Of a DNA stretch of 64,000 bases, positions 1 through 64,000 are shown piece after piece. A program made the position numbers and the translations under genes. Every line of letters starts with the position of its first letter. Position 1 is the first letter of the stretch. The stretch spans positions 2,728,001 through 2,792,000 of the forward strand of contig CM052820.1 in NCBI GenBank assembly GCA_028534125.1. The letters run 5' to 3'. The stretch is from Lama glama. Its lineage: Eukaryota. The notes under the pieces are model-generated. The model was not told the DNA's origin. It made no database searches and was given only the letters and a program-made list of their open reading frames with translations.

Positions 1-218
1 CTCTGACTGGGCTGGCATCTCAGGGCAGGAGGAGGAAGTCTCTTCCTGGAGGGGACAGGAGGGGCTGCCCCTCAGCCTGACGGGGTGAGTCAGCCTGATG
101 AGTGGGGGGTGAGAGGGGACCTGCTCTCTCTTCGTCTGTCCCTCCGTTGTGTCCATCTCAGCAGATGCAGGAGCCTCTGCATTGATGGTGTCAAGTCTCC
201 ATCCTCAGTGTAGATGGG

Positions 219-221
<3 letters not shown>

Positions 222-253
<32 letters not shown>

Positions 254-260
254 TGTGTGT
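222..260. repeat. (TG)n microsatellite
   Basis: Direct reading. Confidence 0.95.
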
Positions 261-1521
261 CCAGGCGTGCTTGCTGTCCTGTGTGTGTCTAAAAAGCACA
301 CGTGTGGCTACCTGTGTAGCTGTACGTAAGTTTTTGTGCATATATGGAGGGGGGAGGGGACGGCAGGGTGCGTGGCACCCAGTGTCCCTCAGCCCCCACA
401 TGTAGGGAGAACCCACAGGTCTGCAGGCCTCTATGGAGAATTTGAGGACTTGGAATTGATTGTTTACCCCGCAACTTGAGGCCAAAGCAGTGGTCCCCAC
501 GTGCCTGTTCCTGGATGCTCTGTCTCGCTGGTGCAGTAACATTTCCTCTTAAAGAGGAGAGCTTGCACGCATCATGTCAGTGTAGTCAAAAGTCAAGTCT
601 TACATACCATCCGGCTCTCTGCACGCAGTAACGGAGGCCTCCCCAGTCCAGATAATCCTTTAATAAATTACAAACCCTCCTGCCTCAGTTTTAACTCTGA
701 TGAGCTTATGAGTCTTGGAAGCCTTGTCAGGTTTCTGGACTGGGGGCTTGGCCCCCGAGACTCAGGTGGGCTGCCTGCGTGGATACAGCAGGGGGCAGAA
801 GGTCGGTGGTGCTCGGAGGCAGTAATCTTGTCCGGGCTGTGATCTGTCTTTGAGTTGCCACGGCCTTAGCATGTAACTTGGGACCTTCACAGCACAGGTC
901 TCTTAAATGGAAGTACCTCTGTGCCACTTGCTGGTTTTGACGTCGGTTTCCTTTTCGTAAATTTTATGAAGTTAAATAATCGGTGTTTTCCTCCCCCTTT
1001 CCTGAAAAATCAACACACAGACAACAGAACCGAAGGGAATCGAGTCAAAGTTCAAGGTTTGCGTGTGGCGATCGGTGGTTATGAGGTCAAGGCTGTCTGA
1101 CCCAGGGCCCTCCGAGCAGACGCTGATGGTGTCTTTAATTACCTGAGCTTTAATTATCTGTGCTTTGGCTTCATTCTCCCCTCTAAAGTACGAGCTATAG
1201 ATTTTATGGCAGAAAAGAGCTTTCTGGCTTTTTTAGCGACAATATACTAAATAGGTGGTTGATAAAACTGCGTTAATTTTTGCACAACTGTTTTGTAAAA
1301 GGTACTATGGGTGGGGGTTGGGGAGCCCAGTCTGCCCTCTGCAGGGAAGGACACAGTTGTAACTAATGTGCATTGTGACAAATTGCTCAGGGGCTCTCAC
1401 TGACTTCACTGTGGCCAGGGCAAGTGGGAGCATCTGTGGGGGGCAGTTTGCAGTGTAGACAGTCATACTGAACGTGCTGGGTCAGGCCCTTCTACTCACC
1501 TTGTGACGTTGCTACCTACAG

Positions 1522-2106
1522 TCATCGAAGTCAACAAGAGGGACATAGTTTTCCTGGTGGATGGCTCATCTGCACTGGGACTGGCCAACTTCAATGCGAT
1601 CCGCGACTTCATTGCCAAGGTCATCCAGAGGCTGGAAATCGGACAGGACCTTATCCAGGTGGCTGTGGCTCAGTACGCAGACACAGTGCGGCCAGAGTTC
1701 TATTTCAATACCTACTCCAGCAAGAGGGAAGTCATGACCGCTGTGCGGAGGATGAAGCCCTTGGAGGGCTCGGCCCTGTACACGGGCTCGGCTCTGGACT
1801 TCGTCCGGAACAGCCTGTTCACCGGCGGGACCGGCTACCGGGCTGCCGAGGGGGTCCCCAAGCTGTTGGTGCTGATTACAGGCGGTAAGTCCCTAGATGA
1901 AGTCAGCCAGCCAGCCCAGGAGCTGAAGAGAAGCAACATCATGGCCTTTGCCATCGGGAACAAGGTGGCCAACCGGGCTGAGCTGGAAGAGATCGCGTTC
2001 GACTCCACCCTGGTGTTCGTTCCGGATGAGTTCCGGACCGCCCCTCTGCAGGGCCTGCTGCCCAGCGTGCTGGCGCCTCTCCGGACGCTCTCGGGAACCA
2101 CCGAAG
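1522..2106 (+). CDS. COL6A3: COL6A3 exon 5, VWA N8 (585 nt, phase 1-1)
   Basis: ctacag|TCATCGAAG ... ACCGAAG|gtatga; [20 protein letters not shown]... Confidence 0.97.
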
Positions 2107-4711
2107 GTATGATGCGGGGGGCGGGGGTCAGACACATAATGGGGTGGTCTTCAGGCAGAGCCTTTGAGGGAAAAACAAACCCAAGTTTTATTCATGTTCA
2201 GCTAAGAGACACCTCTTACGTGAAGGATACAACAGGCAAGATTTATTTCAGGTTTCCTTTTACCCTGAGTTGGAAATTATATGACTTAAAATGCCATAAA
2301 ATAAGAATTGGGTGACTTAAACTGTAAGACCAGGGGCCACCTGCCTTTGAAGCTTCCAACCAAGGAGATCACGTCTTGGTTCAGAACCCCCAGGAGGTCC
2401 CAGTGTTCTGCTTTTCCTGGTGGCTCCTGTCCAGCCTCCTCCTCCCACCACCAGGATGTAGCCTGACCCTTCCTCTCCTGAGCAGATGGTCCACTTTCAA
2501 GTGGCCCAAACCCGACCAGCATAGAACATGAACCCTCTCTCCTCTCTCTTTAAGGGATTTCCTCCAACGGGGCAGCGCAGTGAAGGGATGGGGATGCAGA
2601 TAAAAGCCCAGGGGTTCTTCCGACCCTTCCTTTGATGTGGTTATCAGTGACCAGCTATTTTCAAAGCTACCATGATGGTCTATGAGCTTACGAACTGAAT
2701 AAGTGCAGTTTGCCGTCCTTAACGAAGATGAATATCACGGAAACGAGCTTTTCTGCCTCACAAACTTTACCACTGAATGTTCGATGCATGAGCCACGTGC
2801 ATGGAGGCATGCTCTCTGCTCAGGCTTTCTGCTCTCCTAAAAGCCTCTCTCCCTCTCTCTCTGTCTCTGTCTCTCATTTCCTTAAAACTTCTAATCCACA
2901 CTTTCACAGCCAAAGTTCAAGCTGATAGAACATAGGGTACGATTCCTTGTTAGGTTAAACATCAGGGGAGACGTGGGGAAGGATCTGTTTTTATTTTAGA
3001 GGCACGTGTTGGGGAAAGCACTCTGATTGGAGGATTATATTTTTGATGCTCCGTGAGCCTCGACCAGGCCTCGCCAAGAGTGTTTTTGGATTTTAACGTG
3101 TTGTGTTTCCATGATCCTGTGATCTGGCTCACGAGGAATCCCCGAGGGCACTGGCTGGATTACTGCCTGGCAGTGCCGTGACTCCCCACGAGAAGAGTCT
3201 CACATGACAAATAGGCTGTCCGAGCGATGTTTCAAGATGAGAGCAGAGTATTTTATGGGTGTTTTTCGGCTTCAGGACCTCATGTTCTCTGGTTAACTTA
3301 GGCTAATGCTTGTAATCTCTCCGTGAGTGTAAATCTCTCTGTAAAGACCCAGTCTCGCCCATGTAATCCTGGCTGAGACCGTGGTCACTAACCGAGGATG
3401 CAGAAAGACACAGCACCCTTGCAGAATTCATTTCTGGGGGGGGGCATGTTCCATTTCAAAGAGTCTGATTGTCTTTTGTTGGTTGCAAACATTCTCGCTT
3501 TGGCTCTGTATCTGTGTTGCGCCAACTTGGTTTTGTAAACTTGACTGTCGACGTGCCTGACAACCACCAGCCCCCACCGGAGGAAAATGTGCAGCCTCCT
3601 GCCATATTTGGTGAGGTGGATGTGCTTGGCCTCACCGGATTTCTCTGTGTTCCACACGTGGGCATGTGTGCCCGGCCCGCGGGCACACATGGTGACCTCG
3701 TCTGAGGTGCTGTTTGTCTCACCTTGTTCTCTGTGCTCCCACTGCAGTTCATGCAAACAAAAGGGATATCATCTTTCTTTTGGATGGATCGCTCAACGTT
3801 GGAAAGACCAACTTCCCGTACGTGCGGGACTTTGTCATGAACGTAGTGAACAGCCTCGATGTCGGAAGCGACAGCGTCCGAGTCGGTTTAGTGCAATTTA
3901 GTGACACTCCGGTCACGGAGTTCTCCCTAGACACATACCAGACCAAGCCAGAGCTGCTCGCTCACGTGAGGCAGCTGCAGCTCCAGGGAGGCTCGGGCCT
4001 GAACACCGGCGCCGCCCTAGGCTATGTCCACGCGACCCACTTCACCGAGGCCGGCGGCAGCAGGATCCGCGAACACGTGCCGCAGCTGCTGCTCCTGCTC
4101 ACGGCCGGCCCGGCCGACGACGCGTACCTGCAGGCGGCCAACGCCCTGGCGCGCGCCGGCGTCCTGACCTTTTGCGTGGGCGCCAGCCGGGCCGACAAGG
4201 CCGAGCTCGAGCAGATCGCTTTTAACCCGAGCCTGGTGTACCTCATGGATGATTTCAGCTCCCTGCCGGCTTTGCCCCAGCAGCTGATTCAGCCCCTAAC
4301 CACGTATGTTAGCGGAGGTGTGGAGGAAGTTCCGCTCGGCCAGCCAGGTAATGCTCTCCGGCGGCTCGGGGCGCCCTCTCCCACAGCCCTCCTGCAAACT
4401 GACACCTCTTTGCCGAGCAGGTGGTCCAGTCTGAACTCAAGAGTGTGGTAACGAGCCGTAGGAGGAGAGTGGGCTCCCTGCGGCGGAAGGAGTTTGAATG
4501 GGGGCTTGAGACCCTGTACCGGCAAGCGTAGGTCCTCTGTCTCCAGGGCGTCTGTTCATGCAAGTTTAGGAAGCCCAGCTTACGCTCTGCCCGTGTTGCC
4601 TCACCCTTCGTTCAGAAGCTGGGTTGACTTCTTTTCTGGCCCTGATGCCTGTGAAGAGTCTGGAGTCCAAATCCCGATGGTAATGGGAGAAAGACAGAGA
4701 GAGAGAGAGAG

Positions 4712-4752
<41 letters not shown>

Positions 4753-7700
4753 CTCCCTTTCGTGCCTGAGTATGTGTTGGGAGCATTTCCAAAATTGAAA
4801 TTAGTTTCTTGAGATGATTTTTTTTTAATGTTCCAAATCTGCTGTCTCTAAAAAATTACTTGTCATAAACCCAGCAAAGGCTGTGTCATCACATGATGGT
4901 GAAATGGTTTCCAGAGGAAACCTGGGTGCTGATGATTGCACATGAATATGGTGGCAAGATACGGACACACAGGAGCCACCGACTTGCTGACGCCCTACTG
5001 ATGGGTAGCCAGGCTGATCCAACTGAAACCTAATTGGAATAGTTCCAAGAACCCTTTGAGCCGAAAATAATGTTCACATGATGTGTTGTAGCCCCCCATG
5101 GGCTCATCTGTGTTTTCTGTTGTCCGATCATGGCAGATTGAAAGTCACTGACATAGAGCTGGACCCACAGACTGATAATGGGCACTGTTTTGGGTTCTAA
5201 CCCATAACGTCAAATTTAACGAAAAGGAAATCCAGTTAGAGCATCTGTGACACGTTTATGTGTCGACTCAGTTATACTTGGGTGATTAACCCATTTCAGC
5301 CTTTGTCACTAGAGACAGATCAGTTCTTTAAGCAAAAGGACACTAAGGATCATATTTTCAATAGTTTTGTTTCTAACCATTTGAAAATGCTGTTCTCCTG
5401 GAGTGAGTGCCACCTGATGCGAGAGCAGAACCCTCTGGGCTTTTCTTTGGGCTCTGTGAAAGAAGTGTGATGCTGGGCTGAGCAGACCAGGCTGGGAGCT
5501 GTAGTCCTGTGCAAAGATGCAGCGCTCTGGAAGGGGGCGCTGGAGCGGCAGCTGGTGTGGGTTTTCCTTCCCTTGCCGGTGCATTGATCGCCAGACGCAC
5601 TTCCTGAACCCCCATTACCCACGGCTGGCGGTGCTGGGCTAAGCACCTGCTGTGATCTTGTCCCTCACTCTGTCCTCACCCACTTTCATTGCAGAGAGCA
5701 AGCGGGACATTCTGTTCCTCTTTGACGGCTCGGCCAACCTCGTGGGCCAGTTCCCCGCCGTCCGCGACTTCCTCTACAAGATCATCGACGAGCTGAATGT
5801 GAAACCCGAGGGGACTCGGGTCGCGGTGGCTCAGTACAGCGATGACGTCCGGGTGGAGTCCCGTTTTGACGAGCACCAGAATAAGCCCGAAATCCTGAAT
5901 CTCGTGAAGAGGATGAAGATCAAGACGGGCAAAGCCCTCAACCTGGGCTACGCCCTGGACTACGCGCAGAGGTACATCTTTGTGAAGTCCGCCGGAAGCC
6001 GGATCGAGGACGGAGTGCTGCAGTTCCTGGTGCTGCTGGTGGCGGGAAGGTCGTCGGACCGCGTGGACGGGCCGGCACTCAACCTGAAACAGAGCGGGGT
6101 GGTGCCTTTCATCCTCCAGGCCAAGAACGCAGACCCGGCAGAGCTGGAGCTCATCGTGCCTTCCCCCGCCTTCATCCTGGTTGCCGAGTCGCTTCCCAAG
6201 ATTGGAGACCTCCAACCACAGATCGTGAACCTCTTGAAATCGGTGCAAAATGGGGCGCCAACACCAGGTAAGGCAGAGAACTTCTGGTTGCTTCTGCAGC
6301 CCTGTTCTGTCGTGCAGAGTCAACTGTAGGGTGCTGGCTTCAGGTCCTCAGGGAGACACCCTCCTCGGATTTCCAAGAAAGCTAGGGGATTTCTGTAGAA
6401 ACAATGGAATATGACTTTTCTTTCCCCAAGTTGACCCTCTAACTGCTCTTTGGGGCAAAACAGGAGAATCAGGGTGAATACTTTTAAAGACATTAGAGTA
6501 TTTCACCATAAAATAACATTATAAATGTTTAGATAGATCAGTGGTTAAAAATCCCTTTTTTCTGAAAAAAAAAAAGCTCTATTTTTACAATGTGCGCAAT
6601 AAAAGCCTTACAACGTGGTTGCATTAGAGCTAAAGCTGTGTTTATCTTCATATCCCCCAGTATCTGATTTTAAGTGGGTATCACTGTGCTAGAATTCATT
6701 CTCTACCTTCATTAAAAACATAAAGTGTGAAGGGAGGCAGGCCCGTCCCCATTACAAACACTGCATTAAAATTTTCAAGCACTCATCTTCGTGGCCGTAA
6801 GTTCGTGTTCAGCCGCTTTCCCTGTGGTGACAAAAATGCAGTGAAAAGAGTAATTTCGCATATAATCCCTTTGATTAAAAACCAGAGAAACTAGAGCTTC
6901 TGCGTTGACTATTGGGTGCGTTCACTGTTGGCTTTGGGTTGTAAACTGGACATCTGGGTTACGTTTTCACCCAGTGACCCACTGTGACTTGCAGCAAATC
7001 ATTTGAGACCTCCCAGCTGTAAAATGCGAATGGTTATGCAGACTCAGCCCTTGTCTCTCCAGCCCCCACCCCAATGTTTCTTCTTGAGTATAGCTTTGAA
7101 AGTCAGCAGTACTGCTCAAACACGGAAAAGTGCTGAAATAAAAGGACGATCTCTATGTATTGATGCCTTAGTTCCCCATGGCTGTGTTAACAAATTGGGA
7201 TTCATTTAGTGGTTTAAAACTAAATGAATTAACTATCTCAAGTTTTAGAGGTCAGAAATCCCAGCCAGTTTTACTGGGCTTAAAATCAGGGTGTCTGCAG
7301 GCTTGCCTTCCTTCCGGAGTTCCTCGCAGATTCTCGATTTCCTTGCCCCTTGCAGTTTCTAGGCGCCACCCGCATCCCTTTGTCCTCAGCCCCCTCCTCC
7401 GTCTTCTAAGCCAGCAACACAGTATCTTCTTTCTTCCCTGATCTCCATATCCATCCTTAGATCTTCTCCCTTCGGCTGGAATCCTCTGATCTCCCTTTTC
7501 TAAGGACACATGACTGATTCTACTGGATCCAGCTGGATGCTCCAGGATCATCATCCCCGTAACCCTTAATTTAATCACTCCTGCAGATTCCCTCCCAGGA
7601 ATTAGGAACTTGATATCGGGGGCCACTATCCCACCCACCACCACTGGTATGAAGTTGTCCCTCCTCTGTTCTGTGTGAGTCACGGAGGCTGACTTCCTTC

Positions 7701-10700
7701 TAGTTTCAGGTGAAAAGGATGTGGTGTTTCTGATTGATGGCTCTGACGGTGTCCAGAGTGGCTTCCCTCTGCTGAAAGAGTTTGTCCAGAGAGTTGTGGA
7801 GAGCCTGGATGTGGGTCCGGACCGGGTGCGCGTGGCTGTGGTGCAGTACAGTGACCGGACCAGGCCCGAGTTCTACCTGAACTCGTACATGGACAAGCAG
7901 AGCGTGGTCAGTGCCATCCGCAGGCTGACCCTCCTGGGAGGGCCCACCCCCAACACTGGGGCCTCCCTGGACTTCGTGCTGAGGAACATCCTGATCAGCT
8001 CTGCGGGCAGCAGGATCGCAGAAGGCGTGCCGCAGCTCCTGGTCGTCCTCACCGCCGACAGGTCGGGCGATGACGTGCGGGGCCCCTCGGCGGTGGCAAA
8101 GAGGGGAGGGGCGGTGCCCATCGGCATCGGCATTGGGAACGCCGACATCACCGAGATGCAGACCATCTCCTTCATCCCGGACTTCGCAGTGACTATTCCC
8201 ACCTTCCGGCAGCTGGGGACCGTGCAGCAGGTCATCTCAGACAGAGTGACCCAGCTCAGCCGTGAAGAGCTGAGCAGGCTGCAGGCATCTTTGCTGTCCA
8301 CACTGAGCCCAGGTGAGGAGTGGGTTCCTGACCTCTCTGTGCCTTGAAATCCCTGGGGCTCCTTGTTTGGACCATGGGTTACAAAGCATTCTCAGTTCTG
8401 TTTTGGTAACCATGTGGCGTGAGAACTAGAGTCATGTGATGAGTTAGGAACCACGTGGCCTTGGTGGCCAGAAGGGGCAGAGGCTTGGGGAGATGCTAAG
8501 GTCCAAAACCTGTCTGGTTGCAGGAGTCCTGGCTCAGGGTGCACGTGGAGGCCCCGGTGTTCCTGGGAGACGCTGTGGGCCTTCGGAAGTGCTGTGTGTG
8601 TGCAGTTCCTTTACTTTAGGCACGAGCACATGTTTCCCCTGGTCCGTCTGCTCTCCTGCTCTTCAAAATGACTATTTTCCACCTTCTCCTCCTGCTTGAT
8701 GCCTCTCTCCCTCTGCTGACTCTGAGCCGGTGATCTTGATTCTCATTTCACTGAGAAAATAAAAGGCAACTGGAAGATAACTTCCAGAAGCGCCACTCGG
8801 TCCCTGCTGGCATCAGTGTCCCCGTCTCAGCTTCCCTCCTGTTCCTCGGGTGAACCGTCTCCTTCCCCGGCAGCCTCTCCTTTCCCCCCTGCAACTCTCC
8901 TCTCTCCCGCATCCTCAGTTCTCTGATGGGCCAGATGACTCTCCGTGATACAAGCACAGTGCCTTTTCTCCTCTTTTAAAAACTCCCTCGATGCCCTGCT
9001 CACCCCCAGGCGCCCCCCCAGTCTCCTTTTTAAAGCGCTGTCTTTACTGCCTACAACTCCCTCTGGACCCGCCCTAGCCTGCTCACTGTCCCTGCTTCCC
9101 AGAAAGCGCTCTGGTCAAGGTCCATCTGGCACATCCTAGCGGTCAGTTCTCAGACCCTGTCTCACTTGATCTGAGTGTCGTCTGTCACAGCTGAGAGTCC
9201 CTCCTTCCCAAAACAGCAGCCCCACTTGGTCTCAACGTGGCTCTAGTTTCTTCCGCCTGCGGAGTTTCTCTTCCTTACCCTCTGCTGGTTCCTCTTCTCC
9301 TCTCTGACTGTAATCACTGAAATTCCCGGGACTCTCCTGGGACTGGTGTTTTAACTGAACACCGCAGTCTGAATCAGGAAGCCGTACCCATCAGGTTGTG
9401 AGTCTGTGACTAACTGTGATTCTGTGACTAAGAATTGGGTGCCAGTGAAGGTGGCGCTTATGATCACGGTGGGTTCACAGGTTTCGGCGGCAAGAGGGAT
9501 GTGGTCTTTCTCATCGACGGGTCCCAGAGTGCTGGCCCTGAGTTCCAGTACATCCGTACCTTCATCGAGAGGCTGGTTGACTATCTGGACATAGGCTTCG
9601 ACAAGACCCGGGTGGCGGTCATCCAGTTCAGCGAGGACCCCAGGGTGGAGTTCCTGCTGAACGCCCACTCCAGCAAGGACGAGGTGCAGAATGCGCTGAG
9701 GCGGCTGCGGCCCAAAGGTGGGCGGCAGATCAACATTGGGGGTGCCTTGGAGTACGTGTCAAGGAATATCTTCAAGAGGCCGCTGGGGAGCCGGATTGAA
9801 GAGGGCGTCCCTCAGTTCCTGGTCCTCATTTCCTCCGGGAAGTCTGACGACGAAGTTGACGACTCAGCAGTAGAACTCAAGCAGTTTGGCGTGGCACCAG
9901 TTACAATCGGAAGGAACGCAGACCCGGAGGAGCTGGTGAAGATCTCCCTGAGCCCCGAGTACGTGTTCTCAGTGAGCACCTTCCGGGAGCTGCCCAGCCT
10001 GGAGCAGAAGCTGCTGACCCCCATCACCACCCTAACCTCGGAGCAGATTCAGCAGATCTTGGCCGCCAGCCGCTTCCCTCCTCCAGGTAAGACCAGGTGT
10101 TTGTTCTTCTCCGTTGTCTTTCCTGAACATGAAAAATCACAGGCTCAAAGTCCATGCTTCTCAAAAGTACAATCGAAGTAACGGGCCACCCGTGATTGAA
10201 CCTGTGGGTCCACAGCTGGACGCAGGGAGGAGGACGCACACGGTGGGCAGCCACCGGGCATCTCAGCCAGAGGGTGTTAGAAAAGGCTCAGCACAGGATT
10301 TGGACTCATCATAGGTGATTTTGCGGAAGGCTTGAGGAAATGGGACTTTGCCCTGAGTGCGTGCCGTCAAGATGGGCGAGTCATCCTGTGAGTGAGATCT
10401 TACCGCATCTCATGGCTAAAGCCGTAATGGGTAAAGGAGCGGTGGCCACTGATGACCCAGGGTGGAGGTGTTCGGTTATTTTTGTCTTCTTTTGGTCAGT
10501 GTTCAGATACGATTACAGCGTGGCTTTCTCTGATGTCAGTGTTCTGTGAAGTCTGTGGTGCTCCACGAGGGAGTCCATGGCCTGGCCGTGAGGTGCCGGG
10601 CCAGCTTTTCTCCTTCTCAACATAAATGGTTCAACTCCATTTGCTTAGCTTTTACTGTGCTGTGTTTCCACTATAAGCAGCCAGTGATTTCTGAGGCAAA

Positions 10701-13700
10701 AGATGGGTTGAATTTGTCTAGAGGCAACATATGAGTTGAATAAATGGCAATCCAAGATGTACCTAGAATTCAAATCAATGGGTTCATCTTTCCCAGGACT
10801 TTTGATTAATTTTATAATTTAAAATGGACTCATGTGGAGAGAACAGGGGAAATAATAGTGAAAATGAAATCTGTGTAAATGCTAGAGATACGTGAAGAAA
10901 AAGGAACACTGTGAGCCAGACAGCGGGGCGGCGTGGCCCGTGGGCGACAGCTGGGATACTCTGGGCTGTCACTGGCTAAGCGGTGGCCTTGGACAAAGAG
11001 ACAGCCTTTGTCCTCAGCCACCTTTCTCTTCTTGCACAACAAAGATGTTGGTCCGGGTGATCTCAGTCCCTTCTGGTGGTAACAGCTCATGATTCAAAGA
11101 TGACGGTCATCCAAGATTCATGTCTACACGCTGCTTACTTTTTTGAAATTAGTTGTAACCCAGACCACAAAGCCGAAACTGAAATAAACTCAGAAAGAGA
11201 AAGTTTTGGGAAACTTCAGATATTTCAAGAAGCAGAAATTGTTTTGGTACAAAAGGCCCAATTGGTTATGATTGATTAAAAAAAAAACCCCAAGCAATAA
11301 ACACATGCACATTGGCTTATAATTTTAATGTGAATTAATGCCGTGATGGAGTATAACGCAAAGTTCAGAAATGCAACTGGTTGCGCGCTGGTCTGGTGCT
11401 GAGTTTGTCTCTTCCCTTCATCCGCAGCGGTGGAGAGCGATGCTTCAGACATCATCTTCCTCATCGATAGCTCTGACAGCATCAGGCCAGAAGGCATTGC
11501 ACACATCCGAGACTTTGTTAGCAGGATCGTGCAAAGACTCAACATTGGCCCCAATAAAGTGAGGATTGGGGTGGTGCAGTTCAGCAATGACGTCTTCCCG
11601 GAGTTCTACCTGAAGACCTATAAGTCCCAGGCCAGTGTGCTCGATGCCATACGTCGCCTGAGGTTCAAAGGGGGGTCCCCGCTGAACACCGGCAAAGCTC
11701 TGGAATTCGTGGCAAGGAATTTCTTTGTCAAGTCTGCCGGGAGCCGGATAGAAGATGGGGTCCCCCAACACCTGGTTCTGTTTCTGGGTGGAAAGTCCCA
11801 GGATGACGTTTCCAGGTTCTCCCAGGTGATGAGATCCTCAGGGATTGTGAGCTTAGGAGTTGGAGACCGGAACATCGACAGAGCGGAGCTGCAGGCCATC
11901 ACCAACGACCCCAGGCTGGTCTTCACCGTGAGGGAGTTCAAAGAGCTCCCCAACATTGAAGAAAGGGTCTTGAACTCCTTTGGACCCTCTGGGGTCACTC
12001 CTGCACCTCCGGGAGTGGACACGTTCCCTCCCTCACGGCCAGGTATGACCTGTGACTACAGGGTGTGACACCAACTTTTTAAATTGAAAAAAGCAATTAG
12101 CATTCCTTTAATCTTCTTCTCTCGGGCTGTCACTGCAGATAATAGTAGACATTAAACACTGGAAAAATAATTTAGTTGAGATTGCAGAATGAACAGAAGG
12201 AAACACATCTCAGAGGCATGCGGTCATGGATCCTTCCATGAGGCTTCCGTGAGTTTCCATGAAGCTAATTGTAGCCCCATTGAAAGGTTCCATAAGAATG
12301 CATTGAGGGTCAACCACAGACTCATTGGCTTTCAGAATAAAATGGCATCTCTGAAGTTGTTCAGTCCATGCCCCTCCAAACATGACCGGGAAATCAGCCT
12401 CTCTCCAGGGGTAGGGTGCCTCCCATGGTCCAGGCAAGCCTCCTCCCTGGGATTGGTGTGGTCAGGAAGCACCTCCCCGGGGGAGGCGAGAGCTGTTCCC
12501 CTGTAGCGTGTGCCTCATGCTCCTGGGTCTGACCACTGGGGCTGCCAAAAGCAGATGGAGCCCCTCCACCAACCCACGTCTTCCTTAGTGCCTCCTCCAG
12601 GCGATGGCCACGCTGACACCTGGAGTGAATGATGAGGCTGGTCTTCCCTGGGGCAGCTGTATTCGCTTCGCTCCTTCACGTCCTCCTACCCTGCTGGGTG
12701 GGGAACCTCTCATTTCTCCAGATTCCCTTTCTCTCTACTGCAGTCTCGATCCTTTGGTTAGGATTAGTACCTGATCGCCAAGGGCCATCGATTTTCAGCT
12801 GACTCCAGCCGACCTCTCGCCATGCTGGTCAGCAGTACTCCACAGGTGCAAGGCGCGTGCTTCCCACTCTCCAGTCTGTTTCTCCTGGCCCTTCCTTGCC
12901 CTGCCTCTAGCACTCCTCCCCCGATTCCCGCGAGATGCTACCATTTATTTCTTTTATTAAATTTTCTTTTTTTATTTGGAGGTCCTGGGAATTGAACCCA
13001 GGACCCTGCACATGCTAATACCGCTGAGCTGTACCCCCAGCCCTCCATCATTTCTTTTTGACCAGGGGGAAAGCTTTAGTGGCATTTTCTGAAACATCAC
13101 AGATGACGGAATCTGGACATAACACCATTTGCACAGTGCCACTGATTCTCCTTTTGGCTTAGATGACTTGCCATTTATCTTCCTGTTTTTGGCGTGATGT
13201 TTTGAGGCCTGTGATTTTGGGAGCTATAGAGGCAGGGAATACAGCAGAAGTGCTCTCTGTGAACAAGCTACAGGGCTGCCTCATTCCACTCATTTTACAT
13301 TTCCCATTTTTTTCCTGAATGTGGGAACCAAATTTCTCTTTTTTCCATTGCTATCATTTTCAGAGAAAAAGAAAGCTGACATCGTGTTCCTGCTGGATGG
13401 TTCCATCAATTTCCGGAGGGACAGTTTCCAGGAAGTGCTCCGTTTTGTGTCCGAAATTGTGGACACAGTTTATGAAGGGGGTGACTCCATCCAAGTGGGG
13501 CTGGTCCAGTACAACTCTGACCCCACCGATGAGTTCTTCCTGAAAGACTTTTCCACCAAGCAGCAGATTATCGACGCCATCAACAAAGTGGTCTACAAAG
13601 GGGGGAGGCACGCAAACACCAGGGTGGGCCTGGAGCACCTGCGGGTGAATCACTTTGTGCCGGAGGCGGGCAGCCGCGTGGACCAGAGGGTCCCGCAGAT

Positions 13701-16700
13701 TGCCTTTGTGATCACGGGAGGCAAGTCAGTGGAGGATGCGCAGGAGGCCAGCCTGGCCCTCACCCAGAGAGGTGTCAAGGTGTTTGCGGTGGGCGTGAGG
13801 AACATCGACTCAGAGGAGGTGGGGAAGATAGCCTCCAACAGCGCGACGGCGTTCCGCGTGGGGAACGTCCAGGAGCTGTCGGAGCTGAGCGAGCAAGTTT
13901 TGGAAACTCTGCATGACGCCATGCATGAGACCCTGTGTCCGGGTGTCACTGATGTGTCCAAAGGTAAGCCCCTCGAGGTGCATATTTTCACCCCTGTCCT
14001 GTCCATGTTGGCGTTGTCTGGTTCCTAGGCCCCCAGCACTGGCCTCAGGGCTCCTTAGCACCCGATGCTCAGGCATTTACTTACGTCCACGTGGGCTGGG
14101 TCCTGGTTGTCACCTACCGTTGTTAGGGGCTGTGCTTCCGGGATGAGAGTGGACATGTGTCTTTCCTTGTTCTCACCAGATTTACATTCCCCCCTTATTC
14201 TTTAATCCCCAGAATTATTCAGACTCACTCATCCCTGTTTCTCTTTATAGGTTCATTAGATCAATTATTTTAGATCAGAGTGTTTGAGTTCTCAAGTGTG
14301 TTTAATTAAAGCACAAACTTGGGATGCATTTGAACACTGACTATGCACCATGCCAAAGCTGATTAACGTCACCAAAGCAGCCACGCTAAAATGGCCAATA
14401 ATTTTGGCTCCTAAGGGTCAGCACCAGTGTTCCAGGGGGAAGGAGAGGCAGATCTAATCGCTTCTTGGAGCTCATACGCAGAAGATCTCGTGTTGCCCTT
14501 GAGTGTGGTGTCCCGGTCCACGTCTGGGGCGGTGCCTGTACGTTGAATGCGTCTCGGCAGGTGGACTGAGGGCTCATCGCCTGCTTTTCCCTTGACAGCC
14601 TGTAATCTGGATGTGATCCTGGGCTTTGATGGTTCAAGCGATCAGAATGTATTCGTGGCTCAGAAGGGCCTTGAGTCTAAGGTGGACACCGTCTTGAATA
14701 GAATCAGCCAGATGCAGAGGATCAGCTGCAGCGGCAACCAGATGCCCACGGTGCGGGTGTCGGTGGTGGCCAACTCGCCCTCGGGCCCCGTGGAGGCCTT
14801 TGACTTCGCCGAGTACCAGCCGGAGCTGTTTGAGAAGTTCCGGAACATGCGCAACCAGCACCCCTACGTCCTCACCGCCGACACGCTGAGGCTCTACCAG
14901 AACAAGCTCCGGCAGGCGTCGCCCGACGGCGTGAAGGTGAGCTGGGCAGCGCCTTTTCCCGCTGCCTGGGCCGCCTTCAAGCCCGGGAGCCCCTCCCCCA
15001 ACCCGTCTTGTCTAGATGTTCTTCTCATTTGATGGGGGTGGGAGTGCCTGGACGTAAAAGTCCTTTATGGCAGCTGATCATCCTGTCCTGGGACGTGGCG
15101 CCTTCCTCGTTTTACTAAAGCCCTGAACAGAAATCTTGGAAATCAGTACTTAAGCTTGGATGAGTTGCATCTGTGATTAATTCATGTTTAATCCTAGTCT
15201 TGCCCGTTAAATGCGTTATGTTCTCTACTTTTACATATTTGTCTCTCTCTTCCTCTGTATTTGTGTACACACACACACACACACACACACAGTTCACTGG
15301 GGCTGCCATGACAAAGTACCACGGCACAGGCTGGGTGGCTTAAAAGTGGAAATGTGTTCCCTCGCGGTCCTGGAGGCTGGAAGTCCGGGATCAGAGAATC
15401 GGCAGGGTCGGTTTTTCTTTCTAGCGTATTCTGGGAGAACCGAGCCTCAGGCAGACGCAGTTCTGACGGATCTGTGGGGGCGCGTGCGCTCCACCACCTC
15501 CTGTCCCACCGTCCTGACGCCCCCCCAGGGTTGTTTTTCCCTTTGTCTCTACGCGGCTTGTAGATGGTGTCTCCTCCCTCTGTCTCCACATGGTTTTCCC
15601 TCTGTGTGTGTCTGTGTCCTAATCACCTCTTTTTTTTTTTTTTGCTATTTTTTTATTGAACTAATCACCTTTACTGAGAAGGACGTCAGTCATGTTGGAT
15701 GAGGCCCACTCTAATGGCCTCATTTAACTTAATTCCCTCTTTAAAAGCCCTATCACCAAACACAAAATTCCTCCAACACAGGAATTGTGGAGGGACACAG
15801 CTCAGCCTGTCTCACACACACACACACAGACGAGTTCTAGGAGCTACTCCCCCCGGATGAGAGAATGAGGTCAACTTTTCATTTCCATTGTTGTTTGTGC
15901 TCTTTAAGAAGCCGAGCGCTGCAATAAACCCGTTTGTTTCATACCTCGTTTACTGCACAGTGTCAAGGAACTCTGAAAGGAGGGTGACTGTTTCTCAACC
16001 TCGGTCCTCAGTTTCTGCAGTTGTAAGAAGAAGAACTGAGTCATTTTCCTCTGACTCTTCTTTTATCTTCAGGTGATCATTCATTTTACCGATGGGGTGG
16101 ATGGAGACATGGCTGATTTACAAAAAGCATCTGAGGAACTCCGACAGGAAGGTAAGTTCCGGGCTTTCTAAGAGGGAGAGGCAGACCTGGGTGAGGCAGG
16201 CGCACTGCTGGGCTGGAGAGGAGCAACTCCACTGATGGACCGTCTGGCGGAGTGGCTTCTCTTGGAGGACAGGTCCTCCCAGCACCCTGACCCTCTGTCG
16301 CCTGCCTGGGGCGACGGGATAGAGCCAACAAGGACCCCTTACTTACGAGACAGCTCTATCACCTGGTCCCGGCCCGGGCCCCCTGGGGCCTCAGGCTCAT
16401 TCACGACACGGTAGAGCATCTAGAAGGCTTGGTGCTTTTGCAAAAGAACATGAAGTTTTGATTCATTTGGTTACACCATATAAACTAGGAATTAACTTTC
16501 TAGCAAAAACTATTGCTGCATTTTCAGTCAGCAGCTACCACAGCTCAAAAATACTGCACTGTTAAGATACACTTTAATACGGAATGATGAAGGCATGCTG
16601 TCCAAATGCAGGGTGACTGGATAGGCGATGAAGCCCGTTACCAGATGTGCTAGTTGACTGTTCGTTTGCTTTGGAATTCGGTAGCACTGACTATCAAAAA

Positions 16701-19700
16701 GTGAGCGCCAACACCAGAGGTTTAAGAAGAATTTACGGAAGTGTAACTTATCCCAGAAACGTTCTAGTTATTACCTTGCTTTTCCGGAGCAGAGGAGCTG
16801 AGACTGCTAGTGCCTGGTTTTGGAGATGTGGGATTTCAGTTCTTCCCGCAGCCCACCCGGGTTATGCAGAACCAGAGTTTGAGGACTTACGCATGAATAG
16901 ACTTCACGGTGTCATTTCCTGTGGCTACATTGATCAGCTTACTTACAGAGGTATCTGAATCTATTGCTCCGAGGAGTCCAAAGTTCCTGTGTTCCAACTC
17001 TTGAAAGAGTTGAAAGTTAACGAGTATGATTAAACGTGTTTCATTTCATGGCGAAATTTTATACTGACGCTTTCTTTGAAAATAAAGAGTCAGGAGGAAA
17101 AAATGCTGGGGCTCTTGAATGCCTAGGCGAGCCTTGTAAGTGTGCCTGTCCCCACAGGCGTCCGAGCTCTGATCTTGGTGGGCCTGGAGCGCGTGGCCAA
17201 CTTGGAGCAGCTGATGCAGCTGGAGTTCGGGCGGGGATTCACATACAACCGGCCCCTGAGGCTGAACTTGCTGGACCTGGATTATGAGCTGGCGGAGCAG
17301 CTTGTGAGTGTGTTACGTGTCTGCACACTGATGGGTTGAGGTACCTCCATTCTTGGCAACTCAAGATGACGACGCCAGTCATCAGGGACCTCTGGGCGGC
17401 CATTTAGCTCATTTAATTGACTTGAGAGCTGCTTTGCTGCCATAACATGGATGGATCCTGCAAACGGAGATCTCAGAGAACAGGGGGGCTGAGGGCTGGG
17501 AAACGGGTCTCCAGGCGGCCGACGCTGCGGCGGAGAGTTTTCTTCTCTCCCTTTCGTGAGATTTCTTTTCATCTATAAGATGCAGAGAAGGCATAACATC
17601 GAGACTGACCCTCTCCCCTCCCCAAATGGGAAACAGTGAGAACAAGAATATGCAGGGAAGGAGAGACCATTTCTCGGTGGAAATGTGCTTCTTTGGCCTT
17701 CTGTTCCAGTCCCCTTGGAGCCCACGATGGCGCCCCGGGAGGCTTGCAAATCCTCAGTGGGTGGGGTTAACTCCAAGGCTTGGGGCTCGGGCTGGAATTG
17801 GGGTTGCTTTTTTTTTAATTGAGTGGAAGCAGGTTGAGAATTGACAAACCTGGGACATGGGAGAAAATGAAAACTCTAGGAAATTCACTGCAAGAAAATG
17901 CATTGAGCACCATGACTTCAGCCGGTGGAAGTGTCTTTCGGGCTTGCGCTTTCCTGCACGGGGTCAGGGCGGGAAGGGAGCGTCCGGGGTGTCAGACGGG
18001 CGTCAGAGGCGCTGATGCCTGGAGGGGTGGCGCTTGTGGCGAAGAGGCAGGGACCCCGCACCACGGCTGCTCCCAGGGCTCCTCCAGGCTGGCGCCACGT
18101 TCCGCGGCTCTGACTGGGGTTCTGAGGAAGGGCGTACGGTCTCCACCTGCAACCAGCTTCCATCCTGCCCGTCTGCAGTTGGTTTGTTAGGTTTTGCTTT
18201 TTGGAGATTCAAAATGCGTTCAGTTCTGCTTAACATTTGGTGCTTGGGTATGTTTGGTGGGAGCTTCTAGAGGCAAGGCCCAGCCTGGGGTGACACTGTG
18301 AACGAGATTTACTGACTTGGGTGGCTCCGCAGTCTCCACTGGTGGCCCCCTCCCCCCACCCTGGCCCTGCCTGATAGCCCTTCCGGGGAAGGCCGTGCGG
18401 GGCGGGGGGCTTCCCCTCCCGCTGTGAGGTCCGCGCCCCTCGGGTCCGGGCCTTTTGGTACACTGGTGCTGCTTTTTTCCATCGTCATTTATGGAGACTT
18501 GAACTTCTTCGTTCCTTTGTTTCGGCAGGACAACATTGCTGAGAAAGCTTGCTGTGGGGTCCCCTGCAAGTGCTCTGGACAGAGGGGAGACCGAGGGCCC
18601 CTTGGCAGCATCGGGCCGAAGGTATGGTGGTCCGACTCACTTTTTGTGCCTGAGACCAGGTTTCGGGGCCGCTGGGGCTTTGGCTGGGAGCTTTCCCTGC
18701 TGTCAGAGGACCAGCCCAGGCTGCACGACAGGCGACCTGAGGTGCAGACGGCGCCCGGGTGTCTGCCGCATCCTGCCTTTCCGTGGGGTTGGGGAGGGCC
18801 TGTTCTTTTCCTTTGCAGTTGAAGTACAGTCAGTTTACAGTGTCGTGCCAGTTTCCGGCGCCCAGCATGACGGCTCAGTCACATGCGTACATACGTGTAT
18901 GCCTTTTCATACTCTTCTTCATTATAGGCTACTATAGGATGCTGACTAGAGTTCTCTGTGCTGGGGGTGTGTTGTTTATCTATTTTATGTACAGTAGTTT
19001 GCACCTGCAAATCTTAAATTCCCGATGTATCCCTTCCCACCCCTTCTTCCTTTATTGCATTGGTTCTTCATTTTCTAAAATAATGTTAAGACCAGGGGGC
19101 ACCGTTGACTGGCAGCCTCCCTACGATGGTCAGCAGGGATCTTCACGTTTGCCTCCAAGTCCTAGGAAGCGTACAGGATTTCTTGCAAGATCGAGAGTCT
19201 TAAAGATCCTGATAGAAACAACGAGTGGGAAACAGTTACCCCAAGGCGCCCCTACAGGACTGCTCCTCCAGATGGAGGGGGGCCAGGGAGAGGCTTAAGT
19301 GCAGCACAGAGGAAACCGACGAGTTAACCGAGGACCTTTGCTCGCTTTGTTTCAGGGGATTCCTGGAGAGGACGGCTACCGAGGGTATCCTGGTGATGAG
19401 GGGGGACCTGTAAGTAAAAGTTGTTCCAGTCCTTTCATCTTGATTCCCTCCTCACCCGTCTTGTGTTGGAGCTGAATCGTGGGGTTCCCGATCTGTTCAG
19501 ATTCCAGTGCCTTTTCCACTGGGAAAAAATTAATTTCTAATTTTCTTAACAACTCAGATGTCTATTCTCTGGAAACTGGTATGATGGTCCCAGCATGACA
19601 AATATGGATACACAGTACAGGTTTTGACTTACTCCATCCCAGAGGGAGAGGCTAAATGGCCTCTGAGACAGAGGGCCACCGAATACGGCAAACCCAGTGC

Positions 19701-22700
19701 CTGCCGGATTCACGTACCCAGGCAGAGGCGAGCGTGAGCTGGAGCAGGGCGCGGGGGATGCCTAGTCAGGGCCGCAGTGGGGACGCCCTTTGAGGGGAGC
19801 CTCCCAGAGAAAGGCTGCTGATTTAGGTTATCTGTAGCTCAGGGGTGCAGTCGGGGGTGGGCAGAGCCTGCAGCTGGGCTTTGGGAAGTAGAACCTGGCA
19901 CAGAAGTGTCTTGAGATGCTGGAACAAGACCCCACCCTGGGATGGGAATGAAGGGCCCATGGGAGTAGCTGAAGTCACCAGGGTCCCACCTGGCCATGCT
20001 GGGGGTTAGCACCCGGCCCGGACCCCAGTGGAGAGTTGGGGACCAGGGACCATGGAGAGGAGCAGCCAGCCTGAAGGTTCTCCGCGGGGCCCGGCACCCA
20101 CCCAGACCCCGTCCCCTGAGACCCGCTCATCCGCAGCCCACCAGGAGGTGCCCCCTGGGCTGCAGATCCTCCCAGACCCCAGTCCCACAGGGGAGGGACC
20201 TGCAGGTTCAAGGCCCAGGGCAGAGGTCTGCCGGAGGTGCGGGGCAGGGACGCTGGAGGCTTCTCCGGGCACATCCATCTGCCCGCCGGTGGACTGCTTT
20301 CCAGTGCCCGCCTTCCACAGGGATGCCTCCTGGGTGGGGACACACGACAAGAAACTCCAACTCACCAACTGCCTTTGCTTCTCCCCACAGGGTGAGCGCG
20401 GCCCCCCTGGCGTGAACGGCACCCAAGGCTTCCAGGGTTGCCCGGGGCAGAGAGGAGTCAAGGTAGAGTGGGGTGGCCCCCAGGCGTGGGGAGGGGACCG
20501 CAGCCCCTGGCCCCTCGCCACGGGGAGATGGGGGTCAGCAGCACGTGCCGAAGTGAGGCAGCCTCTCCAGCCGCCAGGGCTTCTCGGCTCTGCCGGGGAG
20601 GGAGCCCGGGGCTGGAGAGGTAGTGTCCCAGGGAAGCGGGAAGCAGCCCAGGACATGCCCACAAGGACAGATGGCAGAACACGGGTGGCGGGGGGCCGGG
20701 TGGAGAAGGCCAGAGCCCAGCGGGCCGCTTCAGCCCCCGGACCCTGGGAGGAGCGAGGTAGGTGGGGAGAGGGAGAGAGGCTTGGAGTCAAGGGCTGACG
20801 ACCTTCTGAGTTTACTGGTTTGTGAGTAGGTGCTGAAGGCCGGGCCACCTCTCTGCAATGTTAGAAAAGGGCCTTCAGGGCCCACCTTCCTGCCCAGAGA
20901 GCCAAGACCACCCAGGCGCTCAGATCCAGGCACATTAGCTTTACGATCCCCTCGTGATGGAGAGAGAGAGCTATCCAAACAGATGAATCTCTAACACTGA
21001 ATTTTCAGACACTGGCTTTCAAGCTGGGGACGGGAAAAGGGCAGCCCTGAGCCTATTCTAGCCCGTTCTGTTCAGGAGCTAACGTTTCCCCTTTCCCTTA
21101 CTTCCTAGGGCTCCCGTGGATTCCCAGGAGAGAAGGTACTTAAGCTTGCTTTCCTTTTTATATATGAAACTTCCTCAGTAGTTCTCATTTTTCTTTCTCC
21201 AGAGGGCTTTCTACACTCACCATGTGTCTTCTTCCCTCACAGGGTGAATTAGGAGAAATCGGATTGGATGGTCTTGATGGTGAAGATGTAAGTGATTTTA
21301 CACTCTGAGTCCAAACTGCTTTTGGTCCTGAAGATTCCAGTGACTAATGCCTCAGTCTGTGGGAGACATTGTGCCAGGAATGACATTTTATTGTTGTCTT
21401 TGGCAGGGAGACAAGGGATTGCCCGGTTCTTCTGGAGAGAAAGGGAATCTGGGAAGAAGGGTAAGCATGTTTCTATAGTGTTACTGTTATAGGAAAACTA
21501 TGAACATTGCATTTAGGGATTATTTCTTTTATTTCGTAGGTTAAGACTGCTTCCTCCAGGCAGTCTTCCCTGACTTCCCTCTGGAAGTGCAACCTTGGTG
21601 TCTCCTATGTTCCCCGTTGGCTGTGACATATTTACATTATATTTTCTTGTTTGGAGAGTGTGTCCAATTGAGCAGAGACTGAGTGTGTTCTGTTGAAATA
21701 AATCCCCAGCGCCTGGCACAGAGTGGGTCCCCAATACATACTTGTAGGTGACCTGAAATGTTTGGAAATAATTTTATCTTCATGGCAAATGGGCACATGA
21801 TAAACGCTGAAACCTGGTTCTATTTCAGATGTGTGAACTGAAGAATGCGATTTTAAGGGTGAGCTAAAAATTTGAAACCCTATCTAATTCTCTGTCTCTG
21901 CCTGTGTTTTTTATTTAGGGTGACAAAGGACCTAAAGGGGACAAAGGAGAGAGAGGGGACATGGGGATCAGAGGTGACCCGGTAAGGGGGACTGCTTGTT
22001 GCTGATTTGAGAACTGGGGCTGGGGAAGGGGTTGAAAGAAAGGATTTTACCTTGGAAATGACTTCAAAACGTGTTGGCAAAATATGGGGTTTGTCCTTTT
22101 CTTAGAATTTTGGGGTGGCTGGAAACGTCTTTGCTCTCTCGCTGCAAAGATAAGTGTTTGCAAGGTCCACCATACGAAGACCCAAGACTTGTCCCTGAAA
22201 TGTGGTCTCGGGACACTTTTAAGTTTGCTTTAGGAGAAGAGCAGCGCTTGCCGCTTTCCTGGTTCTGTGGCTCTGTAAAGCCTGTCAGCAGGTGGCTGTC
22301 ACTGGGCCAGCCTCTTCCGGTCCAGGCCAGGCCGAGGCAAGAGTGAACAGAGCAAGAACCCTCGCCCCCCAGTTTGGGGCTCCCAGGGATCGCTGACCCC
22401 ACGTGGGCTCGGTCAGGGGGTGGGCGTTGTCTGGGTGGGACGTGGCTGAAGGGACTGGCATTCAGACCATCACTAATAATTTTCTGGCCACTGTCCCAGC
22501 AGCAGTGGCCTTCTGTGCACACGTGGTTTATTCCCTGACCTGTGATGTTTTCAGGGTGACTCAGGACAGGACAGCCAGCAGAGAGGACCCAAAGGAGAAA
22601 CCGGAGATATCGGCCCCATGGTACAGTGCTCGTGTTCCTAGACAACCCCTGGGCGGAGGGTCTGAGAAACAAAGCTCACGTTCAAAGATGAACAAATGGT

Positions 22701-25700
22701 TCTTGGCCATCCGCGGAGGCCGTGGACATGGCCTTTAAGGCTGTGCATGTACAAGGTCAGGGTCAGGGGCAGAGAGTCCTGGGAGCATGGGTATGCCCGT
22801 GACGGGGTCTCCAACGGGACAGAAACAGCCCCTCCAAGAGGGACTTCCTCTCAGCAGAGTTTGTGCCCCTTAGATATTTCCAGAAAGTGCTTGGCAGGCC
22901 AAAGGCTTGTGGGGGCAGGAGCACCTGTGTCTGAGGCACCCGCGGAACGTGCGACCCTCCCGCGGTGGACCCGTTCCTTTCCCGCGGCGTCTTGTGCAGT
23001 ATTTGAGTCACACGTTCTTCTCTGCAGATGAGACTCTTATGTCAGTTTTCTTTCCCACGCCAGGGTCTCCCTGGGAGAGACGGGGTGTCTGGAAGTCCTG
23101 GAGAGCCCGGGAAAAGCGTGAGTGCCTCTTGCGGTCTGGGGGGGTCCTGGGTCATATTTACCTAAACCTGCTGGACACTCCCTGGGGCAGAGTTACTGGG
23201 AACTGTCTATTTAGGGAATTTAAGGGGGTTTTGGAAACCAGCGTCACCCACTTGTTACCGCTTATAGAATCTTTGATTTAATCATTTACTCTGGGCTCAC
23301 CCCAGCCCTGCTTCTCTCCCCTCCCAAAAACATACTGAACAGACACTTTTTTTTCACCAAATCTTTTTTTTAAATTGAACACTTTTTTTTAAACCAAATC
23401 TTTTTTCTTTAATTGAAGTATAGTTGGTTTATAATGTTGTGTTAGTTTCTGGTGTCCTGAACAGACATTTTAAAAATAGTATTGTTGCCACTTTTGAATA
23501 TTTGGCCAGATTTGATCCCCCTGAATATTTAAAGAATCTGAACAGAAACACGAATACAGGGCAGCGGGGGAGGAAGGTGCAGGTGCATGTTTGTTTTGTT
23601 TTCTAAGTGTTTGTTTTCCTGGGGCTGCTGTAACTCAAGCAACGAAACAGTTTTCTAGTGAATTGCACCTCGCGATTGCTTTTTCAAGACATTTCGGAAA
23701 TGCCTGTTGCAGGCCGCTCACTGCGTGGCCCGTCTTTGAGTCTTGTCGTAGGACTGCTGAAGCCAAAGGGAAGTGTGTGATCTTTGGGGAGCCGTCTGAA
23801 TGCTTCCAGGCTCCGGTGTGTAGGGAGCTCGGAGCTCCTAGCTGGGGGATGACCTGGAAGTTTGTAAATCCTTAGGGCCAGGTCAGGGCACTGCTGGGCG
23901 CCTGAGACCCGTCTCTGCTGAGCATCTGGCTGGGAACGGGGCACAGACGGGGCCAGAACGGGGCCCCCAAGCCATTCCCCCCACTACAGCCACGTGGTTA
24001 GGGGTCAGCAGCTGGACGATCAGAGGGCGTGTGCAGACGGGGGCTCTTAAAGGAAGTGACTCTCACCCATAAGCAGATGATACACTGCAGAGCATGACTT
24101 TGCTTTTAAAATTCAGAAGAAAACTTAGAATTTGAAACTGCTATCTGGAAAGGTTTGAGTGTGATTCTTGAAAAATGCTGTTGGGCTATCTGATGAAAAG
24201 AAAGTAAGAAATAATTGTTACAATGTGCTGTACGACTCGGTTCGTGTGCAGAGCCAAAACTTTGTTTCCATGATAAGACTTAAAATACAGCTGTGCATAC
24301 AATTGGTTTGAATTCTGTTCACAGGGTAGAAACTTGGGTTTGCACTTAGTACAGATTTGGGCTGTCTTCCCTCATGACCTCGCTCAGGCCAAGATGAAAG
24401 GCGTCCCTCCCACGGGCTGCCTCGCGCCTCACGTCACCCTCAGGGTCTCTGCGGCTGCCTGTGGCCCGAGCACAGGGGGCCTCTGGTCACACTCTGGGAT
24501 GCCCCTTGGTGAGTGGCCAGCCAGATGGTTACTCTGGAGGAGTGGGCTGGCGGTGCCTATCCCCCTCCTGTCCACGTGTTGTCCCTGGAAGGAGGAAGGT
24601 CTTCCATTAAAGAAGCTGCCACTACAGTGAATCACAGCAGGACGGTCACCCTAGAAGGTCACTGGGTGGGTCTGTTGGGAGCAGAGAATGTGGTTCTGGG
24701 GTTGATGCAACAGATGGTCCAAGCCTGTAATAGGCTGGTGTGTCACAGGCTTCAGAACACCGACCCTAACCTTGCAAAGATCCATCTGGAATGTCCAAAT
24801 GCTGCCCCCAAGCCCTCCCAGCGAAGCAGCAGCGATCCCGAGGTGGGAATTCATGGATTACTCATGCAGGGAGCCCACAGTTATTTGAACTAAGGTCACT
24901 GCTGGAGCGTCGAGGAAGGTGCTGCTAAGTCAGGAGTCCAAACCAAGGGCAGCCGGGCTCTTAGGTGCACATGTGTGCACTTTGGATCCTTTACTCAACC
25001 AGGAGTGTGTTATATTTGGCCAGGAGAGTCTGGGACTCCCTTCTACTAGAGTGAGCGCATTTCATCCCCCCTCCCTCCAATTAAGAAAATGGAACAAAAC
25101 TAGACTGGTCGGCACGCCTGCTTCACAGCCCTCACGTGGCTGGGAGCATGTGGCCCGAGGGGCCCCCATTTTGGTCGATAGGACTAGAGTCATTCTCAGA
25201 CCTTCCCTTTGGATGGTTAATGAGGACAGCCTGGAAGCAACACTTTTCTGAGGTGAGGGCAGGAGCGAAGGGGTTGTTTCATGAGTGCTTCCTCAAGGTG
25301 GAGGGGGCACAGCATCTGGTGCCTGGTGGGTGTCGTGAAGCGGAGGGTTAATGGCAGAGGCCAGCCTCCCCCAGCCTCCCTGCCTCCCCCTCACAGCTTG
25401 TGTGACTTCTTCCTCAGGGCGGCTTTGGCCGAAGGGGACCCGCAGGAGCTAAGGTAAGCCGCTAAGCTGCCACCCCTTTTCCATCACCACCATGTGCCTC
25501 ACCACATGCTCTCAGGAGATGGGCCTCCCTCCTGCCCACAAAGTGAAAATTACTTTCTCCTTTACCATCGGGGGTGCAGCTCAAACAGCAGCTACCATCC
25601 CCTTAAATTTAGCTCTTCTACAGAGCCTTGTGAAAATGATGATGGCAGTGAAAATGACTATCAAAACAAAAGTGACAGTGGGGATGGGGGGAATGAAGGG

Positions 25701-28700
25701 AAAGATGGCAGAGGCAGCGTCCTGGGCACCTCTTGCCCGTGACATGTCCACTTCTCCGTCATCAGCAAGTCACATGTCTTGGTGGCTCCGTCTCCTCACC
25801 TGTGCAGGACATGTTTGGGTCCAAGATAGCTTCATTTCATGAAGTTGTCTTGAGGACAAGGCAAGGCCAGAGTGAGAACCAAAGATAAGGTTGGAGAATC
25901 AATGGCCGTGCAAAGTGACCACTGCCCTGACATCTCGCTCTGGGGTTGTCCTGTCGTCACTTCTGAGCCCTGGCACAGCTGTGTTTGTGGAACAGGTGGC
26001 TGACCCCTCCCTGCACCTTTTCTTGTTTCAAAGGGCAACAAGGGCGGTCCCGGCCAGCAGGGCTTTGCGGGAGAGCAGGGGACCAGAGGAGCACAGGTCA
26101 GTACCCCTGCTGTGGCAGCACGCCTGCTTATACTTTCCCACATGTCCTGGCAGTTTTTTAAATTGAAGCGGCCAACAATTTTATAAAATTGAACACAAAA
26201 TCAATCTTTTAAAGTGGCATTTAGTGCTCTCTCAACATTGCACCACCACCCTGTCTGTCTAGTTTCAAAACGTTTTCATCATCCCCAGAGGAGACCCTGG
26301 ACCCACTAAGTTGCCGTGCCCCATCCCCCCAGCTGCTGGCAACCACTGATTTCCTTTCTGTCTTGACGGATTTGCATGTTCTGGGCCTTTCGTGTAAATG
26401 GAATAATGTAATAAGTGGCCTTTTGTGTCTGGCTTCTTGCACTGAGCACCGTGTTTTGGAGGTGTCTCCACGCTGTGGCCCGTGTCAGTGTTTCGTTCCT
26501 TCCCGTGGTGGAACAGCATTCCCCTGGGTGGATCTCATGGTGTCCGTGGTGTGTCACGTCAACACCGCACTCACGTGGGCATTTTACTTCTCCAGGGACC
26601 AGCGGGTCCCACCGGCCCTCCCGGCCTGAGCGGAGAACAAGGCATTCCTGGACCCCGGGTAAGTCCGTCTGGGTACCACTCTTCTCTTTAGCTAAGTGGG
26701 TAGCACGTTGCCCCAGCGGGCTGGGGGTTTCCTGTTCCGTGGATGGTAGGGCAGGAGCCAGACCGTCCCCTCCGCCCGACTCTGGCAACATGGACCTGGT
26801 CCCACTCAGTCCTCCCAGCAACTGGCTGGTTCCCTCAAGGAAGTAAGAGACCGTTTTTTCTTGGTGCTTCAGGGGCTCGTGAGTCCCAGGGCTGCTGCTT
26901 CCAAATACACGCCAGCTGGGTGGTCAGCAAAGAAAGGACATGCCTTATGTAGACGCCTTAGGGTGGGTCTGCGTGAAGTCAGATCGGTCTGCCCGAATGC
27001 TCAGGTTATGCTGCATTGTTTCATGTTTGGCTCCTGGAAATTGACCCGGGGGTTTGATACTCTGTGTAAGGCATTCCCCATCCTCAAGTTCGACAGGGAA
27101 GAGGTTCCTTAAATTTGTGGTCACTGCAAACATCCACGGGTCCTGGACATTAGTGAAGACGTGTTGCGGCTGAGCTGGCACCGGGCGCCGGCACTCGCTC
27201 CGTGCTTGGTTGTCTGATGCCATACTGGGGAGCCGTCCTATCGTTTGCTCCGGAAAACTGTGATGACTAATTAACTGGCAGTGAACTAGCCTGAGGCTAC
27301 ATACATGCACAGAAATGTTTTACAGTGGAAGCAGGGACTTTGTGAGGGCCCCTCTTTGCTGAGAAAGTCCCTGCCTAGTTTGAAATTTGATAGATACCTA
27401 TTTTTACATCTTTTGTGGCTGTTCCCCCTACCATTTATTTAACCTCTGTTTCGTCAAGAAATTTTGGTGGTGCGGGGGCAGGGCGAAGCTCTGCAAACAG
27501 TTAACCATGAACATAGCTCCCACCGCCTGCTTTGGCCCCGTCCCTTCCAGTTGGCTCTGGGCCCCGCGGGTTGCACTGCGTGTTAAGAACTCGGTTCCTT
27601 TGTTGGTTTGTTCACTCCCTCAGTGCGTGTGCGTGGTTTCCACACCTGTGAAAGCAGGTGCTGGGTGTGGAGGTGAGGAAGGGAGAGGAGGTAAGCCACA
27701 TAATCTGGGTACTTGTCCCCATAATTGGTAACTTAGGAGATGGACGTTAACTACAATCAGTCGCTGAGGTTTGCACAAGCCGTCTCCAGGCACGTTTGCA
27801 CCGGGGTCTCCAGCACCCAGCGTCTGCGGCTCCGACCTCCACGAGGGGCGGGGCGGGCGCGATGCGGACACTTCGGCCTGGAGGGTGAGTGTTTCGCTGA
27901 CTCTCTCCTCTCCTCGTGCTCCAGGGAAGCGGGGGAACGGCAGGTGCTCCTGGAGAACGCGGCAGGACCGGGCCCCTGGGAAGAAAGGTTTGTCTGGACA
28001 AAGGTAGCGCTTGTTTCTCGATGCCAGGCCCGGCCAGACCCCGAGTCACCACTCCCTCCTTTGTCGGTCTGTCCAGCTGCTCAGTTTGCACACCCCTCCC
28101 CCCACCTCTGGTCTTTCCCACCCAGCCTCCCCCACTGACGGCCGGCTGGGCGGGTCACCCAAGTGCTTGGAATCACTATTTTATTTTATTTATTTTATTT
28201 TATTTTACTTTACTTTTAGAACAAAGATGCTCCTAGTACCGTTAGTGCTTAGGAAATTACAAAGGCTAGAATCTCATTTTAAATCGCCCCAGGCCCACAG
28301 GTGTCTCCGCCCTGTTTCTCGTGTCTAGGGTGAGCCCGGAGAGCCAGGACCTAAGGGAGGACTCGGGAACCGGGGCCCTCGTGGGGAGACGGTAAGATGA
28401 CCGGGTGCACGGGGCCCAGGCTGCCCCGACTTTGCTGAGCTGCTCAGGAGGCGGGGGGTGGGGTCTTGGGCGGCACTGGCCTTTGCCGTTGCAACCTGGG
28501 TTGGTTCCACTAGTGATAGCTCGATGGCTGCTTCTTATGTGACTGGGGGTATGATTGACAATAGTGAATTCTGCTGCTTATAATCAGCAAATGAGTTTCA
28601 AAATAAGTTTTATTTCATTGGAGGGGGTGTGAGTAAAGATTTTTTTTTTCTTGTATTTTTTTCTGCTAAGTGATTGAGTGAGTGAGGTGGTTCACTGACT

Positions 28701-31700
28701 CTGGAACCACCTTCATCTCAGGTCTTGCAGATCCTTTGCAAGCACGAGGAGGGGGGACTTTTCTGTAAAGAAATAAATGTCCTTGGTTGAAAACGGAATT
28801 GGCTCTGATAAGACCTGAATTCAAACTGAAACACTTTTGAATGAGACATCCCAGCAACAGAAATTCTTACTTTGAGAATTCATGTTAAAAAGTTACTTGA
28901 AAGCACTCTGACTGCTCCCTAACAGCACTGCTGTCGCACACGTGCTGTCCAGGAAAAAGAAATCTACAGCACATGGAGCAGTTCTCTAAAACGAATTATT
29001 ACACTTAAAACCTGTATAAATGGACCAGGCTTGTCCGACTGTTGTAGCATCAAAGCTTGAAAACACTTTTCTTGTGTTTGTACTTTCTCTACTGCTAACT
29101 GAAGTTTAAAAACCCAATTGCTATTACTCTTAGTCTCAGAAGCAGAGGGGGAAAAAATTAGACTTTAATAATCTACTCAAATCATTGAATGAGATCGCTT
29201 CCTGATTCCATTTCCATAAATTAGGGCAACGGCTGTTCGGCTGTTTAAAAGTGTAAATTAACTACGGAGCGTGTTTTATTAGAGAGATTAATGTATATCA
29301 CATAGAAGGTCTTCTGAGTCTTTTGAAATAGCGAACAGTGCCCGGTTCTGGAAGCCCCCAGGAGAGAGTGATGAGGGGCATGTCTGAGAGCGCAAGGGAG
29401 CCGGTTTTGGGAAGGAAGGGAGGAGGCCCGGTGGGGGAGGGAGAGGGGGCGGCGGAGGGGAGGAAGGGCTGCGCGCAGAAGACTCAGGGGGTTGCGAGGC
29501 TGAGCCCCGCACTCTTGCTTGGAAGTACAGTCAGACCCGTAGATGTGCAGGTCCAGGTGGGCTTCGCGAGTCCTGGCTTGATGAGTCTTTGGGTCTGTAT
29601 CCAAACAGCATCTTTTCCAGTCGCCGTTAGCGGTTCTCTACCTTGCAGTCCACCGCGCTCAGCCCCCCGCAGGCAGGGTGTTGTTTGCCCTGGAGGACGG
29701 ATAGGAGTAGGAGCCCTTCCTTGGTCTGTACATCGGTCTGGGAACACTTCAGGGACTCGGAGACCCACTGCTCAGGCCTTGAGACAAAGGAGGCCGTGGC
29801 TGCCAGACACGGGACGTGCAGTAACGCTGTCTTTCCACTCTTAGGGAGACGACGGGCAAGACGGAGTTGGCAGTGAAGGACGCAGAGGCAAAAAGGTATG
29901 TGTCTGCTGAGGATTCCTGAACTTCTGACGTGTTGTATTTTTAAGGAATTCTCTCTCAAAATTTAATTGTAGACTAGTGAGGTTTTTCTCTTGGTGACTC
30001 TACGGATGTGCTTTTTTTCTGCTCAAGAATAATTTATGTTTAGATGGATTTAAGTTGGAACCAACTATTGACTCATTTATTTATCTTTTGTAGGGAGAAA
30101 GGGGATTCCCTGGATACCCAGGTCCAAAGGTAAATACTCCCCTGATGGTAAAGCATCATCGTTGTTTTAGGACAAGTCTGATGTGACCATGGACTGAAAA
30201 GTCACAGGATCTTGGCTCTAGTCTTGGGTCAGATGCTTATGAACTGAGACACTCTGGGAAAGGCCCACCGTCTCCCAGACACTCCTTCGTCTGTCAGATG
30301 GCGATGACAGTATGCACTTGTCACGAGCTTGTGTGGATGAAATGAAATGACACTGCAGGAAAATACTTTGTAAACCTTAACATGCTTCACGATGTCATCA
30401 TTACTGACTCCGGAAGCTGAGACTGACTCTGCAAGTGCACGGTGGCATTTGTGACTCAGCGGGAAGGGTGGTCCACAGGCCCCAGGGACCCTCAGCTGGA
30501 CCCGCCACTCCAGAGCTTAATGCGCTGCTTCCTGGCTCTCTTCCCAGGGTAACCCCGGTGAGCCGGGGACAGACGGCCCCACAGGACCCAAAGGCATCCG
30601 AGGCCGAAGGGTAAGTTTCCCCACAGCTCGGCTGCAGGTGGAGAGCCAGAACCTTTGTGGCCGCGGGGCTGAACACTGAAAACTCCATCCCTTCTCGGCT
30701 CGCAGCCTGGCTGCAGGCTGAATGGGGTGGGAGCAGAGAGAGCCTAGGCCCTAGACGGGTGTCCTCAGGACCCCTGCAGGGCTGTCTGTGCGGGCCTCCT
30801 TTGGGCATGTTCCTCCTACAGCGAGGCCTGGAGGGCCCCGTCCTCTAACCCGTCCCGAGGGTCCCAGTCCCCAGCGCCCTCCCAGCCCGGTGCCAGGGGG
30901 ACTCAGGTCTCAGAATGAGTGACGTCGGAGGTCTGTGCAGACGCGTTCGGTCACGCCCACCAGACGGTGAGGAGACGGACTTGGTGAGGTGTGCGAGGTG
31001 CTCAGCAGGGTTCCGGCTCGGAGGCGGGCCGGGCTGAAGCAGGGCGCCCCTCGCCCCTCCCAGCAGGAACAGACCCCCCTCTTAAGCTGCTCTTGGTTTT
31101 GGATTATTCCCCTTAGTGGATGTTTGCTCATCCTCTTGAGATCGCACAGAGTCTTGAATCAGCAACTTGTGGCCTAGAAACGAGTAAAGGCTTCTAACAG
31201 TCATTTTTAGCTTAAGATATAGTTAAGGTCATCGTAGTTATCCTGTCAGTTTGCTCAGTGAGGACATTCAGACTTGACCCTCTACTACTCAAGGTAGAGC
31301 TTTAAAACACTGGCTTGGCCGTCCACGTCCCAGGGTGAGCTAGTTAATTGTCAGTTACTGATTCTTATGCATCCAGAGGAGACTGATTAAAGGTTCTCAG
31401 GGGAGGATCTTACCTTGAACATAGGTGTGGGAGGCACGCGTCCGTTTTGTTGGGGCCACTTGTCCGTATTCCTGAATTGCAGAGACGCTTAAGCTCAAAG
31501 TACGAGACTTCTCCCGGAGACGGGGGAGGAAGCCGCCTTCGCCACGCTTCCTCCTGCAGGAGCTGAGAAGTTTCCGTCTTCCCACAGCTCAGCCGTATTT
31601 GTTGTGCCTTCTAGGGAAACTCAGGACCTCCGGGCATCGCCGGACAGAAGGGAGACCCTGGGTACCCAGGACCAGCTGTAAGTACCTACCTGCTTCCCGT

Positions 31701-34700
31701 CAAGCTGCCCGAGGGCTGGAGCCTTTCACGTAGTCCCTGAAAACTTCCACCTCCTTCCTTCACAGTGGAGGTGTCTGCATTTGTCATCATTGTTGTTTGT
31801 TTTGTTTTTGTATTTTTTAAAAACACTTCCCTTCTGATACCTCAGTAGAGAAAAGAGCTTTGGAGATTTAGAGCAACGAGAAACTGTTAAAGCAGGTTTC
31901 ACGTGGAACTCTGTGTCACCTAGGGTGTATCGAAATTTGCCTTTACAAATTCCTGGTGTAGGTTTGTTTGAGGTTTGTGTAGAGGACGAATGAAAGAGAA
32001 CAAATTTTAATACCTCCCAATTGCATCTTGTGGGAGGGGTACAGTGCGGCAGACGGCGGTTTGGGGGTTGCTCTCTTTGGTCTGCAAAACCCCCAAGGGA
32101 GCTGCCGATTCATGGCTTAAACCTGACTTCTGCCCCTGCTGCCTGGGTGCTTCTGCAGTCCTTCCACACCTCTTCATTACGAAGGTCTTTGCTTTCTGGC
32201 TTGGCTTTTTTTCCCTGTATTATCTCCTTACGTTGAAGTTGATGAGGTTCAGGAAAGAATGGAAAAGCTAACCCAGGAAATGGAGAATCACCCTTAGGAG
32301 GAGCGGTTAAAGGCTTAGACTGTCAGGCCCAGGGGGAGAAGGCAGAGCCAGGTGTTTAAGCGAGGGAAGGCTTTAGCGGAGATGGTTAGCCGGCTGCAGC
32401 GGGAGCCGGGCAGGGCAGCCCGATGGAAAGATGCTCGCCTGCCCAGGAGGCGCCTGCATGACCCTCAGGCGCCACACACTGGGATGAGATGCCAAGGGCA
32501 GCCACGGGTGTATCCACAGAGTGGAAATCAGCCAGGACGCTTTAGACCTGGAGCCCACAGGGTAGCTAAGTGGCTCCTGGGTGTCCCTCCTGCCACAGGA
32601 GGCGGGAGGCCAGCAGGCGAAAGGAAGCTCTTCTCACAGGAGAAGCAGGGTTTAGACTCAAGCTCAAATGTGTGATTTATGTTGATCAGTGACGAGCTTC
32701 CCAGTTTCCAGGGCGTGGGGCTACTCTCCTTACGGGGGAAACACTGCTGTCCTCAGAGCCTTCTGTCTCTTGCTCTTTGAGCAGCCAAGTCAGACGTACA
32801 GGGAGAGCCTGTGAACCAGCAAGGCCGGGGCGGGGGGCCCGTCTTGTTCCTCTGTCATGTGTCTGTGGGGTCCAGGCGCCCTGCGCGTCTGCGGGCTCTC
32901 AGCCTCCCGTTCCTGTTTTGCAGGGATACAAAGGCCCCAGAGGCGACTCGATGGACGTAAGTTGCATGTGTGCTGCATGAGCCCTTGCCCTGGGAGCCGT
33001 CTGCCCACTCTCCTCACATCTTCTTTCCTTTCCTTTTTAAGCAATGTGCCCTGGTGCAGAACATCAAGGATAAATGCCGTAAGTACACGATTTCCTGTCT
33101 GCGACGCCTCTTTGTTCTCACACCTGGAATTCCCGCTGGGTAGACCCGGCTTTCACGCTCCTCTTTGTTTGTCTTCTAGCTTGCTGCTACGGTAAGTCGG
33201 TTCAGTCGTTCGGCTTTCTCCTGCGGAAGGAACGAGATCCTTTTCCAGTAAGTAGTTTGTCTATGAAACTCCCCACTTCCCACAGGGCCCCTGGAGTGCC
33301 CTGTCTTCCCGACCGAGCTGGCCTTTGCCTTGGACACATCGGAGGGGGTCACCCAGGACACGTTCAGCCGGATGAGGGATGTGGTCTTAAAGATCGTGGG
33401 CGACCTGACCATCGCCGAGAGCAACTGCCCACGGGGGGCCCGTGTGGCCGTGGTCACCTACAACAATGAGGTGACCACGGAGATCCGCTTTGCCGACTCC
33501 AAGAAGAAGTCTGTCCTCCTGGACAAGATTAAGAACCTGCAGGTGGCCCTGACGTCCAAGCAGCAGAGCCTGGAAACAGCCATGTCCTTCGTGGCCAGAA
33601 ACACGTTTAAGCGAGTGCGGAATGGATTCCTTATGAGGAAGGTGGCCGTTTTCTTCAGCAACAAACCCACGAGGGCATCCCCGCAGCTCCGGGAGGCCAT
33701 GCTCAAGCTCTCAGATGCTGGGATCACGCCCCTGTTCCTCACGAACCAGGAGGACCGCCCGCTGCTGAACGCCCTGCAGGTCTGTGCTCCGGGCGTCTGC
33801 ACCACTCTTGCTGCATCTTGGGCTCTGAGAGGATGTTCAGCCACACCTGTGTCCCAATTCCACCCCCACCCCACCCACGGAGCCTCTCAAAGCTTCCAGG
33901 TGGCTCTGAACTGACTGAGAATCTCACTTGTGAGATTTCCAGAGCAGCCTGATGGCTCCGGCCCTGGATGGGCATCCAGATGCCCGTGACTCACCCCCAC
34001 CAGGTCCCTCCTCGCATCGTGGTGGAGACTCTCCCAGGTTGACCCTGGAGACCCACCGTCTCCTAGGGAGGTCCTCCAAACATCAGCGAGCCCAGCACCC
34101 GAACTGTGGCCCTGTCAAGCATTTCTCAGCCAGGCTGAGAAGTCCAACAATTAGACAGGACTTTGAAGCAAATGGCAAGGAAGTGCTTAGCTTCAGTGGG
34201 TGAAGCAGTGAAGTGCATTTTTGTCATTTGCTTCAATGACTTATTTAATGGTCACGGTAATATGTGTAATAATTGGTTAATGAATCTATTAATGTTCACT
34301 GAGCTGTCCACACGGGTGGATGCTGGGCGGGAGGGAGAGCAGCAGGCTGAGGACCAGCCGTGAGGGGGTCTGGGCTCCAGTCCCAGTCCAGCCACCTTCT
34401 AGCGTTAAGCTGCTGAAATTAGCATGGCCACGTCACTTCCCCTTCTGTGTCGCAGACTTCTCCCCTGTTACAGACGAAAGAGGCGGTGGAGGGGGCGGGG
34501 GCGAGATGGTCCCTAATGTCCTGCCTCCCAAACAGGATGTTCTATGGCTTTACCGCTGCCCTGGCAGCAAGAGACAGTCGGATCACTGCCGCCATCTCTC
34601 AGGGTTTATTCTGCCAACTGCAGGCCAGTTTGAGCGCTGGGCTTGGCTCTCCGGCTTGGGCTACCAGCCGAATGCTTCTGTAAGGAGCTCACGGACGTAC

Positions 34701-37700
34701 GCCTCCCCTTGTGAGCGCTCGGTGACCCAGGAGCATGCGTCTTTCTTGACAGAATAGTTTCAGCAAGTTCAAAAAGTTAATCATTCATTCATTCATGCAA
34801 TTTAATCATTCACTGAAGGAATAATCAGTGATGGTGTCCCGGGCTCTGTGGTGGGCAGGACCTTTTGAATCTTCTGGAAGTGATTTCCTGACTTGCTCGG
34901 TGGTTACACCCCTTTTTAGACCTGGGAAGGTGGGAGAGGGGTGGGGCCAACATTTGCTAGTTGCTATTATTATTGCTATAAATAACGACAACATTTAGGT
35001 CTCCGCTGTTTGCTAGAGGCCATACCACATGCGTTACCTACGTTATCTGATTTCATCCTCCGAGTAACTTCATTGGGAATTTACCGTTATCTCCATCTTG
35101 CGGCTGAGGAAACTGAACCCCAGAGAAGTTAAATAGTTTTGCTTCAGGTCTGGCAGAAGGCGCAGGAGTGGGGTTTCAACTCCAGCTCACTCGTTGGAAG
35201 AAGGCATACGTTTTCCTATTATAATCAGTGCCTTCCCTCCTAATGCCTCTTCTAAGAAAATGAGAAGATACTGATCTTTTGATGCGACTCTAATGCATTC
35301 GTTAGCTGTACTTTCACATGGTTACTTACCATGTGTACTCCCGCTGAGCATTTCCTCTTGTTTAAACCAGATCAACAACACGGCAGTGGGGCACGCGCTT
35401 GTCCTGCCCGCGACGGGAGACCTCACGGACTTCCTGAAGAACGTCCTGACTTGTCACGTCTGCTTGGGTGAGGTGCTTCTCCAGGAGGCAGATCTGTCCA
35501 GCTGCGACTGTGCAGCATACCGTCCACAGAGAGACGTTTGAGGGGACAAGCGTCATGTGTACGATGAGCCTGAGTTAAATGAGGATTCACAGAGCCTTGT
35601 ATTTACCCCTGTAAATACTGCATAAGCAGTTTCCACACTTAAAGTGGGCTCCCCAGAACAGCTTCTCTTTGATAGGGGAGTGACTAGATTTCTAGGTAAT
35701 AAGGGAGAAAGTGGGCTCTGCTTGTGTTTTGACCTTGGAGCCCAGAATTTATTTGGCTATGACTTTCTGGAACACATTCCTTCAAGGAGTGGCAATGAAG
35801 TAAAAAAAATTCTTTCCTTTTCTCCTCTTCTCTTCCTCCCTCCCCTCCCACCATCCCACCTCCCCTTCTTCTCTCTTCTCCTCCCTCCCTCTCTGCCGAT
35901 GGTGTAGGATACTAACACAGATTTTAGCTTACTGACCTGTTTCCTCTAGTAAGTGCTGGGTGATGAAAACTGAGACGTGGCCCCAGCGATGTCAGCAAGG
36001 TGTAAATCGCTTTCTATACGATGTGACCGTTCTCATTGCCCCCGACTCCTGTGATCTGATGTGCAGTGTCTCGCTGCGGGAGTCACAGAGTAAATGGGCC
36101 ACCATGCTTCTTTCCAGACATCTGCAACATCGACCCCTCCTGTGGATTTGGCAGCTGGAAGCCTGCCTTCAGGGACCGGAGAGCAGCGGGCAGCGATGTG
36201 GACATCGACATGGCTTTCATCTTAGATAGCTCTGAGTCCACCACGCCGTTCCAGTTCAACGAGATGAAGAAGTACATAGGGTACCTGGTCAGACAGCTGG
36301 ACGTGAGCCCAGACCCCAAGGCCTCCCAGCACTTCGCCAGGGTGGCGGTCGTGCAGCACGCGCCCTACGAGTCCGCAGGCAACGCCAGCGTGCCGCCCGT
36401 GAAGGTGGAGTTCTCCCTGACGGACTACAGCTCCAAGGAGAAGCTGGTGGCCTTTCTCAGCAGCAGGATGACCCAGCTGCAGGGGACCAGGGCCCTGGGC
36501 AGCGCCATCGACTACACTGTCGAGAACGTCTTTGAAAGCGCACCCAACCCACGGGACCTGAAGATCGTGGTCCTGATGCTGACGGGCGAGGTGCCGAAGC
36601 AGCAGCTGGAGGCGGCCCAGAGAGCCATCTTGCAGGCCAAGTGCAAGGGGTACTTCTTCGTGATCCTGGGCATCGGGAGGAAGGTGAACAGCAAGGAGGT
36701 GTATGGTTTCGCCAGCGAGCCGAACGACGTCTTCTTCAAACTCGTGGGCAAGTCGACCGAGCTCAACGAGGAGCCGCTGCTGCGCTTCGGGAGGCTGCTG
36801 CCCTCCTTCGTCAGCAGTGAGTCCTGGAGCACTCGGCTCCCGGGGCAGGGCCGCGGGCGGGGGGGCCACGGGCGTGGGGGCCGCAGCTGCTGTGCTGACC
36901 TTGGCCTGTTCATTCCCACCGCGTCCCAGACACACTGTGAGGAGCCGGGGTTGGCAGTAGACACAGATGGGGGTCCTGTCCTTGTTCACTCGTTTATTCA
37001 GCCAAACTTGGCCAGGGACCTCCCAGCCATGCTGTGTGCCTGGGAGCTTCCAGTCTAGGTGGGCAAAGGGGTCAAGTGCACATTTATCATGCACGACGTA
37101 ACGTGCTGGTGCGTCATACTGAAGTGTGCCCTGATGGGGCATCAGGGAGGCTTCCAGAAGGCACCGTTGGTCTGGGCTTGGCCGCCAACCCCAGGCTTGA
37201 AACCTCTGGACCTTTACCCACATGGCTCTGCCTCCTGGAAATGTTCTCCACCCCCTTGCTTTAGCAGCAAATCCACCTTCATCTTCAAAGATTACCCCCA
37301 GTTGCCCTGTTCACTGTGGATGGTCCCCACACCCAGGGCCTGCTCTTCTTTAACCTGGTACTGGCCTCACCACAGCTGTTCCATGGCCTGTTGGTCAGCC
37401 CTTTGTGGGTCTGTGGTCCCAGGACACCACACGTCCCGGAGAAGGTGTACCATTCGCCACCACTTTCTCCAGAGTCAGCACAGGAAAGTATTGGACAAAT
37501 GAGGGAGATTTATAAAGGATGAACTGCCCCCTCCCTCCAAAGTTTTAAGGAAAATAATATAAAGCAGAGGTGGGCCAGCATGTTCATGCAGGGCCACAAT
37601 GACTGTCCACAGAAGGTTAAAAACAAAAACGTTGTTAAACAGCACTGAGAAAGTGCTAAAAGTAATTGGATTATAATTTGGTGTTCAGGAGTTTGGAACC

Positions 37701-40700
37701 TGTTAAACTCTGCACTTGATTTTTCTTCTCTTCCTGTCTCCCTGTCACACTGAGTAAGTACCTTTAACCTAATAACCCAAATATTGCCAAATGGAAGTTA
37801 TTGGCTGAAGATGTCTTATGGATCAAGTACCATTGTACTTAATGTCTTAAATCACTGGGCTTAAGTTGTCTGGAAGGATTAATTAATTCAACAAATTTTT
37901 ATAGGCTGCCTGCTATGCGATGCATTTAACTCACTAGCAGATTAATTTTAATTTGTATGTGATTTATATGCCCTTAAAATACTTTTCTCTCTGTTTTTCT
38001 CTAGGTAAAAACGCTTTTTATCTGTCCCCAGATATCAGGAAACAGTGTGATTGGTTCCAAGGGGACCAACAGGCAAAGAATCTTGTGAAGTTTGGTCACA
38101 AACAAGTGTAAGTGATCATAATAATTGTCTCAGAAATTCTAGTGCTAGAGGGACAGCAGGGGTCCTCCAACCAACCAGTGCCTAATGTTATGGGGTGAGG
38201 ATGTTGGAATCCAGACAGCATGACTTCCCAAAGATCAGATGGGCCACTCTTTTCAAAGAATCTGTTGCATCTGTTAGCTTTTGCTGTGTAACAAGCTACC
38301 TGAAACATAGTGGATCAACACAACAACTATTAATTTAATTTGCAATTCTGTGGGGTAGCTGTTTCTACTTGGGTTCAGCTGGGCAGTTCTTGTGGGCTCT
38401 GCTGAGCTCACTGACATATTTGTGGTCAGCTACTGGTCAACTGTGGACTGTGGTCCAGGATGGCTTTACATGGATGGCTCATCTCTGCTCTCTGTGGGCT
38501 CTCACTCTCCGGAGGCGAGCCTGGGTTTGTGTGCAAGGAGACTGGGCAGGGGTCCATGAGAGAAGGTGGATGTGTGCAAGGCCTCGTGCAGTCTAGGCTA
38601 GAGTTGGCGCACACTTACTTCTGCCGTGTTCTATTGGCCAAAGCATGTCTGAAGCCAGCCTAGCTGGATTCAAGAGTGGGGAGCTGGACTTGTTGGGAGT
38701 GCCAGCCACATCGTGTTTGTAAAGGGTGTGGGCACAGAGGGTGGGCCATTGGGGCCATATGCCTGAACAGTCTACTGAACTGGTGTGAAATGATTTCATA
38801 TAGAAGGACTGGGCACACTAAGCAGAAGTGGACTCTGAATCTTCCTAAAATGATGGATGCTGTGATAGCACAGGTGGTGGTGGTGACGAGGCAACGTGCG
38901 TGCTCTCCTAGGAAGACCGCTGAGAGCACCAGGGGACGGGGGGACGGGCTGCAGTGCCCACGGTGATGCTGGCCGCCTGGCACACGCTCAGTGGCCTTAT
39001 GTCCAGCGCCACCTTTGATGCCAACTCCAGGAGCAGAGAGGAGGGCAGTGTGGCCGTGTGCCAGAAGGCTGGACAAGGGGGACATGGTGGCAGAGACTGA
39101 GCTCAGGCAATGTGCCAGCAGTTTGTGCTGCTCAAGTGAAAGCCATAGAGTGTCACGCTTTGCGGGCGGCGGGGGTTCTGACGGCTGCATCCAGATGCAA
39201 AGCCGATTTGAGTGACCCTTGAACAGTGACGAGCTGGCTCTCTCCTGGCTGACGTCCAGGTGGGGAAAGGAGGCCCGCCTCTTCCTACCGCGCACGCTTC
39301 CGTCTCCCGCCTCTTGGGTCCCCAGAGGGAAGGCTTCATGTCTCAGCCCAGCAAGCTGGAAACCCTCCCCAGGTGGCCGTGCCCCTCGTCTGGTGCTGTG
39401 CGGCTAGCCTGCTTGATCCAGGCTCACTGGTTCCATCTTTCTTGCCTTTTATTATCTTTATAATTTCTCTTGAACATTCTCTAAAATTGGCTTAACTGTG
39501 GGAAAACAGAATGAACCAAACAACGTATAGTATTTGAAGTTTTATGATGTCAACTTGAAAATACACTGCACACGGTGTGTGTACAGCCTGACACACCTAT
39601 ACAACAATGACTGAAATGCTCACCTCAGGGCGAGGCGCGAACACAGGTGGGCCTGTGCCGCATGCCTGCTGGTTACGCCAGTGCTCTCCTCAGGGATTCG
39701 CAATAAATCAAGAGCTTGTGGGAAAAAGAACCCCCCACACACCAGTTACAGTACAAACACAGCAAGCCCTGGGAGGGAGCGTATGTCGACTTCATAATTT
39801 TCCAGCTCAACACAGAATTTTGTTGAGTGGATACTTTATTATAATGAAGGTAGCTCTTAACAGATTTTACTTCATTTTGGATGTGTGTGTTTCAGTTGGT
39901 CAATTTTTATAATCAGAGCATTATTCAAATATTATTTAACTTTTACTACTTATTAGTGTCAATAATAAATATTAACACATTATTTATTTTTGTTTCTTTA
40001 CTCTCTCCTTGCTTTTATTTTATGAACTGAAAGTAAGGTGTCAGGTATATTTATAGTACAATAGAGGCTTCATTTTTAATAAATTTATTTTTATATGCTG
40101 TTCAATACCTTTCTGTGGCACAGACCTTAAAAAGAAAGAATTTAACATGCGCAATATTATATGTGCTATGTGAAAGCTCCTGCATGCATCTTGGTGGGGC
40201 AGCAAATTTTGCAGAGCACACGGAGTTATGCCTTTGTCTATTTTAGGCAGGGGCAAAAACATGTACAAATTGAAATAATATTTAATATGTTTTAACAGAA
40301 GTGTTCCAAATAATGTTACCTCAAGTCCTACGTCCAAACCAGTGACCACAACGAAGCCAGTGACCACTGCAGAACCAGAGACCACCACCACAAAACCAGT
40401 AGCTGTTGTCAACCTGCCGGCCTCAAAGCCAGCCTCCGTGAGACCCGTGGCCGAAAGACCCATGGCTGGGAAATCTGAGGCTGCAAAGCCGGAGGCCATC
40501 AAACCCGTGGCCACCAAGCCCGAGGCCACCAAGCCCGCGACCACCAAGCTCGAGACCACTAAGCCGGTGGCCGCCAAGCCTGAGGCCAGTAAGCCCATGG
40601 CCACCAAGCCTGAAGCCACTAGGCCTGTGGCCCCCAAGCCCGAGGCCGCTAAGCTCGTGGCCGCCAAGCCCGAGGCTGCGAAGACGGCCACTGTCAGACC

Positions 40701-43700
40701 TGCGGTGGTGGCAGCGAAGCCCGCAGCAGGAAAGCCAGCTTCAGTCAGACCCCCTGCCGCTGCCAGACCTGGGCTTGCCAAGCCTGAGGCCCCTAGGCCT
40801 CTGGTAGCTAAATCAGCTGCTGCCAAGCCGGCCACTGCTAAGTCCGTGGGTAAGAAAGCCACCGACTCATGACGTCCTCATTTACTGTGTCCCGGGCCTG
40901 TCCCTCGGACCCTGTTTACCAAGCAGTCCAAACACAGTCCTTGAGCTGGGATTTGCCATCTAGGGGATGTATTTTGGAAGGTGCTGGTTTGAGCATGGAA
41001 TTGCCAAACCACTGCTCTTTTTCTATGTTAGGAAGCAATCTTCCTCTTCCCCGCCGCGGGGCTGGTGAGCTCCCTGCAAAGAGCCGGTGAAGTGGGCCCC
41101 CAGCGTCTGCTGCCTCCGCCCTCCCACTCTGACCGCCCCAGCCTGCGTCGGGGTGAGCGCAGAACGGCTCATTCTCTCTGCGATGGCAGCAGACAGCCAC
41201 CACCAGCCGTCTCTCCTGGAAATGCCCTGTCTTAAGCTAAAAGGATGAGTTTTAAGTGGACGAGGGTTTAGACCCCGTCGAGGGAGTGAGAGAGAAAGAA
41301 AGAGCCTGTCGTTAGGCTCTCAGGCAGAAGCAGAGGTTTCTTTGCTTGGGGTCTGGGGCCAGACCCACCTCCCTAAGGATGATCCCGGAAGGTCTGGGTG
41401 GAGCTTTGTAATTGCAGACGTCACCCCTGCTGGGAGCACAGGCCCCAGGATGAGGGTCCCGAGCCTCGTGCTGTGGCAATATTGGGGGGGTGTAATTTAA
41501 CACTAAACAAACTGAATCACGTGCGCCTGGGGAGGACAAGTTCCAGGCCGAGTTAGATTCCAGGCAGGGGCTGGGGAGAGGCTGGCTTCAGGGGAGTGTG
41601 CTATTTTATCTTTATCTCAAGACGCTAGAAGAGTCTGTAGAGCCACAAACCACACAGAAGAGCGAAGGCAGGATGTTCGTGCTTATGAAAAAGAGGCAAT
41701 TGTCTTCATTTTATGAACACAGAGAAAGCAGAGTTTCCTTTAAAAAAATCTTACGTCATGCCCTGACGTTTCATGATGTATATTCAACAGGTTTTAAGCT
41801 ACGGGGCTCATTCAGTATTTGAACACTTCAGATTAGCACCCTGGACCATGTGTTTTCAAAATATCTCCTTAATGAGAGATATTTTCAATAGAAAAAAAAA
41901 AAGTAGGTAGATACCTTGCTGATGAATAAGCAGAGTTTCGATCACTGTGAGTTTCATGTTTCACGTCGGCCAGTAGGCACCACATCGGCATTTCTTAGGA
42001 CCTTGAACGAGAAATGAGTTCCCCACCTCACCTGAATTTCAGATCAGCTGTCTGCTGACACATCGCTGTGAGACTTCATCTCTGACCTGCGTGTTGCAGT
42101 CACTGAGGGTTTTGGTTTTTCTCATTCTGTTCTGCTTTGTCTTCCAGTTAAGGCACCCCGAGAGGTCCAGGTGTCCGAGGTCACAGAGAACAGCGCCAGA
42201 CTCCAGTGGGAGAGGCCCGAGCCCCCCAGTGCTTATTTTTATGACCTCATCGTCACCTCGGCCCACGACCAGTCCCTGGTTCTGAGGCAGAACCTCACGG
42301 CCACGGACCGTGTCATCGGGGGTCTGCTCGCCGGGCAGACGTACCACGTGACGGTCGTCTGCTACCTGAGGTCTCAGGTCAGAGCCACCTACCAAGGCAG
42401 CTTCAGTACAAGTAAGTGCGCGGTCAGTTTAAGGAAAGCTGGCACCTGTCTCTGTGTGGGATATAAACGGGGGCAGAAAGCGGATGATTCTTATTCGCTG
42501 ACCTTGTTCTGAATCAGCAACAAGGTTAAGTCAAAGTCCTGGGTGCGCTGGTTGCACCTGACTTTATAAATTAGCAAAATGGAAAGTGGGGTTCCTAGTG
42601 AACTGTTGCCCTGCCTCTGGGGTCCTGGCTCCTTTACGGAGGAAACACCAGAGCCATCTGGCCTGAGCGCAGCCCCTATGCTGGGAGGAGGAAATATACC
42701 CACGCAACCAGTGGGTCTCAGCTGCTCCCCGCGTCCCTGTGTCAGAAGCGTGTTCCATGTTCACTGAACAGAAAACACTGCGGCGTCACTGGCTGCTTTG
42801 GGAGTAGCTGAGGAGTCCATTAGGTCTCAGTGTCCCAGGGGCTGCGGGACGTCCACAGCCACTGTAGGAAGGCCATCAGCGCTTCCCTCCCCTGGTCCAC
42901 CCGCTCGGGCTCTGCCCTCTGCTGTGCTGGCCCGGGGCTCCTCCGCTGCCCTGAGGCCTGCTTCCAGGTCTCCCTTAGTCGCTCATCCCGCCTCTTCTAA
43001 GTCCTTGACGCCCCCTCCCTACCCACTCCCCACCCTCCCCTCCCCCTCCCACTGCAGTTCGCCTTGACCCCTGCTGCCCCCGGGGCGCGGGCCGGGCTGG
43101 GGGCGGTCTCATCGCTGGGCCAGGCCAGCGTTCTTCAGACCGAAGAGGAGCTGTGGCTGAGGAAAGGGGGTTCCCGTCAGTCACCACGCAATCCCTGAGG
43201 TTAGGAGTCCAAAGACCCTATGACCCCAGGGCGCTGTTTTCTTGGATGAAAGCAGAAAGGTTTTGCAGGAAATGAGTGGATTTGTTCAAGTTGAGATTCC
43301 TCCGTTTCCTTGCTGACAGGACTTGGCGGTGCAGGCCACAGGCGCGCGGGGTGAGAGACACCTCCTGGCTCTCCGGCTTCCGGTGGCCCTGCCTTGTGTG
43401 CAGCGTGACCCAGGCAGGCCCCCAGCCCCGGGTTCCCAGGCCCTTCCCTTCCGGGGCTGCCTGCTAGTTGCATGTCTCTTCCTTCTCTAGAGAAAACTCA
43501 GCCGTCACCTCCGCAGACAGTGAAGCCGGCGTCCAGTTCCACCATCAACCTCCTGGTGAGCAGAGACCCGTTGGCTGGGGGTGAAGCAGGTGAGTTGTGG
43601 AGCCGCCGGGCGCGCCGGCAGCACTAGGAGAGCGTCCTCTCGGGGGGCTGGGAGCCCTGGCAGTCTTGTGCTCAGTCGTCTGCTGGGGCTCTGATCCTCA

Positions 43701-46700
43701 GACCAGCCGGGCTCGGCGGAGAAGGCCCCCGGCTGGCTCTGCGCGGCCCAGGTTCCAGGTGGGACTCGCCTCGCCTGTCACCAGGCGCGCAGAAGCAGTG
43801 GGACGAGAGCGGCTGTGGCCGGGAGTTCTCGTGGCCCTTAGTCATGTCCCCTGTGCCTCGTTTTGGGATTAGAGTTGGTTTGTGGTCTGTGATGCAGCAA
43901 AGAGTAGGGTTTCATCCACCCAGTGATTTAATCTAATAAAAAATTGCTTAGAGGAACACAAGACAACTCGGACTGGACTCCATGAAATATGTGGGTTTGG
44001 AAGGGACCCATGGGATCGATGTCCCGGTCCCAATTTCCTAAGCACACACCCTGGCTCAGTCTGTCCTACCCTTCTCCCCGTGCCTGAGCCCCAGTGTGTG
44101 CACATTTTTTGTTAAATCAGTGGCAGCTTAGACATGTCACTGGAACTGGCAGCCGCTTTTGTGCCTGGGCGGCGGAGCTCTGGGAGACCTGTAATCTCTC
44201 AGTCAGCGGAACATGAGCTACGATTGTTGATCCGTGAGAAACCGGTTGATGAAATAGTCGGTGTGCGTTGCTTAAGAGGAGACACTGGTACCAATATCCA
44301 AAGTCAAAAGCCCCGTGGTTATTTAGATACGTTGTTGTTTTATAGACCTCAGAGCAAAAGGTTTCCCCTAATGGAGCCGACTGACTGCTCTGTGAGATAT
44401 TGGCCACAGCGGGGAGGAGGAAGGCAGATCTCTTTACAACGTTTATTTCCATAAAGGGGTGTGATAAGGGACATGGGCTGAGCGCCTCGCTGCTTCCCAC
44501 AGGTTGGAAAGCAGCTGTGTTTTCTTCATACGCACTGCACTGTCAGAAGCACCAGCACATCAGTTTTTGAGCTGCTGGTGAAGGGGCCCCATCTTACTCT
44601 TGCCATCGTAAGTTTTAGGATAATACTTGTTTCTCCATCTCACCCTTTCTGGAGTCCGCACCTGGCTCAGCTGCGTTTAAGTGGAAGTGGGGGGTTTCTG
44701 CCTCCACAGCCCGTCTCTCTGGGGGCCACTTGGGCACAGAGGGCTCCTGGTTCTTTGAGTTGCTTCTGAAGGGAACCGTCTCCATGGCTAGCACAGCACT
44801 TTATTCCATCAGTGGACTTTCCCTACATCCATGTGCGTGTGTTTGTATGAACATCTACATCTGCACATCTGCATCTGTCTGTCTGTCTATCTGTCTTCCC
44901 TTAATTCAGCCACAACCCAGACTGACATGTGGCACCAGAAGTTACTGGAAAGAAGGTAGTGAAGTTGAGGCAGGAGTTGTGAAACTGTTTCACACACAGA
45001 TGTGTAATAACATCCATAAACCAACCACTTACAGAGCTGCAGAATGGTTTAAAACAGCTTGCTTTTGGAAACCGCGTCAGGAAGCGTCTATGTTAGAGAC
45101 AGCCGTGTGCCTTTTTCAAACTCCTGTGGCCTTTCCAGGGGAAGAATTGACAGAGAAAAAAGGAATCCCCGCCTTTTGATACAAATTCATGGGAATGATT
45201 CAGAAGTTCATGGTAGGCTGGGTAGTGAGGTTTTAACTTCTTAGGGATTGTGTAAAAATATTTTTATAAAGACTTTTAATGCTATGATTTTCAACTCAAA
45301 CTTCACAAAAGGGAAGGAAGGATGTGGTGTGATGGTTTGGGATGGAGAAGAAAACTTCGGTCTCAACCCCGTTGATTTCTGCTCATAATTAAAGGGCCAT
45401 GGCTGAGCCTCTGTCCCCTGCCCTGAGGCCGCCCAGCGCGGGGCTTGGGCTCAGAGAAACCACATGGATTTCACCAAAGACCCGGGTCAGGACCAACGAC
45501 AGTCTGACTTCAGGGTCCCTGGAATCAGTGCATACTGTTTCCCGCTCATCGGTAACTCCGCACCTCACAGAGTGTGGGAAAGGTAAAGTTTCTAGCAACT
45601 TTGGTGCTTCACTGACAGAAAACGACTAGGAGTAAAATGACCTGGTGAGGTTCGGGGGGCGTCTCTGGTTCTCTCACGTGTGGTCCAGAAGGGATACGAA
45701 TATATAAGCAGCATTCAGTCAACATAAACAACATGATCTTTAAATAAGAATCTGGCTGGGCTGTTTTTTCAGACTGAGTCACAGGCTCGGAAGTAGGAAG
45801 GTGTTTTCAATCGGACCTTCAGCCCTTCCATCTCTTCTCTTCATGTGACGGAGAGAAAAGAGGTTTTGAAATTGGGGCTTGAGTGTTTTTCAGGGCGACA
45901 AGGAAGAGTGAGATACAGAAGATCAAAAACCCTCCTGCTTTATTTTGATCAGTAGAGAACTCTCAAACCCAGGACTTGATGTTTTCTCACACTTTCACAC
46001 GCGTGTGTGTGTGTGTGTGCGCGTGTTTCCCATCTGGTGATTCAAGTCAGCATGAAGATATAAACAACTCGTTTCTCTTAAGAGCAACGTTCTGCATAAT
46101 TGATCTCTAGCCTGCAAGTAACAAAATAGTGCTTTGCTTGAAGAAGTCGCTTGCTAAATATTTGCTCAGCGAACATATGGGGTGCGCACACAAACACACA
46201 CCCCATTTTGAAAGCTCTTCTCGAATTAAATTCATTGGATGTTTACTTTAAAATGTGTAAATTCAAAATGGGTAAACAGAATCAGGAGAGGAAAGTCGGT
46301 TCCCCCTCCGTCCCCACCTCCCCCCTCCCCTCCCCCATAATTAAAGCACCTTAGGAATTTTCCCCGGGGGTAAAGCATTTTAATGATATTCGTGTTTCTG
46401 CAGACAGAAACAGGAGGCGTGACTACCAAACGTTGTTTATTAAATAACTTTAAAAAATATAGTAACTATTCTTACTCAGTAGGTGCATATATTTAGCATC
46501 CAAGTATCAGCTGCCACAATGTGCATTGTTTCTCCAAAGAGATATTTTCTAGAAAACTCAGGTAAAATAAAATTTAAAAGTAGCTTTTATATGTGGACGT
46601 GAATGCAGTTTAATTTCTCATTTTATTTTAACGCAGCACCAATTCGTTAGAAACACGGTTTGGGCCTGCAGAGAGGTGTTCCTTTCTCAGTGTTCAATGC

Positions 46701-49700
46701 GACATACTTTTCCTTGCCTTTTTACCTCCATGAATAAAAGATGTACTGGGGGTTTTGAGTCCATCTCAAGGAACCAAATTTTGTCATTTGTCAAATTTTG
46801 TTTGCCATTTTGGATTTAGAAACCATGGTAACCAGTGTCTGAATTTATGCAAGAATTTGCAGGCAAAAGCCCTGTGAAATGAATAGGTCTCTGGTCCATG
46901 GCATCCAGTGAGGGGGGAGAAGACTGAGCAGTTCGAATCCCTGTGTTTTCATTGGCGTATGCTAACATTTGCTTGTTTTGCAACTCACATTTAGTAGATA
47001 CTTCTTGAACAGAAATTGGACAGAGGCATGTAATGAGAGGACAGTCTAGCGAGGGGAGTCTCTGTCCCCCACATGAGGCTGGCCCTGCTGGGGCGTGGAG
47101 CGTGAGGTGCGGCAGTAAGAGCTCAACTTGAGGTGGAGGCTGGTGAGCAGACCCTGGCATCATTAACCATTCAAGGTTCCAGACTTTGCAGTTCTACGCG
47201 ATTCCATTTTAAATGGTTAATACTTGTATTTTCCTCCACAAAACAAAAGAAACTCTGTGGGGAAAAAAAATCCCGCCCTATTTTTTGCTCTCCTCAGCAT
47301 CTGCAGGAGTCCCGCCCATGTTTCTGGGATGTGTCTGCTGCCTGTGAGCGGCATTAGCAGCAGCTGAATGGATCTTTCTGTGATTATCACCACAGTTTTG
47401 GAAAAGCATCACCGTGCCAGGCGGGCCCGCAGCATGCTTTGTTACTGCCGGTCCTGAGGGTGCTGCGAAGTTGCTAATGTTGCTTTTAGGTTTTTATCAT
47501 CTCCTCTCTCCTCCTCCTTCTCATTTTTGGCTAAAGAAGCCTTGGGTAGATATTTTCTTTGCATGTGATTAGTAAAGCTAAGACTTTCTGAAGTTTTTAA
47601 ACGTCCAAAAAAAATCTAACTCAGCAAATATGCTTTTTTACAATATTACAAAACAAATTTTAAATTATTGGCCTACCTGTGTGTGAAGAAATGTTTCAAT
47701 GCAGAAGACAGCTGAAATAACAAAGTGTGTGCCATTCTTTTTTTTTTTTCCAACTTTTTCTAGAAATTAGCAATCTGTAGAAATGACATTTTGTCTGAGC
47801 GGGCATCTCCGGGTCAGTCACTCAGCTCAGCTCTATCAGAAATGCGTCCTCCAGTGTTTTGCTTACTTTATCGATCCTGAGATGTACGGTGTCCCCAGCG
47901 CAGTCCTTCGGGACTTGAAATGTTAACTTGAAGTTGATGCCATGTCATGGCTTATTGGCAGCATTTTTTCTTATTTGATGGAACAGACGACAGCAGTGCA
48001 TGGTACAGATAAGATATCTTAGATGTGATGGAACACACTATTTGTTTGGCTGTGTTCTCCCATGAACAGTTCACGTCGGGTGGCATAAAATAATGTGATG
48101 GGGAAAATATATGACTTTATGTTAATAATAATTTAAAGAACTAACTTAACCCCACCAGTTGAGGTAAATTAAATAGCCACAAATATTTTCTCGACTTGGC
48201 TGAAAAGACACAGCCACCTTCAGGGCTGTGTGTTTATCGCTGCGTGAGGACGCAGCTCAGCCAGCTGCCGTGCGTGGGTCATGCTGCGTCTCCAAGGGCA
48301 TTTGGCTTTTTTTTTTCATTAAACTATAAAAGTTTTATGAAATAAAATCTATTGGTCAAGATCCAAAAGAGCCACAATTACATTTAAAATAATGTTAAAA
48401 ATACAAATAAATTTCCTTGGTACGTTTGGAGCCCATACATACTTAAAACTGTGGACACAGGAAAGGTTTTCTCATTCAGGCCAATTGTACCTGCTTCTGA
48501 GGTTTGGAAGCACTTAAACCCTGTCACCCATGTCTGGTCCCAAGGCAGTGAACCTTTTTCTTGTTTTGAAACCATTAATCTGACGAGGAACATACTTGCA
48601 CGCACCTACACTGCGGCGCAAACGCTTGCCGCTCGGCCCCCACAGCTTCGCTTAGGAAAGCGCTTACGCGCTGATAGCTCACTGGTCTGGGAAGTGTCAG
48701 AGCTGACGCCTTTGAAATGCTGCTTTTAGACAGCAGAGAATCTCCAACTATAACAAAAGCAAGCGTTTCCAATTCAACATGCTTTCACTTTCAAATAGTA
48801 ATTGTCTTTCCTAGTAATAAAATAATAGATATTCATTTGTGAGGAATTCAGCACAAACAGAAAAATGTGAGAAGAGGGTGACTCTTACAGTCACAGCACT
48901 GACAGCCCCCGACGACCACCGTCAAGGACCCAGGGTGTGTCCTGCCTGGTTTTTTCCATGAACGTGACATGTGGACGGACACACACACACACACACATAA
49001 GCACAGGCCTTGTTTCTCTGGGTGTCTTCCACCACGTGGCTGTTATTCTAGGACGTCCTACGTTGGCTCCTGCGGCTTCTGGACACGGGATTCCCCAGAC
49101 AGGGTTTTCCAGACATCACGCCTACATCAGTTTCCTCCGGTGTTTGGACGCTCACTGGGGACCAGTCACTGTTCCACCAGGAAGTCTCACCAGGTGGAGA
49201 TCCGAATAAGGCAACCTCTCGAGCCTTTCTTTTAAAATGAAGCTTACTTACATTATAATTCTAGGCAAACATGGACCAGGAAAGGTTATTGATAATGTCC
49301 TCCCCGTGGCCTCTTAGGCTCCCGTTGGGTCCCCAGCATAAGGAAGAGAAAAGCATCGAATCCACAGCCAGACGCTCCCCTTGGGTCAAGGCCTCCAGAC
49401 TCCCCCAGGCCGGACCCAAAGGGCAAACTCCTTCTGGAGGGAAACGTGTACAACTGTCAAGTCCAAAGACTTGTTCTTGGGAAAACTCACCGAGGTCCAG
49501 CCATCCCTCTTTGGGCTACAGGACATTTTAATTTCTTGGACCTTGAAACAGTCGTTTTAGCATCTGTAGACATAGCTCAGGCGAGTCCAGCCTGCATGTG
49601 TCTCAGGAATCAAAATGATGGGCGTTTAAAACTGTGAGTCTTCTTAAGAGCAGAATACCTCCCGCTGTGATGCTTTGAAAGCGGAGAGTCCAGGTTTTTG

Positions 49701-52671
49701 TCTTTGAATAGCGTGAGGCCCTGCTTAGTGTGTTTCTCTTGGTTCCCCATGTAATGGCGCCCTTATGTTCCATGAGCAGACCTTACAGGTCTTGGCAGTG
49801 ACTCCCCCTGGGATAAAGGAGATAAAATGCGAGAGCACTAGTTGGGTCCTGGAGAGTTATGCTGAAGATCACAGGCAACTGGAAAAGCCAGTCAGGGAGC
49901 TGTGCTCCGCTGTAGGGCTGCCTCCAGGCTGGGCGTCCTGGGTCTGCGGAGCCTTCTCCTGTCTCTTCAGAAGAGCACAGGGGAGAAGGGAGCAGAGAGC
50001 TCAACACGGATGGCCAGGACAGAGTGCACCTGGAACAAACACAGGCCACTGGGGGATGCTCTGGGGAAGAAAGGGGACAGGTGGCGGCAACCCCTTGGTC
50101 TGGGTCTCATGCTAACGGGGGACCCACCGGTGCACAAGGGGTCTGCTTTGGTGGTTGAGTGAGCTTGCCTTGCTCAGCACCTCCATGGCGACGTCAAAGC
50201 CCAGCGCCTCCCTCAGTTGTCGGCCTATTTGGGAGGGAGGAAGAAAGTTGTTTTTGTAAATTGCCATCATTTTATCCTGGCTTTATTGGGTCTTCAAAGG
50301 CTCTTGGTAGCACTGCTGGCTTCCTGGGCCTCAGAGAGGGTCTGCAACTAGGAGATGTTGTAGTTGTGGGGCCACCTTCCTCGTGCGTGGGTGACGGCCT
50401 CCCCAAGGCCAGCGATTTAGACCAATTCTGAGCCTCAGGCCTGTGCCTGTGAGTCTGGCCCCTTATGGATGACCGAGCTTGGCTTTTCTACCCCAAGAGC
50501 CAGATTCTCCTTTTATTCCCCAGTGCCAACCAGCACTGCAGACGCTAAGCACCCCTGCCACCCACGCAGCTGGCCCAAAGGCGCCCGGAGGCGCCAGCCC
50601 CGCGTGGGGAGGGCTGGTGAGCCATGCACGGTAGTTACTCGTAAACACGGAGCGTTGCCCACTCTGGGGGTTTCGTTCTACCATTTCAGACTTTCAGATA
50701 GCGGTCGCCGTGAACGCGTCTCTTTCCCAGCACAATCTGGAGTTTGCCAGAGAGCTCTGTAAACAGCAGTTTCACTGTGTGAGGGCTGTAAACCGTTCTT
50801 TCCAGGCATTGTGGAGAATGTAGCTTTTACTCTGCAGCTGGGCTACATCAGAAGCATGATTTAAAACATAAACTTCCTTAACTGGACAAAGAATGCTTCT
50901 CTGTCTTCAGAATAGCTCTGCTGTGTGAGATTTTCGCTGCCATGAATTTTACATCAGAGTTAGCACTTCTTTTTACTTGTTCAGTTTGGCCAGTCAGCAA
51001 GGCAGCAGGCGGTACACACAGACACAGACACACGCATCTGCGTGCGCACACTCATAAAGGATCTCCTTTTTCCACTTTGACTTTTAATTTTCTTTGATTT
51101 TTAAAATTTTTTAGGAGGGGGGGTAATTGGGGCTTTACAAAATTTATTGATTTATCTCTAGTGGAGGTGCTGGGGATCGAACCCAGGACCTTGACACATG
51201 CTAGGCACACACCCTACCACTGAACTCTACCCTCCCCCGGTCCACTTTGACTTTTATTTTTAATCTTCTTGGCTTGTTGGGAAATGGGCAGCCTTATTTT
51301 TGAACTACATTGTGACAAAACTTAATTGCTATTTTGCCAACGAGTAGAAAACTCCAGTGTTTTAGAATTTGGTTACTTCTTCACAGATTTAGCGTTGAGG
51401 GATTTGGAGAGTAACTGACCCAGTGATTGGAAAGGGGAAAACACAGTTCATCTCAAATTACCCAGGAATAACTGCTACCACGTGGGGCTCTGAGTGCACT
51501 TTTTGAAGTCCTTTCATCGATGCGATTGTGTTCAGTGCTCTCAAAGCTGAGAGCCTCGTGTCCACGTGACAGTAAGGACACAGGCGTGAGGAGGTCGTGA
51601 AGTTCCCCTCCGACAGCACGGTGACTAGACCTTCAGCCCTGGAGCTGGGAGCCCGGTAGCGTGCATGTTCTAACTGACACTTTTTTCTCCTCTTGTTATT
51701 CAAGATATATGTCAGTTACAAAAAGAAGAAGGGACTTGCAGGAAATTTATTTTAAAGTGGTACTATGATTCGAAGACTAAAAGCTGTGCGAGGTTCTGGT
51801 ACGGAGGCTGCGGTGGAAACGAAAACAGATTCAATTCGCAGAAAGAATGTGAAAAGGTCTGCGCTCCTGGTAAGTGATTCTGCTTTTGTGCTGGTGGTTT
51901 TCCCAAATAGGATGAGCGCTCCAGGCCAGCAATTCACCTCCCAAAGACATTTGAATCACAGTGACTATGACAGGTTTGAAAAAGGAGACACACTGTGTCT
52001 TCAGATGAGGCAGGTATTCAGGTAAAACACATGACAGCTGCTTTCTGAGTTTTAGAATTTCCTAAAAAGTCCTTGTATTTTTGCCGGTGAGGAAACGTGT
52101 GGCCGACCACGCCTCACTCTTCAGAAATGTTACTAAGTTTCTGTTATTCATAAAATATTGCAACAAACATGGTGATTGGGAAAATAATATAATGAGCAAT
52201 TATGGACACCACCACAGATAAAGAGCCCCTATATGGTCTATTCATCTTGAAATAATTTTGCTTCCTCTAACAACGTTGACCCCGGGGCCGTCCATCACAC
52301 CGGCCAGCGTGATTGGTAATAAAATCAGAACAGCTTCACAGACAGCCCGAGGCCAGTGCCAGATGGGAGAGTTGGGTGTGCTTAAGGCCAGGCAGGTGAT
52401 GCCAGCCGAGAGAGAGTGGGCTCAAATGGTACAGACAGCCCCAAACCCCAGGCCAAGAAGCTCTGGGAGAACCATTGTAGGAGCTGAGCTGAAAGGTGAG
52501 ATTGGTGATGAAAGCCAGAGGCCATGGGATCATTTTCATGTGAAACACAGTGTCCTTTTGGGTCCGTAATGTGGCTTCTCCCCTCCTCTTCCCTCCCGCC
52601 CTCACCCGCCGCCCCTCCATCCACGCCCAGTGCCTGTCAACCCCGGAGTCATCGCTGCGATGGAGACCTAA
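1522..52671 (+). CDS. COL6A3: Collagen type VI alpha-3 chain, 5'-partial spliced CDS (exons 5-44, human numbering; exons 1-4 lie upstream of the window)
   Basis: 40 GT-AG exons with compatible phases give one open frame: tandem VWA domains, Gly-X-Y helix, VWA C1/C2, K/P-rich C3, FN3, Kunitz, stop TAA at 52669-52671. The peptides are recognisable as COL6A3. Confidence 0.99.
3748..4347 (+). CDS. COL6A3: COL6A3 exon 6, VWA N7 (600 nt; known cassette exon in other mammals)
   Basis: ctgcag|TTCATGCA ... CAGCCAG|gtaatg; [14 protein letters not shown]... Confidence 0.97.
4687..4752. repeat. (GA)n imperfect microsatellite
   Basis: Direct reading. Confidence 0.9.
5695..6267 (+). CDS. COL6A3: COL6A3 exon 7, VWA N6 (573 nt)
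   Basis: ttgcag|AGAGCAAG ... ACACCAG|gtaagg; [15 protein letters not shown]... Confidence 0.97.
7165..7642 (-). mobile_element. MaLR solo LTR (MLT1-like), boundaries approximate
   Basis: Typical MLT1 motifs: gctgtgttaacaaa...gtggtttaaaac...ttttagaggtcagaaatc...aaggacacatga...ggatcatc...ttaatttaatcac...ggggccactatcccaccca. Confidence 0.7.
7704..8312 (+). CDS. COL6A3: COL6A3 exon 8, VWA N5 (609 nt)
   Basis: ttctag|TTTCAGGTGAAAAG ... AGCCCAG|gtgagg; [14 protein letters not shown]... Confidence 0.95.
9481..10086 (+). CDS. COL6A3: COL6A3 exon 9, VWA N4 (606 nt)
   Basis: tcacag|GTTTCGGC ... CCTCCAG|gtaaga; [15 protein letters not shown]... Confidence 0.96.
11428..12042 (+). CDS. COL6A3: COL6A3 exon 10, VWA N3 (615 nt)
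   Basis: ccgcag|CGGTGGAG ... CGGCCAG|gtatga; [15 protein letters not shown]... Confidence 0.97.
12956..13044 (-). mobile_element. tRNA-derived SINE (Vic-1-like, camelid)
   Basis: T-rich tail, then ggaggtcctgggaattgaacccaggaccctgcacatgct...ctgagctgtaccccc (reverse B/A box); imperfect TSD ccat(t/c)atttctttt. Confidence 0.8.
13364..13963 (+). CDS. COL6A3: COL6A3 exon 11, VWA N2 (600 nt)
   Basis: tttcag|AGAAAAAG ... TCCAAAG|gtaagc; [15 protein letters not shown]... Confidence 0.97.
14599..14936 (+). CDS. COL6A3: COL6A3 exon 12, VWA N1 part 1 (338 nt)
   Basis: tgacag|CCTGTAAT ... GTGAAG|gtgagc; [13 protein letters not shown]... Confidence 0.96.
15267..15291. repeat. (CA)n microsatellite
   Basis: Direct reading. 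Confidence 0.9.
15292..15815 (-). mobile_element. MaLR solo LTR (MLT1A/B-like)
   Basis: ggctgccatgacaaagtaccac...ctggaggctggaagtcc...aaggacgtcagtcatgttggatgaggcccactctaatggcctcatttaacttaatt...gggacacagctcagcc. Confidence 0.8.
16073..16151 (+). CDS. COL6A3: COL6A3 exon 13 (79 nt)
   Basis: cttcag|GTGATC ... CAGGAAG|gtaagt; [26 protein letters not shown]. Confidence 0.95.
17158..17303 (+). CDS. COL6A3: COL6A3 exon 14 (146 nt)
   Basis: ccacag|GCGTCC ... CAGCTT|gtgagt; [12 protein letters not shown]...ELAEQL. Confidence 0.95.
18529..18621 (+). CDS. COL6A3: COL6A3 exon 15, start of triple helix (93 nt)
   Basis: cggcag|GACAAC ... CCGAAG|gtatgg; [31 protein letters not shown]. Confidence 0.96.
18803..19050 (-). 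mobile_element. LINE-1 3' end fragment (cetartiodactyl type)
   Basis: ttgaagtacagtcagtttacagtgtcgtgccagtttc...ttataggctactataggatgctgactagagttctctgtgct; same family as 58605-59000 and 63441-63831. Confidence 0.8.
19356..19409 (+). CDS. COL6A3: COL6A3 exon 16 (54 nt Gly-X-Y)
   Basis: tttcag|GGGATT ... GGACCT|gtaagt; [18 protein letters not shown]. Confidence 0.96.
20391..20462 (+). CDS. COL6A3: COL6A3 exon 17 (72 nt; helix Cys and NGT sequon)
   Basis: ccacag|GGTGAG ... GTCAAG|gtagag; [24 protein letters not shown]. Confidence 0.96.
21109..21135 (+). CDS. COL6A3: COL6A3 exon 18 (27 nt)
   Basis: tcctag|GGCTCC ... GAGAAG|gtactt; GSRGFPGEK. Confidence 0.94.
21243..21287 (+). CDS. COL6A3: COL6A3 exon 19 (45 nt)
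   Basis: tcacag|GGTGAA ... GAAGAT|gtaagt; [15 protein letters not shown]. Confidence 0.95.
21407..21460 (+). CDS. COL6A3: COL6A3 exon 20 (54 nt)
   Basis: tggcag|GGAGAC ... AGAAGG|gtaagc; [18 protein letters not shown]. Confidence 0.95.
21919..21981 (+). CDS. COL6A3: COL6A3 exon 21 (63 nt; RGD motifs)
   Basis: atttag|GGTGAC ... GACCCG|gtaagg; [21 protein letters not shown]. Confidence 0.95.
22555..22620 (+). CDS. COL6A3: COL6A3 exon 22 (66 nt; helix interruption 1)
   Basis: tttcag|GGTGAC ... CCCATG|gtacag; [22 protein letters not shown]. Confidence 0.95.
23064..23117 (+). CDS. COL6A3: COL6A3 exon 23 (54 nt)
   Basis: cgccag|GGTCTC ... AAAAGC|gtgagt; [18 protein letters not shown]. Confidence 0.95.
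23346..23456 (-). mobile_element. Very short LINE-1 3' end insertion with target-site duplication
   Basis: aattgaagtatagttggtttataatgttgtgttagtttctggtgt; TSD ctgaacagaca at 23335-23345 and 23457-23467. Confidence 0.8.
25418..25453 (+). CDS. COL6A3: COL6A3 exon 24 (36 nt)
   Basis: cctcag|GGCGGC ... GCTAAG|gtaagc; [12 protein letters not shown]. Confidence 0.95.
26034..26096 (+). CDS. COL6A3: COL6A3 exon 25 (63 nt)
   Basis: tcaaag|GGCAAC ... GCACAG|gtcagt; [21 protein letters not shown]. Confidence 0.95.
26155..26535 (-). mobile_element. Ancient L1M (L1MB/MC-like) 3' fragment
   Basis: tctagtttcaaaacgttttcatcatcccc...ctggcaaccactgatttcctttctgtc...taaatggaataatg...tgtgtctggcttcttgcactgagca. 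Confidence 0.8.
26596..26658 (+). CDS. COL6A3: COL6A3 exon 26 (63 nt)
   Basis: ctccag|GGACCA ... CCCCGG|gtaagt; [21 protein letters not shown]. Confidence 0.95.
27925..27987 (+). CDS. COL6A3: COL6A3 exon 27 (63 nt)
   Basis: ctccag|GGAAGC ... AGAAAG|gtttgt; [21 protein letters not shown]. Confidence 0.95.
28178..28217. repeat. (TTTTA)n simple repeat
   Basis: Direct reading. Confidence 0.85.
28329..28391 (+). CDS. COL6A3: COL6A3 exon 28 (63 nt)
   Basis: gtctag|GGTGAG ... GAGACG|gtaaga; [21 protein letters not shown]. Confidence 0.95.
29845..29895 (+). CDS. COL6A3: COL6A3 exon 29 (51 nt; helix interruption 2)
   Basis: tcttag|GGAGAC ... AAAAAG|gtatgt; [17 protein letters not shown]. Confidence 0.95.
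30094..30129 (+). CDS. COL6A3: COL6A3 exon 30 (36 nt)
   Basis: ttgtag|GGAGAA ... CCAAAG|gtaaat; [12 protein letters not shown]. Confidence 0.95.
30185..30385 (+). mobile_element. MIR SINE fragment
   Basis: ggatcttggctctagtcttgggtc...ctgggaaag...tctgtcagatggcgatga...gatgaaatgaaatga...actttgtaaac. Confidence 0.55.
30548..30610 (+). CDS. COL6A3: COL6A3 exon 31 (63 nt)
   Basis: tcccag|GGTAAC ... CGAAGG|gtaagt; [21 protein letters not shown]. Confidence 0.95.
31615..31677 (+). CDS. COL6A3: COL6A3 exon 32 (63 nt)
   Basis: ttctag|GGAAAC ... CCAGCT|gtaagt; [21 protein letters not shown]. Confidence 0.95.
32924..32956 (+). CDS. COL6A3: COL6A3 exon 33 (33 nt; end of helix)
   Basis: ttgcag|GGATAC ... 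ATGGAC|gtaagt; [11 protein letters not shown]. Confidence 0.94.
33042..33078 (+). CDS. COL6A3: COL6A3 exon 34 (37 nt)
   Basis: tttaag|CAATGT ... AATGCC|gtaagt; [12 protein letters not shown]. Confidence 0.94.
33180..33191 (+). CDS. COL6A3: COL6A3 exon 35, 12-nt microexon (PCCYG)
   Basis: ttctag|CTTGCTGCTACG|gtaagt; supplies PCCY in KDKCPCCYGPLECP. Confidence 0.92.
33286..33779 (+). CDS. COL6A3: COL6A3 exon 36, VWA C1 (494 nt)
   Basis: ccacag|GGCCCC ... CTGCAG|gtctgt; [20 protein letters not shown]... Confidence 0.96.
34985..35190 (-). mobile_element. MIR SINE fragment
   Basis: ttatctccatcttgcggctgaggaaactgaaccccagagaagttaaata (MIR core). Confidence 0.7.
35371..35467 (+). CDS. COL6A3: COL6A3 exon 37 (97 nt)
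   Basis: aaccag|ATCAAC ... TGCTTGG|gtgagg; [13 protein letters not shown]...CHVCL. Confidence 0.95.
36118..36816 (+). CDS. COL6A3: COL6A3 exon 38, VWA C2 with RDRR furin-type site at 36171-36182 (699 nt)
   Basis: ttccag|ACATCT ... GTCAGCA|gtgagt; [36 protein letters not shown]... Confidence 0.96.
38005..38107 (+). CDS. COL6A3: COL6A3 exon 39 (103 nt)
   Basis: ctctag|GTAAAAAC ... ACAAGT|gtaagt; [34 protein letters not shown]. Confidence 0.94.
38270..38790 (-). mobile_element. MaLR LTR (older MLT1 subfamily)
   Basis: ttttgctgtgtaacaagctacctgaaacatagtggatcaacacaacaact...gttctattggccaaagcatgtc...agcctagctggattcaagagtgggga. Confidence 0.65.
40299..40849 (+). CDS. COL6A3: COL6A3 exon 40, Lys/Pro/Ala/Thr-rich C3 domain (551 nt)
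   Basis: taacag|AAGTGTT ... TCCGTGG|gtaaga; [20 protein letters not shown]...KPATAKSV. Confidence 0.94.
40426..40710 (+). repeat. Coding 15-nt tandem repeat (KPxAx pentapeptides) with 30-nt higher-order unit
   Basis: 19 in-register pentamers; 40501-40680 forms six alternating (K/R)P[V/A/M]xx / KPExx pairs. Confidence 0.9.
42148..42411 (+). CDS. COL6A3: COL6A3 exon 41, fibronectin type III domain C4 (264 nt)
   Basis: ttccag|TTAAGG ... AGTACAA|gtaagt; [27 protein letters not shown]... Confidence 0.96.
43491..43589 (+). CDS. COL6A3: COL6A3 exon 42, C4-C5 linker (99 nt)
   Basis: ctctag|AGAAAA ... GAAGCAG|gtgagt; [33 protein letters not shown]. Confidence 0.93.
51087..51240 (-). mobile_element. 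tRNA-derived SINE (Vic-1-like, camelid) with 16-bp TSD
   Basis: ggaggtgctggggatcgaacccaggaccttgacacatgctaggcacacaccctaccactgaactctaccctcccc; TSD tccactttgactttta at 51071-51086 and 51241-51256. Confidence 0.88.
51705..51869 (+). CDS. COL6A3: COL6A3 exon 43, Kunitz/BPTI domain C5 (endotrophin core, 165 nt)
   Basis: ttcaag|ATATAT ... GCTCCTG|gtaagt; [55 protein letters not shown], six Cys in Kunitz spacing. Confidence 0.97.
52631..52671 (+). CDS. COL6A3: COL6A3 exon 44 coding part with stop
   Basis: gcccag|TGCCTGTCAACCCCGGAGTCATCGCTGCGATGGAGACCTAA; [13 protein letters not shown]. Confidence 0.94.
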
Positions 52672-52836
52672 GCGTGGCCCACCGGTGACACATACCTCTT
52701 GAAGCAGAAGGAGGCAGCCATGGCAAGTCGTCTCTGTAGGAGCTCTGGGTATAGATTCCCGCGCACTCTGTACCATTTCATGCTTTGATTTACACTCAGA
52801 CTTGGGAGGACCCGTCTGCCGCATGACCTATCAATA

Positions 52837-52844
52837 TGGTGCTA
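52837..52844 (+). promoter_or_regulatory. miR-29 family 8mer target site
   Basis: TGGTGCTA in the 3'UTR; miR-29 repression of collagen mRNAs is well established. Confidence 0.8.
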
Positions 52845-53415
52845 AATGTGTCTGTGGACCCAACGCTCTCTGTCTCCAGGCAGTTATATCGTATACTTTG
52901 AACGTTGTGTAACAGTTATCCACTGCTGGTGTTTATGTGAACAGTCCTATAAACTCAAATTCCTTCTGGAGTTTCACCTGATGCCTGCTTCAGGCAAGTG
53001 TAAGGTCTAGAAAATAACCCCAAATTTCACAGTTACTCTGTATGCTTCTGCTTGTTTCATCTTTTTCCCTCTTAATTAAGCATGACTTTAGATGGAAAGC
53101 CTGTGTATGGAGGATAAACCAGAGTCCAGCCTTTTCATTCCCTCGTCCCCTGATTTCCTGGATTAGATTTCTAGCTGGTTTTCTTTTTCTAAAGCTTCTA
53201 ACAGACGATCTAGAAGTTAGAAGGAAGCAAAATCCCTTAATCTTTGTGCACTGTCGTGGGACCATGCCTCAATTAAAGAATGAAAAGAAAATCATCACAG
53301 AGAACATTTCTGGCATTCCTCTAATGTTGTGTGTGTGTTTTAATTTTTTTTTTTGTGCAGGGGGGTTTAATTTTAATTTTAAAAATTTTAGGAAATTTAT
53401 ACAAAGAAACTTTTT

Positions 53416-53421
53416 AATAAA
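53416..53421 (+). terminator. Polyadenylation signal AATAAA
   Basis: U-rich upstream element, AATAAA, then GU-rich gtgttgtgggtttggtgttc about 15-35 nt downstream. Confidence 0.88.
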
Positions 53422-54754
53422 GTATATTGAAAGTGTTGTGGGTTTGGTGTTCTTGGCCATGTTGTTTCTGTGTCAGCATCGCCCCTGGGCCAGGGAGGTG
53501 GGGCCCCGCCCGGGTCCAGGACCCTGGGTACCACCCTTTGATTTCCAGGGAAGGGGCAAGAGAGCCCCATCAGACAGTGTGCGGGAGGCCAGGTGGACCC
53601 AGCCTGGGTGGGTTGAGTTCCTTACTGAGGGTCCTCAGAGTCTTCCTGGTCTTAGGAACCAGGCTGGCTTTCCTCCTTTCTAACTTCTGGTTGGGTCCCA
53701 GAGACCTGGCCCCCTTCTCAGCCTCTTTAAAATGATTGTTCCCCGGGCACTGCGTTTGCTCCCACTCACGCTGGCCGAGAGAGGACGTATAGTCGGCCCA
53801 GGACTCCCCTCCCCTTTTCTGGAGTCTCAAAGACGGAGCATCAAGTTCTTTTTTTCTTGAGAGAGCCTTTCCCTCCGGTCTTCGGAAATAACACAAGAAA
53901 CACATACATAAATATTTAGGTGGGACCTGAATTCCACTTAAAGAGGAAACTGGGTTTGTTTGACAAAACACATCTCTTCTGTCAAGCGCTTCTTGCTGGG
54001 AAAGCTACAGGGACCTTGGGCGTGGGCAGGACTGTTGCACGGAGGATGGGGGATGAATCTGACAGTTACTCTAATGATGGGGAGAGAGGAGGCGGGAGAA
54101 TGGGTGGGGCCAGGGAGATGAGGGGAGACTGGGTGGTCACAAAGAGCACTCCCTGGGATTTCCACCCAGACCTTTGGGTGCAACTTCTAAATTCACAGAG
54201 GCACTCAACGTCTGTGCATTTGCACAGAAACTGGAGGAAGAACTGAGCTTTGTGTCAGAATCAGCGCGACAGAGTTGTAGACAAAGGGCAGAGACGGAAG
54301 TGGGGTGTGGGCAGAGGAGGCCGCTGCTGGAATCTGCAGAGATCTGGGGGAGGGCTCGGGACTTCACAATCCATGATGTCGGGGATCTGATGTCTGCTCT
54401 GTAGGTCATGCTGACCCTCTCCCCATCTTTCAAGGGCTCCCTTTTCTAGATGAGGCTAACCCAGTGGACCTACAGAGAGCCCCATGATGGATATGAATTC
54501 CTTTGCAATGGATAATCCACCTGGGAGGGAAATGTGCATTCTGCGACTTTCTCAGTGACAGCTTTCCACCCCAAAGCTCTCCAGCCCCAGAGGAAGAGCC
54601 CTCTGCTTGAACAGGCCTGCCTCCATCCTTGCAGGCTGAGTGCAGCCAAGCCAAGTTCATCCCATTGGCGCAAAGAAACGTGTGTAGCTGGGCTAGGAAA
54701 GGGGGCCTCACTGGTGAAGGGGGTGGGACAAAACCCACGGAACAGCCAGTGAAC

Positions 54755-55155
54755 ATTTCCTGCCATAACCAAGCACCACAAACCGGGTGACTTAACCCAA
54801 ACGTATTCTCTTCCAGGCTGGAAGTGCAAAGTCAAGGTGCTGGCCAGGCTGCACTGTCTCTGAAGGCTGGGCCGGTGGTGGTGGGTGGAATCCTTCCTTG
54901 CTTCTTTCCACTTCCTGGAGGTCCCTTGGCGTGTAGCCATCTGACACCAATCTCTGTCCCTGCCTTCATTTGTCCATCTTCTGGCAAGGACACCAGTCAC
55001 ATCGGATGAGAACCGCCCCACCCAAGTGTGACCTCATCTTAACTAATGACACCTGCAATGACCCTATTTCCAAGTAAGGCCACATCCAGAGGCACTGGGG
55101 GTTAGGACTTCAGGGTAGCTTTTTTTTGGAGAAGAGAGACACAATTCAACACAGT
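54755..55155 (-). mobile_element. MaLR solo LTR (MLT1B/C-like)
   Basis: tgccataaccaagcaccacaaaccgggtgacttaa...aaggacaccagtcacatcggat...acctcatcttaactaatgacacctgcaatgaccctatttccaagtaagg...gggggttaggacttca...gacacaattcaac. Confidence 0.85.
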
Positions 55156-57054
55156 TTCAGTTTCCAGTACCTGCTTCCGGCTCTGCCATGTTGATCCACC
55201 GCTAACACCCAGGTAGCCACTGCAGGGAAGAGATGTCAGCTGAAACCTGTCACTTCCTTGTCACTTTGGTTATGGAAACTGTCACTGCTGTTCGGGCTGG
55301 GTCCTGTCCCTTTAAGAACTTAAATCCCAGATACAATTCAGAGCCTCTTCCCTGTGTTCCTGGGGCAGGCTGGGCTCAGGTGCTGGCCGGGGTTCCGCAG
55401 GCCTGGGGAGTCCTCCGCTGAGGCCGCCTCCTGGACCCCGGAGGCGGGGTTGGGGTGACTGCTGGCCGATGCTCTCCCCCTGCGCCCCTCACAGGCTCCC
55501 TTCTGCTGCAGGGTCCCAGGCTGACGCTCGGGCTTGTGTCGGTTCTCCGGAATCTGGGGGTCTAGCCCAGGCAGTCTGGCTTCTGTGGGCCCTTTCCTCT
55601 CCTCTCGCAGCCCCTGTTGGGGCCTCCCCCCAGCCTCCCGGGAGAGCAATCTCTCCTGGAGCCGTGTAAGCCAGTTGGCTCAAGTCCAGCTACCTCCCGG
55701 GCCACTTAATCTACAGGAGGCACACACGACCTCGCCGCTCGCCTCTTCCCACTCAACCAGGGTTCAGGGTCCTGCTGGTCCAGGGGTCAGGCATGGCGTC
55801 AGCTGAGAGCTGGCCTGCAGCCCCTGACTCCGCGGTGGCGGGAGGGAAGGATTCAGACCACCCCCCACCCCACTCTGAGTGTTTCTCTCGGGGCTTTGTC
55901 TTCAGGCGAGGGGGCAGGGGCTGCCCCTTCCAGCCGCCCTAGGAAGTGACTTCCTTCCTTTCCCTCCCAGGAGGTGAGACAAGAGCGTGGTCTCTTTCCA
56001 AGTGCTACACCATCCTCCAAAGGCCCCCGTGCCGCCTCCCCGGCCATCTTCCACCCCAGCAGTGACCGTGGTGCACTCTGCTGTGCGCTCTGAGCGAGGG
56101 CCCTCGGCCATCAGCTCTGGGAGAACAGGACCCACCAGGCACCCAAGACCGGCCTCTTGCAGGAACTTGCTGGGCAGTGAGCTCCAGGTCCCAGCCCCCT
56201 CGGCGACGGCTGAACACTGCTTTCCCGCCTGCCCCTCGCTTTCCTGGAAGTAAGCCTCAGTGCCCCACGGCGCCCCAGTGGTGTGGGCGAGGCTGCCTCG
56301 TCGCCCGTTAGAGACCGAAGGCTCCTTGAGGAGGCCAGAGAGAAGCCTCCTCACACTTCCGTGGTCCGAGTTCATCACGTGCCCCTTAACAAGCCCCAGA
56401 GTTCCTCTTCGCCCAGCAGCGACCTCAAACCCTCCCCGTCCATCCCCCAGCTGCGGCCCGGGATGGGTGGTGACGCCCGTGCCGACTGTGGCAGAAATTC
56501 AGGTGGGAAGCAATGGGGATCGAGACCAGAGCAACAGCAGAGGAAATGAAGAGGGATTTCAGGTATATTTGATCTAAAATATGCAAGAAAGGATGTAATT
56601 TCTGTGCTCAGTTTTTCACACATTTATTTCCACACCGGCACTGAAACAAAACCCTGCTGGATCACCTGTCCTGACTTTGCCTTCAGCAAAAGTTTGGTCT
56701 GAGCTGCAGGAGTCCTGACCTCTGACAGCCGTGGACTTCTTTCCAAAGACCCGTTCTTTGCAAATCCACACACGAGCTCCGCATCCTCTTCCGAATGGTG
56801 GCGTGCCCCTGGTCGGGGGTCCACCCAGCTCTTTCTGAGGTGGTCTTGGAGAACTTCCAGCCTGGCTGTGTGGATGGAAGTGGCTTGCCAGTGAAGAACA
56901 CCTGTTTTGAATTTTGTGACAAGAACCAAACTTCCACTGGGGTAATGCACTGAGGTCTGGGGCTGTTTTAGAAGGTAGTGTGAGCTTAATTAACACCATT
57001 TACCTCTATCCAGTAGGGGTTGTGTGTCAGGCTCTGTACTGGGTGCTTCATACC

Positions 57055-57071
57055 CAGTGCCACCTGGTAGC
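57055..57071 (-). promoter_or_regulatory. Candidate CTCF site
   Basis: Minus strand GCTACCAGGTGGCACTG, one mismatch to the CCASYAGRKGGCRS core. Confidence 0.4.
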
Positions 57072-58604
57072 AGTCACACTAGTTTTCTAGATGATGAAAC
57101 AGAAGGTCAGAGTGGTCCAGTTCACCCAGCCAAAATCTAACGAAGGCTGAATCTGAGAAAGTCATGGTGACCCAGAGCTCGAGGCCAGGGCACTGGAACA
57201 TCTGTTTGGACCCTACTATTAGCACATCTCAGTCCTTTCATCAACTTTGCTGGATTTGCGGCTGTAAGTGTCTTCTACCCCCACCTGCCCCTACCCCCAC
57301 CCGGTCCTACCCCCTTTACAACTTTCTACATGAGTTAAAAAGAATCAAGAGTATGAATGGGTGCCAGTCTTTCTGGAGGAAGCCATTGTCATGAACCTTC
57401 AAGATCAATTTTGAATTTCTCCCCTACGGTGATTCACTTTCAGGGAATGATGCAGACTTTGCTGCCAGATTTCCCTCATTGTCCGATTTCCAGCTGGACC
57501 TGGCTGTCCTCTGAGTCCACCCGTCCGGGTGTGGCTTCTGGAGAAGTGGGGGGCTGCTGAGCCACTGGGCCACGGTCGGGGGCTGCCCAGTGTTCCGCTC
57601 CTTCTCCTGTTTTAGTTTGTGGGTCTAAGCTTGATGCTGCGCATGCCTCCCGCACCCCCCACCCCCAAGCTGAAGTTCTGGTGGTCAGCTGTTCTCAGTG
57701 CCATCGGATTCCCAAGGGTCTTCCTGTTTGTTTGGACTTCAGAGCCGGACAATCCTTCGGAGGTCCTAGTGTTCAGTGGAACCAGTTCGAAGATCCCTTT
57801 CCTCATTATTCCTGATTCTGTGACCCACAGGGTGGGCATAGAATAGCCGAAGAGTGAAATACTGAAGGATATTTTAAAACCCAGTCATTATAGCCCAAAG
57901 ACGCTTGGTGGTGGGTAATGGGAAACAAAGAAAAAAGGATCTCTGTGCAGAAGGGGACGCCTTCCCAGTAACATTCAACCTGGCAGATAGATACGATTTT
58001 CCTGCCTTAAGTCAGAGGTGTCTGGGAAAGCCTTCAGGCCAGGCTTGCAAAAAGTCATCCCATAGAAGGGATCTGGGCACCTGCAGAGGGGACCAGCCAA
58101 GCATGCTTGAATTCAGGAGGAATGCTGAAGTACCAGTACTCACACGAATTTTCCAGGAGATGTTAGAAACAGAAATAGTTAGACAACACCAAAAAACAGG
58201 TGGAGTCTCTATCTGAGAAAGAACATTTCTGTTTTTCAAGACTCAAATCCGAGGTGTCGTGTTTGATGGGCGTCCTGGTTCATGGACTTGCGGGTCATGT
58301 GTGAGCCAGTCCTGGCTTGTGTTCCTCTAAAAGTGGACCCTGACAAGGTTTTGGTGACCAGTAGTTTGTTTGGGAAGATATGTGGGAAACACAGATGAGG
58401 AACTTGAGAAGCAAGACAGAGAAAAGTCAACGAAAGAGGCGTTAATTCTGAGGCGTTGCGGTGGCAGTGAACGACGGGGCTCCGTCCCGCTGGGGCCCCG
58501 GCCGGAACTTGGGGAGAATGTGATGAAGAAAGGGAGGATGGACGCTTCTCTCTTTTTTTCCTGGCTATTTCTTGCTATTTTTTTCAACTCATGATCTTTG
58601 GGGT

Positions 58605-59000
58605 TTTTTTCTCTTCTTTTTTCTTTTATTTCTTTTCTTTTCTTTTTTACTGAAGTATAGTCAGTTCACAACGCTGTGTCAGTTCCTGGTGTGCAGCACA
58701 ATGCTCCAGTCATCCATGCACACACATGTATGCATTTACAGATTCTTTCTCATCAAAGGTTACCACAGGATACTGAACACAGTTCCCTGTGCTCTACCAA
58801 AGCAACTTGCTGTTCACCCATTTTGTATTCAGTAGTTAGTATCTTCAGATCTCGAGCTCCCAATTTATCCCCCCTCCCCCTTTCCCCCGGTAACCATAAG
58901 TTTATTTTCTACATCTGTGCATCTGCTTCCGTTTTGTAAATAAGTTCATTTGTGTCGTTTTTAAGGATCCACCTGTAAGTGAGATCATCTGGTATTTCTT
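58605..59000 (-). mobile_element. LINE-1 3' end (cetartiodactyl type)
   Basis: T-rich tail, ctgaagtatagtcagttcacaacgctgtgtcagttcctggtgt...ggtaaccataagtttattttctacatctgtg...gtaagtgagatcat. Confidence 0.85.
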
Positions 59001-59699
59001 GCTTATTTCTCGACTCTTATCCCTTTTAGGTGGGGTTACCTTGGCGGTGCTCAGTGTCAGCAGTTCCAGGCTGCCTGCCCACAGGGTTGTGAGAGAAATC
59101 GCTCAATCTAAGAAGCTGGGAGACGTGGGCCCCAGAGGCAGAGAGCTGTCAGCACCCCTGCAAGCGGCCGCGTGGCTGCAGGTGAACGCAGGAGCGGGCC
59201 GGGGAGCACGGCACACACAGCACTGCCTGCCTGCTTGTTTAGACAGGAACCCATAGAAACCGAGCCGAGGACATAAGCCTCCGAGGACTAGAGAGAGTCG
59301 TTGCGAGAAGGCTCCAGCAGACACTGCACTCCTCGTTCTTGTAACAGGAGAAATGAGGAGATTCAGTGGTGGAGCATCTATTCTGAGCTCTTCCCTTAAG
59401 CCCGCTGTGTGCTTGGCAGGTGGAGGCTGGCAAACTGCTTTGGTAAAGGACCACTTGGTGTCCAGCGGTCCGGGGCTCCAGAGAGAGGCACGTGCCTGTG
59501 ACCTGTCTCCGGTGTGAATCTGGCTGCAGCTCTGGCTGCTCGGTTCCCCAGCTCCTGCCAGGTTTTGGAACTGAACCTGGCTTTCCAGTCTTCCTATTGC
59601 TGCTAGAGCTCCTCAGCACGCTCCCCGCAGCATGGTTTTCAGCGTATGTTAACCTGAGTAAGTTTCTGCGCTTGCAACCTAGAGCCTGGACTGATGCAC

Positions 59700-60920
59700 G
59701 CTAAATCATTCAACCACTCACTCAACAAATGATTGTTGGGCCCCAGTGTGCCAGGTATCACACAAGGCATCGGGACACAGGGGTGAACCATGCACGTTCC
59801 CTGCCCGCGTGGGCAGACCTCTCAATGAGCGAGGGTGAGGCAGCGAGGGGAAAGGACCTACCGCTGGGGTTAAGGTAAGCCTTTTGAGGAACTGATTTAT
59901 GAGTCAAAACCCCAAAGGCAAGAGAGAGTCAGCCATGGGGAGACCTGAGGGAAGAGGATCCCAGGCCGGGAGCAGGGCTGGGTCAGAGGTTCTTCTGAGT
60001 CTGACAGGTTGAGTCTGGCACGTTGCAGAAATCGCAAGCTGGCCAGTGGGGCTGGAGCCAACACAAGGGGCGGGGGAGTTTCAGGAATTGCAGCCCTGGA
60101 TGGAGAAGGCGGAGGAGATGGAGGAGAGAGGATGGGTTTGCACCTATTTTGGGAGCAGAGTCAGTAAGATGCTGATGACTTAGGCCCATGGGTAAGGAAA
60201 AGGACTTAAATGGTTGATGAGATGCCTTTTACGAAATGAAGAAAAGTGAGGGAGAACTGGTGATTGGGCGTGCCATTCGCCTTTTTAGAACTGGGTGGTA
60301 AGATCAGGAGTTCTCCAGTGTGCATTTTAATTTGGGGTGACTATTCAGCTTCCAAGTGGCAATGTTAGGAAGGCAGCTAAAGCTCCAGGGAGTGTCTGCG
60401 ACTGGATTTGGCAGTCTGGGGACAATATGATATTTTAAGCCGTGAGTCCAAATGAGATAACCCAGTTTGTGAACGTAGATAAAGAAGGGAAAGGAGGTCA
60501 GAATGGGTCCCTCAGCACACCAACAGTTAGAGGTTGAGCCGAGGAGACATGCCCAGCCGAGGAGTCCGAGACGGAGCATCGGGGGCAGTTAGCAGAGAAC
60601 CAGGACAGGTATGGTCTGGAGTCACACCGTCCGGGTTCAGAACCCACCTCCACCACTTACAAGCTGTGCCCTCAGGCAGGTTATTTAACTTCTCTGGGCC
60701 TCAGTTTCCAAGAACGCAATATTAAGACAATAGTCTTTACCTCCTAGGGGAGGAGAATGCATACAAAATTCTGAGAAAAAAGGCCTGGAATAAATAAATG
60801 TTAGACGTTAAAAAAAAAAAAAAAAAGAAGAGAACCAGGAGAGAATGGGATCTTGGAAAGCATGAAAAAAAGTGCTTCAAGAAAACAGCGTGTGCCGCTG
60901 TGCTGAGTGAGGCTGAGAGG
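59700..60920 (-). mobile_element. Degraded LINE-2 with nested MIR (about 60612-60800)
   Basis: cattcaaccactcactcaacaaatgattgttggg...ccaggtatc (L2 3' end), gatcaggagttc...aggcagct...; MIR core gctgtgccctcaggcaggttatttaacttctctgggcctcagtttcc. Confidence 0.6.
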
Positions 60921-61884
60921 CGGGCAGGGGAGACCCGAGAAGATGGGTGCGGATACGGACCTGTGCATCAGATGCCCTCGGCAGCCAGGAAGTGAAACCC
61001 CGTCTTGAATCGGCTTTGCCTGTGAAGGTTGTTTTTCATTCCCACCTCACAGGAAAGCCAGAGCGTGGGCTGCGGGGCTGGTCCGTCAGATGGCTGAATG
61101 ACGCCACCAAGGACCCAGGTTCTCCTCAACTTTCTGTGCTATTTGCAGTGTGGGCTCCACCCTCGGGCTGGTAAGGAGATGGTCCCATTCGGATATGGCA
61201 ATATTTAAAGGAAAAAGAAGACCATCTCTGTTGGTGGCTCTGGGGAGTAAGAGAGCGTGCCCCCTTCCTCGGAATTCCAGTGCTCAGAACTGGCTCAGGG
61301 GGCCTTTCCTAAGCCAGTCATTGGCAAGGTGACGGACACCACTTAGACAAACCAGCCCATCTCCGTTTGGACCCAGGGTGTGAAGGTCAGCGAGGCCTAG
61401 TCGGGGGATGTGGGCTGACCGTATCCATGGCTGTGTGTGCACAGGTTGTGTGCACATCCAGGACGCAGGGAGCTGTGCTGTTCCACAAACCGTGCGCAGT
61501 TTGCCCAACGGAACACGCTTTACTCTTCTAAATTAACTAGATATTTTCCAAAGAAAAACCAGAACAGCAGAAACAAAGCTATACAGTTTGGGTTAAAGAG
61601 AGCACTTGAGCTAATAGGACTTGTATTTCCTGCCTGTTGTGGTTCCCTCACTGTGGCCCAGGACAAGCCACGACTGGCAGCTGCCTCAGTGGGACACCTG
61701 CTTTGCTGCGTCTCTCGACGTGGACCCTGGTGGAGCGCCCGACCCTCCAGGTAACACCTAATCCCCACCTTCTTGATTTTCTGGTGGTCTTCACTCACCC
61801 CGGGGCCAGAGCTAGTGCTTGGGACCCACGGTGATGCTTGGGGAACAGTATAGTGGGGGCGCATGCATTCAGGGCTGTGCAGAA

Positions 61885-62900
61885 TGACGTCAGGAACGCC
61901 TCCATCTCTGTTTTCTTGTACTTTAGGGGCACAAGAGGGCTTTGATGGTAGTGTACTTGGCCCTTATTTGCACACGATAAATGGTTTGTTGAATTTCCCA
62001 CTCCATCAAGGGGACTTACGCTGCTCCCGATAAGACACAAGTTTAGAACAACAAACATTACCATTTCCAGAAACAAAACCTCAAGCATGTTTTATACTAT
62101 TCAGAATAAAGGTCCCAAATTAGGGTAGCTTCTAATTCTGTTCTGTTCTACCCTATTCATTGTGTGCCGTCCTGGAATACATTCAGGAACCTGTTTCTGC
62201 GGGATCGCCCTGGGGACTGTCCGCGCCGAGGACGGGGTCTGTTCAGCATCCAGCTCCAGCCAACAGGCCAAACAGCTTTGATTTGTAAAGTAAATGTCTG
62301 AAGGGAATTTATACAGGCGGCGCTCAGGTCCTCCCACAAACGAATCCCCCAGGGCTGGTCCCTCCTCCAAGGACCCGCCAGAAAGCGAGAAAGCGCGCAC
62401 ACGGCTCGAGTCCTGTCCTGACGGGGGTTTCAAAATAAAAGCCCGCTGCCACATCAAGGATGCTCCCCGGGGGTCCCCGTCGGGTCACTGGTCCCAGAGA
62501 GCGCCCCAGGATGGAAACTCGCCGTGCTCCGGGGTCCGCGCGCCTGTCCCCGCAGCCGGCAGGTCCGACATCCTCGCGCCTTTTAAGGACAGGCGCGGCC
62601 GCCGGCTCCCGCCCGCACCCGGACCCCCCCCCGCCCCCCGGGCGCCCGCCGCGGGGCGCGGCCGGGGCTGAAAATAGCGCGCGGGGCGCGAGGCTCGGCC
62701 CCCGCGGCGATCTCCTCCGCCCGAGCAGAGGGGAGCCGGCTGCTGGGTCTCACGGAGACTCTGATTCCCTTGTTTGGCAGAAGCTGTCACTCAGACCCCT
62801 CTCCCAATTAATTTTGGGTTTTTGGAGCAGAGCCCCGCCAGCCTGGGGCTCCCAAGGCCACGCCCTCCTGACATCGGGGCACGCGCCTTCCCAGGCATCT
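61885..62900. promoter_or_regulatory. CpG-rich candidate enhancer/orphan CpG island with CRE, CArG and MEF2-like motifs
   Basis: TGACGTCA 61885-61892; perfect CC(A/T)6GG at 62115-62124 and 62579-62588; CTGAAAATAG 62668-62677; dense CpGs about 62200-62900. Confidence 0.6.
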
Positions 62901-63243
62901 GGGCTCCGGGGCCCCCTCCCCTTTCCCTACGGGCTTTCAGAGTGGGCAGAATGGGACAGTCCCCAGGAGGGCGTGTGCAAGCAGCCAGAGCAGCCACTGT
63001 GACTGCATCAGAGCCCACCCCCAGTCTCAGCCCCCTCCCCCCCCCCCCCCCGTGTGGCTGCAGCTCGCTTAGCGTGCAGGGGTGGGTGGCTTCACGGATG
63101 CAAATCCCTTCAAGAGCCTGGCAGGTTTCATAGATGAGCAAGGCTGGGGTAGGGGGTCTGCTAGGGCTTGAGGAGTACAGGGAAGTGTCCATCTGATGGG
63201 CATTCAGGTTTAAAGGGTTAATACACCACTGCCAGCGCTGTTC

Positions 63244-63439
63244 NNNNNNNNNNNNNNNNNNNNNNNNNNNNNNNNNNNNNNNNNNNNNNNNNNNNNNNNN
63301 NNNNNNNNNNNNNNNNNNNNNNNNNNNNNNNNNNNNNNNNNNNNNNNNNNNNNNNNNNNNNNNNNNNNNNNNNNNNNNNNNNNNNNNNNNNNNNNNNNNN
63401 NNNNNNNNNNNNNNNNNNNNNNNNNNNNNNNNNNNNNNN
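63244..63439. other. Assembly gap (196 N)
   Basis: Run of N. Confidence 0.99.
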
Positions 63440-63440
63440 T

Positions 63441-63831
63441 ACTAAGCGAAGTAAGCCAGCCAGAAAAAGACAAACATTGTATGATATCACTTATATATAT
63501 GGGATCTTAAAAAATGAGACAAATAAACTTACTTACAATATGGAAACAGACTCACAGATAAGAAAACAAGCTTGTAGTTACCAGAGGGGAGGGGAGCGGG
63601 TGCAGGGATAAAGTGGGAATTCAGGATATGAAGGTACAAACTACTATATATAAAACAGATAAACAGCAAGATTCTACTGTACAGCACAGGGAACTATATT
63701 CAATACCTTGTAATAACCTATGATGAAAAAGAATATGAAAAGGAATATATATATATGGAACTGAATCACTATGCTGCTCACCAGAAACTAACGCAACATT
63801 ATAAACCGACTACACGTCAAAAAAAAAAAAA
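63441..63831 (+). mobile_element. LINE-1 3' end with poly(A) tail, 5' part lost in the gap
   Basis: actaagcgaagtaagccagccagaaaaagacaaac...acagcacagggaactatattcaataccttgtaataacc...gactacacgtcaaaaaaaaaaaaa. Confidence 0.88.
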
Positions 63832-64000
63832 TACATGGCTGCCAAATCAATGTCCTCCAGGCAAACCTGGCCCTTGGGCCACCAGTTGGCAATCTCTGGT
63901 TTAGAGGCGCTGAGTTAAGTAAAACTCATCGTTGCCCTGTCTGGCCTGCTGTATATGGCTATGCAAAGTTTTGAGCCGTGGCCTGGAAGTAAATCCCAAC

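What the first reader, a model, noticed from the sequence alone, without database searches (positions are those of the whole stretch)
61885..62900. Candidate SRF/MEF2/CREB enhancer in an orphan CpG-rich island about 9 kb downstream of COL6A3
Seen: within about 800 bp of non-repeat DNA there is a palindromic CRE (TGACGTCA 61885-61892), a one-mismatch CArG (CCTTATTTGC 61962-61971) and two perfect CArG boxes (CCAAATTAGG 62115-62124, CCTTTTAAGG 62579-62588). Two MEF2-like A/T islands (TTCAAAATAA near 62429-62438, CTGAAAATAG 62668-62677) sit inside very GC/CpG-rich sequence, and no coding exon is associated. Established: CArG/SRF plus MEF2 is the classic smooth-muscle and myofibroblast enhancer grammar, matching the cells that make collagen VI. 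Inference from memory, to be verified: a human coronary-disease/endotrophin-level variant (rs11677932) lies at a similar distance downstream of COL6A3 and was reported to affect a MEF2 site, so this may be the orthologous element.
Basis: partly seen in the sequence, partly recalled or inferred. Interest (0 to 1): 0.7.

Follow-up and report, generated by a model that had tools for sequence, protein, structure and literature searches.

The report
CpG-island enhancer candidate behind COL6A3
A CpG-rich patch about 9 kb past the end of the collagen VI gene COL6A3 carries one MEF2-like and one SRF-type binding motif, and is likely this mammal's counterpart of a human artery enhancer already tied to a heart-disease variant, so it is probably a known element seen in another species.

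Summary
All six motifs are where stated. A real CpG island spans 62156-62888, the densest in the window. Only CArG 62579 and the two MEF2-like sites lie inside it. In its 300-bp core the only two A/T runs are that CArG and GCTGAAAATAGC (62667); 0 of 3000 shuffles give both (region chosen after the fact). RNA contigs of a ~95% identical relative keep the CRE, CArG 62115 and MEF2 62429 but lose the one-mismatch CArG, a CpG-decay accident. Core CpGs rarely decay (1 of 38 against 9 of 35). Human rs11677932 lies 8,699 bp past COL6A3; the island lies 8.72-9.45 kb past it. Orthology rests on distance and synteny only: no human alignment, no chromatin data here. Unexpected: one run holds a spliced, + strand RNA whose intron spans the island. 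Verdict: likely a MEF2-driven COL6A3 enhancer of a known kind; the SRF/CREB grammar is weaker than claimed.

The parts
62156..62888 (.). Non-promoter ('orphan') CpG island; core 62476-62775
   Evidence: GC 0.66, o/e 0.85, 67 CpG; core 43 CpG/300 bp, densest of the window; CpG transitions against a relative 1 of 38 in 62401-62685 versus 9 of 35 outside
62667..62678 (+). MEF2-like 12-mer GCTGAAAATAGC, best candidate functional site and predicted counterpart of the human rs11677932 motif
   Evidence: one mismatch to KCTA(W)4TAGM (recalled); 2 of 3000 core shuffles; C, T and A letters unchanged in run X7, deduced from counts by kind of change; link to the human variant is inferred
62579..62588 (.). 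Perfect CArG box CCTTTTAAGG inside the island core
   Evidence: 4 of 3000 core shuffles; the same 10-mer on the other strand is SRF-bound at Dmpk intron 1 (PMC5289827); state in the relative unresolved
62429..62438 (+). Weaker MEF2-like 10-mer TTCAAAATAA
   Evidence: unchanged in runs X2 and X3; a common class of match
62115..62124 (.). Perfect CArG box CCAAATTAGG on the island's shore
   Evidence: unchanged in runs X1 and X2, next base 62125 differs
61962..61971 (.). One-mismatch CArG; rejected as a functional part
   Evidence: 61969 T>C and 61970 G>A in X1 and X2: TG here, CA there, the pattern of one old CpG decaying both ways (inference)
61885..61892 (.). Palindromic CRE TGACGTCA, 270 bp outside the island
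   Evidence: only one in the window, 2 in 163 kb; unchanged in X1 and X2
60900..61750 (+). Exon (start not found) of a spliced, apparently non-coding RNA; GT donor at 61751; the intron spans the island
   Evidence: two loose ends of run X1 at this donor match sequence just behind AG acceptors at window-scale 64425 (L002) and 91479 (L004); longest ATG frame 45 codons in 60811-61750; 1 of 4 runs laid
51707..53440 (+). COL6A3 Kunitz exon, last exon and poly(A) signal (AATAAA 53416): the likely target gene's 3' end
   Evidence: match to the collagen alpha-3(VI) Kunitz domain 1knt, E 3.9e-31

Best explanation
This is a CpG island 8.7-9.5 kb past the COL6A3 poly(A) site that likely acts as a distal enhancer of COL6A3, predicted to be driven by MEF2 binding at 62667-62678 and likely orthologous to the human rs11677932 element. 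Shown: island, motifs, position, gene order, slow CpG decay in the core. Inferred steps: (1) the core stays unmethylated and nucleosome-poor, as orphan islands do through CxxC proteins and H3K4 methylation; (2) MEF2 binds the A/T site in the core of vascular smooth-muscle cells and fibroblasts, perhaps helped by SRF at 62579 or 62115 and CREB at 61885; (3) the element loops to the COL6A3 promoter more than 70 kb upstream and raises its output.
For: Island and motifs. The only two A/T runs of 6 or more in the core are a CArG and a MEF2-like site; both together in 0 of 3000 shuffles. Core CpG transitions 1 of 38 against 9 of 35, Fisher p 0.005; core divergence 6 of 273 against about 78 of 1591 in the flanks, p 0.056. 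Human distance 8,699 bp against 8,723-9,455 here. Gene order kept: a COPS8-like exon lies on the other strand about 160 kb further on (human order in PMC12748216). The human G>A change reads C>T in this orientation (COL6A3 is on the minus strand), which fits either C of the 12-mer (62668, 62678). Human element: open chromatin and active enhancer domain in artery and fat, aortic eQTL, MEF2B motif (PMC11821532); predicted silencing strongest in smooth muscle (PMC12583710). 36.7-78.5% of orphan islands carry enhancer-type marks (PMC11170920).
Against: No human or distant-mammal alignment was made; straight projection of the human distance lands at about 62135, beside CArG 62115 and 530 bp short of the 12-mer. 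No ATAC or ChIP run was among the 8 runs returned. At 4.5% divergence any 10-mer survives with probability 0.63, so 'unchanged' is weak. The CpG test falls to p 0.058 if two unlisted differences are CpG transitions. One-mismatch CArG lost; CArG 62579 possibly broken. The MEF2 site has G at the third core position where the consensus has A; a search found no paper title on this 10-mer as a MEF2 site (9 listings, none opened). Shuffles were run on a region picked for its motifs and flatten local composition. The 12-mer class occurs 6 times in the window. Orphan islands turn over fast between species. In human, rs11677932 has a fine-mapping probability of only 29-35%.
Confidence: 0.55

Rival explanations
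1. The island is a regulatory element, but the counterpart of rs11677932 lies in the A/T-richer shore (about 61900-62150) or the island serves another target such as COPS8.
For: Straight projection lands at 62132-62139; CRE and CArG 62115 are kept in the relative; the first COL6A3 vWA exon is 71 kb away and a COPS8-like exon 160 kb away, both within enhancer range.
Against: No MEF2 match with 0-1 mismatch lies in 61885-62428; an L1-like insert of about 370 bp near 58620 (family recalled) could account for most of the offset; the human variant maps to COL6A3 by eQTL and variant-to-gene score.
Confidence: 0.15
2. The island is the promoter of a non-coding RNA, or part of a read-through unit, with little effect on COL6A3.
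For: RNA contigs cover part of the island in 4 of 4 runs laid; in X3 and X7 cover is confined to 62152-62685; three GC boxes at 62609-62722; a spliced RNA runs through the locus; many orphan islands are promoters (PMC2944787, search listing only).
Against: The spliced RNA enters from upstream of 60900, so the island is in its intron, not at its start. Runs were chosen for words that cluster in the island, contigs give no strand or start, and no silent-stretch control was obtained.
Confidence: 0.15
3. A neutral GC-rich patch near a chromosome end, with motifs that arose by chance.
For: The window lies 2.7 Mb from the start of an 86.6-Mb contig and is CpG-rich throughout: 11 stretches pass a 500-bp island test. 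Scan-corrected chance of a CArG pair is 0.26. One motif is lost in a close relative.
Against: Slow CpG decay and lower divergence in the core; motif placement in the core; a match of position to a human enhancer, when only one other island of this density lies in the 70 kb examined past the gene.
Confidence: 0.15

Closest known systems
Human COL6A3 downstream enhancer at rs11677932 (chr2:237,315,312 G>A, GRCh38; PMC11821532, PMC12583710, PMC11233907)
   Same: Same gene, same side, nearly the same distance (8.70 kb against 8.72-9.45 kb); a MEF2-type motif; allele polarity fits a C of the 12-mer.
   Different: Sequence identity not tested. The passages read name MEF2B only, with no CArG, CRE or CpG island. 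Human evidence is chromatin, eQTL and prediction; no reporter or CRISPRi test was seen in the passages read.
Orphan CpG island enhancers (PMC11170920; PMC4989897 and bioRxiv 2020.08.05.237768 seen as listings only)
   Same: Non-promoter island meeting length, GC and o/e thresholds, with a low-methylation signature.
   Different: Histone marks and loops untested here; the island lies in the intron of a spliced RNA in one run.
SRF-bound CArG elements of smooth-muscle genes, e.g. Dmpk intron 1 (PMC5289827)
   Same: CArG 62579 is the same 10-mer on the other strand.
   Different: The Dmpk box is conserved in mouse and human and ChIP-positive; here conservation is unresolved and binding untested. 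The two perfect boxes are 464 bp apart.

Membership tests
Orphan CpG island | At least 200-500 bp, GC over 0.5-0.55, CpG o/e over 0.6-0.65 | tested here: met
   733 bp, 0.66, 0.85
Orphan CpG island | Away from exons and promoters of known genes | tested here: met
   8.7 kb past the COL6A3 poly(A) signal; local reading frame broken in the relative; an unannotated start site cannot be excluded
Orphan CpG island | Unmethylated DNA | tested here: inconclusive
   indirect only: 1 of 38 against 9 of 35 CpG transitions, p 0.005 to 0.058
Active distal enhancer | Open chromatin and H3K27ac in the relevant cell type | not testable with these tools
   all 8 runs returned were RNA-Seq
Active distal enhancer | Short two-way enhancer RNA | tested here: inconclusive
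   contigs cover the island but give no strand or start; runs selected for this stretch
Active distal enhancer | Effect on the target gene on perturbation | not testable with these tools
   needs CRISPRi or deletion
Ortholog of the rs11677932 enhancer | Syntenic position | tested here: met
   distance and gene order
Ortholog of the rs11677932 enhancer | Sequence alignment to human chr2:237,315,312 | not testable with these tools
   no human sequence for the site in the text or supplements seen
SRF/MEF2 smooth-muscle enhancer | Consensus CArG box | tested here: met
   62115 and 62579
SRF/MEF2 smooth-muscle enhancer | Exact MEF2 consensus YTA(W)4TAR | tested here: not met
   both sites have one mismatch; lowers membership, not the chance that MEF2 binds
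SRF/MEF2 smooth-muscle enhancer | Motifs conserved across mammals | tested here: inconclusive
   one 95% identical relative only: 3 of 6 kept as listed, 1 lost, 1 probably kept (62668), 1 open (62579)

The most novel reading that the evidence does not exclude
The rs11677932 enhancer is a conserved MADS-box composite: a MEF2 site (62667-62678, the variant at C62668 or C62678) about 80 bp from an SRF CArG inside an unmethylated island. That would explain why the human variant acts in aorta but not in fat, and the island would also sit in the intron of an undescribed spliced RNA running 30 kb past COL6A3.
Probability: 0.2. Interest if true: 0.5.

Novelty: new member of a known kind. Interest (0 to 1): 0.3.

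Why it matters
If it is the ortholog, it names the exact bases to test for a variant tied to coronary disease and to blood levels of the COL6A3 fragment endotrophin, and suggests SRF as an untested partner of MEF2 there. The class of element and the human enhancer are already described, so the gain is a sharper test, not a new kind of system.

Tried and rejected
Coding exon: the GC-rich frames over the island are low in complexity, and the 125-codon ATG frame is shifted in the relative. Structured RNA: no Rfam match. Repeat origin: one match in the genome (the tool warns that this does not prove rarity). One-mismatch CArG 61962: rejected. Enhancer RNA: cover of the island in X2, X3, X7 is suggestive but confounded by how the runs were selected and by the RNA that crosses the locus; not counted as support. 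Genome-wide pattern CArG + 70-90 bases + MEF2-like 12-mer: 11 matches, control 0; uninformative, as the reversed control is another motif. Earlier findings: nothing near, nothing in relatives, one unrelated EGR1 island. Human flanking sequence: not in the main-text passages or supplements seen. Functional screens: PMC12424881 has no 'COL6A' in its main text; bioRxiv 2024.10.07.617126 has 0 occurrences of COL6A3 in the listing; their supplements were not seen. A search for COL6A3 with caQTL gave one unrelated preprint; one for read-through or lncRNA past COL6A3 gave no relevant title among 20 of 266 listed. Five perfect CArGs in 60143-73079 (P 0.001, bounds chosen after the fact) are noted, not relied on.

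Full report
Observation. The six motifs read exactly as stated. The gene upstream is COL6A3: its exon at 51707-51868 matches the collagen alpha-3(VI) Kunitz domain (1knt, E 3.9e-31) and its AATAAA is at 53416. A CpG island spans 62156-62888 (GC 0.66, 67 CpG, o/e 0.85); its core 62476-62775 has 43 CpG in 300 bp, the most in the window. In 163,304 bases examined only one other stretch is as dense (45, window-scale 85801). The CRE, the one-mismatch CArG and CArG 62115 lie on the left shore, not in the island. The stretch has one match in the genome and no Rfam hit. The species is a non-human mammal; a SINE near 51120 looks camelid-like (recalled, not tested).

Chance. All motif consensus strings are recalled. 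With the real rate (10 perfect CArG in 163 kb) some 1-kb tile holds two with probability 0.26. One-mismatch MEF2 10-mers are common (104 in the window). The stronger point is inside the core: its only two A/T runs of 6 or more are the centre of CArG 62579 and of GCTGAAAATAGC at 62667. Shuffles of the core reach the CArG 4 times, the 12-mer 2 times and both 0 times in 3000. Shuffles flatten local composition, so these figures overstate the case. The 12-mer class occurs 6 times in the window.

A close relative. The search for non-WGS Illumina runs returned 8, all RNA-Seq, with small shares; 4 of 8 were laid. They are about 95-96% identical, so another, close species (inferred). The table lists 40 of 91 differences. 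For X1 over 61724-62384 (25 of 25) and X3 over 62152-62567 (15 of 15) the lists are complete. There the CRE, CArG 62115 and MEF2-like 62429 are unchanged, and the one-mismatch CArG has two changes (TG here, CA there), the pattern of an old CpG that decayed both ways. At this distance a 10-mer survives by chance 63% of the time, so the loss says more than the keeps. For 62568-62685 I can only deduce from counts by kind of change. X7 has one G>C and one G>T unlisted, plus two uncounted differences. X2's only G>C is listed elsewhere and X2 has one unlisted difference near its contig end at 62591. The simplest reading puts the G>T on 62576, 62578, 62587 or 62588; the last two are inside CArG 62579. 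On that reading the 12-mer is intact and the CArG is broken at about even odds. CpG transitions: 1 of 38 sites in 62401-62685 against 9 of 35 in the other fully listed stretches (p 0.005; 0.058 if the two uncounted differences are CpG transitions). Divergence: 6 of 273 in 62413-62685 against about 78 of 1591 in the flanks (p 0.056). Both fit an unmethylated, mildly constrained core. The relative's indels at 62389 and 62401 shift the 125-codon frame over the island, so it is not coding.

Human counterpart. [quoted passage not shown] PMC12583710 (passages; 12 of 27 supplement files searched, no hit) gives G>A and predicts silencing, greatest in smooth muscle. PMC11233907 (passages) finds the eQTL in aorta but not in fat. 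PMC8260472 (one passage) lists COL6A3 among smooth-muscle-specific element-gene pairs. PMC6305641 (passage) gives the gene's low end as 237,324,011 (build inferred to be GRCh38) and PMC4121369 (passage) the minus strand. The distance is 8,699 bp; here the island is 8,723-9,455 bp and the 12-mer 9,235 bp past the estimated cleavage site. A COPS8-like exon lies on the other strand about 160 kb on, the order given for human, cattle, mink and rabbit in PMC12748216 (passages). G>A in human reads C>T here, which fits C62668 or C62678; this is a fit, not a test. No human sequence was available. Supplements not seen (fine-mapping and variant-to-gene tables of PMC11821532, cut when stored; files 13-27 of PMC12583710; Table XIII of PMC8260472; those of the two screens) may hold the peak bounds, the motif or a functional test.

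Known kinds. Orphan islands often carry enhancer marks and turn over quickly (PMC11170920, passages). The sequence of CArG 62579, read on the other strand, is SRF-bound at Dmpk intron 1 in gut smooth muscle (PMC5289827, passages) and was used as an SRF ChIP site in bioRxiv 857037 (passage). PMC6615180, PMC13531259 and PMC10641761 (passages) added nothing used here.

An unexpected RNA. In run X1 two loose ends start at CAG|GTAAC (61750|61751). One matches window-scale 64428 (2 mismatches in 22) and the other 91481 (24 of 24), each just behind an AG acceptor, the second with a long pyrimidine tract. So a + strand RNA is spliced across the island with introns of 2.7 and 29.7 kb. Support is one contig each, depth 2 and 3.2, in 1 of 4 runs; an unspliced contig of depth 7.9 runs on into the island. 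The upstream exon has no ATG frame over 45 codons. Its start is unknown: COL6A3 read-through or a separate non-coding RNA. It means that RNA cover of the island cannot be read as enhancer RNA.

Mechanism and verdict. Most likely (0.55) an unmethylated island keeps the core open, MEF2 binds at 62667, SRF and CREB may help, and the element loops to the COL6A3 promoter over 70 kb away (first vWA exon at window-scale -8741). Island, motifs, position and CpG pattern are shown; binding, chromatin, looping, target and orthology are inferred. Rivals at 0.15 each: another part or another target; a non-coding promoter; a neutral GC patch. It is a new member of a known kind and probably the counterpart of a published human element. 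Interest 0.3.

Noticed in passing
window 61750|61751; L002:425; L004:7479: Spliced + strand RNA with one donor and two alternative acceptors 2.7 and 29.7 kb downstream, seen in 1 of 4 runs laid; no long reading frame in the upstream exon; start unknown.
   Followed up: partly
L004:1550-2300 (window-scale about 85,550-86,300): A second dense non-coding CpG island (45 CpG in 300 bp, GC 0.81) about 32 kb past COL6A3, inside the longer intron of that RNA.
   Followed up: no
window 60143, 62115, 62579; L002:2030, L002:9079: 5 of the 10 perfect CArG boxes in 163 kb fall in 13 kb downstream of COL6A3 (P 0.001, bounds chosen after the fact).
   Followed up: partly
window 34412-34423 and 34975-34986: Two good MEF2-like 12-mers 560 bp apart within the COL6A3 gene body; the second holds an exact 10-mer consensus. 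Candidate intronic enhancer.
   Followed up: no
window 62102-62103 and 61969-61970: Double differences (CA/TG and TG/CA) against the relative mark old CpG sites that decayed in both lineages, a sign that the left shore is methylated.
   Followed up: yes
L011:5600-6070 (window-scale about -34,400): A CpG-rich patch (29 CpG in 300 bp, GC 0.70) about 25 kb upstream of the first vWA exon; relation to the COL6A3 promoter not checked.
   Followed up: no
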